A stretch of 64,000 nt of DNA. It comes from Chloroflexota bacterium. Lineage in GTDB: Bacteria; Chloroflexota; UBA11872; VXOZ01. Made by a program: the position numbers and the translations under genes. This document shows positions 1-64,000 of the stretch, piece by piece (position 1 is the stretch's first letter; every line of letters starts with the position of its first letter). Location of the stretch: NCBI GenBank assembly GCA_026710945.1, contig JAPOQA010000059.1:21265-85264 (forward strand), written 5' to 3'. The notes below the pieces were generated by a model. That model was not told where the DNA came from. It made no database searches and saw nothing but the letters and a program-made list of their open reading frames with translations.

Positions 1-109
1 GGTAAATATCTTAGTGACGTCTTCATATTCACCATCTACAATCGAGACAGCACTATCAGCGGCTAGAGCAACTGCTTCCTGGTTCATAACTGCAATCTCA
101 GCGGTCACC
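1..109 (-). CDS. hypothetical protein, N-terminal fragment (gene continues beyond the window start)
   Basis: Minus-strand frame stays open to the window edge. Candidate GTG start at 109..107 is preceded by a GAAGGAGAG Shine-Dalgarno-like motif; an in-frame ATG lies at 89..87. Local GC is lower than the backbone. Absent from the ORF track because it runs off the edge. Confidence 0.2.
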
Positions 110-298
110 AAGCTCTCCTTCAGGTGCACTTATCCTGCCAATTCTATTTCCAGTTCCGTCAGCCTTGTCTGGTCAATACTCCTTAATCTAGATTCCATAG
201 TACACATCTCCGAATAACTTTCAAAGCCGCCAAGCATCAACGGACCTGCAGTAAGCTGGCAGCACTATCGCTAGAAAAGATGAAGACTCAGTAGCGCC

Positions 299-1066
299 CT
301 ACCCCAACTCGTCTCGGAACCGCTCCAGCGCCGCCAGGATGCCGTGCTCCGTCACATCCGGCGCGATCCAGTGAGCAATGGCTTTGAGGTCGGAATGGGC
401 GTTGCCCATGGCGATGCGCAGGCCGCACTCTTGGAGGAATTCCACGTCGTTGGGCCCATCGCCAATGCCGATGATCTGCGCGGGCCGGATGCCGAGCATG
501 CGCGCGTAACGGTGAACGGCGGTAGCCTTGGTGCCGAGTTTGTGGGTAATGTCCACGCCCCACGTCCTGCCGGATTCATAGGGAAAACGCGTGACGTGCA
601 CAGGCCGCTCCGACGGAAAGAGCTCTTCAAAACGCGGCAGGTCCGCCGTGGGCACCGGCAAGACTGTGATGCGCGTGATGCGCCAGTGGTGAATGTCCGC
701 CACGGTCTCAACCACTGTCGTGTCGTCCACGGCGGAGAAGGAATAGGGGCTCCGTGCTACGGCGTCCAGCACGGTGCGCGCATCTTCCGGTTCCAGGTAG
801 ACGCAGTCGAGGGTCTCCATGGTGTCGGCGCGGAAGATGCGCGCGCCGCCGTCGGCAACCTGCAGACCCTTGAGATCGAAACGCGCGGCCATGGCGGCAA
901 CGTAGTGGAGGTCCCGGCTGGAAATCAGGCCCACATGACACCGCCGCGCCGCGGCGGATATCCCCGCGATCACCGGAGGAGAGGGCAGGACACCGTAGGG
1001 CGCGAGTGTGCCGTCGATGTCAGATAGCACGGCAGCATACCGCGGCGTGGATGACATTACTGCCAC
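299..1066 (-). CDS. HAD-superfamily hydrolase, Cof-type (subfamily IIB) phosphatase
   Basis: N-terminal DIDGTL motif, C-terminal GDGPND motif and overall Cof-like layout. 255 aa. Antisense ORFs 288..563 and 344..1027 discarded. Confidence 0.8.
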   Translation of the reverse strand: MAVMSSTPRYAAVLSDIDGTLAPYGVLPSPPVIAGISAAARRCHVGLISSRDLHYVAAMAARFDLKGLQVADGGARIFRADTMETLDCVYLEPEDARTVLDAVARSPYSFSAVDDTTVVETVADIHHWRITRITVLPVPTADLPRFEELFPSERPVHVTRFPYESGRTWGVDITHKLGTKATAVHRYARMLGIRPAQIIGIGDGPNDVEFLQECGLRIAMGNAHSDLKAIAHWIAPDVTEHGILAALERFRDELG

Positions 1067-1078
1067 TTGCAGGGCGGC

Positions 1079-2446
1079 CTACAGGCCGGCGACCTGGTGT
1101 GCCGCCCGCGCCAGGGCGTCAACGAAGCGATCAACCTCAACCTGTCCCATCGGCGTAGAGAGCGCCCCGAGGCCCTCTTTGGAGACGATAACACCGGCGT
1201 CCATGAGTCCGCGATGCAGTCCGCGCATACGGGCTTCGGTCTCAGGTCCTTTAGGAATGCTGCGGTAGTTGACGATTGGCTCATCCGTCGGCACGACGAT
1301 GATGAGCGATCCGGCGCCGCTGACCTGCCCCGGCACGCCTGCATCGGCAAAGACCGCATTGGCGCGGGTGCGCAAGTCATCGCCTAGTTCTTCCAGGCGT
1401 GTGTACGCATCCGGCGTGAGTTGGGAGAGAGCGGCATAACCGGCGATCGCGGAGAGCGGGTTGCCGCTGTACGTGCCGCCGGAGGCGAGCACGGGCGGCC
1501 CTGCCGTGGGATCCAGCAGCGACATAATCTCGGCGCTGCCGCCCACGGCGCCAATCGGCAGGCCGCCGCCGATGATCTTACCAAAGACCGTGAGATCTGG
1601 CTCGCCGCCAAAGCGGGCCGCGCCGCCTGCGTAGCTCACCCGAAAACTGATCACCTCGTCGGAAATGAGCACGATACCGTAGTCCCGCGTGATCTCGCGC
1701 AAGAACGTGAGAAAGTCATCCTGCGGCAACGGAAAGCCCGCCCGATTGCAAAGTGGATCATAAAGCAGCGCCGCGATATCGGACCCATGTTGTTCCAGCA
1801 GGCGTATCACGGATTCCCTGTCGTTGTAGGGCAGCGTCAGCACGTCGGACTCAACCGAGTCCGCCAGTCCGCCGCTGCTGGCCACGCTGTGGGGGGCGTC
1901 CGCGGGTCCCCATGTGTCCGGCTGAGAAGAGTAACTCACCTGTACGTAGTCGTAATAACCGTGGTAGAAGCCCTCGAACTTGGCGATGCGGCTGCGTCCC
2001 GTAAACGCCCGTGCCAGTTTGACCGCGAGCATTACGCCTTCAGTGCCGGAATTGGCAAAGCGGATCTTCTCTAAAGAGGGCACCCGTTCCACGAGCAGAC
2101 GGGCAAGCTCCAGTTCCGGCTCGGACGGTTCGGAATACGCAGAGCCGCGCTGCAGTTGGTGAAAGATTGCCAGGTTTATCACCGGATTGGCGTGGCCGTG
2201 AATCAGCGCGGTCATGTTGTTGAGGTAATCAACGCGCTCCACACCCTCCACGTCGGTCAGGTAGCAACCGTTCCCGCTTTGCGCATAGATGGGATACGGA
2301 TGATAGTAGTAGTGCAGCCGTGACGTGCCTCCCGGCATATAGCGGGACGACTCCTCAAATAGCTCAGCTGTCGCAGTGGTAGGGGGCGAACCTGCCTCCG
2401 GTTCAATCGCAACTCCCCCCTCGCTGTGCCGCTGGCCCATAACCAC
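1079..2446 (-). CDS. class-III PLP-dependent aminotransferase, glutamate-1-semialdehyde 2,1-aminomutase-like
   Basis: 455 aa. Matches the GSA-aminomutase/aminotransferase class III fold (GTYSGNP, FGKIIGGGLP lysine region). Exact N-terminus uncertain. Confidence 0.8.
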   Translation of the reverse strand: MVMGQRHSEGGVAIEPEAGSPPTTATAELFEESSRYMPGGTSRLHYYYHPYPIYAQSGNGCYLTDVEGVERVDYLNNMTALIHGHANPVINLAIFHQLQRGSAYSEPSEPELELARLLVERVPSLEKIRFANSGTEGVMLAVKLARAFTGRSRIAKFEGFYHGYYDYVQVSYSSQPDTWGPADAPHSVASSGGLADSVESDVLTLPYNDRESVIRLLEQHGSDIAALLYDPLCNRAGFPLPQDDFLTFLREITRDYGIVLISDEVISFRVSYAGGAARFGGEPDLTVFGKIIGGGLPIGAVGGSAEIMSLLDPTAGPPVLASGGTYSGNPLSAIAGYAALSQLTPDAYTRLEELGDDLRTRANAVFADAGVPGQVSGAGSLIIVVPTDEPIVNYRSIPKGPETEARMRGLHRGLMDAGVIVSKEGLGALSTPMGQVEVDRFVDALARAAHQVAGL

Positions 2447-2622
2447 CTCCTCATGCGTGCAAGTCCTCTTGGCGATAGTATACCCAATGTCGCGCGGTCG
2501 CAGCGGAACAGTGCACCAGGCGCGGAGAGCGTCAATGATTGCGTGCGGTCTCGATTCATCCTTCCTATATGCTAGAATTCCCCTACTGAACTCTGCGCTT
2601 TGGCTAAGGTTCTAGGGTACGC

Positions 2623-4134
2623 ATGCGCACGCCACACATACCTCGTTACGCGGATACGGTCGTCATCGGCGGCGGCACGGCGGGAGCCGCCGTGGCGGGA
2701 CTGCTTGCCGAACGCGGCGACCAGTCGGTGCTGCTCTTGGAAGCCGGTCCGGACTACGGTCACCAGAAAGAAGGCCGCTGGCCCAGCGACTTGCTGGACG
2801 GTCGCGTGCTTGCCAGCACCCACGATTGGTCCTTCACCAGTGCGGCAACTCACGGCCAGCCAAACCACGAGCTCCAGCGTGCCAAGGTGATCGGGGGCTG
2901 TTCAGCCCACAACGGCTGCATCGCCATCTGGGGCAGCCGTGCCGACTATGACGGCTGGGCCGCCGCAGGCAACGACGGTTGGTCGACAGCAGAGGTTATC
3001 CCCTATTTCGAGCGAGCGATGGCAAGGTTGAGCGTGCGCGAGTTTGCCCCGGAGGAAGTTACTCCCTTTCACGGCGCGTGCCTCGACGCGATGGTCGGGA
3101 GCGGCATCCCCAGAACCGCCAATCTGAATGACTTGGACGAAGACATCGGCGCGGCGATCGCGCCGATCAACATCAGAAACGGCGTCCGCTGGAGCACGGC
3201 GCTCGCCTATCTCGATCCGGTGCGGGACCTGGGCAACTTGACCATAGTGGGCGACGCGCTCGTCAAGAAGATTGGAGTTCGCGGTTCGCATGCAGTTTCG
3301 GTCGAGGTAGTTCACGCAGGCCAAGAGTCAACGGTCGAGGCCGGACGCATAATCCTGTGTGGGGGTGCCTACGGCTCGCCCGCCGTTCTGCTCCGTTCCG
3401 GCATCGGCCCGGGCGATGAGCTGACTGCGTTGGGGGTCCCAGTCCGCTTGGACTTGCCCGGTGTCGGCCGCAACCTGCACGATCACCCGGGCGCAATCAT
3501 GCTGCACCACGGCACAGATCTCTTCAATTCCCTCTCGACGGACTTTATCGCCGCCGGCAAGACGGTCTTCACGGAACAGAGCCTCGCCAAGGCGCGGAGC
3601 AGAAACTGCGGCGAGGCATTCGACCTGCACATTGCGCCCCTGACTCCGCCCTCTCCCGACAAGGACGGACGTTGGGAATGCGCTATGTACACCGCCCACA
3701 TGGCGCCGCAGTCCCGAGGCCGTCTGACACTCCGCGACCGCAGCCCTGAGAGCAGTCCGGTGATCGATACCGGTTACTTTACGGATCCCGGAGACCGCGA
3801 TCTTGCGGCACTGCTGGACGGCATCGCGCTGACCCGAGAAATCGCCCGCCAACCATCGTTTGCCGAGTTGATAGGTGAAGAACTGGAAGAAACAGCGAGT
3901 ATGGTTACCGCTGAGGATGTGCGCCGCAACGGATTGCACTACTACCATCCGGTCGGCACGTGCAAGATGGGCCCGGCTTCAGAACCTGAAGCGGTAGTCG
4001 ATGCAATGGGCAAAGTCCACGGCATAGAGGGTCTCCACGTCGTCGACGCCTCAATCATGCCTAACGTTCCCCGAGGGAACACCAACTTGCCCACGCTCAT
4101 GCTCGCGGAGCGGATAATTGCCGGAGTCGACTAG
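2623..4134 (+). CDS. GMC-family FAD-dependent oxidoreductase (choline dehydrogenase-like)
   Basis: N-terminal GGGTAGAAVAGLL FAD-binding Rossmann motif, typical GMC N- and C-terminal signature regions. 503 aa. Confidence 0.8.
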   Translation: MRTPHIPRYADTVVIGGGTAGAAVAGLLAERGDQSVLLLEAGPDYGHQKEGRWPSDLLDGRVLASTHDWSFTSAATHGQPNHELQRAKVIGGCSAHNGCIAIWGSRADYDGWAAAGNDGWSTAEVIPYFERAMARLSVREFAPEEVTPFHGACLDAMVGSGIPRTANLNDLDEDIGAAIAPINIRNGVRWSTALAYLDPVRDLGNLTIVGDALVKKIGVRGSHAVSVEVVHAGQESTVEAGRIILCGGAYGSPAVLLRSGIGPGDELTALGVPVRLDLPGVGRNLHDHPGAIMLHHGTDLFNSLSTDFIAAGKTVFTEQSLAKARSRNCGEAFDLHIAPLTPPSPDKDGRWECAMYTAHMAPQSRGRLTLRDRSPESSPVIDTGYFTDPGDRDLAALLDGIALTREIARQPSFAELIGEELEETASMVTAEDVRRNGLHYYHPVGTCKMGPASEPEAVVDAMGKVHGIEGLHVVDASIMPNVPRGNTNLPTLMLAERIIAGVD

Positions 4135-4303
4135 AGTATTACAGCTCGGTGTGTGGCTCTGCCCATACCTGAGGATTGTATTGTTCGTTAGGACTGTTAA
4201 CCGTTTCCATAGCCACTTCAGCGATTGCTAGGCAATTGCAATTGACGAGCAGTGAACCCCGCTTTAGTTCCGCGCTACTCAGAGTTGTCGAACTGTGGGT
4301 TGA

Positions 4304-5215
<912 letters not shown>

Positions 5216-5632
5216 GCTTGATCTCGCTTCCATGGCCGACATTGGTGCTCGCGGAGCGGATCGTGGCTGCGCTCGACTAGAGCCGCCTGGGCCGGATTTG
5301 GTGCAGCTTGGCAACCCCGACCGTACGCCAGCCAGAACCTACGCACTGAGATTCAACTCAACATCCCAGCCGTATGCCGATCCGTACTCATTGCTTTGGA
5401 GCGACCTGTCAATTGGTACAAGCAGAGCAGCATCGTCCGACCGCCATGGCTCTCTAGGCCCTTGTTCGGCCGTTAATATCACCCACCCACACTTCCAGCG
5501 ATTCGTCCTCTTTCGAACTTAGAATTTTCTTACAAAAACCACTGGCTATTCCCTGAAAGTGGTGTATTGTGAAGTTAGAACCCAGGGGGACACGACGGAG
5601 CTTTCGGGCAGCCGAAATATCCTTGAAACGCA

Positions 5633-6463
5633 GTGAGGATGCCGATGTACGCCTCCCTTCAGACCGCCGATGAAACAACGCTGCCCGGGCCATTGATGGC
5701 CGGTCTCGGTGATGTCCGCATTCTGCATCCCCCAGGGACTTTTGCCTTGTCACCGGCTAGCCTGATTTCGGTCCAAGCGATAGTGGGAAACCAGGACCTG
5801 CTCAAGGGTATCGGGCTGGACTGGGGCACCGGTTCCGGGTGTCTGGCGATCACCGCAGCCAGAATTGCCGATGTCTTTCACGTGGCCGGGCTGGACATCT
5901 CCGAGACGAGCGTGGCAACCGCCTACAAGAACGCCTCGTACAACGCCGTCAGCGACAAGACTTCGTTCTTCGTCGCCAACTCATACTCGCCAGTGGACTG
6001 GCGCGTGCGCCGGGCGCTCGATTCCCTGGAGAGGCGCGTCGACTTCGTGCTTGCAAATCCCCCTGCCAGCGAAGATGACGACGGCTTCGGCTTCCGACGT
6101 GAAGTGCTCAAGGGAGCACGAAAGTACATGGCAGCGGGCGGCGTAGTCTTACTCGGCGGGTCGTCTCGCTATGGCCAGAGGGCCAAGCGACTATGCGACG
6201 AGGTGCCCGAATTCAGCTACGGCGGGGTTATCTCAAGCACCGGCTGGGTCCCGTTTGATCTTGCCCGGCCGGACTACCTGCGGTATCTGAAGCAGTACGC
6301 AGCGGAGGAGGAACGCGGCGGTCTGGACTACCGCTTCCAATGCAACCGTGTTCACGCCGGAGAGCCGATCAACGCGCGACGCGCACTCGCGCTCTTCGAT
6401 GCGACCGGCCTGATGCCGTTCATGGACTGGCAGATGCACCTGTTCAGATACAACCGGAATTAA
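5633..6463 (+). CDS. class I SAM-dependent methyltransferase (methyltransferase small domain / HemK-RsmC-like)
   Basis: DWGTGSGCLAI (motif I) and VLANPP (motif IV, NPPY-like) in the right order and spacing for MTS-family methyltransferases. Start may be ATG 5639 or 5645 (GTGAGGA motif just upstream). Confidence 0.6.
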   Translation: MRMPMYASLQTADETTLPGPLMAGLGDVRILHPPGTFALSPASLISVQAIVGNQDLLKGIGLDWGTGSGCLAITAARIADVFHVAGLDISETSVATAYKNASYNAVSDKTSFFVANSYSPVDWRVRRALDSLERRVDFVLANPPASEDDDGFGFRREVLKGARKYMAAGGVVLLGGSSRYGQRAKRLCDEVPEFSYGGVISSTGWVPFDLARPDYLRYLKQYAAEEERGGLDYRFQCNRVHAGEPINARRALALFDATGLMPFMDWQMHLFRYNRN

Positions 6464-7006
6464 GTTTGGGTCCGACCGCCACACGGTCCCATCGCCCAGC
6501 GGTCATCTTATTTTTGCCCTGAACGCCGCATTGGCTTGGTAGTGCACGCCTCTCTTCGGGGCGAATCGTCAAGAATTCTGGGCTTACCTCTCACATGTGC
6601 CCTTCACCGGCGCTCTCTGCCGCGATGGAGTGATGCGTTTGACTACCACGCCTCAGATCTCCATGGGGATGGAAGTCGTGATCAGGCTGTGCCGATCGCC
6701 TGAATTGCAGCATCCTGCCGCGGCGGGCGGTGACCTACGACCCGCTTACATCTGAACAGCGTGACCGCTGTCGTGCAAGAGCCTCCGCCGATCAGGTGCT
6801 TGACCCCCTCGGTCCCGCCAACCAAAGTCGTTTGACAAGCCGTGGGTCATGGGTTAGATTTGCCTCGACTTTCAGGAGATTGACGGGCCCTCTTGGGAAA
6901 GCGTGCCGCAACGCATCTTTTCAGAGGAACCCGGCCAACGAAACACGGGCAAGATGTGCGGCAACCACACTGGCAAAGTACGCGCACTAGCTCAAAGGAG
7001 AAAGCT

Positions 7007-8215
7007 GTGAAGGTAGACCGCGGCCAATTCATGGACCAAGGATATCTGATCTTTCGCAATCTCATTCCGCCGGACAAGCTCGAAACCATGCGCGCGAGCT
7101 GCGAAACGATGTTGGAGCGGCAGAAGGCGAATTGGGCGCGGGAGCGCGGGCCGGACGACCCGCCCGGCAGCGAATACGATAAGGCCCGTCAACCCCGCGT
7201 CATGATGATGCGCCCGGGTCTCATCGATGCCGAGACCGCCAACGTCGTGGAGGACTTCTGGGTCGCCGACGAGACCTTGGAAGTTACCAGTCAACTCCTT
7301 TGCGAACCTGAGCCTTGCATTACCGAAATGATGATGATGTGCAATCCCATCCGCGACTGGCCGGGGGGCACGGGCTGGCACCGGGACATACATCCTGTTG
7401 ACATGGCTCCGCTGGATGCTCTGACAGCAGACGTTATGGAAAGCGGCCCAAGATATACTCAGTGGAACGTGCCACTCTATGACGATAGCGTGCTGTGGGT
7501 GATACCGGGCAGCCATCGACGGCGCAATACCGCACAGGAAAACGCCGAGTTGCTCAAAGACCGCGCCGGGCCCGTCACCGGCGGCATGCCGGTGGAGTTG
7601 AACGCCGGCGACGGCGTGGTCTACATCAACTATCTCAACCACACCGGTAGCAACTACACCACCAAGAAACGACGGACGCTCCACGGCGGCCATGCCATCT
7701 ACGGTACCTACGCGGAACTCGGGTTCTTAGAAAACCTTGCGCCTTGGGCGGCTGAGCGGTTCACATCCTTTGCCGCGCGCGGCGAGCGCATGAAGGACGT
7801 CACGGAAGCGGCACTCCGCGCCGTAATCGCCAGGGACGAATCCGGCTACCGTGCGGCCTTGGCAACCCTGCAACCGGGCGCCGGCCCCCACGGCAGAACG
7901 ACGCTTACGATTTATCTGTCTAAAGTCGCGAAGCAAGTACACATTTTGAAAGACCCCGCGTACGGCCCGCTGGACGATCTCCATCGGTGGGTCGAAGGCG
8001 AACACCCCATTACCCTGAATTGGGGGCCCGACTTCGCCGGGAGATTTTCCGCTGAGGAAGCGGCGACTCTGTGGAACCGGTTCGAGGGAATGGACGCCGC
8101 GCTTCAAAGCGACGTGGATGTGTTCGAACCGGCCTTTCAGGCGCGGCCCATGCGTTACTACTTCAACGAACTGCCGGCTGGTGTCGACGCTGAGTCGTTC
8201 ATCGCGGGTTGGTAG
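7007..8215 (+). CDS. PhyH-like Fe(II)/2-oxoglutarate-dependent dioxygenase family protein with C-terminal extension
   Basis: GTG at 7007 lies 6 nt after an AAAGGAG ribosome-binding site (the ORF-track start at 6893 is probably too far upstream). WHRD...H spacing is compatible with an HxD...H facial triad. Extra C-terminal region of unknown function. Confidence 0.5.
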   Translation: MKVDRGQFMDQGYLIFRNLIPPDKLETMRASCETMLERQKANWARERGPDDPPGSEYDKARQPRVMMMRPGLIDAETANVVEDFWVADETLEVTSQLLCEPEPCITEMMMMCNPIRDWPGGTGWHRDIHPVDMAPLDALTADVMESGPRYTQWNVPLYDDSVLWVIPGSHRRRNTAQENAELLKDRAGPVTGGMPVELNAGDGVVYINYLNHTGSNYTTKKRRTLHGGHAIYGTYAELGFLENLAPWAAERFTSFAARGERMKDVTEAALRAVIARDESGYRAALATLQPGAGPHGRTTLTIYLSKVAKQVHILKDPAYGPLDDLHRWVEGEHPITLNWGPDFAGRFSAEEAATLWNRFEGMDAALQSDVDVFEPAFQARPMRYYFNELPAGVDAESFIAGW

Positions 8216-8397
8216 GGCCAGGTCGGAACCATATCGACAGTCCGAAAGGGGTGTGAGGGTGCATTGCCGCCAAGGGACACCTCGTTTAGGCTGCGGCGGC
8301 ATCTGACGGCTGGTTTGAGAAATCGTCGCGCGCGGCCGCACGTGCAGGACAACCTCCCTTAAGGAGACCCTAGCGTACTAGACTCCGAGGTAAAGGC

Positions 8398-8555
8398 GTT
8401 ATTCCCTCTCCTTGGGAGAACTTTGCATAACCCCACTTTCAAGCAGGGGCACTCCTCCTGTGGAGACCTTTGCATAAACCCTCGCCACAGCGCAGATGTC
8501 CCCTCTCCCTCGACGAGAGAGGGAATTCTCTCGCCTCCGCTAGGCTTATGCCATG
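8398..8555. repeat. composite dispersed repeat block (families 'TTTGCATAACCCCACTTTCAAGCAGGGGCACTCC' and 'CCCTCTCCC-N-GGGAGAGGG')
   Basis: About 120 bp of near-identical sequence recurs at 61826..61955 and partly at 24690..24745. Contains a CCCTCTCCCTCGACGAGAGAGGG hairpin. Confidence 0.8.
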
Positions 8556-8831
8556 GTCTCTGTCCGGGGAGTGGGAACTTCCTCACAGCGGCGAGACTTG
8601 TGCGATGGTTTCCTTTAGGAAACGGCAATGCTCCAATTGCGTTTGCCAGGCGGCACCATGCACTCTGTTTACGAGCGGGCGTATTGGGAAGTCCTTCTCC
8701 TGCGTGCCTCACCTATGTGCCGCTCTTGTGGCATTCTGGGAGAATCCCGTGGCAACAGTCAGCCTACAAACAAAATTGCGTGGTGGCTCGGTATAATTGA
8801 GGTAGATGGTTTCACAAAGAAGCAATCACCA

Positions 8832-10508
8832 ATGAATGTCGGCATCTCAAAGAGGAGGCCTCTAGTGATTAGCCGGATACATCGTAGTATTACGGTTCTC
8901 TTAGCGACAGCGGCGCTCATGGTCGCGGTCTCGTGCAGTGTGCAAGTTGTTCAACCCCCACCCGATCCTGCAGAAGATCCTGCTGCATACACGCAGTACT
9001 TTGTGGAACAGGCGATTGCCCACTACGAGGCACACGGACTTGAGGCGACCGTTGCCCACTACAATACGCCCGAAAGCATTGACGGGGACTGGTACGTCTT
9101 CATTTTCGATGAGAGTGATGTCATGCTCGCCCATGCTGCCGTGCCAGCAAACGTGGGACTGCACGCCGACCAGATTTTGGGGCTGGGCGGCTATCCGGCG
9201 GGAGCGCAGGTAGCGGCAGCGGCCACTGAGGAAGGCGCGTGGACAGACTACACGTACATTAACCCCAATGCGAACGCGTTCCAGTCGAAGCATTCCTGGG
9301 TGGTACGGCACGACGGTCTGATCTTTGGTTCCGGTTGGTACGAAGACGGCGCGTCAAAGTCGAATCCGGCCGAGTACACGCAGGCTTTCGTAGAGCAGGC
9401 AGTCAGGCTATATGACGCGATTGGACTTGAAGACACAGTGGCGTACTACAACACACCCGAGAGCATCGATGGAGCGTGGTACGTCTTCATCGCCGACGAG
9501 AATGACATCATGATTGCGCATGCCGCCGTGCCGGCGAACGTTGGGCTACCCCCCGAGCAAATCCTAGGACCTGGCGGCTATCCGGCAGGAGCGCAGGTAG
9601 CAGCGGCAGCCACAATAGAGGGCGCGTGGACGGATTATACATACATCAATCCCTCTACCGGGGCATTCCAGTCGAAACATACGTGGGTGGTGCGGTACGA
9701 CGGATTGGTCTTTGGCTCCGGTTGGTACGAAGACGGCGCTTCCAAGTCTGATCCCGCGGCGTTCACACAGGCGTTTGTAGCGCAGTCGATTCGGCTCTAT
9801 GACGCCATTGGACGCGAGGCCACATTCGCTTACTACAACACCCTGGAGAGCGTCGACGACGATTGGTACGTCTTCATCATCGATGAGAATGAGAACACGG
9901 TTGTCCAGCCCACGCGTCCTGAAATCCGCGGCACTTCGCCCACGACCCGGGTTGACGTCCGTGGCAAAGCCTACGGCGCGGAGCTCATAGCCGCCACAGA
10001 GGACGGCGTCTGGGTGGACTACTATTTCCTGAACCCCTCTACCGGCTATGAGGAACAGAAGCATGCCTGGGTGGTGAAGCACGACGGCTTGATCTTCGGT
10101 TCCGGCTGGTACGAACGCGCCGAAGCGGAAGACGATGCGACGTATACGCAGTCCTTCGTGCACCGCGCAATCCAGCGCTACGATGCTCAGGGTCGTGAAG
10201 CCGCCCTTGAGTTCTTCAGTTCAGAGCAAAGCGTGCAGGGCCAGTGGTACGTCTTCGTCCTCGATGAGAACCAGGTGACCATTGCCCACCCCAATCCGGA
10301 ACACATCGGCCGCACGCGGGAGCAGCGCATCGATAGGCGGGACTACGACTACGGTGCAGAGTTCTTGACGGCCACCGAGGAAGGCAAGTGGGTTGATTAC
10401 GTATTTCTCGACTTGGAAACCAACCAGGAGAGGCTGAAGCATACTTGGTTGATCAAGCACGATGGGCTGTTCTTTGGTTCCGGCTGGTATGAGGATTTTG
10501 AGGAATAG
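8832..10508 (+). CDS. secreted/lipo-protein built from four tandem ~129-aa Cache-like (sCache_2-like) repeats
   Basis: Hydrophobic signal segment ending ...LMVAVSC (possible lipobox). Four consecutive repeats, each with YNTPESIDGxWYVFxxDE...IAHAAVPANVG...GAWTDYTYxNP...KHxWVVRHDGLIFGSGWYE, resembling extracytoplasmic Cache sensor domains. No transmembrane or output domain. Alternative GTG start at 8865 lies after an AAGAGGAGG ribosome-binding site. Confidence 0.5.
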   Translation: MNVGISKRRPLVISRIHRSITVLLATAALMVAVSCSVQVVQPPPDPAEDPAAYTQYFVEQAIAHYEAHGLEATVAHYNTPESIDGDWYVFIFDESDVMLAHAAVPANVGLHADQILGLGGYPAGAQVAAAATEEGAWTDYTYINPNANAFQSKHSWVVRHDGLIFGSGWYEDGASKSNPAEYTQAFVEQAVRLYDAIGLEDTVAYYNTPESIDGAWYVFIADENDIMIAHAAVPANVGLPPEQILGPGGYPAGAQVAAAATIEGAWTDYTYINPSTGAFQSKHTWVVRYDGLVFGSGWYEDGASKSDPAAFTQAFVAQSIRLYDAIGREATFAYYNTLESVDDDWYVFIIDENENTVVQPTRPEIRGTSPTTRVDVRGKAYGAELIAATEDGVWVDYYFLNPSTGYEEQKHAWVVKHDGLIFGSGWYERAEAEDDATYTQSFVHRAIQRYDAQGREAALEFFSSEQSVQGQWYVFVLDENQVTIAHPNPEHIGRTREQRIDRRDYDYGAEFLTATEEGKWVDYVFLDLETNQERLKHTWLIKHDGLFFGSGWYEDFEE

Positions 10509-10589
10509 CGCCAAAGTTGGTTTGGTGCTTCCGCCGGCAAGAACCTAAGGGCCTGTTTACGTTCGCCAATTCAATTCAGTCCCATTCAT

Positions 10590-10695
10590 CCTTCGACAAG
10601 CCCGTACTGAGCCTGTCGAAGTGCTCAGAGCCTGCCCCGTACTCGATACAGCGTATCGCACGATACAGCGTATCGCACGATACGGGGGCGAACGT
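10590..10695. repeat. dispersed repeat module with internal 17-bp duplication (GATACAGCGTATCGCAC x2)
   Basis: Reverse-complement match to 24637..24690 (CGATACGCTGTATCGAG...). The left part resembles the CTTCGACAGGCTCAG family found at 43795 and 45080..45425. Confidence 0.6.
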
Positions 10696-11061
10696 TGCGC
10701 GACCAGACAAGAAGCTTGTAAACAGGCTCTAAGGATATGCACAAAGCACGCGGCAGGCGTTTGCAGCGCCTGCCGCGTGTTGCTTTATCGTGCTTGCCGC
10801 GGCGAGTCGGCGGATTGACACTAATCCTTGCCACACTCCCGGAAACGAGCGGGTAAGCGGGACGGGAGGCTCCGGCTTGGAGCGCGCCTGCCGGTACTCC
10901 CTTTACCCAAAATTCACGCGCCTGCGCGCGAAGCGTTCGCTATAATGGGCGGTAACTCGCATGCGGACACGCGTCGTGTGGGCCAGCGGAGGTGATGAAT
11001 CTAACCCGCTGCACACAGTAGTCACTGGATGGGCCGACATTGTAGAGAAAGGGGTGCGCTG

Positions 11062-12339
11062 ATGGCCAATGGACTACAAGCCGGAGTCGGGCGCGCGACG
11101 ATTACGCCACCGCTAGGTACGTGGCTGTGTGGGTTCGGCAACCGCGAACACGGGTGCGATGCCATTCTCGACGATCTCTACGCTACGACGCTCGTGCTCG
11201 CGAATGACGAAATTACCATCGCTATTGTAAGCTGTGACGTCTGCGGGATACCGTCACAGCAAGTTGCCGCACTGCGCGCTTTGATTGCGGAGCGCACCGA
11301 CATCCCCGCTGCCCATGTGTTGGTCAACACCTCACATACGCACTCCGGCCCGTTCACGAGCATTCATGACGACATGTCGGACCACGAACGGGCGTATTCC
11401 ACGAATCTGGTCCACGCCATTGCCGGTTCGGTCGAAATGGCGCAAAGCAGTCTTGAGGCGTGCCGGATAACCCACAGCGCCGGCAGCGTGGCCGTGAACG
11501 TCAATCGCCGCCAAACGCACACTGGCGGTAGCATGGTACTCGGCGAAAACGCGCGCGGCGCGCTGGATACCACCGTGCAACTCTTGCGCATTGACACGGA
11601 TGACGGCGAGCCGCTGGCCGCGATGGTGCACTATGCGTGTCATCCCGTGGTGCTCTTTCCGCCCAGCCATGCCGTCTCCGCCGATTTCGTGGGCGTCGCC
11701 CGCGGCCTCTTCGAAGCGGCGAGTGGGGCGACCATGCTCTTCCTCCAGGGAGCGTGCGGTAACATCAACCCAATCGGCCAACGCAGTGAGATGGACATGC
11801 AAGAACGCCTCTGGGGCGTGGGCAGCGCTCTGGGCGCGGAAGCCCTGAAGGTCTATTCGCTCAGTGGCCTGCGCTCAGCCTTTGGGGAAGCCACGCCGCT
11901 TGAACCCGAGCTTGGGGCCGCGCACGAAACGCTAGCGCTCGAATTGCTGCCGCCGGGTGAACCACCACCCACGTTTCGGACGCGCACACCCGCGCTCCGC
12001 TACTGGACGCCGCCGCTGGTTGGCGAGAACCAGGTGGCGTTTGAAGTGCAGGCGCTCCGCATCGGCGACGTGGCCTTGGTTGGCGGCGCCGGTGAGGTCT
12101 TCATCGAGCTTGCGCACGCCGTGCAGGAACGCTCTCCCTTTGCGCATACCATGTACCTTGGCTATGCCAACGGCGATATCGGCTATATTCCCACTGCCAC
12201 CGCCTACGCCGAGGGCGGCTACGAGGTCGATATCGCCCACTTCCACTACAGTCTCCCCGCCGCGGTCGCGCCAAATAGCGCCGGCAGGGTCGTGGACGCC
12301 AGTGTGGCACTCTTGGAAACTCTGATGAAGTCCAGATAA
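11062..12339 (+). CDS. neutral/alkaline ceramidase-family N-terminal domain protein
   Basis: ATG at 11062 follows an AAAGGGG ribosome-binding site. N-terminus (GVGRATITPPLGTWLCGFGNREHGC...HDDLYATTLVLAN) resembles the neutral ceramidase N-terminal domain. Confidence 0.5.
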   Translation: MANGLQAGVGRATITPPLGTWLCGFGNREHGCDAILDDLYATTLVLANDEITIAIVSCDVCGIPSQQVAALRALIAERTDIPAAHVLVNTSHTHSGPFTSIHDDMSDHERAYSTNLVHAIAGSVEMAQSSLEACRITHSAGSVAVNVNRRQTHTGGSMVLGENARGALDTTVQLLRIDTDDGEPLAAMVHYACHPVVLFPPSHAVSADFVGVARGLFEAASGATMLFLQGACGNINPIGQRSEMDMQERLWGVGSALGAEALKVYSLSGLRSAFGEATPLEPELGAAHETLALELLPPGEPPPTFRTRTPALRYWTPPLVGENQVAFEVQALRIGDVALVGGAGEVFIELAHAVQERSPFAHTMYLGYANGDIGYIPTATAYAEGGYEVDIAHFHYSLPAAVAPNSAGRVVDASVALLETLMKSR

Positions 12340-12449
12340 CGCAAAAAATGCGGTCAAGTCTCAGCCCAAAATCGAAGTGGCAGGACGCTAGCTCAGAAGC
12401 AGATTCTGCCATAATTGAGAGACAAGGCTACGCTGCGAGGAGTCCAGAC

Positions 12450-13559
12450 ATGTTCACATCGCTTTCCATCCGCAATTTCCGTTGTTTCGATACGCTCTCA
12501 ATCGACAACTCCCTAGATCGGGTCAATTTGATAGCGGGATTGAATAGCGCCGGCAAGACTGCGCTTCTTGAGGCAATCTACTTGCTAATTGGTATGGGAA
12601 ATGCCGCATTGATTCAGCGTTTGAGTGTTTTTCGCAATGTAACTGATAGCTTCTCGGGAGGCCCCCAGCAGTTTAGCGAAATCTTTTGGGACCCGCTCTT
12701 CTACAATCTCGACTCTTCGAAGGACATCGAAATCAAAGGACTACATTCTGAAGGCCAGCATGTTGTGCGGCTTTCCATTGACCGTTCGCGCACGAAGCAG
12801 GTATCAGTTCTCTTAGGGGGAGGGAAGGGAGATAGTGATGGACTGGACCCGGTACCAATAGAGGGCGACGTCCTCAATAGCGATGCTCTCATTTATGAGC
12901 ACACCAAACCAGATCAATTGACCATAAAGACTCAGTCAATGCTTGCGGAAAGAGACGGTTCGGTGACTAGTATCCATGTTTCACCAACTTCACCGGAACC
13001 CATTGGAGGCTCCTTTTACGCTGCGAACCAATCAGGAGGACCGCAAGAAGATGCTGCACGATACACAAGGCTTGAAAGTGGAAGAGAGCCAATTGACTTG
13101 CTTGATAGTCTGAGAATAATGGAGCCTCGTCTTGAGCGATTGCGGGTTGGTGTAGTGGCCGGCACGCCGATGCTGCGTGGTGACATAGGCATTGGTCGTA
13201 TGGCCCCGCTCTCACTTCTCGGTGAAGGTTTGGTTAGGCTTACAGGCATTCTTCTTTCTGTAGCCGACGCACCAGGGGGCGTGGTCTTGATCGATGAGAT
13301 CGAGAACGGATTCCATCACTCCGTGCTTAGCCGAGTATGGGCGGCGATTGGCGAGGCGGCGCGCCGCTATGATACGCAAGTATTCGCTACGACTCACAGT
13401 TTCGAATGTATAGAAGCCGCGCACGAGGCGTTTCGCGAGGACCGGCAGTATGCCTTCCGGCTGCATCGCTTGGAACGCATCGCAGGCGAGTCCCACGTGA
13501 TTACATACGACCAAGAGACGCTTGCGGCCGCCGTTCGCTCTAACTTGGAGGTACGCTAG
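12450..13559 (+). CDS. AAA_21/ABC-type ATPase (OLD/AbiL/PARIS-AriA-like ATPase component)
   Basis: ATG at 12450 follows a GAGGAG ribosome-binding site. Walker A GLNSAGKT near the N-terminus; VVLIDEIENGFH (Walker B/D-loop) and ATTHS (H-loop) near the C-terminus. Lower-GC islet. Stop overlaps the next gene start (TAGTG). Confidence 0.7.
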   Translation: MFTSLSIRNFRCFDTLSIDNSLDRVNLIAGLNSAGKTALLEAIYLLIGMGNAALIQRLSVFRNVTDSFSGGPQQFSEIFWDPLFYNLDSSKDIEIKGLHSEGQHVVRLSIDRSRTKQVSVLLGGGKGDSDGLDPVPIEGDVLNSDALIYEHTKPDQLTIKTQSMLAERDGSVTSIHVSPTSPEPIGGSFYAANQSGGPQEDAARYTRLESGREPIDLLDSLRIMEPRLERLRVGVVAGTPMLRGDIGIGRMAPLSLLGEGLVRLTGILLSVADAPGGVVLIDEIENGFHHSVLSRVWAAIGEAARRYDTQVFATTHSFECIEAAHEAFREDRQYAFRLHRLERIAGESHVITYDQETLAAAVRSNLEVR

Positions 13560-14368
13560 TGCCGCCGAGAAGCGGGGTACGAGCGTCAATCCAACTCCTC
13601 GTCGAGGGTGCAGACGCGCAATACTTCTTCATGCATTTCCTCAATCACATGGGCTTCAACAACGTAGAGGTGCAAGGAGAAGTGGAGTGGCGCGGTCACT
13701 CCAGAGTCTACAAAGATGCGCCTGACTTGATTAAGGGTTTGGGCCTGAGAAGCAAATTCGATGAGGATGATCTCGCAGCCTTTGACCGTATTCGGAACGA
13801 AATATTGGAACGGCTTGACCCTAGCGACGCAGAAATTAGCAACTTCGGCGGCGTCACTGAGTTGCACAGCTTTCTTGGGGCCGTTTGGAACTCGCCTCGT
13901 GCGCGAACCACAATAGAGGCCATCGGCATCGTCCGTGACGCTGAGTCAAATGCGCGCGGCACTGAATCCGCTGCGGAGGCAGCCTTCAAGAGTGCACACG
14001 CTGCTATCAGTGCATCAGGGTTGACTCCTCCTGATCGTCCGCTGCAGGTTATTGGCAAGAAACCCAGGATTGGTGTCCTCATTCTGCCGCCAGGAGAATC
14101 TGAAGGCATGCTCGAAGACGTATGTCTTGACGCCGTGCAGGCTGATCCGGCTATGTCATGTGTTGATGAATACATCGAGTGTGTCAAGAGAAGTGTGCGG
14201 AACTGGCGGGGCCAAAACCGAAAGAAAGCCAGCGTCCAAGCCTTTCTCGCCTCAAGGCCCGAACCCGGCTTGAAGCTCGGTGAAGGGGCGAAACTTGGCT
14301 ACTGGAATTGGAGCCACGAGGTGTACAGCCCAATCAAGCAATTCATAGAGAACCTGATCGGCCAATAG
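13559..14368 (+). CDS. DUF4276-like protein (predicted TOPRIM-like/OLD-like nuclease partner of the ATPase)
   Basis: GTG start overlaps the ATPase stop by 1 nt (translational coupling). N-terminal LLVEGADAQYFFMHFLNHMG fits the remembered LVEGxTE...F...L..HL signature of DUF4276 proteins that accompany AAA_15/21 ATPases. Same lower-GC islet. Confidence 0.5.
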   Translation: MPPRSGVRASIQLLVEGADAQYFFMHFLNHMGFNNVEVQGEVEWRGHSRVYKDAPDLIKGLGLRSKFDEDDLAAFDRIRNEILERLDPSDAEISNFGGVTELHSFLGAVWNSPRARTTIEAIGIVRDAESNARGTESAAEAAFKSAHAAISASGLTPPDRPLQVIGKKPRIGVLILPPGESEGMLEDVCLDAVQADPAMSCVDEYIECVKRSVRNWRGQNRKKASVQAFLASRPEPGLKLGEGAKLGYWNWSHEVYSPIKQFIENLIGQ

Positions 14369-14420
14369 CGTAAAGCAATCTTGTTGATTCTCACTGCATC
14401 CCCGACTTGGGAGTGTTTCT

Positions 14421-15248
14421 ATGTTCACTCTTGGAGTAATGACCGATGAAGTCTCGCAGGACCTGGCGCATGCCCTCGACGTGATCGAGGAGTTTGGCGT
14501 GCGCTCGGTCGAACTGCACAGCATTTGGGACAAGAACATCTGCGATCTGGACAGCCATGAGCTGACGCAAGTGCTGCGCATGGTGCGCCAGCGAGGTTTT
14601 GCCGTGTGCGATATCGCCTCGCTCTTCCTGCGGTGTCCCATCGACGACCTGGACGCCTACAACGAGCACATCAAGATACTGGAACGGTCGATTCAGATCG
14701 CGCCGCTCTTCGACTGTCAACTCGTGCGCTGCTTCTCGTTCTGGCGTGAAGATGATCTCGATGCGCACTGGGACACAATTCTCGAACGGTTGGAACTGCC
14801 GGTGCGCATGGCGGAGACGGCTGGCGTGACGCTGGCGTTCGAGAACGTGCGCTCGTGCAATATCGGCACCGGCGCGGAGACGACGCGCTTGATGGAAGAG
14901 ATAAACTCGCCGAACCTGCGCGTGATCTGGGACCCGGGCAATGCGTACGTGTCCGGCGAGGCGCGGCCCTACCCCGACGGCTACGAAGCGGTGAAGCCCT
15001 GGATCATCCACGTGCACGTGAAGGATGCGGTGCTCAGCCCCGCGGGCGAATCGGTGTGGAAGCCCATTGGTGCGGGCAAGGTAGACTACGCCGGTCAAAT
15101 GAAGGCGCTGGCGGACGACGGCTACGAGGGTGTGGTGTCCTTAGAGACCCACTACAAACCGGAAAACGGTACTGCCGAGCAGGGCAGCCGGGAGTCTTTT
15201 GCGGGACTGCAGGCAATCTTGGCGGCACAGGGGATCGTTCCTGACTAG
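14421..15248 (+). CDS. sugar phosphate isomerase/epimerase (xylose-isomerase-like TIM barrel) family protein
   Basis: 275 aa with the TIM-barrel AP-endonuclease-2/xylose-isomerase-like pattern (conserved E/H/D metal ligands spread across the length). Confidence 0.65.
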   Translation: MFTLGVMTDEVSQDLAHALDVIEEFGVRSVELHSIWDKNICDLDSHELTQVLRMVRQRGFAVCDIASLFLRCPIDDLDAYNEHIKILERSIQIAPLFDCQLVRCFSFWREDDLDAHWDTILERLELPVRMAETAGVTLAFENVRSCNIGTGAETTRLMEEINSPNLRVIWDPGNAYVSGEARPYPDGYEAVKPWIIHVHVKDAVLSPAGESVWKPIGAGKVDYAGQMKALADDGYEGVVSLETHYKPENGTAEQGSRESFAGLQAILAAQGIVPD

Positions 15249-15384
15249 AACTCGTGCCCCAACTGCATCTCTTTGGGTGGGACATACCCTTCGGCAAGCT
15301 CAGGGCGAGCGGTAACTGCCTGATTAGAGGGTAAGCAGCGAAGCGAGCACGCACGATCACGGCAGAATTTCGTTACGGCAAGAG

Positions 15385-15500
15385 GATTCCCCTCACCCTA
15401 ACCCTCTCCCCGAGGAGAGGGGACCGGAAGGGATGTCCTTTCGCGAATTGCGCCCTCGCTTTTTGCCGATAGGTCGTAGCGCGGGGGCTTGTCCCCCGCC
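15385..15500. repeat. dispersed palindromic repeats (CCCTCACCCTAACCCTCTCCCCGAGGAGAGGGG; GCGGGGGCTTGTCCCCCGC)
   Basis: Both hairpin motifs recur elsewhere (24850..24890, 40398..40423, 59482..59520, 59778..59795). Confidence 0.75.
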
Positions 15501-15631
15501 TCTTGGCGAGAAGAGAAGTTACCCAGAGAGGCAATTTGCTAAAGCAAGACGTCGCAGACGGTCGCACGATGACCGCACATTTTCGTTACAATAAAGGCGT
15601 GTAGCATCTAAATTCCAGGGGAGAGCGCGGC

Positions 15632-17023
15632 ATGAGCACGACAATCGGGACTTCCAAACGTACGCTTGACGAGCTCTTTGTAGAGCAATTCGCCGGTTCA
15701 GCCGCGCGCTTCCGAGAAGCAGTAGAGATCTTTCCCAACGGCGCGACCCACGACGGCCGTGCCCAGAAGCCCTTTCCGCTTTACATCGAACGCGCGCAGG
15801 GCGCGCACAAGTGGGACGTGGACGGCAACCAGATCATCGACTTTCTGGTCGGCCATGGCGCCTTGCTCTTGGGGCACGGGCATCCCGCTGTTGTCGCGGC
15901 CGTAACTGCACAAATGCAGCACAGTACGCACTACGGCGCAGCCCACGAACGTGAGATTGAGTGGGGCCGCTTGGTGCAGCACCTGATCCCTTCCGCCGAG
16001 CGCGTGCGCTTTACAGGCTCCGGCACCGAAGCCACCTTGATGTGCCTGCGGTTGGCGCGTGCCTATACCGGCAAGAACAAAGTCATTAAGTTCGAACACC
16101 ATTTCCACGGTTGGCACGATTATGTCGTCGTGGAAGAACCGCCCGCGCCGCCGCCCGCCGGCGTTCCGGCCGGCACCGCAGATTCGATGCTCGTGCTGCC
16201 GGTGCATGATCTCGATCGGCTCGAATCCGTCCTGCGGGACGACCCCGACATTGCCGCCGTCATCATGGAACCCACCGGCGCCGGCTACTCCTCCTATCCG
16301 CTTGATCCCGACTTCCTGGCGGCTGTGCGCAAGCTCACGCTCGATCACGGTGTGCTCATGATCATGGACGAAGTCATCACCGGCTTCCGCTGTTCACCGG
16401 GCGGCGCGCAGGCCGCTACCGGCGTGATCCCCGACCTGACAAGTTTGGCAAAAATCCTCGCCGGCGGCCTGCCGGGAGGCGCGGTGGCGGGGCGTGCCGA
16501 CATCCTCGCCCACCTGGAATACCGTGATGAACCGGAGTGGAACTCGCGTAAGAAGGTCCGCCACCAGGGGACGTTTAACGCTAACCCACTCTCGGCGTCG
16601 GCCGGCGCCACCGCGTTGGCGATCGTAGCCGAAGGTTGGCCTGCGCGCCACGTGAACGATCTGGCGGCGCTGCTGCGGGATGAATTCAACCAGGTCATGG
16701 ACGCCCACGGGCTCTCCGGTTGCGTCTACGGCACGTACTCCATGTTCCATATCGCGCTTTACAATCCCAGCAATACCCAGGAGAAACTGAATCCGGACGA
16801 CCGCTCGCAGCCGTTCATTAACATGCGAGACGTCAATCCCGCGCTCTACGGCAAGATGAAGCGCGGCTTGCAGGTGAACGGCGTCGATCTCATGGGCGAC
16901 GGCGGCATGCTCTCCACTGCCCATACTGAGGATGACGTGCGCGAGGCTGCCGCGGCTTTCGACCGCACGATGGACCTTCTGAAGCAAGAGGGCGCGATCC
17001 CCGGCGTACGACAGAGCGAGTAG
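15632..17023 (+). CDS. class-III PLP-dependent aminotransferase, glutamate-1-semialdehyde aminomutase-like (second copy)
   Basis: 463 aa. Class-III aminotransferase motifs (GHGHPAV, IMDEVITGFR, SLAKILAGGLPGGA lysine region). Paralog of 1079..2446. Confidence 0.8.
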   Translation: MSTTIGTSKRTLDELFVEQFAGSAARFREAVEIFPNGATHDGRAQKPFPLYIERAQGAHKWDVDGNQIIDFLVGHGALLLGHGHPAVVAAVTAQMQHSTHYGAAHEREIEWGRLVQHLIPSAERVRFTGSGTEATLMCLRLARAYTGKNKVIKFEHHFHGWHDYVVVEEPPAPPPAGVPAGTADSMLVLPVHDLDRLESVLRDDPDIAAVIMEPTGAGYSSYPLDPDFLAAVRKLTLDHGVLMIMDEVITGFRCSPGGAQAATGVIPDLTSLAKILAGGLPGGAVAGRADILAHLEYRDEPEWNSRKKVRHQGTFNANPLSASAGATALAIVAEGWPARHVNDLAALLRDEFNQVMDAHGLSGCVYGTYSMFHIALYNPSNTQEKLNPDDRSQPFINMRDVNPALYGKMKRGLQVNGVDLMGDGGMLSTAHTEDDVREAAAAFDRTMDLLKQEGAIPGVRQSE

Positions 17024-17166
17024 CTGCGCGGGGACCTGCAACCTGGTTTGGGCTCTGGGAGCAAGGATTATCCCTTCTATGAGGGCAATTGCAGTTTACT
17101 TTCTTTCAGGGGATCAATCCCGCAAGTACACACGGGCACAATAGGAAAGGGTAAGAGCGCGCAAAG

Positions 17167-18153
17167 ATGAATGCTGCCAACGGATCGTCCTATGGAGGAC
17201 CGGAACAAGAAGTATTCAAGCACGCGTTCTCCGATCCGATCATCGAGAACGAAATGCTCTATCCGGCGCTCACGACGCTGGACTGCATCTATGAGGCGAA
17301 CTCCACGCTGCTCATGCCGGTCGAGCACTTCTTTACGGCGTATGAGAATCTGCAGATCGAAGCGGCGGAGACGTTGACACTCGACGGCGGCGCTACCCAC
17401 CTCTTACAGGTCACCTATACGCTGGGCGGCGCCACGTATCACGGCCACGCCTATGCGCCCGCCGCGCCTGACACCGGCAAACCCGCCTCGCTCATTATTC
17501 CGGGGAGCGGTCTCAACTGCTCCGAGCCGATCTACCGCCAGGACCCGGCCAGCTATCACGACGGCATCCTTCAAGCGCTGGGCGAGGGCATCACGAATTA
17601 CGTGTTCATCAAGCCCAACGAGGACTGCCTGGCCTTTCACAACGGCCAGGGCAAGGTGGACGTCAACTTCTTCGTGAACTGGCTGCTCAACAATGCCACG
17701 TCCTATTCCGCCGCCTACATCGTGAGCGCTATGGCCATCACCAAGTACCTTCAGGGGCGGCATGACAGCGTGGTGGTCGCTGGGCTTTCCCAGGGCGGCG
17801 GCGCGGCGCTGCTCACGTCATTGCAGTCGCAACCCACGGCCGCCGTAATCGCCTCCGGCTTTTCGGTCATCATGGAGCGCATTCACTGGTCGGGGCACAA
17901 CCAAATCATCATCCCCGGCATCGGGCAGGCGTACAGCAACGAAAACGTGCGCGAGAAGATCAAGGCGTCACCCACGCAATTCCTCTTCACGTACGGCAAA
18001 CAGGAAAGCGTCATCTACCGCCTTGAGGCGGAAGAGCACTATAGCTGCGACTTCCTCGCCGAATGCCCCAACGTGCGCTGCGAATCCCACGATGAGGGCC
18101 ACATCTTCCACGTCGCGATCACCAGCGATTTCCTCCGCAGCTTCGGCTTGTAA
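17167..18153 (+). CDS. putative alpha/beta-fold serine hydrolase (esterase-like)
   Basis: GLSQGG nucleophile-elbow motif (GxSxG) in a 328-aa protein with an alpha/beta-like hydrophobic pattern. Otherwise unrecognised. Confidence 0.4.
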   Translation: MNAANGSSYGGPEQEVFKHAFSDPIIENEMLYPALTTLDCIYEANSTLLMPVEHFFTAYENLQIEAAETLTLDGGATHLLQVTYTLGGATYHGHAYAPAAPDTGKPASLIIPGSGLNCSEPIYRQDPASYHDGILQALGEGITNYVFIKPNEDCLAFHNGQGKVDVNFFVNWLLNNATSYSAAYIVSAMAITKYLQGRHDSVVVAGLSQGGGAALLTSLQSQPTAAVIASGFSVIMERIHWSGHNQIIIPGIGQAYSNENVREKIKASPTQFLFTYGKQESVIYRLEAEEHYSCDFLAECPNVRCESHDEGHIFHVAITSDFLRSFGL

Positions 18154-18261
18154 TTGGTAGATGCAATCTGGGCGACTTTACCGCCGCAGTCGTGGCGGCA
18201 GATTGTGCAGTACTTGTACAGGCCATTCTAAATTGGCGCGACTCATCTGGACTAAACATCT

Positions 18262-20214
18262 ATGGATGCAAGTGAGCACTACACTGATGAGTGGACGCCC
18301 CTCAATCCCGTCATCCTGGAAGCCCATTGCCCGCAGTCCGACGCGGTTGTAGCAGCGATTTGCACGCCGCAGCAAGCCATCGTTGGTTCGTGGCAAAGTG
18401 TCTCGCTGCAGCTCACACTCGGCGCGGACGGCCTACGTCAAGGCGATGCGATTGTTGTGCAGTCCGCCACGCGAGGCTTGCAATCCTGGCCGGCCCTGCA
18501 ACACCTCATGCCCGCTGAAGCGGGCTATTCAAGCGCTGCATCGGATTCCGGCAGCCGGGTAACGTGCCTTGTGGTCGGCCCGCATGTGCGCGTGATCGCA
18601 GCAGAGCCGCTGCCGGCGGGAGATATCCTCCGTATCTCTTACGGCGATCAGAGCGCCGGGGGTCCGGGCGTACGCATGACCCTAGCGGCGCTACGCCACT
18701 GGTTCCGCATTCTCTTAACTCCCCAGGACGGATCAGCCACGCGCGAGGTGGTCGCGGAGCCGCCCTACCTCGATCTGCTGCCAGACGCACCGGAGAGTCT
18801 GGACGTTCTGGCGCCGAGCCACATGCGCCGCGGGGAGAAGTCCACATTTGTCATCAAGGCAGTAGACGCCCACGGCAACACCGCAAGACCGCCTGCCGAA
18901 CCCTCGATTGTTTCGCCAATAATCGGGGTGGAGTGTCCCGGAGACGTCCAACTAAACGAGCGGGATCGGGCAGCACGTCATATAGACCTAGTTCTCACGG
19001 AGGAGATGCCGCCCGCGGCGCGGCTGCGCCTTCGCGTGCGCCATTCGGCGACCAAAGGCATAGGTATCAGCAACGCGGTGGAAGTCCTGCCTTCAGGTGA
19101 TGATAGCGATCGTGTCTATTGGGGCGACCTGCACGCGCACACGTCCCACGGCCACGCGTACGGGGAAATCGAAGACCTCTACCACTACGCCCGCGACGAA
19201 GCGCGGCTCGACTTTGTGGCGCACGTGGAGCACTACACCCGTGCCGGTGAGTGGCTGCACCCGTGGTGGCGGCGGCGCTATCCGGATTGTCACACCGTCG
19301 CGGAATTCGTCGAGCGTTCGTGGCAAGAACGGCTAGAGCAGGCGCGGCGGTTTGACGACCCGGGCAAGTTCGTGCCGCTGCTGGGACTCGAATGGGCGCA
19401 CACAACAGGACACCTCAACGGCTTCTTCCCCAGCTTGGAGGCGCCGCTGGTCTATCCCACGAGCTTTCGCGACCCGGCCATGACGCCTGCCCACCTCAAG
19501 GGGTTGCTCAAAGACCAAAACTGGTTCGGCGTGCCCCACCACACCGCGTTCCCGCTGGGACGCGGCACCCTGGGCGGCTTCCGCTGGGAGCACTTCGATC
19601 CGGAAACCATGCCATGCGTGGAGATCGCGTCCAAACAGGGAAACGGAGAATACTTCGGCGCGCCGCACGCCGCATTGCCTATGGGAGTGGGCGGCACGGT
19701 GCGCGAAGGACTCGCCCGCGGTCTGCGCTTTGGTTTCGTGGGCGCGACCGATACGAACATCGCGCGTCCGGGCTCTTTCACGGCCCAGGAGAAGCGCCAG
19801 CGCCTGCCGGGTCTGACGGCGGTGTTTGCGCCCGCCTTGGAGCGTGAGGCGATCTACAACGCCATCCGCAAGCGGCGCTGTTACGCGACGTTTGGTGGCA
19901 GACCCATACTGCGCTTCACAATCAACGGCGCGTTCATGGGCGAGTCGTTGCACCTACCCCGCGCCGACGCTGTGAAGCATATCGTATGCGATGTTGCCGG
20001 TTCGGCGGAACTCGCCCGGGTGGAGGTCATTAAGAACGGCGAGACGTTCTTCCAATTCGTCACGACTGACATGGGGAGCCATAACCGCACCTACGACTTC
20101 CGCGAGGAGTTTCCCGACACCGCCCCCAGCCAAGCGGGCGACTATTACTACCTGCGCATCCAGCAATGCGACGGCGCGCTTGCCTGGTCCAGCCCAATCT
20201 GGATCGACCTATAG
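18262..20214 (+). CDS. DUF3604 family protein (PHP-like metal-dependent phosphoesterase fold)
   Basis: 650 aa. GDLHAHTSHGHAYGE motif typical of DUF3604 proteins. Nested ORFs on both strands discarded. Confidence 0.55.
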   Translation: MDASEHYTDEWTPLNPVILEAHCPQSDAVVAAICTPQQAIVGSWQSVSLQLTLGADGLRQGDAIVVQSATRGLQSWPALQHLMPAEAGYSSAASDSGSRVTCLVVGPHVRVIAAEPLPAGDILRISYGDQSAGGPGVRMTLAALRHWFRILLTPQDGSATREVVAEPPYLDLLPDAPESLDVLAPSHMRRGEKSTFVIKAVDAHGNTARPPAEPSIVSPIIGVECPGDVQLNERDRAARHIDLVLTEEMPPAARLRLRVRHSATKGIGISNAVEVLPSGDDSDRVYWGDLHAHTSHGHAYGEIEDLYHYARDEARLDFVAHVEHYTRAGEWLHPWWRRRYPDCHTVAEFVERSWQERLEQARRFDDPGKFVPLLGLEWAHTTGHLNGFFPSLEAPLVYPTSFRDPAMTPAHLKGLLKDQNWFGVPHHTAFPLGRGTLGGFRWEHFDPETMPCVEIASKQGNGEYFGAPHAALPMGVGGTVREGLARGLRFGFVGATDTNIARPGSFTAQEKRQRLPGLTAVFAPALEREAIYNAIRKRRCYATFGGRPILRFTINGAFMGESLHLPRADAVKHIVCDVAGSAELARVEVIKNGETFFQFVTTDMGSHNRTYDFREEFPDTAPSQAGDYYYLRIQQCDGALAWSSPIWIDL

Positions 20215-20243
20215 GGCTGAGGCGACCACCGAAATGGCGGAAG

Positions 20244-21125
20244 CTAAACGAATGTCTCCAATGCCACGAAGACGAAGAACACCGCCGACAGGGAGCTATT
20301 CACGTGGAAGAAGGCGGTGTTGACTCGGGAGAGATTGCCTGGGCTGACGAGCAAGTGTTCCCAGATGAGCAGGGCTGCCACGGCGGCGATGCCGAGCCAG
20401 TAGAAAAGCCCGAGGCCAAGCAGCATGCCAACTGCCACGAGGCAGAGTGCGGTGGCTGTGTGGGAAAGGGCGGAGAAGATTAGCGCTCCCGGTATGCCGA
20501 ACCTCACGGGGACAGAGAAGAGCCCCTCTTTCAGGTCGATCTCGTAGTCCTGGCAGGCGTAGATCATGTCGAAACCCGCCATCCAGGTCACTACCGCCGC
20601 GCCCAGCAGCACCGTGCTCCACGCGAATTCGCCCGTAACCGCAATCCAGCCGCCCATGGGCGCCATGGAACCGGAGACTCCCAGCGCAAAGTGGCTGAGC
20701 CACGTGAAGCGCTTCGTGTAGGAATAAAACACCAGCCAGAATATCGCAATCGGCGAGAGCAGCACGCAGAGCCAGTTGAGCATGGCCGCAGCCAGCACCA
20801 TCAGGGCGAGGTTGAAAATACTCGCGCCCCACATGAACTGCGGCGTGAGTATGCCTTGCGGCAGGGCGCGAATTGCCGTGCGCGGATTGCGGCTGTCGAG
20901 GTGGCGGTCGATAATGCGGTTGAGCGACATGGCCGCGGTGCGCCCCGTAGTCATCGCTACCGTGACCCAGATGAACTGCCACCACGTGGGCAGGCCCTCC
21001 GCCGCCAGCAGCATGGCGAGATAGGCAAACGGCAACGTAAATGCCGCGTGTTCGATTTTGATCGCTTCCAGGAACACGGGCACTTTGCGTATGACTGACC
21101 CCACGGAGGTTGAAGTCGCGCTCAT
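20244..21125 (-). CDS. UbiA-family aromatic prenyltransferase (membrane)
   Basis: NRIIDRHLDSRNPRTAIRALPQG corresponds to the NxxxDxxxD...RTxxRPLxxG Asp-rich motif. About 8 predicted transmembrane segments. Cannot distinguish UbiA, MenA or CtaB-like subtypes. Confidence 0.7.
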   Translation of the reverse strand: MSATSTSVGSVIRKVPVFLEAIKIEHAAFTLPFAYLAMLLAAEGLPTWWQFIWVTVAMTTGRTAAMSLNRIIDRHLDSRNPRTAIRALPQGILTPQFMWGASIFNLALMVLAAAMLNWLCVLLSPIAIFWLVFYSYTKRFTWLSHFALGVSGSMAPMGGWIAVTGEFAWSTVLLGAAVVTWMAGFDMIYACQDYEIDLKEGLFSVPVRFGIPGALIFSALSHTATALCLVAVGMLLGLGLFYWLGIAAVAALLIWEHLLVSPGNLSRVNTAFFHVNSSLSAVFFVFVALETFV

Positions 21126-21157
21126 GCTATCCCTCTCCCAATTCCACTTCCGTGTAG

Positions 21158-21748
21158 CTATTCATCGTCGAGCATCTCCGCGAGCAGCGTTTCCATGGTG
21201 GTGATTGGCAAGGGTCCGATGAACTTGGCAGCGATCTCACCATCCGGCGTAATGAAGAAGGTTTCGGGAATGCCGGAGACCCCGTACTCGATAGCGATCT
21301 TGCCGTTGGGATCAGGCCCACTGGGGTAGGTCTGCCCGAATACCTTGCGGAACTCGGCCGCAGCCTCCTCTGAGTCCCACAGGTTTATGCCGAGGATGAC
21401 AACGCCGCGGTCTTGATAGCGCACATGCGTTTCCTGCAAAGCTAGCGCTTCGGCACGACACGGCGCACACCAGGAGGCCCAAAAGTTGATGATCACAGGC
21501 TGCCCTCGATAATCGCTCAGCCGCACCTCACGACCATCGCTGAGCGTGAGCGTAAAGTCCGGCGCCGGCCGGTTGTCCTGGCGAAGGAGGGTCGGCTCCA
21601 GATTGATGCCGGGCGAGAAGCCGGCCAGTTGCCCGCTCTGGGAAAGAACATAGAAGAGGAGCGCCAGCAGTCCCGCAACCATCGCGACAAAGAGCGGTAT
21701 GAGAATGTACCGCAGCGGAATGCTCCGCGGCGGCGCTGCTGAGCTCAC
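21158..21748 (-). CDS. TlpA/ResA-like membrane-anchored thioredoxin-fold thiol:disulfide oxidoreductase
   Basis: N-terminal transmembrane anchor and WASWCAPCRAE (CxxC) active site. Start overlaps the upstream peptidase gene stop (ATGA). Confidence 0.75.
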   Translation of the reverse strand: MSSAAPPRSIPLRYILIPLFVAMVAGLLALLFYVLSQSGQLAGFSPGINLEPTLLRQDNRPAPDFTLTLSDGREVRLSDYRGQPVIINFWASWCAPCRAEALALQETHVRYQDRGVVILGINLWDSEEAAAEFRKVFGQTYPSGPDPNGKIAIEYGVSGIPETFFITPDGEIAAKFIGPLPITTMETLLAEMLDDE

Positions 21749-22548
21749 TGCACGATCTCCCAGATGTGCTCGATCAGGTACGCGAGATCGTCACCGCGAA
21801 AGACGGCAGTTCGCCCGTCCAGTCGCTCCTGGCGTGGAGAACCAAAGACGCTCTGATCCCAGATCTGCGTGTTTGTGACGGTAACCTGAATCTCGAATGG
21901 TGGCTGCAGCGACCACACCGGCGGCGGAGAAGCGGCGGTTACCACGCCACGCGCCACCTCGCCAAGCTCCGCCCGCACCTCAGCAGGAGTGCGCAGCTTG
22001 GCGGCCTGAAAGCCAAAGCCCCACTTCGTGGTGCACGTCCGCACACCCGGCAGCAGGCCCTCCGCCTCGGCGCAGGCGTGATTGTCGCCGCTCACCAGCA
22101 CCACAGGCACGTCCTGTGCACCGCAGAGCGCGGCGTGGAGGCCGATCGTGCCCAGGTCCTGCCCATTGACCAGCACACGTGAAATACTCGGCGTGAGCGT
22201 CTGACACAGCACCGCACCCCACGTGCCGGCTTTGGCGGGGTGGCCCAGCAGCATAGCGGCATCGGCATTAGCAAGCTCGCCGAATCGCACCTGTTGGTGT
22301 TCGCCAAAAACGTAGATTGCACCGGGATGCAAGAGGTCTTCGTGAAACGGCACGAGACCCGTGGCATCGTGCACGACGATCTCCTGCGCACCGGCGTTCT
22401 GGGCTCCCTCAACGGCCGCCGAAATCTCGCGGGCCATCAGCCCGCGCGCTTCTTCATAGAGGAAGGCGGCCTCACTGTGCGGGTCTACCTGGTGACGATG
22501 CACAACGCCAGCGGTACCGGCGAATAGTGCGATGATGACAACTTTCAT
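21745..22548 (-). CDS. M55 family D-aminopeptidase (DppA-like)
   Basis: Collinear with Bacillus DppA segments (VxVHDxH..., LLGHPAKAG, VVLVSGDNHACAEAEGLLP corresponding to VLMVAGDDRAAKEAEELIP). Start chosen at the MKVVIIAL methionine. Confidence 0.65.
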   Translation of the reverse strand: MKVVIIALFAGTAGVVHRHQVDPHSEAAFLYEEARGLMAREISAAVEGAQNAGAQEIVVHDATGLVPFHEDLLHPGAIYVFGEHQQVRFGELANADAAMLLGHPAKAGTWGAVLCQTLTPSISRVLVNGQDLGTIGLHAALCGAQDVPVVLVSGDNHACAEAEGLLPGVRTCTTKWGFGFQAAKLRTPAEVRAELGEVARGVVTAASPPPVWSLQPPFEIQVTVTNTQIWDQSVFGSPRQERLDGRTAVFRGDDLAYLIEHIWEIVQ

Positions 22549-22636
22549 GGAATAGTCTCTTGTCGGCATCGCTGCAGCGATGCCTGTCTGCGATCATGCG
22601 CTACCCGGCGCGGTAACAAACTGCGGTACCCCGTGA

Positions 22637-23090
22637 AGATAGATTCCGCGCCCCCGCGCGGGGGCGAGCTTTCGCGGGAACCACCATTTCCCTATGTAAG
22701 CCACACGAAGAAATGAAAGTGGCGACTGGCTTCCTGAAGTCATTCCCATAAGTATTGAGTAATTCGCTGACAGATTCCGCTTTCCATTCTGAGGAGTTGA
22801 CGGTGCATGTCATTCCGAGCGAAGCGTCGAACAGGGTTCGCGGAATCTAGGGTCCCTGCTCAACACACTTTCACGGCCTCAGCACTCTAGATTCCTCTCT
22901 TCGCTGCGCTTCGTTCGGAATGACATGTGTACTAGTCATGTCTAACACTGCGAAAGGTTGCTCTTGTTCTCAAATCTGTCAACGAATTACCTGACATGTA
23001 CAGTTCCGGCGCAGGCCGGAATCCAGGGTGTGGGCGGCGAGGATAGATTCCGCGCCCCCGCACGGGGGCGAGCTTTCGCGGGAATGACGG
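22637..23090. repeat. nested repeat structure: two direct copies of a 45-bp palindromic repeat (22637..22680, 23042..23090) flanking a MITE-like element with about 21-bp terminal inverted repeats (22806..22928)
   Basis: GATAGATTCCGCGCCCCCGCGCGGGGGCGAGCTTTCGCGGGAA occurs twice. The inner element runs CATGTCATTCCGAGCGAAGCG ... CGCTTCGTTCGGAATGACATG. GTCATTCCGAGCG-type arms recur at 47360..47400, 47470..47510 and 54895..54925. Confidence 0.7.
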
Positions 23091-23182
23091 AGTCCCTCGT
23101 GCTGTTTTCATGGCAATGACGGTTGAGCAGCGTAGTGGCGGCAGCATGGTCAAGCAACCAAGCAGTCCGCGTGATCGGCAGA

Positions 23183-24361
23183 CTACATCGTCGGCCCAAT
23201 TCGGTGGGGAGCGAATTCACGATGACCCAGGATTTCCGTTGCCGTGAGTAAGCCGTTGACGGTATCGAGCGTAAGGTCGAACAACTGCTCGCCCAACTCG
23301 CGGATGCTGGCCGTGCCTTCCAGCACCGGCACACCGGAGAAGTCGATGTTGTCCTGCATTTTCTCCACAGTCTGCGGATTGGCACACACCTTAATTACCG
23401 GCGCCACCGGATTGCCGAGCGGAGAGCCGCGTCCGGTGGTAAAGATGCAGACCTGCGCGCCGCCGGCCACCATGCCGGTAACCGATTCCGAGTCGTAGCC
23501 CGGGGTGTCCATCACCACCAGGCCCTTTTTGCTGGGGTAGTCGGCATAGCCGATCACCTCTTCCAGGACGGTCGTGCCGCCCTTGTAGATGCAGCCCAGC
23601 GACTTTTCTTCGATAGTCGTTAGACCGCCCTGAATGTTGCCCGGCGCGGGATTTGCGCCCCGAATCGACACACCCATCTTCAGCGCGTCCTCTTCAGCCT
23701 TGCGAACCACCCCGATGAGTTGCTCGCCGATTTCCGGCTCGCGCGCCCGCTGGGCAAAGATGTGCTCCGCGCCAATGAACTCCGCAGCTTCGCTAATCAT
23801 CACCGTGCCGCCGGCTTCCACCAGCATATCGGAGACTACACCGGTAATGGGATTGCTGGACAACCCGCTGGTAGTGTCGGATCCGCCGCACTCGGTTGCC
23901 AAGACGAGCTCCGAGAGTGGGAATTCCTCCCGCTGCATGGTGGAAAGCTTGGACTGCAGCTTCTGCGCCATTTGCGCGCCTCCCTGGATTGTCTTGATGG
24001 AGCCGCCGGCCTCTTGTATCACGATGAGCTCCACCGGCTTGCCGGTCTTGGCGATGCCTTCGGCAATAAGAGGCGCTTCTGCTGTCTCGCAGCCCAGCCC
24101 GACCACGATGACAGCCCCGACGTTTGGATTGCTGCCGGTGCCAACCATGGTTTGCACAAAGAGGTCCGCATCCGCCCCCAATTGACCACATCCGTATTGG
24201 TGAATTGTCGTCACCGCTCCGGGCACGAGTTCCGTGATGCGCTGGCCCACGGTAGACGAACAAATCACTGATGGCAGAATTGCCAGGTGGTTGCGAATAC
24301 CTACGCGACCGTCCGGCCTGCGGAAGCCCTTAAATGTCTCTGCACGTGCCACGGTGTTCAC
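23183..24361 (-). CDS. UxaA-family (altronate/galactarate dehydratase) large catalytic domain protein
   Basis: 392 aa matching the C-terminal catalytic portion of UxaA/GarD-type dehydratases. No SAF-domain small subunit gene upstream; that position is occupied by a repeat block. Confidence 0.65.
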   Translation of the reverse strand: MNTVARAETFKGFRRPDGRVGIRNHLAILPSVICSSTVGQRITELVPGAVTTIHQYGCGQLGADADLFVQTMVGTGSNPNVGAVIVVGLGCETAEAPLIAEGIAKTGKPVELIVIQEAGGSIKTIQGGAQMAQKLQSKLSTMQREEFPLSELVLATECGGSDTTSGLSSNPITGVVSDMLVEAGGTVMISEAAEFIGAEHIFAQRAREPEIGEQLIGVVRKAEEDALKMGVSIRGANPAPGNIQGGLTTIEEKSLGCIYKGGTTVLEEVIGYADYPSKKGLVVMDTPGYDSESVTGMVAGGAQVCIFTTGRGSPLGNPVAPVIKVCANPQTVEKMQDNIDFSGVPVLEGTASIRELGEQLFDLTLDTVNGLLTATEILGHREFAPHRIGPTM

Positions 24362-24499
24362 CCCCTTCCGGACTCTCTTGATGCTACTACCGACCTATCT
24401 AGCGTTGCATTCCTTCGTATTGTACTCTTCTCGTCAAAACAGTGTTGCCACTCCGCCAGGAGACCATTGCGTAACCCCGGCCGGATGCGCAAGTACTAC

Positions 24500-24890
24500 C
24501 CCCTCTCCTTGGGGAGAGGGCCGGGGTGAGGGGATTTCTGCTTAACCCGTCATCTTTTCCAGCAAGACCGATACAAAAGAGTGCAATTACGGGAAAAAAG
24601 CTCCCAGATTGCAGGAATCTCCCCCTCACCCCCGTATCGTGTCGATACGCTGTATCGAGTTCGGGGCAGGCTCTCGCCCTCTCCCGGCGGAGAACCTTGC
24701 ATAACCCCACTTTCAAGCAAGGGCACTCCCTCTCCCTGGGGGAGAGGGCCGGGGTGAGGGGATTTCTGCTTGCCCCATCCTCCTTACCTGCAAGTCCGAT
24801 ACGCAAAAGTGCAATAACGGGAAAAAAGCTCCCAGATTGCGGGAATCTCCCCCTCACCCTAACCCTCTCCCGGCGGGAGAGGGGACTTTC
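24500..24890. repeat. two tandem copies of a ~135-bp hairpin element (GGGGTGAGGGGATTTCTGC...GCAGGAATCTCCCCCTCACCCC) plus other repeat modules
   Basis: Unit 1 at 24500..24633 and unit 2 at 24728..24860 share a CCCTCTCC(T/C)TGGGGAGAGGGCCGGGGTGAGGGGATTTCTGCTT start and an AGTGCAAT(T/A)ACGGGAAAAAAGCTCCCAGATTGC(A/G)GGAATCTCCCCCTCACCC end. Each unit has about 20-bp terminal inverted repeats. Confidence 0.85.
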
Positions 24891-25274
24891 CCGTACCGGC
24901 AAGAGTTACGCAAAGGTCTCGCTAGGGAGAAAACGGCCGGATACGACGTCCGCGCCCAGTCTGTGCATGCGACGAGAAAGACTACGACATGGTTCGCTCT
25001 GCCGAGCGCTGCAAGTTGCACTCTCCCTTATGCCAAAGTGCTGAAGTTTGGGCGATACTGCACGGCTGAACCGCAATTCAGCAAAAATCACGCGCGCATC
25101 CTGCAGAATTTGCGGGTAATTTGACATTAACGAGCATGTAGCATACAGTGAATCCCTGTGCTACTGCACAATTTTGCTTGACACGATGAATGAGCAATTC
25201 CATGACACAGAATCTGCAAGCACGAATCGCCAAGTAGCTACGACTCTCGCCGATTGAATGAGGAGACGATATAC

Positions 25275-26897
25275 ATGCCCAGGATCATAATCTTTAGCGA
25301 AGATGCGCGTAACGCCATGATGAGCGGAGTTGAGCAAGTCGCCGACACGGTTCAAGCCACACTTGGCCCCAAGGGGCGCAACGTGGCGCTGAGCTACAAG
25401 GACAAGCTCCCTATCGTTACGCACGACGGTGTCACCGTTGCCAAGGAAATTGAGCTGGTCGACAACTTCGAGAATATGGGCGCTCAGCTCATGATACAGG
25501 CCGCGAGCAAGACCAATGACGTTGCCGGTGACGGCACGACTACCGCCACCGTGCTTGCCCACACGCTCATAACTGAAGGACATCGCCACATCGTCGCGGG
25601 CGCCAATCCCATGATTCTGAAGCGCGGTCTGGAGAAGGCCGCTCGGTCAGTGGTCGAGGAGTTGAGAAAGTCTTCCACGCCGGTAAGCGGCAAGGACCAG
25701 GTTACCGAAGTTGCCACTATTTCGGCTGGCGATGCCGGCATCGGTGAACTCATCGGCGAAGTGATGGACAGAGTGGGTAGAGACGGCCTTATCACCGTGG
25801 AAGAGGGACAGAGTCTTGGCATTTCAGTCGAATACGCGGAAGGGATGGAATTCGATCAGGGTCTTCTCTCTCCGTACTTCATTACCGACTCCCTCAATAT
25901 GCATGCCGTAATCGAAGAGCCATACATCTTCATTACCGACCAGAAGATTGAGTCACTGGAAGAGATCTTGCCGCTCTTGGAGCGCATGGTGCAACGCGGC
26001 GAGAAGAATCTGGCCATCATTGCCTTGGAAGTAGATTCCCATGCCCTGGCAATGCTCATCACCAATAAATCACGCGGTGTTTTGAATTGTATCGCGGTGA
26101 AGGTGCCTGGGTTCGGCGACCGGCGCAAGGAAACGCTGCGAGATATTGCTATCGTCACCGGCGGCCAGTTAATTTCTGAAGAGGCCGGGAAACGCATCGA
26201 GGAAGTGGAGATTGAAGATCTTGGCCGCGCGCGCCGGATTGTCGCAGATAAAGACACCACTGCCATTATCGAGGGGCATGGAGACGTCGACGAGATTGCC
26301 GCGCGTGTGAACCAGATCAAGTCGCGGTTGAAGGATGGCGCCCCTGAATTCGATCGCGAAAAGCTGGAGGAGCGCGTAGCCAAACTCTCCGGCGGCGTAG
26401 CAGTGATTCACGTGGGCGCAGCCACCGAGATTGAGTTGAAGGAGAGGAAAGACCGCATTGACGATGCGCTTTCAGCCACGCGCGCCGCAGTCGAGGAGGG
26501 CATTGTGCCTGGCGGCGGGATTGCCCTCATTAACGCGGCGTCCGGCCTGGATCGCCTGCGATTGAAAGGCGATGAAGCGGTGGCGATACCGGTAATGCGC
26601 AAGGCCTTGGGAGCGCCGCTCAAGCGCATCGCCCACAACGCTGGACTGGATGACGCGGTTATTGCCCAAGACGTGCAGCGTTTGGCGAAGAACCGGCGCA
26701 ACAAGAATACGGGCTATAATGTGCTGACCGGTGAGTACGTGGACATGATAGAGGCGGGGATTATCGACCCCCTCAAAGTGGCGCGCTCAGCAGTCGAAAA
26801 TGCGACCTCGGTTGCTTCGATGGTGCTCACTACTGAGGCGCTGGTCGCCGACGTGCCGAAGGAAGATGTCGAAGTTGAGGGCACGCCTGAGTTTTAG
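25275..26897 (+). CDS. groEL: chaperonin GroEL (Cpn60)
   Basis: ATG at 25275 follows a GAGGAG ribosome-binding site. Unmistakable GroEL sequence (AKEIEL, AGDGTTTATVLA, GGG hinge). No groES immediately upstream. Followed by a strong intrinsic terminator. Confidence 0.95.
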   Translation: MPRIIIFSEDARNAMMSGVEQVADTVQATLGPKGRNVALSYKDKLPIVTHDGVTVAKEIELVDNFENMGAQLMIQAASKTNDVAGDGTTTATVLAHTLITEGHRHIVAGANPMILKRGLEKAARSVVEELRKSSTPVSGKDQVTEVATISAGDAGIGELIGEVMDRVGRDGLITVEEGQSLGISVEYAEGMEFDQGLLSPYFITDSLNMHAVIEEPYIFITDQKIESLEEILPLLERMVQRGEKNLAIIALEVDSHALAMLITNKSRGVLNCIAVKVPGFGDRRKETLRDIAIVTGGQLISEEAGKRIEEVEIEDLGRARRIVADKDTTAIIEGHGDVDEIAARVNQIKSRLKDGAPEFDREKLEERVAKLSGGVAVIHVGAATEIELKERKDRIDDALSATRAAVEEGIVPGGGIALINAASGLDRLRLKGDEAVAIPVMRKALGAPLKRIAHNAGLDDAVIAQDVQRLAKNRRNKNTGYNVLTGEYVDMIEAGIIDPLKVARSAVENATSVASMVLTTEALVADVPKEDVEVEGTPEF

Positions 26898-26923
26898 TGA
26901 CAGCTCCGCACAATGAATGCTAT

Positions 26924-26956
26924 GGCCCCTCCAGCGCGGAGGGGCCTGCGTTTTCC
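26924..26956 (+). terminator. rho-independent terminator downstream of groEL
   Basis: GGCCCCTCC-AGCGC-GGAGGGGCC hairpin followed by TGCGTTTTCC. Confidence 0.7.
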
Positions 26957-27221
26957 CCCACCCCATCCCCGAACACTCAATCGCCGAAATTGTGCCTCCC
27001 GCGCGCGTGAGACACGCACGCGTTCGCACACGGCTGCGGCCCTGCACAGCGCCTGCGCCGGCTATTGATACCTTTCCCAAGATCGACTTCCCTAATCGGA
27101 ATTTGGCGTAGATTTAGGGGATCGCGGCCCTAAAGACAACCAGATTCGGAACGTGTTTGGCAAGGTCTGATGATACTATGTAAATAAGGACCGAATGTGC
27201 CGCTACAAAGGAGTAGAACTC

Positions 27222-27836
27222 ATGAATAGGCGGGCATTGCTGATTGCAATTGGCTTGATCGTCGTCGTGGTTGGTGGCGCGGGGGCTTGGTGGCTCGGGT
27301 CGCCCTTGTTTATCAACACGGTTGTCGAAGAGGAACTCCCATTCGAGATCCCGACCGCCGCAGAAATGGATGAAATGTCGGAGGACGAGCGTGAGAAGGT
27401 AGCCGCAGACGTAATGGATGCGGCGGCCAAAATGCCGGATAAAGAGATGGAAGAAGATATGCCGGAGATGGCGAATGACGCCCAACCGGTGGTGGTTGCG
27501 GAGGGCCAGTTCCAAGATGCCGACGAATTCCATAAAGGTACCGGCACTGTGACGCTCTACCGCTTGGCGGACGGCACGCACCTGCTGCGGTTCGAGGACT
27601 TCCGCGTGACCAACGGCCCGCAACTGCATGTATTGCTGGCGAACCATGCCGACCCTGTCAATCGTGCCGACCTTGAGGAAGGATACATCGATCTGGGTGG
27701 GCTCAAAGGGAACGTAGGCAGCCAAAACTACGAGATTGCGGCTGACATTGCCATCGACCCCATTAACAGCATCGTGATCTATTGCAAGCCCTTCCATGTG
27801 GTCTTTTCCACGGCTGCGCTTAGCAGCGGAAGTTAG
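27222..27836 (+). CDS. secreted DM13-domain protein
   Basis: ATG at 27222 follows an AAAGGAG ribosome-binding site. N-terminal signal/transmembrane segment, acidic linker, C-terminal about 110 aa with a DM13-like pattern (GTVTLYRLADGTHLLRFEDFRVTNGPQLHVLL). Confidence 0.5.
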   Translation: MNRRALLIAIGLIVVVVGGAGAWWLGSPLFINTVVEEELPFEIPTAAEMDEMSEDEREKVAADVMDAAAKMPDKEMEEDMPEMANDAQPVVVAEGQFQDADEFHKGTGTVTLYRLADGTHLLRFEDFRVTNGPQLHVLLANHADPVNRADLEEGYIDLGGLKGNVGSQNYEIAADIAIDPINSIVIYCKPFHVVFSTAALSSGS

Positions 27837-27996
27837 CTTGAAGTCGAATTCCATAACGGACTAGAATGCCAAGTGAAGGCTGCCAAGCATGTAAGTAAAC
27901 GGGTATCCCTAGGGGTACCCGTTCTTCGTACTTGCTTTTCGCAGCGATATAGAGTACCAGTCCATTCCGGGTGACCATGGGTGAGGTAGTGACCAT

Positions 27997-30735
27997 ATGA
28001 CGGAACTGACCAACGAGCAACAACAGGTAATAGAGCATCCTGACGGGCTGCACGGTAAGGTGCTTGCTGTGGCTGGTTCCGGAAAGACTACGACCATGGC
28101 GTACCGCATTAAGCATTTGCTTCAAGAACACCAAGTAGCCTCACACCAAATCCAGGTGTTGATGTTCAACCGGTATGCACGTGAACAGTTTATCGAGAAG
28201 CTCACCGAGATTGGAGTGTCCGAAGGGCAGCAGCCTCCAGTCCAGACTTTCCATGGCTATTCGTATGGGGTGATAAATACTTTAGGATACCGTACTTGGA
28301 TTGGTGACTCCGAGGGGCTTGCCCATTTGGCTCTAAAAAAAGCCATCTCCCAGGTGTGCCGAACAAAGAGACTGGATGAGGACGAAATTGATGTTGCTGA
28401 GGCTGGGCTTGCGATTGGTCTGTGGAAGGGAACTTTGACCCCTCCGTCTCAAGCAGGTTACCACGGTGAAGGCGGTGACAATTACATAGCGGTGTACAAG
28501 GAGTATGAAGAGATTCGGCTAAGCGACAATGCCATTACGTACGATGACTTCGTTCCCTTAGCACTAAGCGCACTCGAAAAGGATAATCTGTCGCGGCAAT
28601 CGACATCAAATAAGCTGCGATACATAATCGTGGACGAATACCAAGACGTCAACTTTGGTCAACAGAAGCTAATTGAGTTCTTGGCCAGAGATGGAGCCGA
28701 CATAATGGTGGTAGGCGATGACGACCAGACGATCTATGAGTGGCGGGGAGCGCGCAGCGATTTCATACTTGGCGGATTCGAGAATGTATTTGATAACAAG
28801 CGGCATCGCGCCTATACACTGACTAACTCCTTCCGATTTGGCTATAGCATCGCGCAGTCAAGCTACAATGTAATCCTCCACAATGCGAGCCGCTACAACA
28901 AAGACTTGATTACCAATGATCCAGCAGACGACAGCAAGGTAACTCTCATTACTGATCGAGAGGATCAAGGAGAGAGTGCCAATCGACTACTAGCGGAAGA
29001 GATCGTTTCTCTGGTAAAAGACAAGGGAGTCGCTCCTTCTGAGATTCGGGTACTGGGCCGCACCTACTCCCAGCTAAACTCAATCTCCATGGAATTCTTG
29101 ACTAAGCAGATACCTTTCAAGGTGATTGGACGCGCTCCATTCTTGCAGGAAGGTGAGTGCCAAGCACTCCTCAATTACGTACGCCTCGGTGCAAGCATGA
29201 ATGAGGTCCTCAATTCTGCCGCTAGTCAACAGTTTCTAGGTGTCGCCAACAAGCCTAGGCGGTTTCTCTTGCGAAGAGATGTAGAACGAATGCTGAATTC
29301 TGGACAACAAAGAGAAATGAGTCTAGGAGATTTGCTTTGGGAGACGATACAGGACAAATCGCAGTTCTCTCGAGGTACCGCCAAAGAGAACCTAGAAGAC
29401 CTGACATCGATTCTGGAAGACATTCACCGCCGATTACATAGAGACGGTAAGCTCGCCCCGGCCAGTCAAATACTTGAGTGGATAGACAAAGAAGTGGGGT
29501 TTCGACAACATTACTCGGACTATTACGGCCATGATGTAGAGGCACTTTCACGCATGGAGACAGTGAAGGCATTCATTTCCTATGCAAAGTGGATTGAATT
29601 GGATTGGATTCAGTTCATTGGTCATGTGGACAATACCGATACAACCCTAGGCCGACCCGATCACGAATGCATCAAGATGTCGACTATCCACAGCGTCAAG
29701 GGGCTAGAGTTCAAATACGTCATTATTCCCGATTGTAAGGAAAGGCACTTGCCTGTGATAGGCAAGAATGACAATCCAACTTACCACAGGGATGATCCAA
29801 AACGTACGCCGAAGCCATCGGAATGGCTTGAAAACGAGCGGCGATTGTTCTATGTCGCGGCAACACGGGCGAGCAGCGAGATATTCATTGGTGCTCCTGC
29901 ACTGTTGGGAAAAAGTGAAAAGAATCCAGAAGAAGGGCAGGACGATCGACCGAAGTCCTCACGGTTCTTGGAAGAGATGGAACTGGATCCGACTCAGGCA
30001 GTGGCAGCCGAGTTGGTGCGAGCGGCCCGAGGCGACCGCAACAATAAGCTAACGGAAGTCTGCCAACGTTTTTCAGGCTACCATCATATTGTTACACCAC
30101 TGAAGACACTTTATTTGCAAAAACTACCTACGTGGGTCCAAGAACCGCTGCAAAGTGTCAAGACTACAGTGGCACGGGTGTTTGGATACAAACAGGAGTA
30201 CGACGATCCCATTGAGCGCACCCGATTAAGGCCCAAGCTGCCGGAAGGCGCAGGCGGCACAGCGGCCGACATGGGAGAAGAACAAGCAAGCGTGACGTTT
30301 GAAGAAGGTGTGCGCGGGTTGCTTGGCCGCGATATATCGGCGGCTGAGTTGCGCGTGGCACGATTGCTGGCGAATCAACAGGATGGTGCCTATTATGTAG
30401 ACGGCGAGAAAGCCGTGCGTTTTGAGGGCGACCGCGTGCCGTATGCGATTGGTCAGGATGTTGCTGCGGAAATACTGCGGCGGCAGGAGCATATTGATGC
30501 TGGCATCCGTCAGGGTGAGCAGGCAACAGGCGAGCTGACGGGCGATCAGTTGGCGTTTGCGCGATATGGTGCCCAGCGCATTGCGATCAACGAGTTGAAG
30601 GAAACGGATGCCGAGTTGGTGGCCTTGGGCGCAAGGGCGGCGGCTCGTGCGGCGAGGACGTGGAAGTTGGCTCCGCCGTACCATATCGAGCGGATATCGC
30701 GGCATGTAGCGCGTACTGACCAACCAAGAAGGTGA
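27997..30735 (+). CDS. UvrD/Rep/PcrA-family SF1A DNA helicase with about 260-aa C-terminal extension of unknown function
   Basis: Walker A AGSGKTT, DEYQD (motif II), GDDDQTIYEWRGA (III), TNSFRFG (IV), STIHSVKGLEF (V), YVAATRA (VI). First about 2 kb of the gene is about 48-50% GC; the last about 550 bp returns to backbone GC. Confidence 0.8.
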   Translation: MTELTNEQQQVIEHPDGLHGKVLAVAGSGKTTTMAYRIKHLLQEHQVASHQIQVLMFNRYAREQFIEKLTEIGVSEGQQPPVQTFHGYSYGVINTLGYRTWIGDSEGLAHLALKKAISQVCRTKRLDEDEIDVAEAGLAIGLWKGTLTPPSQAGYHGEGGDNYIAVYKEYEEIRLSDNAITYDDFVPLALSALEKDNLSRQSTSNKLRYIIVDEYQDVNFGQQKLIEFLARDGADIMVVGDDDQTIYEWRGARSDFILGGFENVFDNKRHRAYTLTNSFRFGYSIAQSSYNVILHNASRYNKDLITNDPADDSKVTLITDREDQGESANRLLAEEIVSLVKDKGVAPSEIRVLGRTYSQLNSISMEFLTKQIPFKVIGRAPFLQEGECQALLNYVRLGASMNEVLNSAASQQFLGVANKPRRFLLRRDVERMLNSGQQREMSLGDLLWETIQDKSQFSRGTAKENLEDLTSILEDIHRRLHRDGKLAPASQILEWIDKEVGFRQHYSDYYGHDVEALSRMETVKAFISYAKWIELDWIQFIGHVDNTDTTLGRPDHECIKMSTIHSVKGLEFKYVIIPDCKERHLPVIGKNDNPTYHRDDPKRTPKPSEWLENERRLFYVAATRASSEIFIGAPALLGKSEKNPEEGQDDRPKSSRFLEEMELDPTQAVAAELVRAARGDRNNKLTEVCQRFSGYHHIVTPLKTLYLQKLPTWVQEPLQSVKTTVARVFGYKQEYDDPIERTRLRPKLPEGAGGTAADMGEEQASVTFEEGVRGLLGRDISAAELRVARLLANQQDGAYYVDGEKAVRFEGDRVPYAIGQDVAAEILRRQEHIDAGIRQGEQATGELTGDQLAFARYGAQRIAINELKETDAELVALGARAAARAARTWKLAPPYHIERISRHVARTDQPRR

Positions 30736-31089
30736 GGGGAGTGCCTTTCCGGTAGCTGGTGTTCTCGATCAGCCTGAGGGTGGAGAGGTTTTGTTTAGCG
30801 GTCTCGGTCTGACGCCTGAATCGTTGCAATGGGCTGAAAAGTTGGTGGGCAAGGCCTACGGCAAGTGGTCTGAGTTGCCGCGTCGCGCAAAGATACCCAT
30901 GCTTCTACAGAACTGGCGCAAGGCATCCCAATAGTAGGGTTGATCTCCGTACAGCTATGAATGTAGTATTCGCAGCTATTGCTATGAATTACTGTAGACT
31001 TGCTTATGAGTTGGCGTTGCCCAATTTGGTGCAATGCCAAGCGCCGACGGTCGGCGCTCGTTTTGTACGTGATGCCGATTTTCACATGT

Positions 31090-32079
31090 TCATGCCGGGT
31101 CGGGCGCAGCCGATTCAGTGTGCGACGCGACCGGGGCGGCGATTTCTTGCGTTTGCTCGGCTTCGCGGGTAAGCGGCCAGAAGAAGAGCGCCGTTCCCGC
31201 AGCCATGATCAAGGAGGCGGTGAAGACGTGGGCGACGCGCAGCGCCGTAGGCAAGCCCATGAGCACCTGCGTAAAGCCAAGTGTGATCTGCAACGCCAGG
31301 AGTGCGATCACGAGAATTCCCAGGTATTTCGCACTGGTTTGGTCCACGCGCAAACGCCAGCCCGCCAGCAGCGCGAGGGCAATCGCGAAGACGTAGGAAG
31401 CATACCTGTGGCCCATATGCACTTCCTCGAGGACACGGCTTGAGCCGCCCCCGCCATCGCAGCTCAGCACGCCGTGGCAAGCAATTCCGGCTCCCATGCC
31501 GACGACCAATGCGCCGGAGACCACGACGAGCAGGCCGGCCGCTAGGGCGGCAATACCCCGCCATCTCGGCATGCCATCTATACTCAGCGCACGATTCTGC
31601 ACATGTACGGCGCCCATTACAGTCGCGGCAATAAAGAGCATGGAAATCGTGAGATGGGAACCCACGAGCAGAGCCGGTAACTCTGTGAGTACCGTCACTG
31701 CACCCAGCACAATCTGCACAACGAGCAAGATGGAGAATGCAAGCACGATGGGTCGTATCTGGCGCAGGCTGCCTTGACCGAACCACGCCTTGACTAACAC
31801 CCAGACCACGCCAACGGTCAAGAACAACGCCAGGAAGCGATGCACAAACTCAATGACTGCTGCCGTTTCGAAAGGCGGAATCACTTGACCTGAACAGAGC
31901 GGCCAATCGGGACACCCCAGTCCCGAGCCCGTTGCCCGTACCACCGCTCCCCATAGAATATGAATGAGGGCCAGTGCGACGACACTCCACATTACCCGCT
32001 TCACCCACGTTTCGGGGTGTTTCATCGCATTACTCACGCTTTCCTCCTCTTGTGTACGATCCTGCTTAGAGTGTAGCAC
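31090..32079 (-). CDS. ctaA: heme A synthase (CtaA/COX15 family)
   Basis: GAVVRATGSGLGCPDWPLC motif and multi-transmembrane profile. Start may be the downstream MKHPETW methionine (32025). Antisense ORFs discarded. Confidence 0.8.
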   Translation of the reverse strand: MLHSKQDRTQEEESVSNAMKHPETWVKRVMWSVVALALIHILWGAVVRATGSGLGCPDWPLCSGQVIPPFETAAVIEFVHRFLALFLTVGVVWVLVKAWFGQGSLRQIRPIVLAFSILLVVQIVLGAVTVLTELPALLVGSHLTISMLFIAATVMGAVHVQNRALSIDGMPRWRGIAALAAGLLVVVSGALVVGMGAGIACHGVLSCDGGGGSSRVLEEVHMGHRYASYVFAIALALLAGWRLRVDQTSAKYLGILVIALLALQITLGFTQVLMGLPTALRVAHVFTASLIMAAGTALFFWPLTREAEQTQEIAAPVASHTESAAPDPA

Positions 32080-32285
32080 TAATCCTGCTTTGATGACACT
32101 ATTTCACGAAAAAATCGAGTTGCCAGGGGGGTGCATCCGTGTCATTATCATGGGCAAAGCAGTTGCCGCCCTAGAATCGGCTTGAAGTCGCCTGCTCCCA
32201 CATAGATAGCAGTCTCGGAGCGTAGGCGGTCCGGCAAAATGGGCATAGCAGCGGGTAGATTACGTTTTTCAGCAAGGAGGCATCC

Positions 32286-33308
32286 ATGTCGGGAAGAGTC
32301 AAAATTGTTGCCCTCGAATCGGCACACCCCCACATACACAGCTTGATCAGGCAGGCGCAAGAGCAAGAAGGCGCTGAGTTTGTCGGCTTTGCCGATCCCA
32401 ATCCCAAACGCCGCGCTCTCACCAAGGAGCGCAACGAGTTTGACGATGACATGGTCTTTGCCGACTATGAACGACTTCTCGACGAGCGCCAGCCGGATGG
32501 TGCGCTCATTTGTTCCACCAATGCCGATCACGTCAAATACGTGGAGGCGCTGGCGCAGCGCGGCATTCACATCATGTTGGAGAAGCCGTTTGCCGCGAGC
32601 CTCTCGGATGCCGACCGCATGATCGCCGCGTGCGAACAGCATGGTGTGACGCTAATGATCAACTTTCCCACGGCGTGGGGTCCGGCCTTGCGGCGGGCGC
32701 GCGAGATTGCGCAGTCCGGTGCGTTGGGGCAGGTCTTTCAGATCGCTTTTCGGGGCGGACACATGGGACCCACCGGCGACTTTGACACGTGGTGGTACCG
32801 CCCGCAGGACGGCGGTGGCGTGTTGCTGGACTACTGCTGCTATGCGGCCAATGTCTTTACGTGGATTCTCGGCAAGCAGCCCCGCCAGGTCTGCGGCATG
32901 GCCGACACGCTGGTGAAGCCGGTACGGTCCGAGGACAATGCCGTACTGCTGCTGCGTTACGACGACGCGCTCTGCGTCAGCCAGGCCACCTGGACCCGCT
33001 TCGGACCCGAGCCGATCCACGGGCCGGTCATTAACGGCACCGAAGGCAGCGTAACCATGGTTGGCAGAGAGCAGCTCAAGCACTGCACGCAGGAGAACCC
33101 CGAAGGCGACATCATCGACGTGCCGCCGCTGCCGGAACCGCACATGCAGAACGGACCTGCGTACTTCGTCCACGCGCTGCAGAGCGGCACGCCCATCGAA
33201 ACGCCGTGCGACCCCGCTTTCAACCGGGACGGACAGGAAATCCTGGAAGCGGGCAAGATCGCGGTGCAGACCGGTGTGACCGTGAATCTGCCCATACTGC
33301 CGGCCTAG
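32286..33308 (+). CDS. Gfo/Idh/MocA-family NAD(P)-dependent oxidoreductase
   Basis: N-terminal Rossmann fold with EKP motif (HIMLEKPFA). 340 aa. Confidence 0.8.
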   Translation: MSGRVKIVALESAHPHIHSLIRQAQEQEGAEFVGFADPNPKRRALTKERNEFDDDMVFADYERLLDERQPDGALICSTNADHVKYVEALAQRGIHIMLEKPFAASLSDADRMIAACEQHGVTLMINFPTAWGPALRRAREIAQSGALGQVFQIAFRGGHMGPTGDFDTWWYRPQDGGGVLLDYCCYAANVFTWILGKQPRQVCGMADTLVKPVRSEDNAVLLLRYDDALCVSQATWTRFGPEPIHGPVINGTEGSVTMVGREQLKHCTQENPEGDIIDVPPLPEPHMQNGPAYFVHALQSGTPIETPCDPAFNRDGQEILEAGKIAVQTGVTVNLPILPA

Positions 33309-33340
33309 GCTGAACATCCTAGCAACTCAGTTGGACGATG

Positions 33341-33369
33341 GAGAGGGAATGCGACGCATTCCCTCTCTC
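33341..33369 (+). terminator. hairpin downstream of the Gfo/Idh/MocA gene (terminator-like)
   Basis: GAGAGGGAATGCGACGCATTCCCTCTCTC perfect palindrome, no strong U-tract. Confidence 0.35.
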
Positions 33370-33629
33370 GGTATAGATGGGAGTTTGCAATGGCGCGCCG
33401 CGCGAACACATCCGATTGGCCATTGAATTCTGAGAATGCGTGCAATTGGCCGGGATTTCTCATACTAGAGCGCCGGGCCAGTTCGAATTAGCCATGAGAC
33501 TAGATGCAGTGCGGAGGCACGGGCAAGATTACATTAGACCTGCAATTCGTTCAGGCTGCACGTAGCAGGGCTCGCGCAGCCCTCAACACGAACGGTACCA
33601 GAGGAGTACATGCTAGTCTGCTACAGGTC

Positions 33630-33659
33630 TTGACCATCGATTATACCCCCCAGTAGTAT
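33630..33659 (+). promoter_or_regulatory. putative sigma70-type promoter for copA
   Basis: TTGACC - 18 nt - TAGTAT about 130 nt upstream of copA. The spacer contains an ATACC...GTAT inverted repeat that could be an operator. Confidence 0.3.
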
Positions 33660-33790
33660 AAAGATAGTGATGTAGTTGGTGCGCCGCTGGAGGCTTGTGC
33701 ATAGAGCGGCGCCAACAAGCGGCAATTGACTGGGCCAGGTTCTTTCTGCCGGCTCCGCTGCCAGGTTCTCAATTCCAAGAAAGTTGATCC

Positions 33791-36268
33791 ATGGCAATTG
33801 CTGAACATACAAAGCGAAAAGAGTCTCTTGCGCTGGCCGTAGAGGGCATGACGTGCGCGGCCTGCGTATGGCGAATCGAAGAAGCCATCACGCGCCTGCC
33901 CGGCGTGCATGAAGCGGCCGTAAACTTGGCGACGGAACGCGCGCAAGTGTCATACGACCCGGACGCAGTGACACCCGCCGCCGTCGCGCAGGCCGTGACA
34001 GCAGCGGGCTATACTCCTGCCGTCGTCAAGCGTACGTTGCGCGTGCCCGGCATGCAGGACGGCTCGGCGGTCAGCCGCGTTGAAGCGGCGCTCCACGCTG
34101 TGCCGGGAGTCCTGAGTGCGAACGTCAATCTGGCTGCAGAGCAAATTCTCGTCTCTCATCTTCCCGACGTAACTGAAGTGAACGCGCTCAAAGCAGCGGC
34201 CGCTGCTGCCGGTTACACGTTGGAAGACGAAGAACAAGATCCGGCTGCGGACCAAGAGGTAGCCGCGCCTGCGGCGAGGAGTGCGGCGCAACGCGACTTG
34301 CGTGTCCAATTGGGCGTCTCTCTGGCGCTTTCTCTCGTGATCCTGCTTGGCAGCATGGGAGGCCAATTCCTGCCCTTTGTGCGCGGCTCCATAATTGAAA
34401 ACCCCTTCCTGCTGTGGGCATTGGCGACGCCCGTGCAGTTCTGGGCGGGTTGGCGCTTCTACCGGGGCGCGTGGGCAACGCTGAGGCATTTTGCCTTCGA
34501 TATGAATGTGCTCATCGCCATCGGAACGAGCGCAGCCTACTTCTTCAGTGTGGCGACTGCGCTGGCGCCGGAATTCTTTGCCGGCCAGGCTGTAAGCGGC
34601 GAAGCCCCGCACTATTTCGATACGGCTGCGGTCATAATCACCCTGATTCTGCTGGGGCGTTACCTGGAGACACGCGCGAAACGCCAGACCGCGACTGCTA
34701 TCCACGCCTTGATGGACTTCCAACCGCAGATTGCGTTGGTCGTACGTGACGGCACACCCGAGGAAATTCCGCTGGCTCAGGTAGCCGTAGGCGATGTCAT
34801 GCAAGTGAGACCTGGAGATCGCGTGCCGGTGGACGGTGTAGTGATCGAAGGGCAGAGCGCGGTCGATGAGTCGATGCTCACGGGCGAGAGCATGCCGGTG
34901 GAAAAAGGCCCCGGAGCTGAAGTCGTGGGCGGTTCGCTGAATACGACCGGAGCATTCACCTTCCGCGCCTCGCGAGTAGGCAAAGACACCGCGCTTGCGC
35001 ATATCGTGCGCTTGATTGAAGAGGCCCAGGGATCTAAAGCGCCGCTCCAACGACTAACGGACCGCATCGCCGCTCACTTTGTGCCCGTCGTGATCGGTGT
35101 TGCCCTGCTCACGTTTCTCGTTTGGTTTCTCGTTGGACCCGAGCCGACATTTACGCCTGCGCTGCTGGCCTTTGTGGCGGTCCTCATCATAGCCTGTCCC
35201 TGCGCGCTGGGCCTGGCGACACCTACGGCTGTGATGGTTGCCATGGGCGCAGGCGCCGCCAAGGGCGTGCTCGTGCGCGATGCGGAGGCGCTGGAACGCT
35301 TACATAGTGTGACCACGGTAGTCCTGGACAAGACGGGCACGCTGACCCAAGGTACACCGGAAGTTACGAATATAATCGCAAGGGGCATGTCCGAATCCGA
35401 GTTGCTCCGTCTCGCCGCTGCGTCGGAACAGTCTAGCGAGCATCCCTTGAGTCAAGCGGTGGTGCGGGCAGCGCAGGCCAGAGGCCTGGCAATCCCTCCC
35501 GCCGTGGGCTTCATCGCAGCGCCGGGGCGGGGTATCCGCGCAGAGGTAGCAGGCAAGCTCGTTCGGGTCGGCAATCAAGCCTACATGGCAGAGAGCGGGG
35601 TGGACCAACAATCGCTCGCCGCGCTCGAAGCGCAGGTGCAAGCATTCAACGACGTTGGCAAGACCGTGCTCTTGGTGGCTCTCGATGGCGCGGTGGTAGG
35701 CACGATCGCGGTAGCCGACGCGCTCAAGCCAAGCGCCCAGGCAATGGTCCAAACGCTGCGCGCCCGGGGACTGGCGATAGTGATGCTCACGGGTGACGCG
35801 GTGCGCACTGCTCACGCAATTGCCGCTCAACTCGGCATTGAAAACGTGTTGGCGGAGGTTATGCCCGGGCAGAAAGCGGCGGTCATTCAGAAGCGGCAAG
35901 AAGCTAATGAGGTCGTCGCCATGGTGGGAGACGGCATAAACGACGCTCCAGGGCTCGCCCAGGCCGACGTGGGCATTGCGCTGGGGGCCGGCGCCGACGT
36001 GGCGCTGGAAGCCGCGGACATTACCCTCATGGGCGAGAACCTCGGCGCCCTGGAGACCGCTTTCACGCTCTCCCGAGCTACGCGCCGCACCATTTGGCAA
36101 AACCTGGGCTGGGCGTTTGGCTACAACGTGGTGCTCATCCCGGTGGCGGCAGGCGTTTTGTATCCTCTATTCGGCATCGTCCTTAGCCCCATGCTCGCAG
36201 CGGGGGCGATGGCGCTTTCATCGGTCTCAGTGGTGACAAACTCCCTGCGTTTGCGGAGCATCGTATGA
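33791..36268 (+). CDS. copA: copper-translocating P1B-type ATPase with two N-terminal HMA domains
   Basis: Two GMTCxxC HMA motifs, CPC ([10 protein letters not shown]), [15 protein letters not shown], about 8 transmembrane segments. 825 aa. Confidence 0.9.
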
Positions 36269-36504
36269 GGACCTTCTAGGAGTAAAGAGGGAGGAGGGCA
36301 GATGTGCGTTCAGCCTTTTTGGAAGCGTCCGAGGAGCGTCTTTCCGAGCGCAGCGTCGAACTCTGTTCGCGGAAAACTCGGACTCTAGCTGAGCACCCAT
36401 ATTGCGTTCAACTGCTTGCGCGTTAGGCAGCGGGGGTAATAGTCAACATGCAGTCGCGCAAACCACTGTGGCGAGGGAAACGAGACTCTCGATCCGCTCA
36501 CATC

Positions 36505-36540
36505 CTCGGTAGCGCAGGTTTGCAACCTGCGTCTGCTGTA
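36505..36540. repeat. GGTAGCGCAGGTTTGCAACCTGCG hairpin repeat (copy 1 of 3)
   Basis: Same motif at 47337..47365 and 59391..59418. Stem CGCAGG / CCTGCG with a TTTGCAA loop. Confidence 0.6.
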
Positions 36541-36884
36541 GGGAAAGTCTCTATGTGCCCTATTCTCTCGTGTGACAATGTTGGAAAATACGCCCTGTGC
36601 TACTTACTCCTGCGGTAAGCCCTCTTGCTAGCTTAACGCGAAAGCATGAGGCGCAAGTCCCCGCGCTACGGCAAGTGCAAGAGTCTCGTGGGTAGCGGCA
36701 CCGGCAGTCCGGCAAGAGTGGATCACTTTGGAGACACGGTCATTGCGAAATCCAAATGGGAAATTGCGTAGAATGAACGTAGCATACAGAGGCTTACGCC
36801 TTGCCACTGGCCGGACGGCAGGAGCAAGCCCACTCTCATGCAGACACCGGCCACGATCGAATAGACGCTGAAAGGAGCGCCACA

Positions 36885-37031
36885 ATGGCAAAATGCGCAA
36901 CCTGTAATGAATCAGTAGACACTGCTACTGCCGAGACCAAGGTAGAGTACCGGGGCACGGTCTACTACTTCTGCTGCGGCCACTGCCAGGCCGCCTTCGA
37001 GCAGGAGCCGGAGCGGTACGCCGAGGCCTAG
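36885..37031 (+). CDS. YHS/TRASH-domain small metal-binding protein
   Basis: ATG at 36885 follows an AAAGGAG ribosome-binding site. 48 aa with a YYFCCGHC motif. Downstream of copA. Confidence 0.6.
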   Translation: MAKCATCNESVDTATAETKVEYRGTVYYFCCGHCQAAFEQEPERYAEA

Positions 37032-37457
37032 CCGGAGCAGTGGAGCGGAAAGGCCTCACCGCTGCCTCCCCCTTTCATACGCGTGAGATGTGGTGGTCTT
37101 CGCGCACGATCTTTACAGTGATACCCGCATAATGTCTAGATTCTTAGCTGTTTCTTAGGCAGCATTGCAAAGACCCCCGATTCCTTGCAATATGAGGGAT
37201 CCACGGCGTGTCTTGCCTTCAAAATGCCATTTCAAGTCCTGCCCAAGCGGCAGGACTTCGTCCTTTAATGCTTGACATACTGCATCTCTGTGCAACCATG
37301 GATTCAATACTAGGCGCCGGATTGGGCAAAGGCTTGGGGGTGTGTAGGCGTCGTAAAACCAAGGCGTCGCTTGGCGCTCTTGCCAGACGACATGAGCGTT
37401 TTCACAAGCGATTGCCAAACTGTCTAGAACTGCACTTTGGGGGAAAGGAGCAGAGCA

Positions 37458-38819
37458 ATGCTTACACGTCGTTCGTTACTGGGAAGCACGGCAGTTCTCG
37501 GAGGTTCGGCGGTCCTTGCTGCCGGCTGCAGTACGGCGTGGAAACCCTTTGCGCCGCCTAGCGCGCCGCAGGATGCGGAAGTTAAAGTCGCGGCATTCAC
37601 GAGATCCATTTATCTCTCAATGCCCTACGGCAGTTACGTAGATGGCGACGACAATGAAGATAGGTTCGAACGGGCCCTGGTAGCGCTTGAGGAAGATGAG
37701 GCTAATGCGTACGGCCCGAAGCGCGGCGGATACTCGCTGGCACTGCGGTTTGTAGAGAACTTTTACCCACCGTATGAAGAGGCCGCTGAAGAGCCCAAGA
37801 CGGATGAAGAGATCGAAGTGGCCCGGGAGGCAAGCCTTGCCTCGGTTGCAGAGACGTTGGATACCCTTGATGCCGACCTCGTGACCGTTTGGCCGCATGA
37901 GGCCCGGTGGTGGGGCGAGAAAGGGCTCCTGCTGCCTTTAGATCGCTTCAGCGGCGCCGAGGAGTCTGAACTCAATCGGGAATTCTTCCCCACCGCACTC
38001 AATCAATACCGGCGCGACGGCGCGCTCTACGCGCTGCCGGTGGACACGGCCCCGCTCATGCTCTTCTACGATCCGGAACACTTCTTCAATCAAGGTGTGC
38101 CGATGCCGGACGCGACTTGGGATTGGGATGACCTGGTGAGAAGTGCCGTCAAGCTCATAGCTTCGAAACAAAACGGCACGGTGGCGCGTTGGGGCCTGAT
38201 CGCGCATGCCAATGGCGTCTCCTGGGCACTCTGGCAAAATGAAGCAACCATAGTTGATGTAGATACGCAACAATGCCACTTGCAGGAACCAGCGGCTGTG
38301 GAAGCTCTGAAATTCGTGCACGACCTGCTGCACAAGCACCGCGTCTCACCGTTGGCAGAGATGCGGGACCTTTGGGACTACCTCTGGGTAACGCCGCCGG
38401 CCATGTTATACGACTATCCTCCCATGATTCTCAATCAGAGGAATAGCTTTCGCATGGCGTCGCTGCCTCGGGGCAAGGTGTCCGCAACGCCGGTAAGAAC
38501 CCATCTTGGGATCGGCATCGCCGCCCGCACGCAAAGAACGGAGGCGGCGTTCATGGCCCTAAAAGGCTTCAACCGCGCCATGCAGGAGCATGTGGCTATA
38601 CCTGCCGGTAGAGAGGCCGTCGCGCGCTTGGCAGACATCCGCACGGATATTAGTCCGGAGGAGGTCGTAGCGGTGCAGAGTTCTCTAGATCACGGGCGCG
38701 AATGGCCGCAGCACGGGTTGCAATTGCAAATTATGTGGGAATTGACACAGAGTCTCGGCCGGGGCGACGACGTGGCAACCATCGTCAATCAGGCCTGCTC
38801 CATCGCCCACGAGTACTAG
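37458..38819 (+). CDS. extracellular solute-binding lipoprotein, SBP family 1-like (paralog 1 of 3)
   Basis: ATG at 37458 follows an AAAGGAG ribosome-binding site. Lipobox LAAGCS. Family-1 solute-binding pattern (YALPVDTAPLMLFYDPEHF...GVP). Confidence 0.6.
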   Translation: MLTRRSLLGSTAVLGGSAVLAAGCSTAWKPFAPPSAPQDAEVKVAAFTRSIYLSMPYGSYVDGDDNEDRFERALVALEEDEANAYGPKRGGYSLALRFVENFYPPYEEAAEEPKTDEEIEVAREASLASVAETLDTLDADLVTVWPHEARWWGEKGLLLPLDRFSGAEESELNREFFPTALNQYRRDGALYALPVDTAPLMLFYDPEHFFNQGVPMPDATWDWDDLVRSAVKLIASKQNGTVARWGLIAHANGVSWALWQNEATIVDVDTQQCHLQEPAAVEALKFVHDLLHKHRVSPLAEMRDLWDYLWVTPPAMLYDYPPMILNQRNSFRMASLPRGKVSATPVRTHLGIGIAARTQRTEAAFMALKGFNRAMQEHVAIPAGREAVARLADIRTDISPEEVVAVQSSLDHGREWPQHGLQLQIMWELTQSLGRGDDVATIVNQACSIAHEY

Positions 38820-38934
38820 ACCGCAGGTTTTCTAGGCGTCTCCTCCCAGGAAGAAGGAGACTCCCATTGATGCAGTCATGCGAGCGACCAATCCGAAATT
38901 GCGTTCCGAGGACAAGAGTTAGGGAAGCAAGATA

Positions 38935-40302
38935 ATGCTTACGCGTCGATCGTTACTTGCGGTCCCGGCGGCGCTCGCCGCCGGGTGCAGTGCGTTCGGG
39001 GCACGGGTCTCGTCCCCTGTAGCGCCGCAGTCCTCTGAGATAAACGTCGCAGCATTCACAAAGTACGCGTCCCTTAGCACGGCGTCTGGCGCAGGCGGGT
39101 TGCACGAGAGTCCTGAAGAGAAATACCAACAGGCGGCCGCGGTGCTTGCGGAGGATAGGGACAGCCCTTTCGGCCCGGTGCGCGGCGGCTACACGCTCGC
39201 GCTGCGGTTCTTCGAGGATGATTATTCGAAAATGGAAGAGCCGCCCAGATCGCAGGAGGAATTTCAGGAGGGGCAAGCGGCCGCACTCGAGGCTGCAGCG
39301 GGCATTCTGGATAGCCTTGAGGCCGACCTCGTGACCGTGTGGCCGGAAGAAGCCCGGTGGTGGGGCAGGAGCGGGCTCTTGCTGCCGCTAGACCGCTTCA
39401 CGGGACCCGAAAGCACTGAGCTCAACCGCGAGTTCTACCCAAGCGTACTCAACCAATATCAAGTAGACGGCGTGCAATACGCGCTGCCGGTGGATGCGGC
39501 CCCGCTCATGCTCTTCTACGACGAAGCATATCTCGCCAGTTTGGGGGTGCCGCCGCCGGACACCAATTGGCACTGGGACGACGTAGCTAGGCATGCTGCC
39601 ACGCTGACACGGCGCGGCAGTAGCGGCTTCGCCCTGCGCTGGGGGCTGGTGGCCCGCGGACAGCGCATCTTCTGGGCGCTGTGGCAGAATGAGGCGTCCC
39701 TGGTGGATATGGACACGTTGCAGTGCAGTTTGCAGGAACCGGCGGCAGTAGCAGCCCTGCAATTCGTGCACGACCTCATGCACAAACACCGTGTTTCCCC
39801 GATAGCAACCCGCCGGGATCTGTGGAGCTACATCTACCAAACGCCGCCGGCGCTGCTGTACAGCTATCCCCCCTTGCATCTCAATCAGCAAAGTGGCTTC
39901 CGCATGGCGCCGCTGCCCCGCGGCAAGGTGCACACGGCGCCGGTGCGTACCACGTTTGGCATCGGCATCGCCGCCCGCACGCCGAAGATGGAAGCGGCGT
40001 ATACGGCGCTGAGGGGGTTCACGCGCGCCATGCAGGCGCAGGCGGTCATCCCCGCGAGCCGGGAAGCAATGGCGGGGCTGGCGGATACCCACAAGCATTT
40101 CCTCCCGGAAGAGGTTGCCGCCGTGCAGCACACGATGGCTCATGGGCGCGAGTGGCCGCAATATGGGCTGCCCCTGCACGTCATGGACGAATTGACCGGC
40201 AGTCTCGGTCGCGGCGACGACGTTGCAACCGTGGTAAACGCCGCGTGCAGCACGATAGACGATTTTCGGCAGACAGGCAAGCTGCAGATGCCATGGGACT
40301 AG
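38935..40302 (+). CDS. extracellular solute-binding lipoprotein, SBP family 1-like (paralog 2 of 3)
   Basis: Lipobox LAAGCSA. About 55% identical to paralog 1 by eye with the same motif order. The 360-aa antisense ORF 39388..40470 discarded as a GC artefact. Confidence 0.6.
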   Translation: MLTRRSLLAVPAALAAGCSAFGARVSSPVAPQSSEINVAAFTKYASLSTASGAGGLHESPEEKYQQAAAVLAEDRDSPFGPVRGGYTLALRFFEDDYSKMEEPPRSQEEFQEGQAAALEAAAGILDSLEADLVTVWPEEARWWGRSGLLLPLDRFTGPESTELNREFYPSVLNQYQVDGVQYALPVDAAPLMLFYDEAYLASLGVPPPDTNWHWDDVARHAATLTRRGSSGFALRWGLVARGQRIFWALWQNEASLVDMDTLQCSLQEPAAVAALQFVHDLMHKHRVSPIATRRDLWSYIYQTPPALLYSYPPLHLNQQSGFRMAPLPRGKVHTAPVRTTFGIGIAARTPKMEAAYTALRGFTRAMQAQAVIPASREAMAGLADTHKHFLPEEVAAVQHTMAHGREWPQYGLPLHVMDELTGSLGRGDDVATVVNAACSTIDDFRQTGKLQMPWD

Positions 40303-40358
40303 GACACACCGTTCTCCACTTGGCCACTGCCGGAGAGCGGCGGCTATTTGCCGCCAAA

Positions 40359-40423
40359 GGGTAGCATGGGGGCTTGTCCCCAATGGTTTCGCATAAAGGT
40401 AGCGCGGGGGCTTGTCCCCCGCC
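40359..40423. repeat. two adjacent copies of the GGTAGC(A/G)(T/C)GGGGGCTTGTCCCC(C/A) hairpin repeat
   Basis: Between solute-binding paralogs 2 and 3. Same hairpin at 15481..15500 and 59778..59795. Confidence 0.7.
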
Positions 40424-40673
40424 GGAGCAAAGGGAAACAGGCACGCACAGGATTGACCGTACAGGAACACAGGTGCAAACCTGCGCTACCGGAGACCTGG
40501 GGCGCGGTTTCCTTCTTCATGAAGTCTAATGCGACAGCATTAGGGCTTGTCTCCCGCTACCTGGAGGAATTGACAGCACAAGTGTACGTCAGCTATCGAG
40601 AGACAGGTCAGCCCCAACTGCAAAGGAGAGGGAATCGGTCTCAATACTGTAGCGTGACCGAAGGAGCAGGGCT

Positions 40674-42035
40674 ATGCTTTCGCGCCGTTCGTTACTCGCA
40701 ACATCGGCGGCGCTTGCCGTGGGCTGCGGGCGCGTCACGCCGCCGGTGTTGGAGCCGGTCCAGCTAAACGTGGCTGCGTACATTGGGTTCGTTACTATTG
40801 AATTGCAGGGAGTGCGGTGCTATGAGGGAGCGTACCAAGATGTGTTAGCGGCGCTAGAGCGAGACACGGAAAGCCCGTTTGACCCAACACGGGGTAGATA
40901 CGAACTGAAATTAAAGTATATTGAGGAATTGTTTCCAGGGGCCGATTGGGAGACGCCGGCTGACGAGGCACTTGACACGGTTGCTGCATTACTCGACGAG
41001 CTTGACGCAGACCTCGTGACCGTGTGGCCGGAGCTCGCGCAGTGGCTGGGGAGGCGCGGCCTCCTGATGCCTTTAGACCAGTTTGGCGGGGCGGATAAAG
41101 AGACTCTTGAGCGGGAGTACTTTCCGGTTGCGCTTGACCGCTATCGAGCCGATGGCGCGCTCTACGCCCTGCCGGTGAGCGTCTCGCCGCTCATGCTCTA
41201 CTACCATGCCGGTCACTTTCTCCGGCAAGGGGTGCCGCCGGTGGACACGGGTTGGGATTGGGACGATCTGGTAAAGCAGGCGACCGCGTTGACAACCTAC
41301 GGAGAAGACGGCGGCATACAGCGATGGGGGTTAGTAGCGCACGGGCACCAAATCAGAACAGACATCTATTGGGCACTATGGCAAAACGGGGCGGAAGCGC
41401 TACACCCAAACACCTTGGCCTGTCGCTTGCAGGAACCGGCAGCCGTTGCGGCTTTGCAGTTTATCCGTGATCTCATGCACACGCATCAGGTTTCACCACC
41501 GGCTTCCGACGTGGAACTCTTAAATGTAACCGAATCCATACCGCCCGCTATGAGGTATTCCTACGCGCACAACCGTCCCGATCCCGCCATCTACCGTATG
41601 GCGGCGCTGCCAGAGGGGCAGGAGTTCGTCGTGCCGGTTCATGACGGCTTTGGCATAGGCATAGCCACCCGCACACCCCGCACGGAGCGCTCGTTTACGG
41701 CTTTGCGGGGACTTATCCACGCTATGCAGCAACGAGTATCGATGCCCGCAAAGAGGGAAGCCGTCGCTGGACTAACGGGCTTTCAGGTAACGCTAAAGCC
41801 TGAGGAAGTTGCGGCAGTCGCGCGTTCGCTGGAGCACGGGCGCCCTTTGCCACAGCATGAACTGCAGGATCTCGCTACGGTCACCGTTGTGGAGTCACTG
41901 GCGCGCGGTGAGGATGTCGCTACCGCAGTTAACAAAGCCTGTGCCATCATCGAAAAGTACGCGGATATTGGTGACTTGACGCCTGCTGTGCCGCTACGTC
42001 CGAATCCATGGGGTAGGTGTGAATCGGTAAGGTGA
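40674..42035 (+). CDS. extracellular solute-binding lipoprotein, SBP family 1-like (paralog 3 of 3)
   Basis: ATG follows an AAGGAG ribosome-binding site. Lipobox LAVGCG. Same domain layout as paralogs 1 and 2. Confidence 0.6.
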   Translation: MLSRRSLLATSAALAVGCGRVTPPVLEPVQLNVAAYIGFVTIELQGVRCYEGAYQDVLAALERDTESPFDPTRGRYELKLKYIEELFPGADWETPADEALDTVAALLDELDADLVTVWPELAQWLGRRGLLMPLDQFGGADKETLEREYFPVALDRYRADGALYALPVSVSPLMLYYHAGHFLRQGVPPVDTGWDWDDLVKQATALTTYGEDGGIQRWGLVAHGHQIRTDIYWALWQNGAEALHPNTLACRLQEPAAVAALQFIRDLMHTHQVSPPASDVELLNVTESIPPAMRYSYAHNRPDPAIYRMAALPEGQEFVVPVHDGFGIGIATRTPRTERSFTALRGLIHAMQQRVSMPAKREAVAGLTGFQVTLKPEEVAAVARSLEHGRPLPQHELQDLATVTVVESLARGEDVATAVNKACAIIEKYADIGDLTPAVPLRPNPWGRCESVR

Positions 42036-42223
42036 CACCTCCGCTCCGGTTGAGTCATAGATTCCGATTGTTCCTGTGCGCACGTGTCCCGGATGGGGGG
42101 CAATCCCCCGCCCTGCGAATTTACCGCCAAGCCGCGCCGGTACCCAGCCGGAATTGCCGGCGTCGAGTCCCGGGCAGGCTGTTTCCCATGGGCTTACGTC
42201 GCTGTAATTAGCCCGCGCCAGCG

Positions 42224-43654
42224 CTACGGCCACTCCGGTCCGATCATGTCCAGGGGCGGCGTGGTGGTGGCGAGTAGGCGTTCGGTGAGCAGGCCGTGGT
42301 ATTCGCGGATGCGGGATTGGGCGGCGGGATCGAGGGCGAGGTTGCGCATTTCGTGGGGGTCTTCCTGCAAGTCGTAGAACTCGCTGCCGTATTCCTGTCC
42401 CCAATAGGCGTACTTATAGCGATTGGTGATAACCGCCGTGCCGCGCGTGACGCGGTCGCCGTGGATGTAGTCGGAGAACGCCATGCCGGGCAGTTTGGCT
42501 GTTCCTTCGATGACGGGTCGCAAGCTGGTGGCGGCCATGGCCTCGGGGACGGGGATACCGGCGTAGTCGAGGATCGTGGGGGCAATTTGAAAGGTCTCCA
42601 CCGCGTCCTCCACCACCGGAATGCGTTCGTGACCGGCGGGTGGAATCACGATGAGCGGCACCCGCGCCGACGGCTCCCAGAACGTGCCCTTGCCGCCGCG
42701 CGACCAATCGCCCATGTGGTCGCCGTGGTCGCTGACGTAGATGATGAGCGTATTGTCCAGCGTACCGGCGTCGGCCAGCGTCTGCACCAACTGGCCCACC
42801 ATGTCGTCGATCATGGTGCAGAGACCCCAGTACTTGGCGATGGCGTTGCGGATGATGCGGTCGTCGGGCTCTTTGGCAAAGCGGCCGCCGCCGTTCTGCA
42901 GGTGCTTGGGCTTATCGCTATCGTCGGCGAGATACGTCACCGGCATGTCCACCTCGGCGGGATCGTACATGCTGGCATACGGTTCCGGCGGGTCCAGGGG
43001 GCCGTGGGGACCGCAAATGCCGCACCAGGCGAAGAACGGCCGGTCGCGGCTCTCGCGCATGAAACCGGCGGTGTTATTGGTGATCCAGGTGTCGATATAG
43101 TCTTCCAGCGGCAGCACGTTCGTGATGGCCGTCATCTCTTTGTACTGCGGCTCGCGCCGCTGGGTGTAAATCTTCTCATAGCCGCCGGGATGCCGCTCTT
43201 CCAGCCAGGCGGCGTAGATGGGCCCCAGGGGCCCGGGCCCCAACGACAGGCCGGATGATTCCGTCCAGCGGGAGCCCTTGCCCTCGGTCAGCACCGTAAA
43301 GCGGAAGCCTTTCGGCGGCCACATGTGGATTTTGCCAAACGCGGCGGTGTAGTAACCTCCCACGTCGTGAAGGTGCTCCATGAAGGTCAACTCATGATGA
43401 GGCAGTCCCGGCGTGCGGTCGATGGGATTCGCCTGAAAGGTGACACCGTGCTGGTGAATGTAACGTCCGGTCTGCAGGCAGGCACGGGCCGGCGTGCAGA
43501 TGGTGTTCTGCGTGTAGGGACGTTCAAAGCGAGTTCCCTGAGCGGCCAGCGCATCGATGTTGGGCGTCTTGACCTTCTTGTTCCCATAGCAGCCAAGCGT
43601 ATCCCAGCGCTGCTGGTCGGTGGTGATAAGTAAGACATTCGGGGCTTGAGCCAT
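42224..43654 (-). CDS. sulfatase (arylsulfatase family, Cys-type/formylglycine)
   Basis: N-terminal LLITTDQQR and CTPARACLQTGRY (C-x-P-x-R) signature. 476 aa. Confidence 0.85.
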   Translation of the reverse strand: MAQAPNVLLITTDQQRWDTLGCYGNKKVKTPNIDALAAQGTRFERPYTQNTICTPARACLQTGRYIHQHGVTFQANPIDRTPGLPHHELTFMEHLHDVGGYYTAAFGKIHMWPPKGFRFTVLTEGKGSRWTESSGLSLGPGPLGPIYAAWLEERHPGGYEKIYTQRREPQYKEMTAITNVLPLEDYIDTWITNNTAGFMRESRDRPFFAWCGICGPHGPLDPPEPYASMYDPAEVDMPVTYLADDSDKPKHLQNGGGRFAKEPDDRIIRNAIAKYWGLCTMIDDMVGQLVQTLADAGTLDNTLIIYVSDHGDHMGDWSRGGKGTFWEPSARVPLIVIPPAGHERIPVVEDAVETFQIAPTILDYAGIPVPEAMAATSLRPVIEGTAKLPGMAFSDYIHGDRVTRGTAVITNRYKYAYWGQEYGSEFYDLQEDPHEMRNLALDPAAQSRIREYHGLLTERLLATTTPPLDMIGPEWP

Positions 43655-43794
43655 AGAGCGCCTCCAGGACGGGGTTTGGATAGCAGCGGATGTGTCTGTA
43701 TTAGGAAGTATAGCCTTTGTGCTGCGCCTTTGAAACGTGCCAACGTTATCCGCGCAGGCCGCGCGTTCGGCAGCGAAGATCCGACAATGCCCGT

Positions 43795-43900
43795 TTACCC
43801 TTCGACAGGCTCAAGGCGAACGAATGCAGCATCTCTCGCTGGCCACCGTTCGTACTTCGTTTGTGCAGCAAGTTCAGGACGGACAGCCTCGGGACGAACG
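43795..43900. repeat. ~110-bp repeat unit (ACCCTTCGACAGGCTCA(A/G)GGCGAACGGA...) - single copy on one side of the alcohol dehydrogenase gene
   Basis: Matches the units of the triplicated array at 45080..45425 on the other side of the gene. Confidence 0.7.
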
Positions 43901-43952
43901 GATCGATTTCCACGGTTAAGAGTGTGTAGGGCTTTGGACAACTATTCTGCCG

Positions 43953-45008
43953 TTATGCGTATTCCAATGCTACGCCAAGGGCTTCCGCGGGCAGATTGAT
44001 GGCGACTTCCGCTGCTTCCGGCGCTTGGTCGAATGGGAAGCGGTGGGTGAGCAGCGGGTCCACGCGCACCTTGCCGGTCGCTTGCAGGGCGAGGAGGGCT
44101 TGGAGGTTCTGCTCCTGGTCCCAGCGCACAAAGCGGTCCGGGTAGTCCGTCTCGCCGCGCAGGTAGTCCCGTTCGCGGCTGCCGGGGCCGCGTCCGTTCA
44201 CCCAGTGGATGTTGATTTCCTTCGTGTGGGGGTCGGCGTCCGGGTGGGTGGGGGTGAAGTCCCACATCACGCGGCCGATAAACAGCAGCCGGCCGCCCTC
44301 CCGCACCAAGCGCACGGCCAAAGACGCCGGACCGCGGATGCGGGCCGAGGTTGCCACGAAGACGGCGTCCGCGCCCCTGCCTGCGGTGAATTCATCCACT
44401 GCAGCAGCCACTTCGTCGTCGGTGCCGCTCGCCGTGGCCGCCGCGCCAAGTTCACGGGCTTTCGCCAAACGGTATTCGTGCAGGTCCACGCCAATGACCT
44501 GTCCGCCCACCATGCCGACGAGCTGCGCCGTGATCTGCCCCACCATGCCGAGACCGAGCACCACCGCCGTCTCGCCCGGCTGTAGCACCGCGCGGCGCAT
44601 GGCGTGAAATGCCGTGAGGCCCACGTTCGTGGTCGCGGCTTCCAGTGGCGACAGACCGTCCGGAATCTTGGCAAATGAATGCTTCCACACGAAGCCCTGC
44701 TCGGCGTGAAAGCCGAACCCGCCGCCTGCCGCCGCCACCAAGTCGCCCGGCTGGAAGCGGTCCTGCAAGTCAGGCGACACCTGCAGAATCTCTCCGGCTG
44801 ATTGATAGCTGTGGGCCTTTTCTGAAAACGCACCGGGGTCTTGGCCCTCCGCCAGCGCCTTTCTCCGACGTCCCACGCCCGCCATTTCGGAACCGGCCCC
44901 AAAGACCGACGCCATCGTCCGAATGACCACGCCGGAGCCCTGCAACGTGGGCTCGGGGACTTCTTTGAGGTACACTTCGCCGCGATTGTTCGAGTAAAGA
45001 GCGCGCAT
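43953..45008 (-). CDS. Zn-dependent medium-chain alcohol dehydrogenase family protein
   Basis: GLGMVGQ...GxDxxxxRL Rossmann motif and MDR-family layout. Start taken at MRALYSNN; the ORF-track upstream extension at 45065 runs into a repeat. Confidence 0.75.
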   Translation of the reverse strand: MRALYSNNRGEVYLKEVPEPTLQGSGVVIRTMASVFGAGSEMAGVGRRRKALAEGQDPGAFSEKAHSYQSAGEILQVSPDLQDRFQPGDLVAAAGGGFGFHAEQGFVWKHSFAKIPDGLSPLEAATTNVGLTAFHAMRRAVLQPGETAVVLGLGMVGQITAQLVGMVGGQVIGVDLHEYRLAKARELGAAATASGTDDEVAAAVDEFTAGRGADAVFVATSARIRGPASLAVRLVREGGRLLFIGRVMWDFTPTHPDADPHTKEINIHWVNGRGPGSRERDYLRGETDYPDRFVRWDQEQNLQALLALQATGKVRVDPLLTHRFPFDQAPEAAEVAINLPAEALGVALEYA

Positions 45009-45079
45009 TGTGACTTTCCTTGAGTAGTGTCCGGCCTTTTGGTATGACGGTTGCAATGCAATCATTGTACACAGTCATC

Positions 45080-45425
45080 CGTTCACCCTTCGACAGGCTC
45101 AGGGCGAACGGAACTGCTTCCAGCTTGCCCTCACGCCGTTCGTGCTAAGCTTGGCGAAGTACGTCCGGATTTGCTCCCACTTCGCCTTCACGCCTCTCAC
45201 CCTTCGACAAGCTCAGGGCGAACGGAACTGCTTCCAGCTTGCCTTCGCACCGTTCGTGCTGTGATTGTCGAAGTACACTCAGAATCACTCCCACTTCGCC
45301 TTCACGCCTCTTACCCTTCGACAGGCTCAGGGCGAACGGAATTCCCTCCAATTTGCCTTCGCACCGTTCGTGCTGAGCACTTCGATAAGCTCAGTACAGG
45401 CCTGTCGAAGTACGATCGGCGGAAG
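45080..45425. repeat. three tandem ~115-bp repeat units (same family as 43795..43900)
   Basis: Units start at about 45082, 45197 and 45312. Each contains GGCGAACGG ... CCGTTCGTGCT inverted segments (hairpin-forming). Confidence 0.8.
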
Positions 45426-45550
45426 CGTCTCTCCATGCCAAGCACAGAGCACGTCCAGCATGTTTCAATCGCAAGAGCTACCCAGGTGCACCCGTGGTCT
45501 CTTTCTCGCAAAGTGGACGGTCAACATTTTTTCCAAGCGTAATCGAGCAC

Positions 45551-47296
45551 CTATTGCGGTATCACCGGCAGTGTCACGTGCGACGGCCGGCTGTGATCGT
45601 GAAAGATCGTTTGACGCGCGGTAACCAGCGTCCCGTCGGCGTAGTCGTCCAGGCCCGTGTTGTGGTTGCGGTCGAAGTTGGGAAAGTCGCTGCTGGAGAT
45701 GTCGATACGCAGGCGGTGACCGGCCCTGAAGAGGTTGCTCGTTGGATTCACATGGATCGTGTACTTGTAGACGCCATTCGGTTCGATAAGCGTGGGTTCC
45801 GTGTAGGAATCCCGGTAGCGGGCGCGGACGATGCCGTGGCAGAGCTCTTGCGCAAAACCATCCGGCCACACGTCGATCAGCTTGACCACAAAGTCGGTAT
45901 CGCAGGCAGATGATGCCGCCCACAGCGTGACCGTGATCGGCCCGGTGACCTCCAGCGGTGTCTCGAGCGGCGGCGTGGCGAAAGTGAGAATATCCTGCCG
46001 GTGCGCCAACGCGCTTTGGTCGTGGGGCTCCTGCTGGCCGGGACCGGAATAGAGGGTCATCACAGGATCGCGCGGATCGTACAGAAACTCATCCGGCGGC
46101 TCGTCCGTGGGCGCTGCCCGCGAAAGCACGCCGTCACCAGCAGGCGTGTTGGCGCTGCCGCCGCTGTGGAGATAGAAGTCCGTGTACTGCGTCCGCGCCA
46201 GCGGCCATTCGTTCTCGCCCCGCCAGTGGTTCGCGCCCATCACGAAGAGCTGGATCGGCGGCCAATTTTCGATGCCGCCGGGGTCGTCCTTGAGCCAGGC
46301 GCGGAACCAGGCATCGGAAATTGCGTAGTAGTCGCGCACCGCCTTCGGGCCGAAGTCTACCGAACCCACCGTACGTTGAAGATCCACGGCGGTGTGCGTC
46401 CACGGGCCGACGATGAGCTTTTGGTTCGCGCGCGCATGTTGGGTCATGCCATTGGCCGTCATGCCGGTAAAGTGCTTGATGGTGCCGATCTGCTGGTCGT
46501 ACCAGCCGGTAACGCTGAGCACCGGCACGTTCACATCCTGGTGCTTCTGCAAGAAGCCGAAGTGGTCGAGCGTGTGGTCTTCCAGCCAGTAACGAAAGTG
46601 CGGCGCGACATCTGACAGAACGTGGTCAGGTATGTCCAACAACGGCAGGAACCACAGCCACTTGGAGCGGTCCTGTTCTTCCCAGATGCGCTGGGCCTCC
46701 TCAGTGGTGATGGGCCCATCGGTTTTTCTTGCGCGCAGTCGCAAGTCCGGCGCCAGCGTATTGACGGACCACCACAGCACACGCCCAAGTCGCAGCACAG
46801 CGGAGAGCTCGCGGTCAAGCAAGTTGGCGGCAATACCGCTGGCGTACATGGTCTTGAGACTTGGCGGTCGGGTGGGGGCAAGTTCCCACTGCGTCCAGCC
46901 GTTGTACGAGTTGCCAAAGGTACCGACCTTGCCGGTGGAACCCGGCAGCCGCGCCGCCCACTCCACGGTATCGTAGCCGTCCGCGGCGTCATAGGTGTCG
47001 CCGCGATAGAAACCGGGGCGAAACTCGCCAGCGGAAGCGTACCGCCCCCGCACGTCCTGCACCACGGCGATATACCCACGCGCGGCAAGCCCTTCGCTGA
47101 GACCGTGTGGGCTCTTATTGTACGGCGTGCGGCACAGCAGCACGGGATACGCGCCGGGCGCTTCAGGACGATACACGTCGGCGCGCAAAATCGTCCCGTC
47201 CCGCATAGGTACGGGGACATTTTCCTCTCGCGTCACGTCGAATGTGCGGTCAGTTTGTGCCATTTGATCTTCTGAATTCTCGAGGAAACCTGCCAC
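45551..47296 (-). CDS. CocE/NonD-family (S15, X-Pro dipeptidyl-peptidase-like) alpha/beta hydrolase
   Basis: N-terminal VPMRDGTILRADVYRP...PVLLCRTPYNKS signature of CocE/NonD hydrolases. 570-581 aa depending on start. Confidence 0.75.
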   Translation of the reverse strand: MAGFLENSEDQMAQTDRTFDVTREENVPVPMRDGTILRADVYRPEAPGAYPVLLCRTPYNKSPHGLSEGLAARGYIAVVQDVRGRYASAGEFRPGFYRGDTYDAADGYDTVEWAARLPGSTGKVGTFGNSYNGWTQWELAPTRPPSLKTMYASGIAANLLDRELSAVLRLGRVLWWSVNTLAPDLRLRARKTDGPITTEEAQRIWEEQDRSKWLWFLPLLDIPDHVLSDVAPHFRYWLEDHTLDHFGFLQKHQDVNVPVLSVTGWYDQQIGTIKHFTGMTANGMTQHARANQKLIVGPWTHTAVDLQRTVGSVDFGPKAVRDYYAISDAWFRAWLKDDPGGIENWPPIQLFVMGANHWRGENEWPLARTQYTDFYLHSGGSANTPAGDGVLSRAAPTDEPPDEFLYDPRDPVMTLYSGPGQQEPHDQSALAHRQDILTFATPPLETPLEVTGPITVTLWAASSACDTDFVVKLIDVWPDGFAQELCHGIVRARYRDSYTEPTLIEPNGVYKYTIHVNPTSNLFRAGHRLRIDISSSDFPNFDRNHNTGLDDYADGTLVTARQTIFHDHSRPSHVTLPVIPQ

Positions 47297-47334
47297 TCAA
47301 CCCATTGCGGGTATGGCTTTGGCCCATTTGCTCC

Positions 47335-47520
47335 GGTAGCGCAGACTTGCAACCTGCGCCTTCTTCCGTCATTCCGGCGAACGCCGGAATCCAGTTCTCC
47401 GCGAAACGGCCTCAGTGTCTCGGACAGCATTCAATCGGTAGAGCTCTTGGATCGGATAGTGCACTGACTTGACCATTCCTGTCATTCCGAGCGCAGCGAG
47501 GAATCTAGAGTACTATGCAC
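47335..47520. repeat. composite repeat block (GGTAGCGCAGACTTGCAACCTGCGCC; GTCATTCCGGCGAACGCCGGAATCC; GTCATTCCGAGCGCAGCGAGGAATC)
   Basis: Members of at least two dispersed families abutting the lower-GC islet 47520..49100. Confidence 0.7.
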
Positions 47521-47559
47521 AAGAGATTGGATACCGAGATTCTCAAACTTCCCAATCAC

Positions 47560-47847
47560 TTAGTACATTGCACGAGGCATGATGTCTGCGACAGACTCAC
47601 TGGTAAGCCGCATATAAAGCGCATCGGGGCAAAGCTCGATGTCTTCTCTCCGAGCGACTCCACCAGCCGGCGTAACATGCAACGCCTCGAAGATCGAGCG
47701 GCTCGACCATTCCTTGAATACACCACGTCCGGCCAAGTCCGAAAGATCGATCTCACCGGCAGCCCCATCTGAGAAACGAATCCAAATACAGTACCTCTCG
47801 AGTGCCTTTACTGCAGTTGGCCTAACTAGCAACTTTGACGGAAGCAT
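47560..47847 (-). CDS. DUF2442-family small protein
   Basis: IWIRFSDGAAGEIDLSDL...F..L.....F..V...AGGV.......DIELCPDALY matches the DUF2442 consensus. 45 bp downstream of, and co-oriented with, the nuclease-domain gene. Lower-GC islet. Confidence 0.5.
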   Translation of the reverse strand: MLPSKLLVRPTAVKALERYCIWIRFSDGAAGEIDLSDLAGRGVFKEWSSRSIFEALHVTPAGGVARREDIELCPDALYMRLTSESVADIMPRAMY

Positions 47848-47892
47848 AACCCTGCTCCCAAGCTTATCAATGCTGAACAGCAGCTATTTCTT

Positions 47893-49068
47893 TTAGGGTC
47901 CTTTTATTGAATTCTCAATTCGAGAAACCTCAGCCCGGATTCTGTCCGCATGGCTGAAGAGATCGTCTAAGTCTGCCAAGCGAATTCGCTCCTCCGACCT
48001 GTTCTCGTCAAACAAAACGATTCTAAGGGTCGACGTTCTCAGGAGCAGTCTGCAAACGGTCTTTCGATTGTTGTCGTCAAGGAGCACACCACAATAGTAC
48101 TTCGTAGATCGGAGCCCTAGGCGTCGAACATCAACCACATCACGCAAGACAGCCTTGATTAAATTGAGAGCATCTACTTCAAGCGAGGTGTATTCCGGTT
48201 CATCTACTGAATCGGAAGCGGGTGGGACTTCTTCCTCCTGTAGCTTTTGGTCTTCCTGCTCTCCCTGTTTCAAGGCAGACTTCAAGCGATCGCTAATTCG
48301 ATCGTTTATGTATTGCCCAAACGCGTGTCGGACAAGAGGGCCAAATTGCTCTCGAATGGCCTGGGTTGCCAGACCTTCGTATACTCGCTTCACAACAAAG
48401 TAAACGAATTCATCGGACGGATTCTCAAGTTCACGGGAGATTAACCGCTTGATTTCTGTCGTATACTTCAGTTCCCTGGCAGCATCAATGATCTCATCTA
48501 AATTGAAGGCTGCTTTTGTGAATCGCTTTAGCTCCTCTACCTCCCCCTCGGTAAAGTCGAGCATATTGAACTCGAAGAAGGGCTTCTTGTCCATGACGTT
48601 GGGTTGGTCAAGGTCAGCGAAGAACCGATACACGACTCCATCAGTGAGAATGCCGAATCGGGCGTCAGTTACCGTGAAGTAGCGAATGAGTTGGGAAATC
48701 TCTGCTTCATCGAGGTTATTGCCGAATATCTTGCACTCAATTAGAATTGCGGGCTTGCCGTCTTGCATGAGGGCGTAGTCGACCTTTTCGCCCTTCTTCG
48801 AACCCACGTCTGCTGTGAATTCCGGTACAACCTCAGTTGGATCGAAGATTGAATAGCCCATCATCTGTAAGAACGGTAGAACGAGTGCGTTTTTGGTAGC
48901 CTCTTCGGTGTCAAGGTGATCGGTTCGCTCGGCAAACCTGCTTGAGCGTGTGCGTACTTCGTCGATGAAGTCCATGTATAGTGCGTCCTTGCTGATCGCC
49001 TCGTGATTTTTTGTACTTAACTTCGTTGTGACATAGAAGCAGAGAACCTCACGGACCCTTCTCTTCAA
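47893..49068 (-). CDS. HsdR-N-type restriction-endonuclease-like (PD-(D/E)xK) domain protein with about 200-aa C-terminal region of unknown function
   Basis: TEEATKNALVLPFLQMMGY...KVDYAL...AILIECK...ILTDGVVYRFF reproduces the type I R-subunit N-terminal nuclease-like domain (D...E-x-K). ORF-track start is TTG; a better start is ATG 48975 (AAGGA upstream). Region is about 50% GC. Confidence 0.55.
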   Translation of the reverse strand: MKRRVREVLCFYVTTKLSTKNHEAISKDALYMDFIDEVRTRSSRFAERTDHLDTEEATKNALVLPFLQMMGYSIFDPTEVVPEFTADVGSKKGEKVDYALMQDGKPAILIECKIFGNNLDEAEISQLIRYFTVTDARFGILTDGVVYRFFADLDQPNVMDKKPFFEFNMLDFTEGEVEELKRFTKAAFNLDEIIDAARELKYTTEIKRLISRELENPSDEFVYFVVKRVYEGLATQAIREQFGPLVRHAFGQYINDRISDRLKSALKQGEQEDQKLQEEEVPPASDSVDEPEYTSLEVDALNLIKAVLRDVVDVRRLGLRSTKYYCGVLLDDNNRKTVCRLLLRTSTLRIVLFDENRSEERIRLADLDDLFSHADRIRAEVSRIENSIKGP

Positions 49069-49199
49069 ACTTCATAATAGTCAAACGCTTACAGAGGGTC
49101 AAAGCACTTTTGACGCTACTGCCCGGACAGCTCTTGGATGCGCCAGAGGATCCAGGAGAACCCCATCCATTGGGGCCTCAATCTAGTAGCAGGGACACT

Positions 49200-50393
49200 T
49201 CAAACAATCTCCACCACCGGTGGGGTGATGAAGTCGTGGTACCGCTCTTTCACTCCGGCTTCTTGGGTATTGCCGGTGTGCAGGTAGACGCGGAATGTGC
49301 AGCGCAGGCGCGCGCCTTCCGGCAGGACGTAGCTGCCGTCCACGCCGGGGTGACCCAGAAACTCCCGCCAGGCGAAGCAATTCGCGTGCATCAGGCCGTA
49401 GTTGCGCACGTGCCAGTAGGTAGGGTAGCGGAAGCTGGTCGGGTGGTCGAACACCGCCAGGCCCACTGTCGTGCCGTCCACCGGCCCCACGTAGTCCATC
49501 CACTGGGCGCGGAAGCCGAAGCACTCGTCCTCGCCCCTGCCGCCGTACGCGTTCTCGATCGCGCCGCCGGCGTCCGCGTCCATGCTGCTGGCAACCCGCA
49601 CCGAGAGCATGGCGCCTTCCTTCGTATCGCCGAAGCGCACGGGGCCTTCCGTGGCGTGCAGGGTCACCGCGATGTCCATGATGCGCGCGTCCCGCGCGGG
49701 GGCATACACCACCACCTGCTTCTCTTCCGTCACCACCGGCTGCTCGTTGCGACTCACCCACCGGCTGCGCGAGCGAAACGCGCCGCACACCGGCCCGCTC
49801 ACATAAGCGCTCCCCGCACCGAAAGCCGGGGCAAAGTCCGCGTGGCGCTGGTAGCCGTGGTCGTCCAGCTCGCTCCAGAGGTCCACGCCGTTCACGTCGC
49901 CGTGGGCCACGTGGATCGACTTGTGATGCGGGTGGTCGTGCTTCTCGCCCGGCGCGTCGGGCACCATCGGATAGCCCCGCGTCATGCCCGCGCCGGTGGG
50001 GCCGATCACGGGGTAGAGGAATTGCTTGTTATGCTGCGCGGCGTGGTGATAGGTGGTGAAGAGTTCGCCGCCCAGGTGCACGTCCAGGCCGTATGCACCG
50101 TTAGCAACGGTTACGCCCTCGTCATTCCCGCTTTCACGGGAATCCAGACTGTCCTTCCCGCTTTCCTCCAGCGTGAATGTTTCACTAGCGTGCGCAGCTA
50201 GCTCCGGCAGCAGCCAGACCAAGCGCACGCCGTCCGCCGTCTCCACCGCCTGCGCGGGCAGCGCCGCCTTGCTCTCAGCAGACACCACCACGTAGGCCCG
50301 CGCCGGATCAAGCCCCGCGCCGCTCACCCAAACCGGACAATGCCGCCGCGTGTGATTACCGGCGTGGACTATGTACCGCATGCGTGCCATCAA
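49200..50393 (-). CDS. PmoA-family (DUF6807) protein
   Basis: HHKSIHVAHGDVNGVDLW and overall composition resemble the methane-oxygenase-PmoA-like family of soluble proteins. N-terminal start uncertain. Antisense 363-aa ORF discarded. Confidence 0.45.
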   Translation of the reverse strand: MMARMRYIVHAGNHTRRHCPVWVSGAGLDPARAYVVVSAESKAALPAQAVETADGVRLVWLLPELAAHASETFTLEESGKDSLDSRESGNDEGVTVANGAYGLDVHLGGELFTTYHHAAQHNKQFLYPVIGPTGAGMTRGYPMVPDAPGEKHDHPHHKSIHVAHGDVNGVDLWSELDDHGYQRHADFAPAFGAGSAYVSGPVCGAFRSRSRWVSRNEQPVVTEEKQVVVYAPARDARIMDIAVTLHATEGPVRFGDTKEGAMLSVRVASSMDADAGGAIENAYGGRGEDECFGFRAQWMDYVGPVDGTTVGLAVFDHPTSFRYPTYWHVRNYGLMHANCFAWREFLGHPGVDGSYVLPEGARLRCTFRVYLHTGNTQEAGVKERYHDFITPPVVEIV

Positions 50394-50812
50394 GCAATCT
50401 TCCTCTTGGTGGGGAATTTCGAACTACACTACTCAATTGAAGTGCTAGCAATGAACATAGGCGCTGGCGATAGCCTTGTCAACTGAAGCCGGCCCATGCT
50501 AACTCTCCTTGCCGCAAGAGCTATAACGATAGAAAGCGCCCGTTTGTTCATCGGCTCGTTGGACAGGAACTCTTGCCCAGCAAAAGTGCCTAAATTTGCG
50601 CTATTGACACGGGAATGTGCGAGATTCCGTGGTACAATACCGTATTGATAGCGATTGTGTTGGGAGCATGGTGACGAAAGGAGGTAATGCAGACAGCGCT
50701 TTCTGGGGAGCTGTGACGCCTTCGCGGCCGATTCTTGCTTTCGTCCCCACCTGGCAGAGTGGCGGCGCACTTCCGGTGTACGCAAACTATTGACCGAAGG
50801 AGGTCACATACG

Positions 50813-52198
50813 ATGAAGGCACGAGCGAACGCGCTTACCCGTCGGCGCCTCTTCATTGGCGCTGGCGGCATGGCAAGTATGCTGGCCCTCGCCGCCTGCG
50901 GGGCGGTGCCGGCTACTACGACTGCACCTGCAGAGGAGCAAGCCGAGGCCAAGGCCGAAGAAAAAACGGAGATGATGGAGACGCCGGTCATCAACATCGA
51001 TGAGTACTTCACCGAGACCGACGGCCGCCATGCGCCGTACCTGAACACGCTCAAGATGGCCGAAGAGGAGCTGAACGTCAAGTTCAACGTAATCCCCGGC
51101 GAGTACAGCGGCATCTGGGACCGCCGCAAGACCGCCTTTGCTGCCGGTGAGGCCGACGTGGACATCTCTATGAACCAGGTGAACTGGGTCTTCTTCGGCG
51201 GGTTCAACGGCATGTTCATTGACCACATCCCGTTGATGCAGCGCGATAATATCGACATTAGCCGCTACTACCCCGCGGATATCAAAGCCTGGAGTTGGGC
51301 TGGCAAGCTGTACGCCATCCCCACCCAGTCCGGCGGTGAGTTGGTGCTCTTCAACAAGCAGTACTTCGATGAAGCCGGTCTGAACTATCCGGGCGGCGAC
51401 TGGACTTATGACGACATGATCGACATGTGCCAGAAGGTCCACAAACCCGATGACAACCGCTGGGCCGTGCGGGTCGGTCAGAACAGCCTCTTCTACATGG
51501 CCAGCACATTCATGCTGAACTTCGGCGGAGAGGAGTTGACCGAAGACGGCAACAGGGTGCTCTACGGCGAGGATCCCAAGTCGCATGCCGGTGCCCAGTT
51601 CAACGTGGACCTGCACCTGAAGCACCAGTTCACACCGCCGAGCGAGGTTGTCAGGGAGCTGCTGGCCGGCCGTTCCGGCATCGGCATTCTGGAGCTTGGC
51701 CATATCGCCATGGAATTCAACGGCGTGTTCCGCTACAACGCCTCCCAGCAGCACTTGGGCGAAAAGCTCAGCGTCACCCGGCCGCCGCGTGGCGAACGCG
51801 GCACGGCCACCGTGGTCGGCAACGCCCACTCCATCATGGGTCTCTCCAAAGTGCAGGACTCGGTCTGGGACTTGCTGAAGTGGCTCGGCTCAGACGAGGG
51901 CGCGACCGGTTCCGAATACTTCGGCTGGACGTCCTGGCCGTCCATCATCGAGCACGCTTCCCACCCCGGGTGGGCGTCACGCTTCGAAGGGACAAACGTG
52001 GATGACGCCATCGAGGCCTGGGCGGAGGAAGGCCACAACTTCCTGCGCCTGCCGGAGTTCAACGAGGCCTGGGGTCCGCTGCAGCAGCCGTGGTACAGCG
52101 CGCTCCGAGGCGAGATCACGGTGCCGGAGGGCCTGCGCGAGTCGGCACAGATTCTCCAAGAGATCATCGACCGACGGCCGGATGAGCACAGGGAGTAG
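50813..52198 (+). CDS. ABC transporter substrate-binding lipoprotein (carbohydrate, family 1)
   Basis: ATG at 50813 follows a GAAGGAGG ribosome-binding site. Lipobox LAACG. Typical solute-binding family 1 layout. No permease genes adjacent. Confidence 0.7.
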   Translation: MKARANALTRRRLFIGAGGMASMLALAACGAVPATTTAPAEEQAEAKAEEKTEMMETPVINIDEYFTETDGRHAPYLNTLKMAEEELNVKFNVIPGEYSGIWDRRKTAFAAGEADVDISMNQVNWVFFGGFNGMFIDHIPLMQRDNIDISRYYPADIKAWSWAGKLYAIPTQSGGELVLFNKQYFDEAGLNYPGGDWTYDDMIDMCQKVHKPDDNRWAVRVGQNSLFYMASTFMLNFGGEELTEDGNRVLYGEDPKSHAGAQFNVDLHLKHQFTPPSEVVRELLAGRSGIGILELGHIAMEFNGVFRYNASQQHLGEKLSVTRPPRGERGTATVVGNAHSIMGLSKVQDSVWDLLKWLGSDEGATGSEYFGWTSWPSIIEHASHPGWASRFEGTNVDDAIEAWAEEGHNFLRLPEFNEAWGPLQQPWYSALRGEITVPEGLRESAQILQEIIDRRPDEHRE

Positions 52199-52506
52199 CA
52201 ACCCTTTAGGTGACGCTTGCACGTCACCGCAATGAGCAGCACCTCGTGAGGATTGGGTGACTCTGACGAGAGGTACTGCTCATCCACGGTGTTACCGTAG
52301 CCCACCAGGGCTACCGCAGCGTCACAGAGTCATAAGGACCCGCGCTGAAATCGGTCCGTAACGAGGGAGTAGTTCGCTCAACTGCTCCCTCGTTCTTTGC
52401 GCCGGAAGCTGGTCAACCGCTGCAAGCCTCCAATGAGAGCCCGCGCCGAACCCTGTACGGAGGTCTGCCGCAGGCACGCTTAGAATGCCAAGAGACGGAG
52501 CGGCGC

Positions 52507-52545
52507 AAGACATGCCAAGAGCCGGTGTCCTGTTACGGACACCGG
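52507..52545. terminator. GC-rich hairpin with T-tract (3' of secreted paralog A; intrinsic-terminator-like)
   Basis: AAGAGCCGGTGTCC-TGTTAC-GGACACCGGCTCTT followed by TTTCA. A near-identical hairpin lies at 55161..55194, 3' of paralog B. Confidence 0.5.
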
Positions 52546-52670
52546 CTCTTTTTCATTGTCTCGCGAGGCTGTGCGGATCCCGTGACCGTTAGCGTGAGGC
52601 TGTCATGCCCTCGCGCCGCCGGTCACTGCGGCAAGTCGGTTGTGCCCGACGCCCGTGCAGCCACTGCGCG

Positions 52671-54212
52671 CTACTTAGAGTGACAAGACGGATAGTTCGG
52701 ATCGGCCACTCCGCCGCTCGCCGGCAACGGCGTTCCGATCAGGGCGCGGGCGCGGCTGAAGAAATCGGCGTCCGCCGCGGTCACGTCGCACCAGAAGAAG
52801 CCCTCAGACTGGAACGTGGGAATATCGGGGATCCAACGCCAGGCGCCGTCCCGGTACACGTGGATCCTGCCATCGCCGCCGGCGTCGAAGCGGCGCACCA
52901 GTTGGTTCTCCACCGGACGCGATTCATCCAGCTTGATGGCGCTCAAGATTCTCACCGGCACCGTGAAGGGCGGATGATTGACAACAGCCCACGGCACGTC
53001 ATACCGCTCGGGGCTTTCGGGGGAGATCCAAATGCGGACCACCTCGTGGTCGGACTCGCGCCGCACCACGGCGTAGGTCTGGCCGCCCCGGTAAATGTCG
53101 TTGTCGCGGATGTAGCCCGTCCGCGTGAAGTGCCTGGTGCCGTTGGGAAGCAGCCAACCGAGGTTCAGGTTGAAGTCCGCCCCGCCATCACGCCGATCAA
53201 GGCGGATGAGGTAGCGAGACAACTCCGTAACCGTTACCGCACTCGTTCTCCCGATAACCCTGGGAGCAGGCGTCGGCCTTATCGTCGGCGTCGACGTAGC
53301 CGTTGGCGTTGCCGCCTCGCCTAGCACCCACGTATTCTCGAAGACTTCCTCAAAGTCTGAGTCAAGATCAGGAGGACTGCCATCATCATATCTCAAGTGA
53401 GAATCTTCGATTTCGAACTCATAGCTAAACTCGATCGTGGCGGCGTCCACGTCTTTCTGGGTCAACGTGTAGGTCTGCGTACTCTCCAGTCCCGTAGACT
53501 CGGTCCTGAGGGGCCGAACGAAGAACGACTTAGCAGTGACCTGACCGCCAATCTTGTCGCCATTCTCGTCGTACAACTGCTTGCGGATGCGCAAGTTCCT
53601 GGTTGATCTCAGCGCGTACTTGCCGGTGGTCATCGTCATCCTAAACGTGACCTTCTCGCCTTTGGCGATCCTCCTCGGTGGCTCCATCGTGACGGTCAAG
53701 GCTATTTCCGAAGAGTCATCAGAATCGTCTTCAGCCGTTCTCGTCACCGTCACAAATTCCCTATTGCTCCGGATGGTGACTGATGAGTGCGGATTGTCGC
53801 CAGAGTGTGTCGGGGCAAATGATATTCTGAATTGAATGGGAGCGATCCGCCGCTCGGCGGGTCCCAGATCGCCAGACCGAACGGTATACTTGACCTCTTC
53901 ATTGATTGCGGGTGTATTCCGATCGATACTCCCGGTGGCGCACAACTGCTTATTGATAATGCCACCAGCTGTCACACTCGTCAATGTGACAGGGCAGGGA
54001 ATCTCATGCTCGCCTGTCACTTCCAAGATGACATTGAACGTCAACACCGTCCCAACTCTCATCGTTGTCTTATCGTCCGTACGGGTGATCGATAAACTGA
54101 CACCATAGTCATCGTCATCCTCGGGAGTAGAGTGCGCGGACACCGTCAGGAGCGAAGCGCCCAGCAGAATAAGCGCCAACAAGACGCTCAACAAACGAGA
54201 CACAGGTCTCAC
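52671..54212 (-). CDS. secreted protein with DUF11-like beta-sandwich repeats and a conserved Cys-containing C-terminal module (paralog A)
   Basis: Signal peptide LLSVLLALILLGASLLTVSA. Two DUF11-like segments. C-terminal block W.IPDIPTF....FWCDVTAAD...YPSC shared with the 55322..56974 paralog. Confidence 0.5.
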   Translation of the reverse strand: MRPVSRLLSVLLALILLGASLLTVSAHSTPEDDDDYGVSLSITRTDDKTTMRVGTVLTFNVILEVTGEHEIPCPVTLTSVTAGGIINKQLCATGSIDRNTPAINEEVKYTVRSGDLGPAERRIAPIQFRISFAPTHSGDNPHSSVTIRSNREFVTVTRTAEDDSDDSSEIALTVTMEPPRRIAKGEKVTFRMTMTTGKYALRSTRNLRIRKQLYDENGDKIGGQVTAKSFFVRPLRTESTGLESTQTYTLTQKDVDAATIEFSYEFEIEDSHLRYDDGSPPDLDSDFEEVFENTWVLGEAATPTATSTPTIRPTPAPRVIGRTSAVTVTELSRYLIRLDRRDGGADFNLNLGWLLPNGTRHFTRTGYIRDNDIYRGGQTYAVVRRESDHEVVRIWISPESPERYDVPWAVVNHPPFTVPVRILSAIKLDESRPVENQLVRRFDAGGDGRIHVYRDGAWRWIPDIPTFQSEGFFWCDVTAADADFFSRARALIGTPLPASGGVADPNYPSCHSK

Positions 54213-54689
54213 AGTTTCCTATCCTTTCACTAGAACGTCTGCTTCCTTAGAGCAGAACCGTTGCCAATTGCGAAGCAGAAGAGAGATCGAAAGAGACACC
54301 CGATACCGGGCAATTGGTACGCGTTGGCGAATAGGCTCCCTTCTTGATGGCTATTCCGCGCGGAAGCGGAATCGTGCGGGTATGTCACAGTCTCCGGAAG
54401 ATAGACTAGTAAGGAGATCGTTGCTGACCTGGTCGGTAGCGCCAGGAGCACGGTACGCTAATGCAGAACACATCTCTCTGAACTTCATGCGCACCTACAG
54501 CGTCCACCTCCGCACCGCAGTGTGCGGCAGGGCGGGCGTACGCTTTACGGACTTACTTAAAAGTGTAGCAGAGTGGCTTGTTTGCTGCAAGAGGTACACA
54601 CGGCGAAAGAAATGACGGATATGTAACCTCGGTCTTGTGGTACCCTCTCACTATCGCCGCGTTGTACGGCTATTCTACTGCGCAATGGC

Positions 54690-54965
54690 ATCCCCCTCAC
54701 CCCCATATCCAGTACGGGCAAGCTCTATCCCTCTCTCCAAGGAGAGTTTTGCATTACCCTTGCCGCGGCGAGGAAGTCCCCTCTCCCTGGACGGAGACCC
54801 TTGCATAGCCCTTCACCTTTGAGGGGGAAGGTTGGGATGGGGGTAAAATGACTTGACATCATGCTATCTAAAATTATGAAGGCGCTCTGGATTCCGGCTT
54901 GCGCCGGAATGACGGAGTTACGCAAAGGTCTCCGGTGGGAGAGGGTTGGGGTGAGGGGGAGAACG
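54690..54965. repeat. composite repeat block (CCCTCTCC/GGAGAGGG family, GGATTCCGGCTTGCGCCGGAATGACGG, GGGGTGAGGGGG)
   Basis: In the 1.1-kb ORF-free interval between the two secreted paralogs. Confidence 0.7.
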
Positions 54966-55160
54966 AAGATGTGCAAAGGCAAATGCAGTGGGTACGCCTA
55001 GGCACATGGAATGGAGGCGAGAGTTCTGCTCACCGCGTTCGATGAGGACGCGATCCAAAGAGGACGCGCTCATACGAGCAGGCGCTCCGCTGAGGAGGCG
55101 CACCAAACTGGACGCCATGCAAAAGGACGCGCTCCGCTGAGCACGTCCAATTAAATATAC

Positions 55161-55194
55161 AAGAGCCGGTGTCCTGCCACAGACACCGGCTCTT
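55161..55194. terminator. GC-rich hairpin 3' of secreted paralog B (copy of the 52507 hairpin)
   Basis: AAGAGCCGGTGTCC-TGCCACA-GACACCGGCTCTT about 130 nt past the gene stop, followed by an A/T-rich stretch on the gene strand. Confidence 0.45.
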
Positions 55195-55321
55195 GCCGTA
55201 GCATAAGGAGACTGTACAGACCCCCCGGGTCCGCTAGCGTGCGGTCATCACGCTTCTGCTGTCCCGGATACTGATAACACTAAGTGTAACCTGCCTATAC
55301 AGCTTCAATGCACTTTTACTC

Positions 55322-56974
55322 CTAGCGGCAACTCGGATAGCCCGGCGTGGGTGATCCGCCAGCGCTCGGCAACATCGGCGCATTCATCACGTAGGTCTCG
55401 AACCTCTCGTCTGCCGACGTCACGTCACACCAGTAGTAGCTGCGCGCCTCAAACGTGGGAATATCGGGAATATGCCACCACTCGCCGGCCAAGTTGACGT
55501 AGATATGCATGCCAACCTTCACCAGTTGGTTCTCGGACGGATGCATGCCGTCCAACGGAATGGCGTTTACCGCTTCCGCCGAGAAGGTGTAGCTGGTGTT
55601 GACACTCGCCCAGTCAATCTGGCTCACGAGCGGACTAGCCGAGGAAATCCACTTGCGCACGACCATGCCGTCCGTGCGCTGCACCACGGCGTAGGTCTGA
55701 CCCAGGTCACTGTCGCGGACGTAGCCGTTCGGATGGGGATCGATAACGCCCATGGCGGTGAGGGCGCCAACACCCACACTCGTCTCTGAGCCGTCAGCAA
55801 ACGTGATGTGGATGATGTTGCCATCGCCCTGCATAACCTTCGCCGCGTCATTCATGCCAATGTACGGCTCTGGCGTGGCTTCCGCCTCAGGCGCTGCCAT
55901 CTCCACCGTAATGATGGTGCCTTCCAACTTCACGCTGTCGTAACTCGCCTCACCATCAGCGTTAACAGAACCATGGTCACCACTCGAATCGAGGTCTATT
56001 CGAACCGCATTGTCACCTGTTAGCAGGGCTATTGGGCTACTTGCGGTTTCCGTCAGAGCAGGAAGAGCACTGCTGGTGTCAGTACCGGCTTTTAAGACCT
56101 CGCTCTCGGTGATGACGTGACTATAGGAGAACTCAAGCTTCCCGCCGTCCTCGATCTCATCAACCTCCGACTGCAGCAGCTTGTACGTCTTCGGCGTTGA
56201 CACTAGCGAAGCGCTCTCCGAGTTGCTGTCAAGCTCCGGAATGGCAAACGACCCTACCGAAACCAGGTTGCCCTTCTTGTCACCATCAGCCTCATACAAC
56301 TGCTTCTTGATGACTAGGGTCTTCGCTACGACTTTATAGTCGCCCGTGGTTGCCGTCAGCTTGAAGGTGACCTCTTTGCCCCTGGCGATCTCGTCAGGCA
56401 CCGTCGAAGCGCTGAAGTCCAACTCCATTTGCGTCGCGCCGCCTTCAGCAGCCGGCCGCTTCATCACTTCAACTTCAACAGAACCCGTAGCTGTCTGAGG
56501 AGTTGCATGCTCACTGTCACCCGTGCCCTCGACATTGAACGTGAACGTCCACGTCAGGGTAGCGGTACGACTAGCGGCGCTACCCAGGTCTTCGGCACCA
56601 CGAACCTTATACTTAACCTTCTCAAAGGCGATGTACGATACGGTGCTGCTGAGGTCAACATCGCCCTTATCACGGTTACCGGTAGCAGCGTCAGCATCAG
56701 CAAGAGCTTTGTCATAGTCAGGGCCATACAAGTTACCGCCGTCAGTAGTAGTAGTACCGCCGATCGTATGGTCGATGAGCAACTCGACGATGACCGTGAA
56801 CTCCAGCTCATCACCGGGATACACCGGGTCTTTATCGTCAGTACGCTCGACCGTGACCCTAACGATATCCTTGCCAACATTGCCTGTAGCTTCGTGGGCT
56901 GCCACCGTCAGGAACGACAGGCCCATCAAAATGAGCGCTAGGAATACGCTCAACAAACGAGACAATTGTCTCAC
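55322..56974 (-). CDS. secreted protein with DUF11-like repeats and conserved C-terminal module (paralog B)
   Basis: Signal peptide LLSVFLALILMGLSFLTVAA. Same architecture and C-terminal W.IPDIPTF...YWCDVTSAD...YPSC block as paralog A. Confidence 0.5.
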   Translation of the reverse strand: MRQLSRLLSVFLALILMGLSFLTVAAHEATGNVGKDIVRVTVERTDDKDPVYPGDELEFTVIVELLIDHTIGGTTTTDGGNLYGPDYDKALADADAATGNRDKGDVDLSSTVSYIAFEKVKYKVRGAEDLGSAASRTATLTWTFTFNVEGTGDSEHATPQTATGSVEVEVMKRPAAEGGATQMELDFSASTVPDEIARGKEVTFKLTATTGDYKVVAKTLVIKKQLYEADGDKKGNLVSVGSFAIPELDSNSESASLVSTPKTYKLLQSEVDEIEDGGKLEFSYSHVITESEVLKAGTDTSSALPALTETASSPIALLTGDNAVRIDLDSSGDHGSVNADGEASYDSVKLEGTIITVEMAAPEAEATPEPYIGMNDAAKVMQGDGNIIHITFADGSETSVGVGALTAMGVIDPHPNGYVRDSDLGQTYAVVQRTDGMVVRKWISSASPLVSQIDWASVNTSYTFSAEAVNAIPLDGMHPSENQLVKVGMHIYVNLAGEWWHIPDIPTFEARSYYWCDVTSADERFETYVMNAPMLPSAGGSPTPGYPSCR

Positions 56975-57966
56975 AGTCCTTTCCTTTCACTAGAACGTCT
57001 GCTTCGGTGAAGCAGACCTAGAAATCTCGAATTAACACCCAACCTTACCGGGCTATTCCGGCGCGTGCATGAAGATACACTCCCTTCTTGAATTGCTATC
57101 CCGCGCTGAGGGGGAATCGTGGGTGTACGTCACACTCCCCAGGGTGGCAGACCAGGGTGGTCATTGCTGACCCGACCGTTGACGCCAATAGCACGGTATG
57201 TTGATACGAGACAATACGTGCTGACATTTCTGTGCGCTCACGGCGTCATTTATCGTGAGCGTGCACTCGTCAGCTCGCCCTGTAGTGTAACAGACCACCC
57301 CAGGCGATGCAAGAGGTAATCTTGAAAAAAACAGCAAAACGCCCGGGCCGCAAAATAGGGTGACTCGCTCCGACCCGACCGGGGACGCTGTTCGCACGGT
57401 ACACTTGAAGGGACAAAGCCAATGGACTTTCTCCTGCCCACGAAGGCTACGCAACTATAAGTTGCGCCCGCATCTATAAGATACGCCTGCAACATGGGTG
57501 TGCGCTTGTCAGCGCTTACTAGCGTAGCAAAGAGCCAAGACCAGTGCAAGCACAACTCATTGCCAACATTGGGATAGTGCTGCATCAACGCCTGGCGCGG
57601 GGATCGCGCCCGCATCCGCCCGGACTTTTTACGGAGACCCCGCGACCGGGGGACGGGACAGGCACTACCTATCTCTACCCTTCAACAGCGTATCTCTGCC
57701 ATGCAATCGCAGGCCGGAGCGGGACACATTTCTCTTCAACACATCTCAGCCCCTCCCGCAGGGACGACTTACGCAATTGTCCCTCTTTAAAGGAAGCGAC
57801 CGGGCGCCACGCCTCCGCGGCGCGCCCTTCGCAGGCGGCGGGAGAGAGCAGCCGCGCGGTTGCCAGCCACCAAAACCGGGCGCGCAATGATACAATCATC
57901 CATATCAATCGTGAGCATGTTGGCGCGGCGACGATCCGGCTACATTAAAGAAGAGGAGTGGGTGTG

Positions 57967-59202
57967 ATGGAACGACTGGCCCTGCACGGCGGAACACCGG
58001 TGCGCGACGGTACGAAGCGTTGGCCCAAGTGGCCGCAGTTCGACGAGACGGAACTGCGCAACGTGCGCGCGGTCTTCGAGAGCAACCTCTGGGGCGGCAC
58101 GTCGCACGGTCCCATGAAGATGGCGGCGCAGGAGCAATTTGCCGCCTACCATGACGCGAAGTTCGGCATTGGGCTCATCAGTTGTACCGCCGGCCTGGAA
58201 ATCGGGCTGAAGGCGTTCGGCGTTGGCGCGGGCGATGAGGTGATCGTGCCGGCGTTTACGTTCATTGCCACGGCGTTTGCGCCCATGTACCTGGGGGCGA
58301 CGCCGGTGATGGCGGACATTCACCCGGGTTCGCTCTGCCTCGACCCCGACCGCACGGAGGAGGCGATCACGCCGCGCACCCGCGCTATCAGCCCGGTGCA
58401 CTACGGCGGCTATCCGGCGGATATGGAGCGGTTTGCGGAGATCGCGCGCAAGCACGACCTGGCAATTATCGTGGACGCCGCCCACGCCCACGGCGCGGAG
58501 TGGAAGGGCACGAAACTCGGCGGCATGGGCGACGCCAGTTCCTACAGCCTGGGCGGCGGCAAGAATATGAGCACCGGCGAGGGCGGCATGCTGACCACGG
58601 ACAACGAGGAGCTTGCCGAGCGCTGGCTGTATACGCTCTCCAGCTTTGGCCGCGCCAAGGGCGAGCCGGGCTACGTGCACTACGAGCTGGGCGGCCATTA
58701 CCCGATGAACGAGTTTCTGGCGGCGATCCTGCTGGGACAGATGGAGCGGTTCGACGAGCAGACGAAGAAGCGGAACCGCAACGCGCGGTATCTCAACAGC
58801 CTGCTGGCGCAGATTGACGGCATCGAGCCGCCGCCGATCCCGCCGGAGGTGACCCAGCACGGCATGCACATCTACACGTTCCGCCTCAAGCCGGAAGAGT
58901 TCGGCACGGACAAGCGGACATTCCTGGACGCCGCGCACGCGGAAGGCGTGCCGGTCTCCGGCGGGCACCCACGGCCGATCTACGACAATCCGATGCTCGA
59001 CCTGGAAACGGGCGACATTGCGGGCGGCACGGGCAAATTCCGCGTCATGGACTGTCCGGAGTCCGAGCTGCTTACGCGGGAAGAAGGCATCGCTATGGGC
59101 CACGTGACGCTGCTGGCGGATGAGTCCGATATGGACGACATCGCCGAGGGCATCGCCAAGGTGCGGCGCAACGTGGACCAATTGCAACGAGTCGCGGTGT
59201 AG
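57967..59202 (+). CDS. DegT/DnrJ/EryC1/StrS-family PLP-dependent aminotransferase (sugar aminotransferase/dehydratase-like)
   Basis: ATG at 57967 lies 9 nt after a GAGGAG ribosome-binding site. Family motifs (VIVPAFTFIAT, DAAHA, lysine region SYSLGGGKNMSTGEGG). The 415-aa antisense ORF discarded. Confidence 0.8.
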   Translation: MERLALHGGTPVRDGTKRWPKWPQFDETELRNVRAVFESNLWGGTSHGPMKMAAQEQFAAYHDAKFGIGLISCTAGLEIGLKAFGVGAGDEVIVPAFTFIATAFAPMYLGATPVMADIHPGSLCLDPDRTEEAITPRTRAISPVHYGGYPADMERFAEIARKHDLAIIVDAAHAHGAEWKGTKLGGMGDASSYSLGGGKNMSTGEGGMLTTDNEELAERWLYTLSSFGRAKGEPGYVHYELGGHYPMNEFLAAILLGQMERFDEQTKKRNRNARYLNSLLAQIDGIEPPPIPPEVTQHGMHIYTFRLKPEEFGTDKRTFLDAAHAEGVPVSGGHPRPIYDNPMLDLETGDIAGGTGKFRVMDCPESELLTREEGIAMGHVTLLADESDMDDIAEGIAKVRRNVDQLQRVAV

Positions 59203-59390
59203 GATTTCTCATGGCGTTCGTTGGCGTGGCGCGAGTTGGACAAAGGCGCGCCGGCGTAGCGAGGGCGCGGTGGCTTTTTCTAAGGGTGAGACTGTTGAGT
59301 GCCTCACCAGTCAGCCTTGGCGCCCGGCTGATGGCTAGGCAAGGGTGCGGGGCTTTCCTTTTAATGGGGTCACCGACCGGTGTCCTGCCC

Positions 59391-59795
59391 GGTAGCGCAG
59401 GTTTGCAACCTGCGTCCTCCTGCTGGAACGCAGTCTTTGTGGTTGCAAGTCTCTTCTTATTGCCGCAACGCTGCACTTCCCCCTCACCCCGGCCCTCTCC
59501 CCCAGGAGAGGGGGTCTTCTCGCTTCAATGACCCCTAATATTGTCCGTTGTCAAGACTTCACAAAGTAGATTCGGTCTGTTTGTGCTGGGCTTCCGATAG
59601 TTTCACCCTCACCCTAGCTCTCTCCCGTCGAGGGAGAGGGAACACTCTCGCTTCCGCTAAGGTTATGCAAGGGTCTCCCCAGGGAGAGGGAGCAATGCAC
59701 GCCTCTTGAGGAGATACGCGTTCGCTATGAGTGAAGGCACTGCCAAGCGTTCCCTTGTGCTTTTGGTGCGACAGCATTGGGGCTTGTCCCCCGCT
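59391..59795. repeat. composite repeat block containing members of at least four dispersed families
   Basis: GGTAGCGCAGGTTTGCAACCTGCG (59391), CCCCTCACCCCGGCCCTCTCCCCCAGGAGAGGGGG (59482), CCCTAGCTCTCTCCCGTCGAGGGAGAGGG plus GCTAAGGTTATGCAAGGG (59598..59690), GGGGCTTGTCCCCCGC (59778). Confidence 0.7.
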
Positions 59796-60103
59796 CTTCA
59801 TACTTTCCCCACACTTCCAACCTGACCGACTCCACCACGGCATGTCTTGCGGCCCACTCGCTGCGCGGGAACGGTAGATTGCTTGGACAGAGACAGACTC
59901 CCGGTTTCGATGGGCAATCTGTTATCCAAAGGGTCTGTCGCTGGCGGCGTCCAGCGCAATACTCCGCCGGCAACATGAGACCCCCTTTCATTCCCGAACA
60001 GAACCTTCGGCAAACTCTGCCAAGAGATCGGTCTCGGACAGTGTGGACGAATTCACGCCCTCACTGCAGCCCTCGCTTGCCAACCCTTGCTCGTTCCGGG
60101 GGC

Positions 60104-60273
60104 AGAGTGAGCACACCTAAAGTGTGAGCACACCTAAAGTGTGAGCACACCTAAAGTGTGAGCACACCTAGAGTGTGAGCACACCTAGAGTGTGAGCACA
60201 CCTAGAGTGTGAGCACACCTAGAGTGTGAGCACACCTAGAGTGTGAGCACACCTAGAGTGTGAGCACACTTAC
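60104..60273. repeat. 17-bp tandem repeat array, about 10 copies (AGTGTGAGCACACCTAR)
   Basis: Direct head-to-tail copies with no spacers. First 3 copies end CTAAAGT, next 6 end CTAGAGT, then one to two degenerate copies. Each unit contains an imperfect TGTG-N2-CACA palindrome. Lies 145 bp upstream of the TPR lipoprotein gene. Confidence 0.9.
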
Positions 60274-60416
60274 AACGTGTGCACGTTTACAACTTGAGCA
60301 CCTCGACAACGTGTGCATGCCTGCCGAGCCGGTGTGGAACCGAGCGCGCAGGCGCGCTACGGGTGGTAGAATGAAATTAAGGCAACCCACTAGTTGAAAG
60401 CGAGCGTCATAGCCAA

Positions 60417-61592
60417 ATGCGTGTATGGAGGCGGTGGAGGATAGCACTAGCCGGTGTCTTGCTTACGCTGGCTCTCGGCGCTTGTGCGCCAAGTATTCCG
60501 TTCTTTTCCGGCGATGATGTCGGTGTTGATGAACTCTTGGCGCAAGGACAGGAAGCTCTGCAAAAGGGCGACCTGGAATCAGCTATGGATATTTACAATG
60601 AGGCCGTTGATAAGTATCCCAATGAATCCCACCCGTATCATCAGCGCGCACTTGTACACGCGCAGTTGGGAGACATCGCCAGCGCGCTGCGGGACATGGA
60701 TCGCTCGATTGAACGCGATCCCAACGACGCCAGCCACATCTTCTTCCGGGCCGGCATCTACCTCAACATAGGGAACCTGCAAGGGGCGCTAGATGACTTA
60801 ACGCGGCTTATTGAACTCGATCCGGGTTTTGTTGAGGCCTATTTAGCACGGGCTTCAATCTACTATGCGCAGAACCGCATGGACGAGGCTTTGGCAGACG
60901 TGGGCATGGCCATAGAACTTCGTCCCAACGAAGCGGAACTCTACTTCCGTCGCGCCAGTTTCCTTTTGACGCGAAACGACTACCAAGGCGCTGTTGACGA
61001 CCTTTCCAAAGCAGTGGAAGTCAACCCCGATTATGCTGAGGCGTATTACCTGCGGGGTCTGGTGGAGCAGGTGGAGGGCAACTTGGAAGCCGCGCTCGCC
61101 GACCTGAGCAAGGCCGTGGAATTGGCGCCGGAACAGCCGCAGCCGTACGTGGCCCGCGCGGGCATCTTACAAGAATTGGAACGCTACGACGATGCTCTGG
61201 TAGACCTGCAGCAAGCGGTAAACATAACCCCGCAAAGTCCGGAGCCCTATGCTGCCCGCGCTGAGGTCTATCGAGCCATGGGCCAGCTTGCGCGCGCGCT
61301 CGATGACGCGAATCGGGCTATTGACCTAGGCGAAGGCGACCCGCGGTATCTCTTGACCCGCGCGGCAGTTCTCGCCGCTCAGGACAATACCACCCAGGCC
61401 CTGCGTGACTTGGACACTGCGGTGGAGGCGGACCCAGGCTTGGCGCAGGCGTTCTTGCAACGCGGCGAGATCTACGAAAACCTGGGCGAAACAGAAAAGG
61501 CGATAGAAGACTACACCCGGGTGCTCTCCATTCCCGCTTCGGACCAGATGCTCGAGCAGGCCCGCGCGGCGCTGGAACGATTGCGCAGTTAG
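60417..61592 (+). CDS. tetratricopeptide-repeat (TPR) lipoprotein
   Basis: Signal plus lipobox LTLALGAC, then about 9 consecutive 34-aa TPR units (repeated A..Y..RA / G....A..D pattern). Confidence 0.75.
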   Translation: MRVWRRWRIALAGVLLTLALGACAPSIPFFSGDDVGVDELLAQGQEALQKGDLESAMDIYNEAVDKYPNESHPYHQRALVHAQLGDIASALRDMDRSIERDPNDASHIFFRAGIYLNIGNLQGALDDLTRLIELDPGFVEAYLARASIYYAQNRMDEALADVGMAIELRPNEAELYFRRASFLLTRNDYQGAVDDLSKAVEVNPDYAEAYYLRGLVEQVEGNLEAALADLSKAVELAPEQPQPYVARAGILQELERYDDALVDLQQAVNITPQSPEPYAARAEVYRAMGQLARALDDANRAIDLGEGDPRYLLTRAAVLAAQDNTTQALRDLDTAVEADPGLAQAFLQRGEIYENLGETEKAIEDYTRVLSIPASDQMLEQARAALERLRS

Positions 61593-61650
61593 GCGGATAC
61601 GGGCTCTCGCTTCTTCTGCATCTGACGCGCTTCGGTTGAGCGCGTAACTC

Positions 61651-61692
61651 GAAGAGGATCGCACGCTGCGGCGAGCGTGCGATCCTCTTCGG
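61651..61692 (+). terminator. long perfect hairpin downstream of the TPR gene (terminator-like, no U-tract)
   Basis: GAAGAGGATCGCACGC-TGCGGCGA-GCGTGCGATCCTCTTC, 16-bp stem. Confidence 0.35.
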
Positions 61693-61825
61693 ACATCATT
61701 GGGCTTTCCACTCCGGACCAATTCGGTCCCAAATCCCTCGTTGAGACCATTGGAGTGCTCCGTCAAGCACGCCAGCATAGGCTGGATGCGGCGAATGTGC
61801 TCCCTCACACCGGCTCCTTCCCCAG

Positions 61826-62136
61826 GAGACCTTCGCATAGCCCTACTTTCAAGCAAGGGCACTCCCTCTCCTGTGGAGACCTTTGCATTACCCTCGCCAC
61901 AGCGCAGATGTCCCCTCTCCCTCGACGGGAGAGGGCTAGGGTGAGGGTGAATCTCCTGAATTCTCTCCATAGCATACCGATATTTGCTCGGCTACCTCTT
62001 GACACTGCACCAGCGCAAGGGGCCACTGCAACATAAAGATCCCCTCACCCCGACCCTCTCCCCGGGGAGAGGGAGGTTTTCTCGCCGACAGGTGAGTTAC
62101 GCAAAGGTCTCCCCAGGGAGAGGGAGAATCACCTGT
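61826..62136. repeat. composite repeat block (near-identical to 8398..8555 plus CCCTCACCCCGACCCTCTCCCCGGGGAGAGGGAGG hairpins)
   Basis: 61826..61955 aligns with 8421..8550 at high identity. 62038..62136 carries two further CCCTCTCC/GGAGAGGG hairpins. Confidence 0.8.
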
Positions 62137-62411
62137 GCGTTAAGGGACGCTCCGCCGGGAAGAGCGAGCGCCGGCCGCACTCGATCCGTGGAATTCCTTG
62201 AGGGAGGGGGTAATGTTCGCGCCTCTGGTACGAGTTACCAGGGCGTCTCCCATGGGAGGAAAGCGCTTCAGCTTGGATTCGGCCGTTTGCGATTCAACCG
62301 GCAATTCCGGCCGCCCTCACGGCAACAAGGTGCAGGGGAAATAGGCCCAAGCCTCACTTCGCTGCGGCACACGAGCCGGCGGAAGCTACCGCCAGCCACA
62401 CAAGCGGTGTC

Positions 62412-63137
62412 TTAGGTACACTGCCAGGCCGGATCGATATTCACCACGCCGATAATCCAATTTTGCAACACCCAGGCGTCGCCTTGGCGCGCAAACGTAT
62501 AGCTCTGGCCGGGGTAGTTCACGACTTCGCGCGACGTCTGTTCATCATCGCTCGCCGTGCAGCTCAGCACAGCGTCGTAGGTCCACACCTCTTGGGTCTC
62601 CACGACCACTTCACTTTCATCATCGGAAACGCTCTGCAGGGCGCAGGTACTCACCACAGGCACAATCGTCGTTATACGGACAACGCTATAGGTATCGGTG
62701 CTCTTTGCGAGCAGTGACTCGGCTGACGATTGGGCACGCGCGGCCATGGCGCCCCATGTGGCGCTGAGTTGCGACGCATTGATCTCGCCCCGCATGAGGG
62801 CAGACTGGCTATTGTTTGCCGCGGCAATCGCGGCGCGGAGTTCAGTCGTGCAGGGATCGCCGGCAGCGAGAGCCGGCAGCGGCGTAACTTCCGCGACCGC
62901 CGTCGGCGCCGGCGGCGGGGTAGGAATAGGAGCCGGTGTCGCCAGACTCGGAAGGGGGGTTACTAAGGGCGTTGGCGACGGCGGCACTTCTGTCGCCTGC
63001 GGCATTGGCGAGGCCTCCACCACTTCTTCGGTACCGGGATCAGTAAGCCGCAATGCCACGATCGTCCCTGCAACGACAAGCAGGACAACCACCAGAATGA
63101 TGAGCATTCGAACCACCCACGACCAACTCATATTCAC
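62412..63137 (-). CDS. membrane-anchored hypothetical protein with Pro/Thr-rich linker
   Basis: N-terminal transmembrane helix (MLIILVVVLLVVAGTIVAL), PTPLVTPLPSLATPAPIPTPPP linker, C-terminal globular region with 4 Cys. No family recognised. Confidence 0.4.
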   Translation of the reverse strand: MNMSWSWVVRMLIILVVVLLVVAGTIVALRLTDPGTEEVVEASPMPQATEVPPSPTPLVTPLPSLATPAPIPTPPPAPTAVAEVTPLPALAAGDPCTTELRAAIAAANNSQSALMRGEINASQLSATWGAMAARAQSSAESLLAKSTDTYSVVRITTIVPVVSTCALQSVSDDESEVVVETQEVWTYDAVLSCTASDDEQTSREVVNYPGQSYTFARQGDAWVLQNWIIGVVNIDPAWQCT

Positions 63138-63202
63138 ACTCCTATACGCTACTGCTTGGCTTCATACTACCCTTAATCCGCGCACAATGCACGTCAAGGA
63201 CA

Positions 63203-63231
63203 CCGACACTATGAGAGCAAGGTGCTATAAT
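63203..63231 (+). promoter_or_regulatory. putative promoter of the nusA transcription unit (extended -10)
   Basis: TGcTATAAT at 63223..63231 with a weak -35 (CCGACA) 17 nt upstream. About 115 nt upstream of the nusA start. Confidence 0.35.
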
Positions 63232-63266
63232 GAAGGTGATTGCGGAAGTGGGCAAGGCTCACTCGG

Positions 63267-63290
63267 AAGTGGGAATATCCCACTTTTCTT
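63267..63290 (+). promoter_or_regulatory. terminator/attenuator-like hairpin in the nusA leader
   Basis: AAGTGGG-AATAT-CCCACTT followed by TTCTT, between the putative promoter and the nusA start codon. Confidence 0.3.
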
Positions 63291-63344
63291 AATTCCTGGC
63301 GGTTGCCTCAGGAGGTTGCCGGCAGGACTGGGAAGGTATCGCGC

Positions 63345-64000
63345 ATGAAGAGCGACTTTGTATCTGCAATTGCGCAGATTGCCAGTGAAAAAGGCTTAGA
63401 CCAAGAAGACGTCATCGGCGCGCTAGAGACTGCGATCCTTTCTGCATATCGGAAAGTTAGCGGCGACCCGGTGCCGAATGCCGTTGCGTACTTTGACGCG
63501 CAATCCGGCGAATCGAAGATTTATGTACCCAAGCTCGTCGTGGAAGACGTAGCGGACCCGGAAGCCGAGATCAGCCTCGCGGACGCGCAAACTATTGACT
63601 CTGAGGCGGAACTCGGCGACGAAATCGAGGTGGAGATTACGCCACCGAACGTGGGCCGCATTGCCGCGCAAGCAGCGCGGCAAGTACTGCTACAGTCTTT
63701 GCGCGAGAAGGAACGAGACCACGTTTACGACGACTTCATCGACCGCGTGGGGGAAGTCGTGAGCGGTCGGGTGCAGCGGGTTGACAGCCGTGGCGTGGTG
63801 CTGGACTTCGGCCGCGCGGAAGCGCTGATGTCATCCGCAGACATGGTACCTGGCGAGCGCGATCGCTACCGCTTGGGCCAACGGCTACGCGCGTACATCG
63901 CGGAAGTGCGGAAAGATCTGAAGGGACCCGTGGTTCGCGTCTCGCGCGCCCATAAGGACTTCATCCGACGCCTTATCGAACAGGAAGTCCCCGAAGTGCA
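63345..64000 (+). CDS. nusA: transcription termination/antitermination factor NusA (5' part; continues beyond the window end)
   Basis: N-terminal MKSDFVSAIAQIASEKGLDQEDVIGALETAILSAYRK matches the NusA NTD; EVVSGRVQRVDSRGVVLDFG is the S1 domain. Open to the window edge, so absent from the ORF track. No rimP directly upstream. Confidence 0.85.
   Translation, partial: MKSDFVSAIAQIASEKGLDQEDVIGALETAILSAYRKVSGDPVPNAVAYFDAQSGESKIYVPKLVVEDVADPEAEISLADAQTIDSEAELGDEIEVEITPPNVGRIAAQAARQVLLQSLREKERDHVYDDFIDRVGEVVSGRVQRVDSRGVVLDFGRAEALMSSADMVPGERDRYRLGQRLRAYIAEVRKDLKGPVVRVSRAHKDFIRRLIEQEVPEV

Follow-up and report, generated by a model that had tools for sequence, protein, structure and literature searches.

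An ABC ATPase and DUF3226 TOPRIM-like gene pair at a polymorphic chromosomal site in Chloroflexota, a probable two-gene conflict module

Modules that combine an ABC ATPase with a TOPRIM protein, such as OLD, Gabija, PARIS and AbiL, form a major theme in prokaryotic immunity, and a 2026 review left it open whether all such systems act like PARIS (PMC13064643). A translationally coupled gene pair of this general kind lies in a 64,000-nucleotide stretch of a Chloroflexota genome (the window), raising the question of which branch of these modules it belongs to, what it could do for its host and how it came to occupy its site. An earlier note on this DNA had read it as a low-GC islet encoding an AAA_21 ABC ATPase and a DUF4276/TOPRIM-like protein, and as a candidate defence module. 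Both open reading frames named there were found on the plus strand with their TAGTG overlap, and the motifs GLNSAGKT, VVLIDEIENGFH, ATTHS and LLVEGADAQYFFMHFLNHMG were all recovered. The features of the locus are as follows.

12318..14420, no strand: whole cassette, 2,103 bp, with both genes, both intergenic regions and the last seven codons of the ceramidase-like upstream gene
12405..12415, plus strand: invariant TCTGCCATAAT block, putative extended -10-like promoter element (TG-n-CATAAT), proposed from conservation only
12438..12442, plus strand: Shine-Dalgarno AGGAG, 7 nt 5' of the gene A start codon, invariant in 7/7 alleles
12450..13559, plus strand: gene A, 369-aa SMC/Rad50-type ABC ATPase (AAA_21/AAA_15; PADLOC PDC-M38A / AbiLi-like)
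12537..12560, plus strand: Walker A GLNSAGKT, residues 30-37, K36 invariant
12603..13049, plus strand: hypervariable insert of gene A, residues 52-200, delimited by allele identity, secondary structure and pLDDT
13281..13298, plus strand: Walker B VVLIDE, residues 278-283, D282 invariant, with H-loop H316 downstream
13547..13551, plus strand: internal Shine-Dalgarno GGAGG of gene B, 7 nt before its GTG, inside the codons of the conserved ATPase C-terminus L-E-V-R
13557..13561, plus strand: TAGTG stop/start overlap of 1 nt, translational coupling
13559..14368, plus strand: gene B, DUF3226 protein of 269 aa (OLD-like TOPRIM fold), putative effector with metal-dependent nuclease activity
13682..13882, plus strand: helical insert of gene B, about 65 aa, residues about 42-108, from the alignment (helices 45-86)

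The neighbours are of the types first assigned to them, a Ceramidase_alk-like gene upstream (1.1e-17, Pfam) and a sugar-phosphate-isomerase-type gene downstream, encoding an AP_endonuc_2/xylose-isomerase-like TIM barrel (2.7e-34). The start of gene A was placed at the ATG at 12450 rather than in the longer reading frame from 12348, since all homologues open with MFTSLSI and the invariant AGGAG precedes this codon by 7 nt. At the junction cgcTAGTGccg, the stop TAG (13557-13559) and the start GTG (13559-13561) have one base in common. The TCTGCCATAAT block is unchanged in all seven filled loci despite the diverged intergenic sequence around it, a conservation suggesting that it could act as an extended -10-like promoter element. 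Scans for sigma-70 and terminator consensus sequences gave counts not above those of shuffled sequence, and the block was missed by the former because it lacks a -35 match. An Rfam scan within 9-18 kb returned no family above its gathering score; a sub-threshold match to whalefall-1 was seen at 15389-15423.

Gene A carries the Walker A, Walker B and H-loop motifs and the ABC head fold that define an SMC/Rad50-type ABC ATPase, in agreement with the AAA_21/AAA_15 architecture assigned before. G30, K36 and T37 are invariant among 53 homologues from several phyla, as are the Walker B D282 and H316. Among the PADLOC-DB v2.0.0 HMMs, it matches PDC-M38A (1.8e-52, profile positions 1-383 of 383) and the AbiLi model PDLC02336 (5.4e-51, positions 1-340 of 340) over their full lengths, whereas the AriA HMMs match only segments and far more weakly (e.g. 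residues 225-319, E 4.6e-22). Variation within the protein is concentrated in one domain: across 16 Chloroflexota alleles, mean pairwise identity is 48% for residues 52-200 against 83% for residues 1-51 and 80% for residues 201-369. At the nucleotide level, this insert retains 52-65% identity where the flanks retain 94-99%, so that its synonymous sites are saturated. Predictions (secondary structure and pLDDT) make it rich in beta-strands, residues 117-140 forming a disordered loop, and it may be a sensor or specificity domain. Since it consists mainly of beta-structure and not of a coiled coil, and since the equivalent insert serves dimerisation in OLD and GajA (PMC10568477), the hypervariability could also mean something other than trigger sensing.

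Gene B proved TOPRIM-like as anticipated, but its family had been misassigned. DUF4276 (PF14103) was tried and gave no match at E<=1, nor did any of 36 family members match it at E<=10, whereas DUF3226 (PF11536) is matched over nearly its whole length (96.6 bits against a cut-off of 27, E 2.4e-27, profile positions 3-207 of 208) and is matched by all 36 aligned homologues. DUF4435 found no match in B and only weakly matched two of the 36 members (E 0.039). B also matches PDC-M38B (PADLOC-DB HMM, 1.7e-10 and 1.2e-9, residues 117-261), while its short-form relatives match that model nearly full length (2e-9 to 2.4e-13); only the C-terminal 145 residues of B align because the Chloroflexota clade carries the additional helical insert of about 65 aa. 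This insert is specific to the clade, and most DUF3226 members are about 205 aa long and lack it (median 207 aa).

Searched by sequence against PDB chains, neither protein gave anything significant. In a fold comparison, the predicted structure of B has a TOPRIM fold similar to solved TOPRIM domains, and the characterised TOPRIM proteins nearest to it are the OLD nucleases that cut DNA. A TOPRIM domain is recognised by an invariant Glu after the first beta-strand, an invariant Gly after the second and DxD after the third (PMC6755086). In B, E16 comes after strand 11-15 and G98 after strand 91-95, with D127-A-E129 at the end of strand 121-128, and among 150 diverse representatives these residues are kept in 149 (E16), 140 (G98) and 150 (D127), with D or E at position 129 in 140. 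The OLD type has two further metal-B ligands, an acidic residue about four positions beyond that Glu and another Glu on the helix that comes first after beta-4, together with a Lys conserved in the helical region (PMC6755086). Judged by their position in the sequence, the candidates for these in B are D19 (D/E in 120/150) or position 20 (D/E in 114/150), E186 at the start of helix 185-192 (148/150) and K223 (147/150). Furthermore, B contains a strictly conserved Cys-x6-Cys pair and a third Cys (C189, C201 and C208).

The pairing of the two genes is obligate. A lies directly upstream of B in 76/76 loci with enough upstream sequence, with a 1-nt overlap (TGATG, TAATG or TAGTG) in 58 of them, a 4-nt overlap in seven and abutting ends in five. 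GGAG or GAGG occurs within the last 18 nt of gene A in 62 of the 76, the C-terminus xEVR being conserved, and the operon arrangement also holds in unrelated genomes, bearing out the translational coupling proposed before.

The pair is indeed similar to OLD, PARIS and AbiL, as had been suggested, and is likewise experimentally uncharacterised: in the literature library searched, no paper mentions DUF3226 or PDC-M38. This type of pair is already catalogued as the PADLOC candidate PDC-M38, which has the same gene order and adjacency and whose two HMMs are matched by A and B; the likeness is one of HMM match, and PDC-M38 is an unvalidated, bioinformatic candidate. In PARIS, proposed as a 'class 4' OLD that comprises the ABC ATPase AriA and the DUF4435 TOPRIM protein AriB, AriA is described as both infection sensor and antitoxin, and AriB as the effector that cleaves tRNA-Lys (PMC11464382; PMC13064643). 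The cassette differs in that B is a DUF3226 protein, in that A has 369 aa against 53-55 kDa for AriA (PMC11464382), and in that A has a beta-rich insert where AriA has coiled-coil and trigger-binding domains. In AbiL of Lactococcus (AbiLi and AbiLii), an ABC ATPase likewise precedes a TOPRIM protein that is predicted to be OLD-like (PMC13064643), and A covers the full length of the AbiLi model, but B matches neither AbiLii nor RloB of RloAB (PF13707, Pfam E<=1), and AriB is also absent from its PADLOC matches. OLD classes 1-3 (P2 Old, TsOLD, GajA and the retron Eco8 effector) are single fused polypeptides, whereas two open reading frames parted by a stop codon are present here in all alleles and in every one of the 76 loci. 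Unlike a retron, the pair has no reverse transcriptase or ncRNA next to it, and unlike Gabija, it adjoins no GajB-like UvrD/PcrA/Rep helicase, its neighbours being the ceramidase-like and TIM-barrel genes. A UvrD-type gene elsewhere in the window (27997..30735) was considered as a GajB-like partner and rejected, as it lies 13.6 kb away and no GajA is present. The structural-genomics protein PH0156 of Pyrococcus horikoshii (PDB 2p62) is also among the nearest known counterparts; B had no sequence match to it in the PDB search. ATPase and DUF4276 pairs, for their part, belong to the MADS3-4 system (Burman et al. 2024; PMC11464382, Fig. 6c). The NCBIfam MAD3 model scored 44 bits on A against a 420-bit cut-off, and no NCBIfam model reached its cut-off for either protein.

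At its chromosomal site, the cassette is accessory and its alleles are mosaic. Among 14 related Chloroflexota species representatives, four carry it and the site is empty in ten; in the closest genome of the latter kind (L008), 72 bp stand in place of the 2,103 bp, and homology with the window breaks at 12318 and resumes at 14421, with 94% nucleotide identity on both sides. Systematic differences separate the filled haplotypes from the empty ones at the 3' end of the upstream gene and in the stretch preceding the downstream one, and the two states are interleaved in the flank tree. Between some alleles, the flanks are 97-98% identical and yet the ATPase is only about 66% identical. The reverse is seen between the window and a second filled genome (L009), where gene B is 93-98% identical and the flanks 77-87%, and between L009 and a third (L004), where gene A is 90-93% identical and the flanks 78-85%. 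The earlier note had set conserved synteny against accessory status; the site is indeed always the same, even between lineages with a difference of about 20% in the flanking proteins, but the pair is missing from ten of the species and its alleles have been exchanged between lineages, and it is therefore accessory. No integrase or transposase gene occurs within about 4 kb on either side, as reported before, the window holds no tRNA gene, and a search of the cassette ends for terminal inverted repeats, target-site duplications and other mobile-element scars returned only short repeats at chance level. Homologous recombination, using the conserved flanks and the likewise conserved A-3'/B-5' core, appears to insert, remove and reshuffle the cassette, which has no mobile-element genes of its own. 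The locus exemplifies the turnover of a defence-like cassette by recombination between core genes without an integrase, and its alleles form a natural series at a single chromosomal position, in which the fast diversification of residues 52-200 of the ATPase offers a ready hypothesis for specificity.

Taken together, our analysis suggests that the cassette is probably a two-gene conflict module, most likely directed against phages, with a split OLD-like architecture and a PARIS-like mode of action. A and B would be produced from their own promoter by translational coupling, presumably at a fixed stoichiometry. A could oligomerise and keep B inactive, by analogy with AriA/AriB of PARIS and with OLD and Gabija, until its hypervariable, beta-rich insert senses a cue derived from the invader, a step that may involve ATP binding or hydrolysis. 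Once freed or activated, B might cut nucleic acid at a two-metal site formed by Glu, DxD(E) and Glu, and such cutting would halt the infection or the infected cell. The TOPRIM domains of OLD and GajA cut DNA by two-metal catalysis (PMC6755086; PMC10568477). Mobile or defence-type company speaks for this reading: besides the plasmids described below, the pair occurs downstream of P2-like tail genes in Plesiomonas, and an IMG/VR contig has it at a distance of about 2 kb from AbiEii. Other observations count against it. Most sampled contexts of the pair are housekeeping neighbourhoods rather than defence islands, and two different B queries found no homologue among 50,697 phage genomes; PARIS is often carried by phage satellites. 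A DNA-level search of E. coli genomes gave no match.

A broader reading, possible but rather doubtful, is that ATPase and DUF3226 pairs constitute a distinct and widespread class of split OLD-like immune systems, with specificity set by a swappable insert, a Cys-regulated effector unlike AriB, and spread by recombination only. The regulation of B might then involve, for example, a metal or redox site, and the spread would amount to 'allele replacement' at fixed sites between core genes.

The pair could instead be a selfish addiction module of the toxin-antitoxin kind, in which the nuclease B would be the toxin, countered by A as antitoxin, and which would persist by killing cells that lose it or by stabilising its replicon, with no dedicated anti-phage role. 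Plasmid carriage lends this some weight, since the pair is the sole cargo of a 4,071-bp ColE1-type plasmid of Klebsiella pneumoniae (NZ_CP070094.1) and adjoins BrnT/BrnA on Acinetobacter plasmids; so does its proximity to PIN or PemK genes in two metagenomic contexts, and PARIS itself behaves as a type II toxin-antitoxin pair (PMC13064643). Against it, the ten related species that have cleanly lost or never had the cassette indicate that loss is tolerated, and the diversification of A in one domain, together with allele exchange, fits antagonistic coevolution with an external partner rather than simple addiction. We consider addiction alone unlikely, and the two roles are not mutually exclusive and could coexist.

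An activity against plasmids or other DNA elements, whether Wadjet-like or OLD-like on DNA ends, seems less probable still. A would here sense the topology or the ends of foreign DNA, which its TOPRIM partner would cut; but with 369 aa and no long coiled coil, A makes loop extrusion of the Wadjet type implausible, and the module itself rides on small plasmids.

There is very little to commend the islet of the earlier note, a recently acquired low-GC segment with an ATPase and DUF4276 pair. The composition does point that way in part, as does the accessory nature of the pair: gene A has 52.3% GC, gene B 54.7% and the cassette 53.1%, against 61-63% in the flanking genes and 59.0% on average in the window, although the value of about 49% quoted for both genes applies only to the 5' two-thirds of gene A (49.7%). 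The window has three low-GC segments, and the cassette, one of them, lies within the lowest 5% of equal-length windows (z = -1.96); the contrast is stronger at third codon positions, with 53% and 60% in the two genes against 72-79% in the flanks. GC3 is low in every allele, though, and the filled genomes do not share a nearly identical cassette; the family, moreover, is DUF3226, DUF4276 being unmatched. The constant site argues against a one-off recent acquisition and, with the low GC3 of all alleles and the allele exchange, points to a long-standing polymorphic locus rather than a single recent insertion.

RecF/RecR also joins an SMC-like ATPase to a Cys-containing TOPRIM protein, but a housekeeping repair or recombination role after RecF/RecR or SbcCD, already disfavoured, is the least credible of these readings, and the RecF/RecR type was rejected.

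Whichever function the pair serves, the DUF3226 branch to which it belongs is large, with at least 6,181 clusters at 50% identity, and obligately paired, and the 4-kb Klebsiella plasmid bearing only the pair offers a direct way to test the family in an enterobacterial host. In public annotation, the two genes carry no more than the labels 'AAA family ATPase' and 'DUF3226 domain-containing protein'.

Genes A (ABC ATPase) and B (DUF3226 TOPRIM) were both found as open reading frames on the forward strand at the positions given by the earlier note, and every motif that it had quoted is present in the encoded proteins.

Features of the gene pair and its flanks
Upstream flank: Ceramidase_alk-like gene (match 1.1e-17)
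12450..13559, + strand: gene A, ORF of 369 aa counted from the ATG at 12450
13547-13551: GGAGG, internal Shine-Dalgarno for gene B, within codons of the A C-terminus
13559..14368, + strand: gene B, ORF of 269 aa with a GTG start
Downstream flank: AP_endonuc_2/xylose-isomerase-like TIM-barrel gene (match 2.7e-34)

The genes meet at cgcTAGTGccg, where one base is common to the stop of A and the start of B. On the 5′ side of gene A, the TCTGCCATAAT block (TG-n-CATAAT, extended -10-like) and an AGGAG are invariant and were both kept while the remaining intergenic DNA diverged, which favours the ATG at 12450 as the true start of A. The sequence also suggests that the cassette, namely the pair with its adjoining intergenic DNA, carries its own promoter, in which TCTGCCATAAT would be the putative promoter element.

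The DUF3226 profile retrieved 83 metagenomic and viral loci, 76 of which had enough upstream sequence, and an A homologue lies directly upstream of B on the same strand in all 76. The genes overlap by 1 nt (TGATG, TAATG or TAGTG) at 58 of these loci and by 4 nt at seven, and abut at five; in 62/76, the codons for the conserved xEVR C-terminus of the ATPase contain GGAG or GAGG. These shared junctions and internal Shine-Dalgarno sequences indicate that translational coupling is a family trait. An exhaustive profile search gave 6,181 cluster representatives for DUF3226 (E<=1e-3), of which 1,384 reach E<=1e-30, with a median length of 207 aa among the 150 best.

Protein B is a full-length match to DUF3226 (PF11536; 2.4e-27) and not, as previously assigned, to DUF4276, which matched neither B at E<=1 nor any of 36 family members. 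PF20469 OLD-like_TOPRIM was matched by 12 of these 36 (best 3.3e-5) and DUF4435, weakly, by two. The description of B as TOPRIM-like holds, since the three motifs that define TOPRIM (PMC6755086) occupy the structural positions expected of them and hardly vary across 150 diverse representatives.

Conserved residues of B among 150 representatives
E16, after beta-1: TOPRIM motif, 149/150
G98, after beta-2: TOPRIM motif, 140/150
D127-x-D/E129, after beta-3: TOPRIM motif, 150/150 and 140/150
C189, window 14123-14125: conserved cysteine, 138/150
C201 and C208 (Cys-x6-Cys), window 14159-14161 and 14180-14182: conserved cysteines, 150/150

E186 on the next helix (148/150) and K223 (147/150) plausibly correspond to the metal-B glutamate and the catalytic lysine of OLD. 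The three cysteines could form a metal-binding or redox site beside the TOPRIM active-site helix; no such site has been described for OLD nucleases.

Protein A matched AAA_21 (9.5e-18) and AAA_15 (2.2e-16) in Pfam and, over its full length, the PADLOC models PDC-M38A (1.8e-52) and AbiLi (5.4e-51), whereas the AriA, GajA and PtuA models gave partial matches only. Its AlphaFold model is confident (pLDDT 86.3, pTM 0.86) and superposes on the ABC ATPase heads of SMC (18.2), Rad50 (17.8), PtuA (17.5), GajA (15.9), AriA (15.8; 20% identity) and TsOLD (14.5). Across 53 homologues spanning many phyla, the Walker A (K36), Walker B (D282) and H-loop (H316) residues never vary. The variable part comprises residues 52-200, with a mean pairwise identity of 48% against 83% and 80% in the two ATPase half-domains; it is the insert separating Walker A from the signature/Walker B half, and its predicted structure is beta-rich, with residues 117-140 as a disordered loop. 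One of the two most notable outcomes is the allelic series, which singles out a candidate specificity domain of A.

In this Chloroflexota MAG lineage, every relative that carries the pair has it between the same two genes, a constant site that argues against a one-off recent insertion; yet only 4 of 14 species-level representatives are filled and 10 are empty, so that the accessory status proposed earlier holds. On the flanking-gene tree, each of the three clades mixes filled and empty states. Compared with the closest empty genome (L008; flanks 94% identical in nucleotides), the cassette spans exactly 12318..14420 (2,103 bp), where that genome has 72 bp instead. Its left boundary lies 7 codons ahead of the upstream gene stop, which gives filled and empty haplotypes different C-termini. 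These last codons of the ceramidase-like gene (12318..12339, with equivalents in L004-L021) are part of the cassette haplotype, mostly ending ...LMKSR/G* at filled sites and ...LHES*, ...LYES* and similar at empty ones, and cassette gain or loss thus rewrites the C-terminus of a core protein.

The cassette alleles are strikingly divergent and mosaic. Between the window and the related locus L004, flanking proteins are 97-98% identical, A 67% and B 86%; between L001 and L007, the flanks are again 97-98% identical, and A and B both 66%. At nucleotide level, the window and L004 are 94-99% identical in the flanks but 52-65% across the first two-thirds of gene A; identity returns to 85-99% from the 3′ end of A into the 5′ part of B, and drops again to 63% at the 3′ end of B. 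Gene B is closer between the window and L009 (93-98%) than the flanks (77-87%), as is gene A between L004 and L009 (90-93% versus 78-85%), which indicates exchange between lineages. As the earlier note held, no integrase or transposase accompanies the cassette in the window sequence, nor do terminal repeats, target duplications or tRNA genes; the turnover would therefore most simply be read as homologous recombination acting via the flanks and the conserved core. That a fixed site in the core genome turns over with no mobile-element genes is the other most notable outcome. The C-terminal ~60 residues of B (~14185..14368 plus downstream intergenic DNA) fall into two or more allelic types (KLG-YWNW and DRG-DWNW) that segregate independently of the A insert type; one 3′-end type is common to the window, L009 and L014 (96-98% nucleotide identity), and others are 59-63% identical.

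The low-GC islet of ~49% described earlier is real as a contrast but overstated in depth: gene A has 52.3% GC, gene B 54.7% and the cassette 53.1%, against a window mean of 59.0% and 61-63% in the flanking genes, and 49.7% is reached only in the 5′ two-thirds of gene A. The cassette (z = -1.96) falls in the lowest 5% of equal-length stretches, and the window has two further low-GC segments. GC at third codon positions contrasts more clearly (53% in A and 60% in B versus 72-79% in the flanks), and is low in all alleles.

By HMM, the pair belongs to the PADLOC candidate PDC-M38. It falls outside several named families: A and B are unfused, unlike the fused domains of OLD classes 1-3; no helicase accompanies them as in Gabija; B is not the DUF4435 effector of PARIS; A resembles AbiLi, yet B is no RloB/AbiLii protein as in AbiL; and A scores 44 bits against the MAD3 cut-off of 420 bits for MADS. 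Burman et al. listed TOPRIM-Old, DUF4435, RloB and DUF4276, and not DUF3226, as partners of AAA15/21 defence ATPases (PMC11464382). Taken together, these results place the pair in a branch that is already catalogued but uncharacterised, of the well-known ATPase + TOPRIM kind; a literature search found no experimental test of any ATPase + DUF3226 family member.

The best-supported reading, by analogy with PARIS, OLD and GajA (PMC6755086; PMC10568477 for OLD/GajA), is a split OLD-like defence module, in which A would act as sensor and regulator and B as a metal-dependent nuclease effector. In PARIS, infection sensing and an antitoxin role have been ascribed to the ABC ATPase AriA, and tRNA-Lys is cut by the TOPRIM effector AriB (PMC11464382; PMC13064643). 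The results themselves reach as far as domain identity, intact motifs, coupling and evolutionary behaviour; anything more about how A and B work is inferred. The pair might alternatively be an addiction module or an anti-plasmid system; the presence/absence polymorphism and the diversity of alleles are inconsistent with a repair pair.

Most distant members stand alone as a two-gene insertion amid housekeeping genes. On a 4,071-bp ColE1-type Klebsiella pneumoniae plasmid (NZ_CP070094.1), the pair is the only cargo besides replication-control genes; its DUF3226 gene crosses the record origin (~3420-4071 joined to 1-173, - strand) and is absent from the PLSDB gene table, which lists the ATPase alone as 'ATP-binding protein'. 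Five Acinetobacter plasmids carry the pair, which adjoins BrnT/BrnA in one. In Acinetobacter haemolyticus pAHTJR2 (2014..3175), the ATPase 5′ of DUF3226 is annotated in two fragments (2014-2703 and 2891-3175) and is probably a frameshifted or decaying copy. In Plesiomonas shigelloides (NZ_CP027853.1, 241.4-254.0 kb), the pair lies ~3.3 kb downstream of P2-like late genes (phage tail protein, tail protein X, gpD/VgrG-like), a position resembling the variable defence hotspots described for P2-like prophages (PMC9122126). On an IMG/VR contig it is ~2 kb from AbiEii, and no homologue was found among 50,697 phage genomes. In a metagenomic variant (L002, 4385..6278), the downstream TIM-barrel gene is broken into 169- and 78-aa fragments, followed by a gene with HTH_23/HTH_38/HTH_32 domains, which are characteristic of the N-termini of IS630-type transposases; an IS seems to have inserted beside the cassette.

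Elsewhere in the window, the lowest-GC stretch (27114..30735, ~49% over 2 kb) contains a 246-aa ORF on the - strand (213 aa if read on the + strand) that matches nothing in Pfam or PADLOC, then a 912-aa UvrD-type helicase matching PADLOC GajB-type models (2.6e-54) with no adjacent GajA-like gene, and may be a further accessory or defence-related insertion. The third low-GC segment (~50% GC) contains a gene (47893..49068, - strand) for a protein of 391 aa, which carries a restriction-endonuclease-like HSDR_N / HSDR_N_2 domain and has no PADLOC match. A sub-threshold Rfam whalefall-1 sRNA match (15389..15423, - strand; 25 bits against a gathering score of 37, E 0.0047), between the TIM-barrel and aminotransferase genes, is probably due to chance. 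The gene upstream of the ceramidase-like gene (8628..10508) encodes 626 aa with repeated Cache-type sensor modules (sCache_2 / dCache_2), and the length of this protein varies among relatives, being 418-547 aa in L001, L004 and L007.
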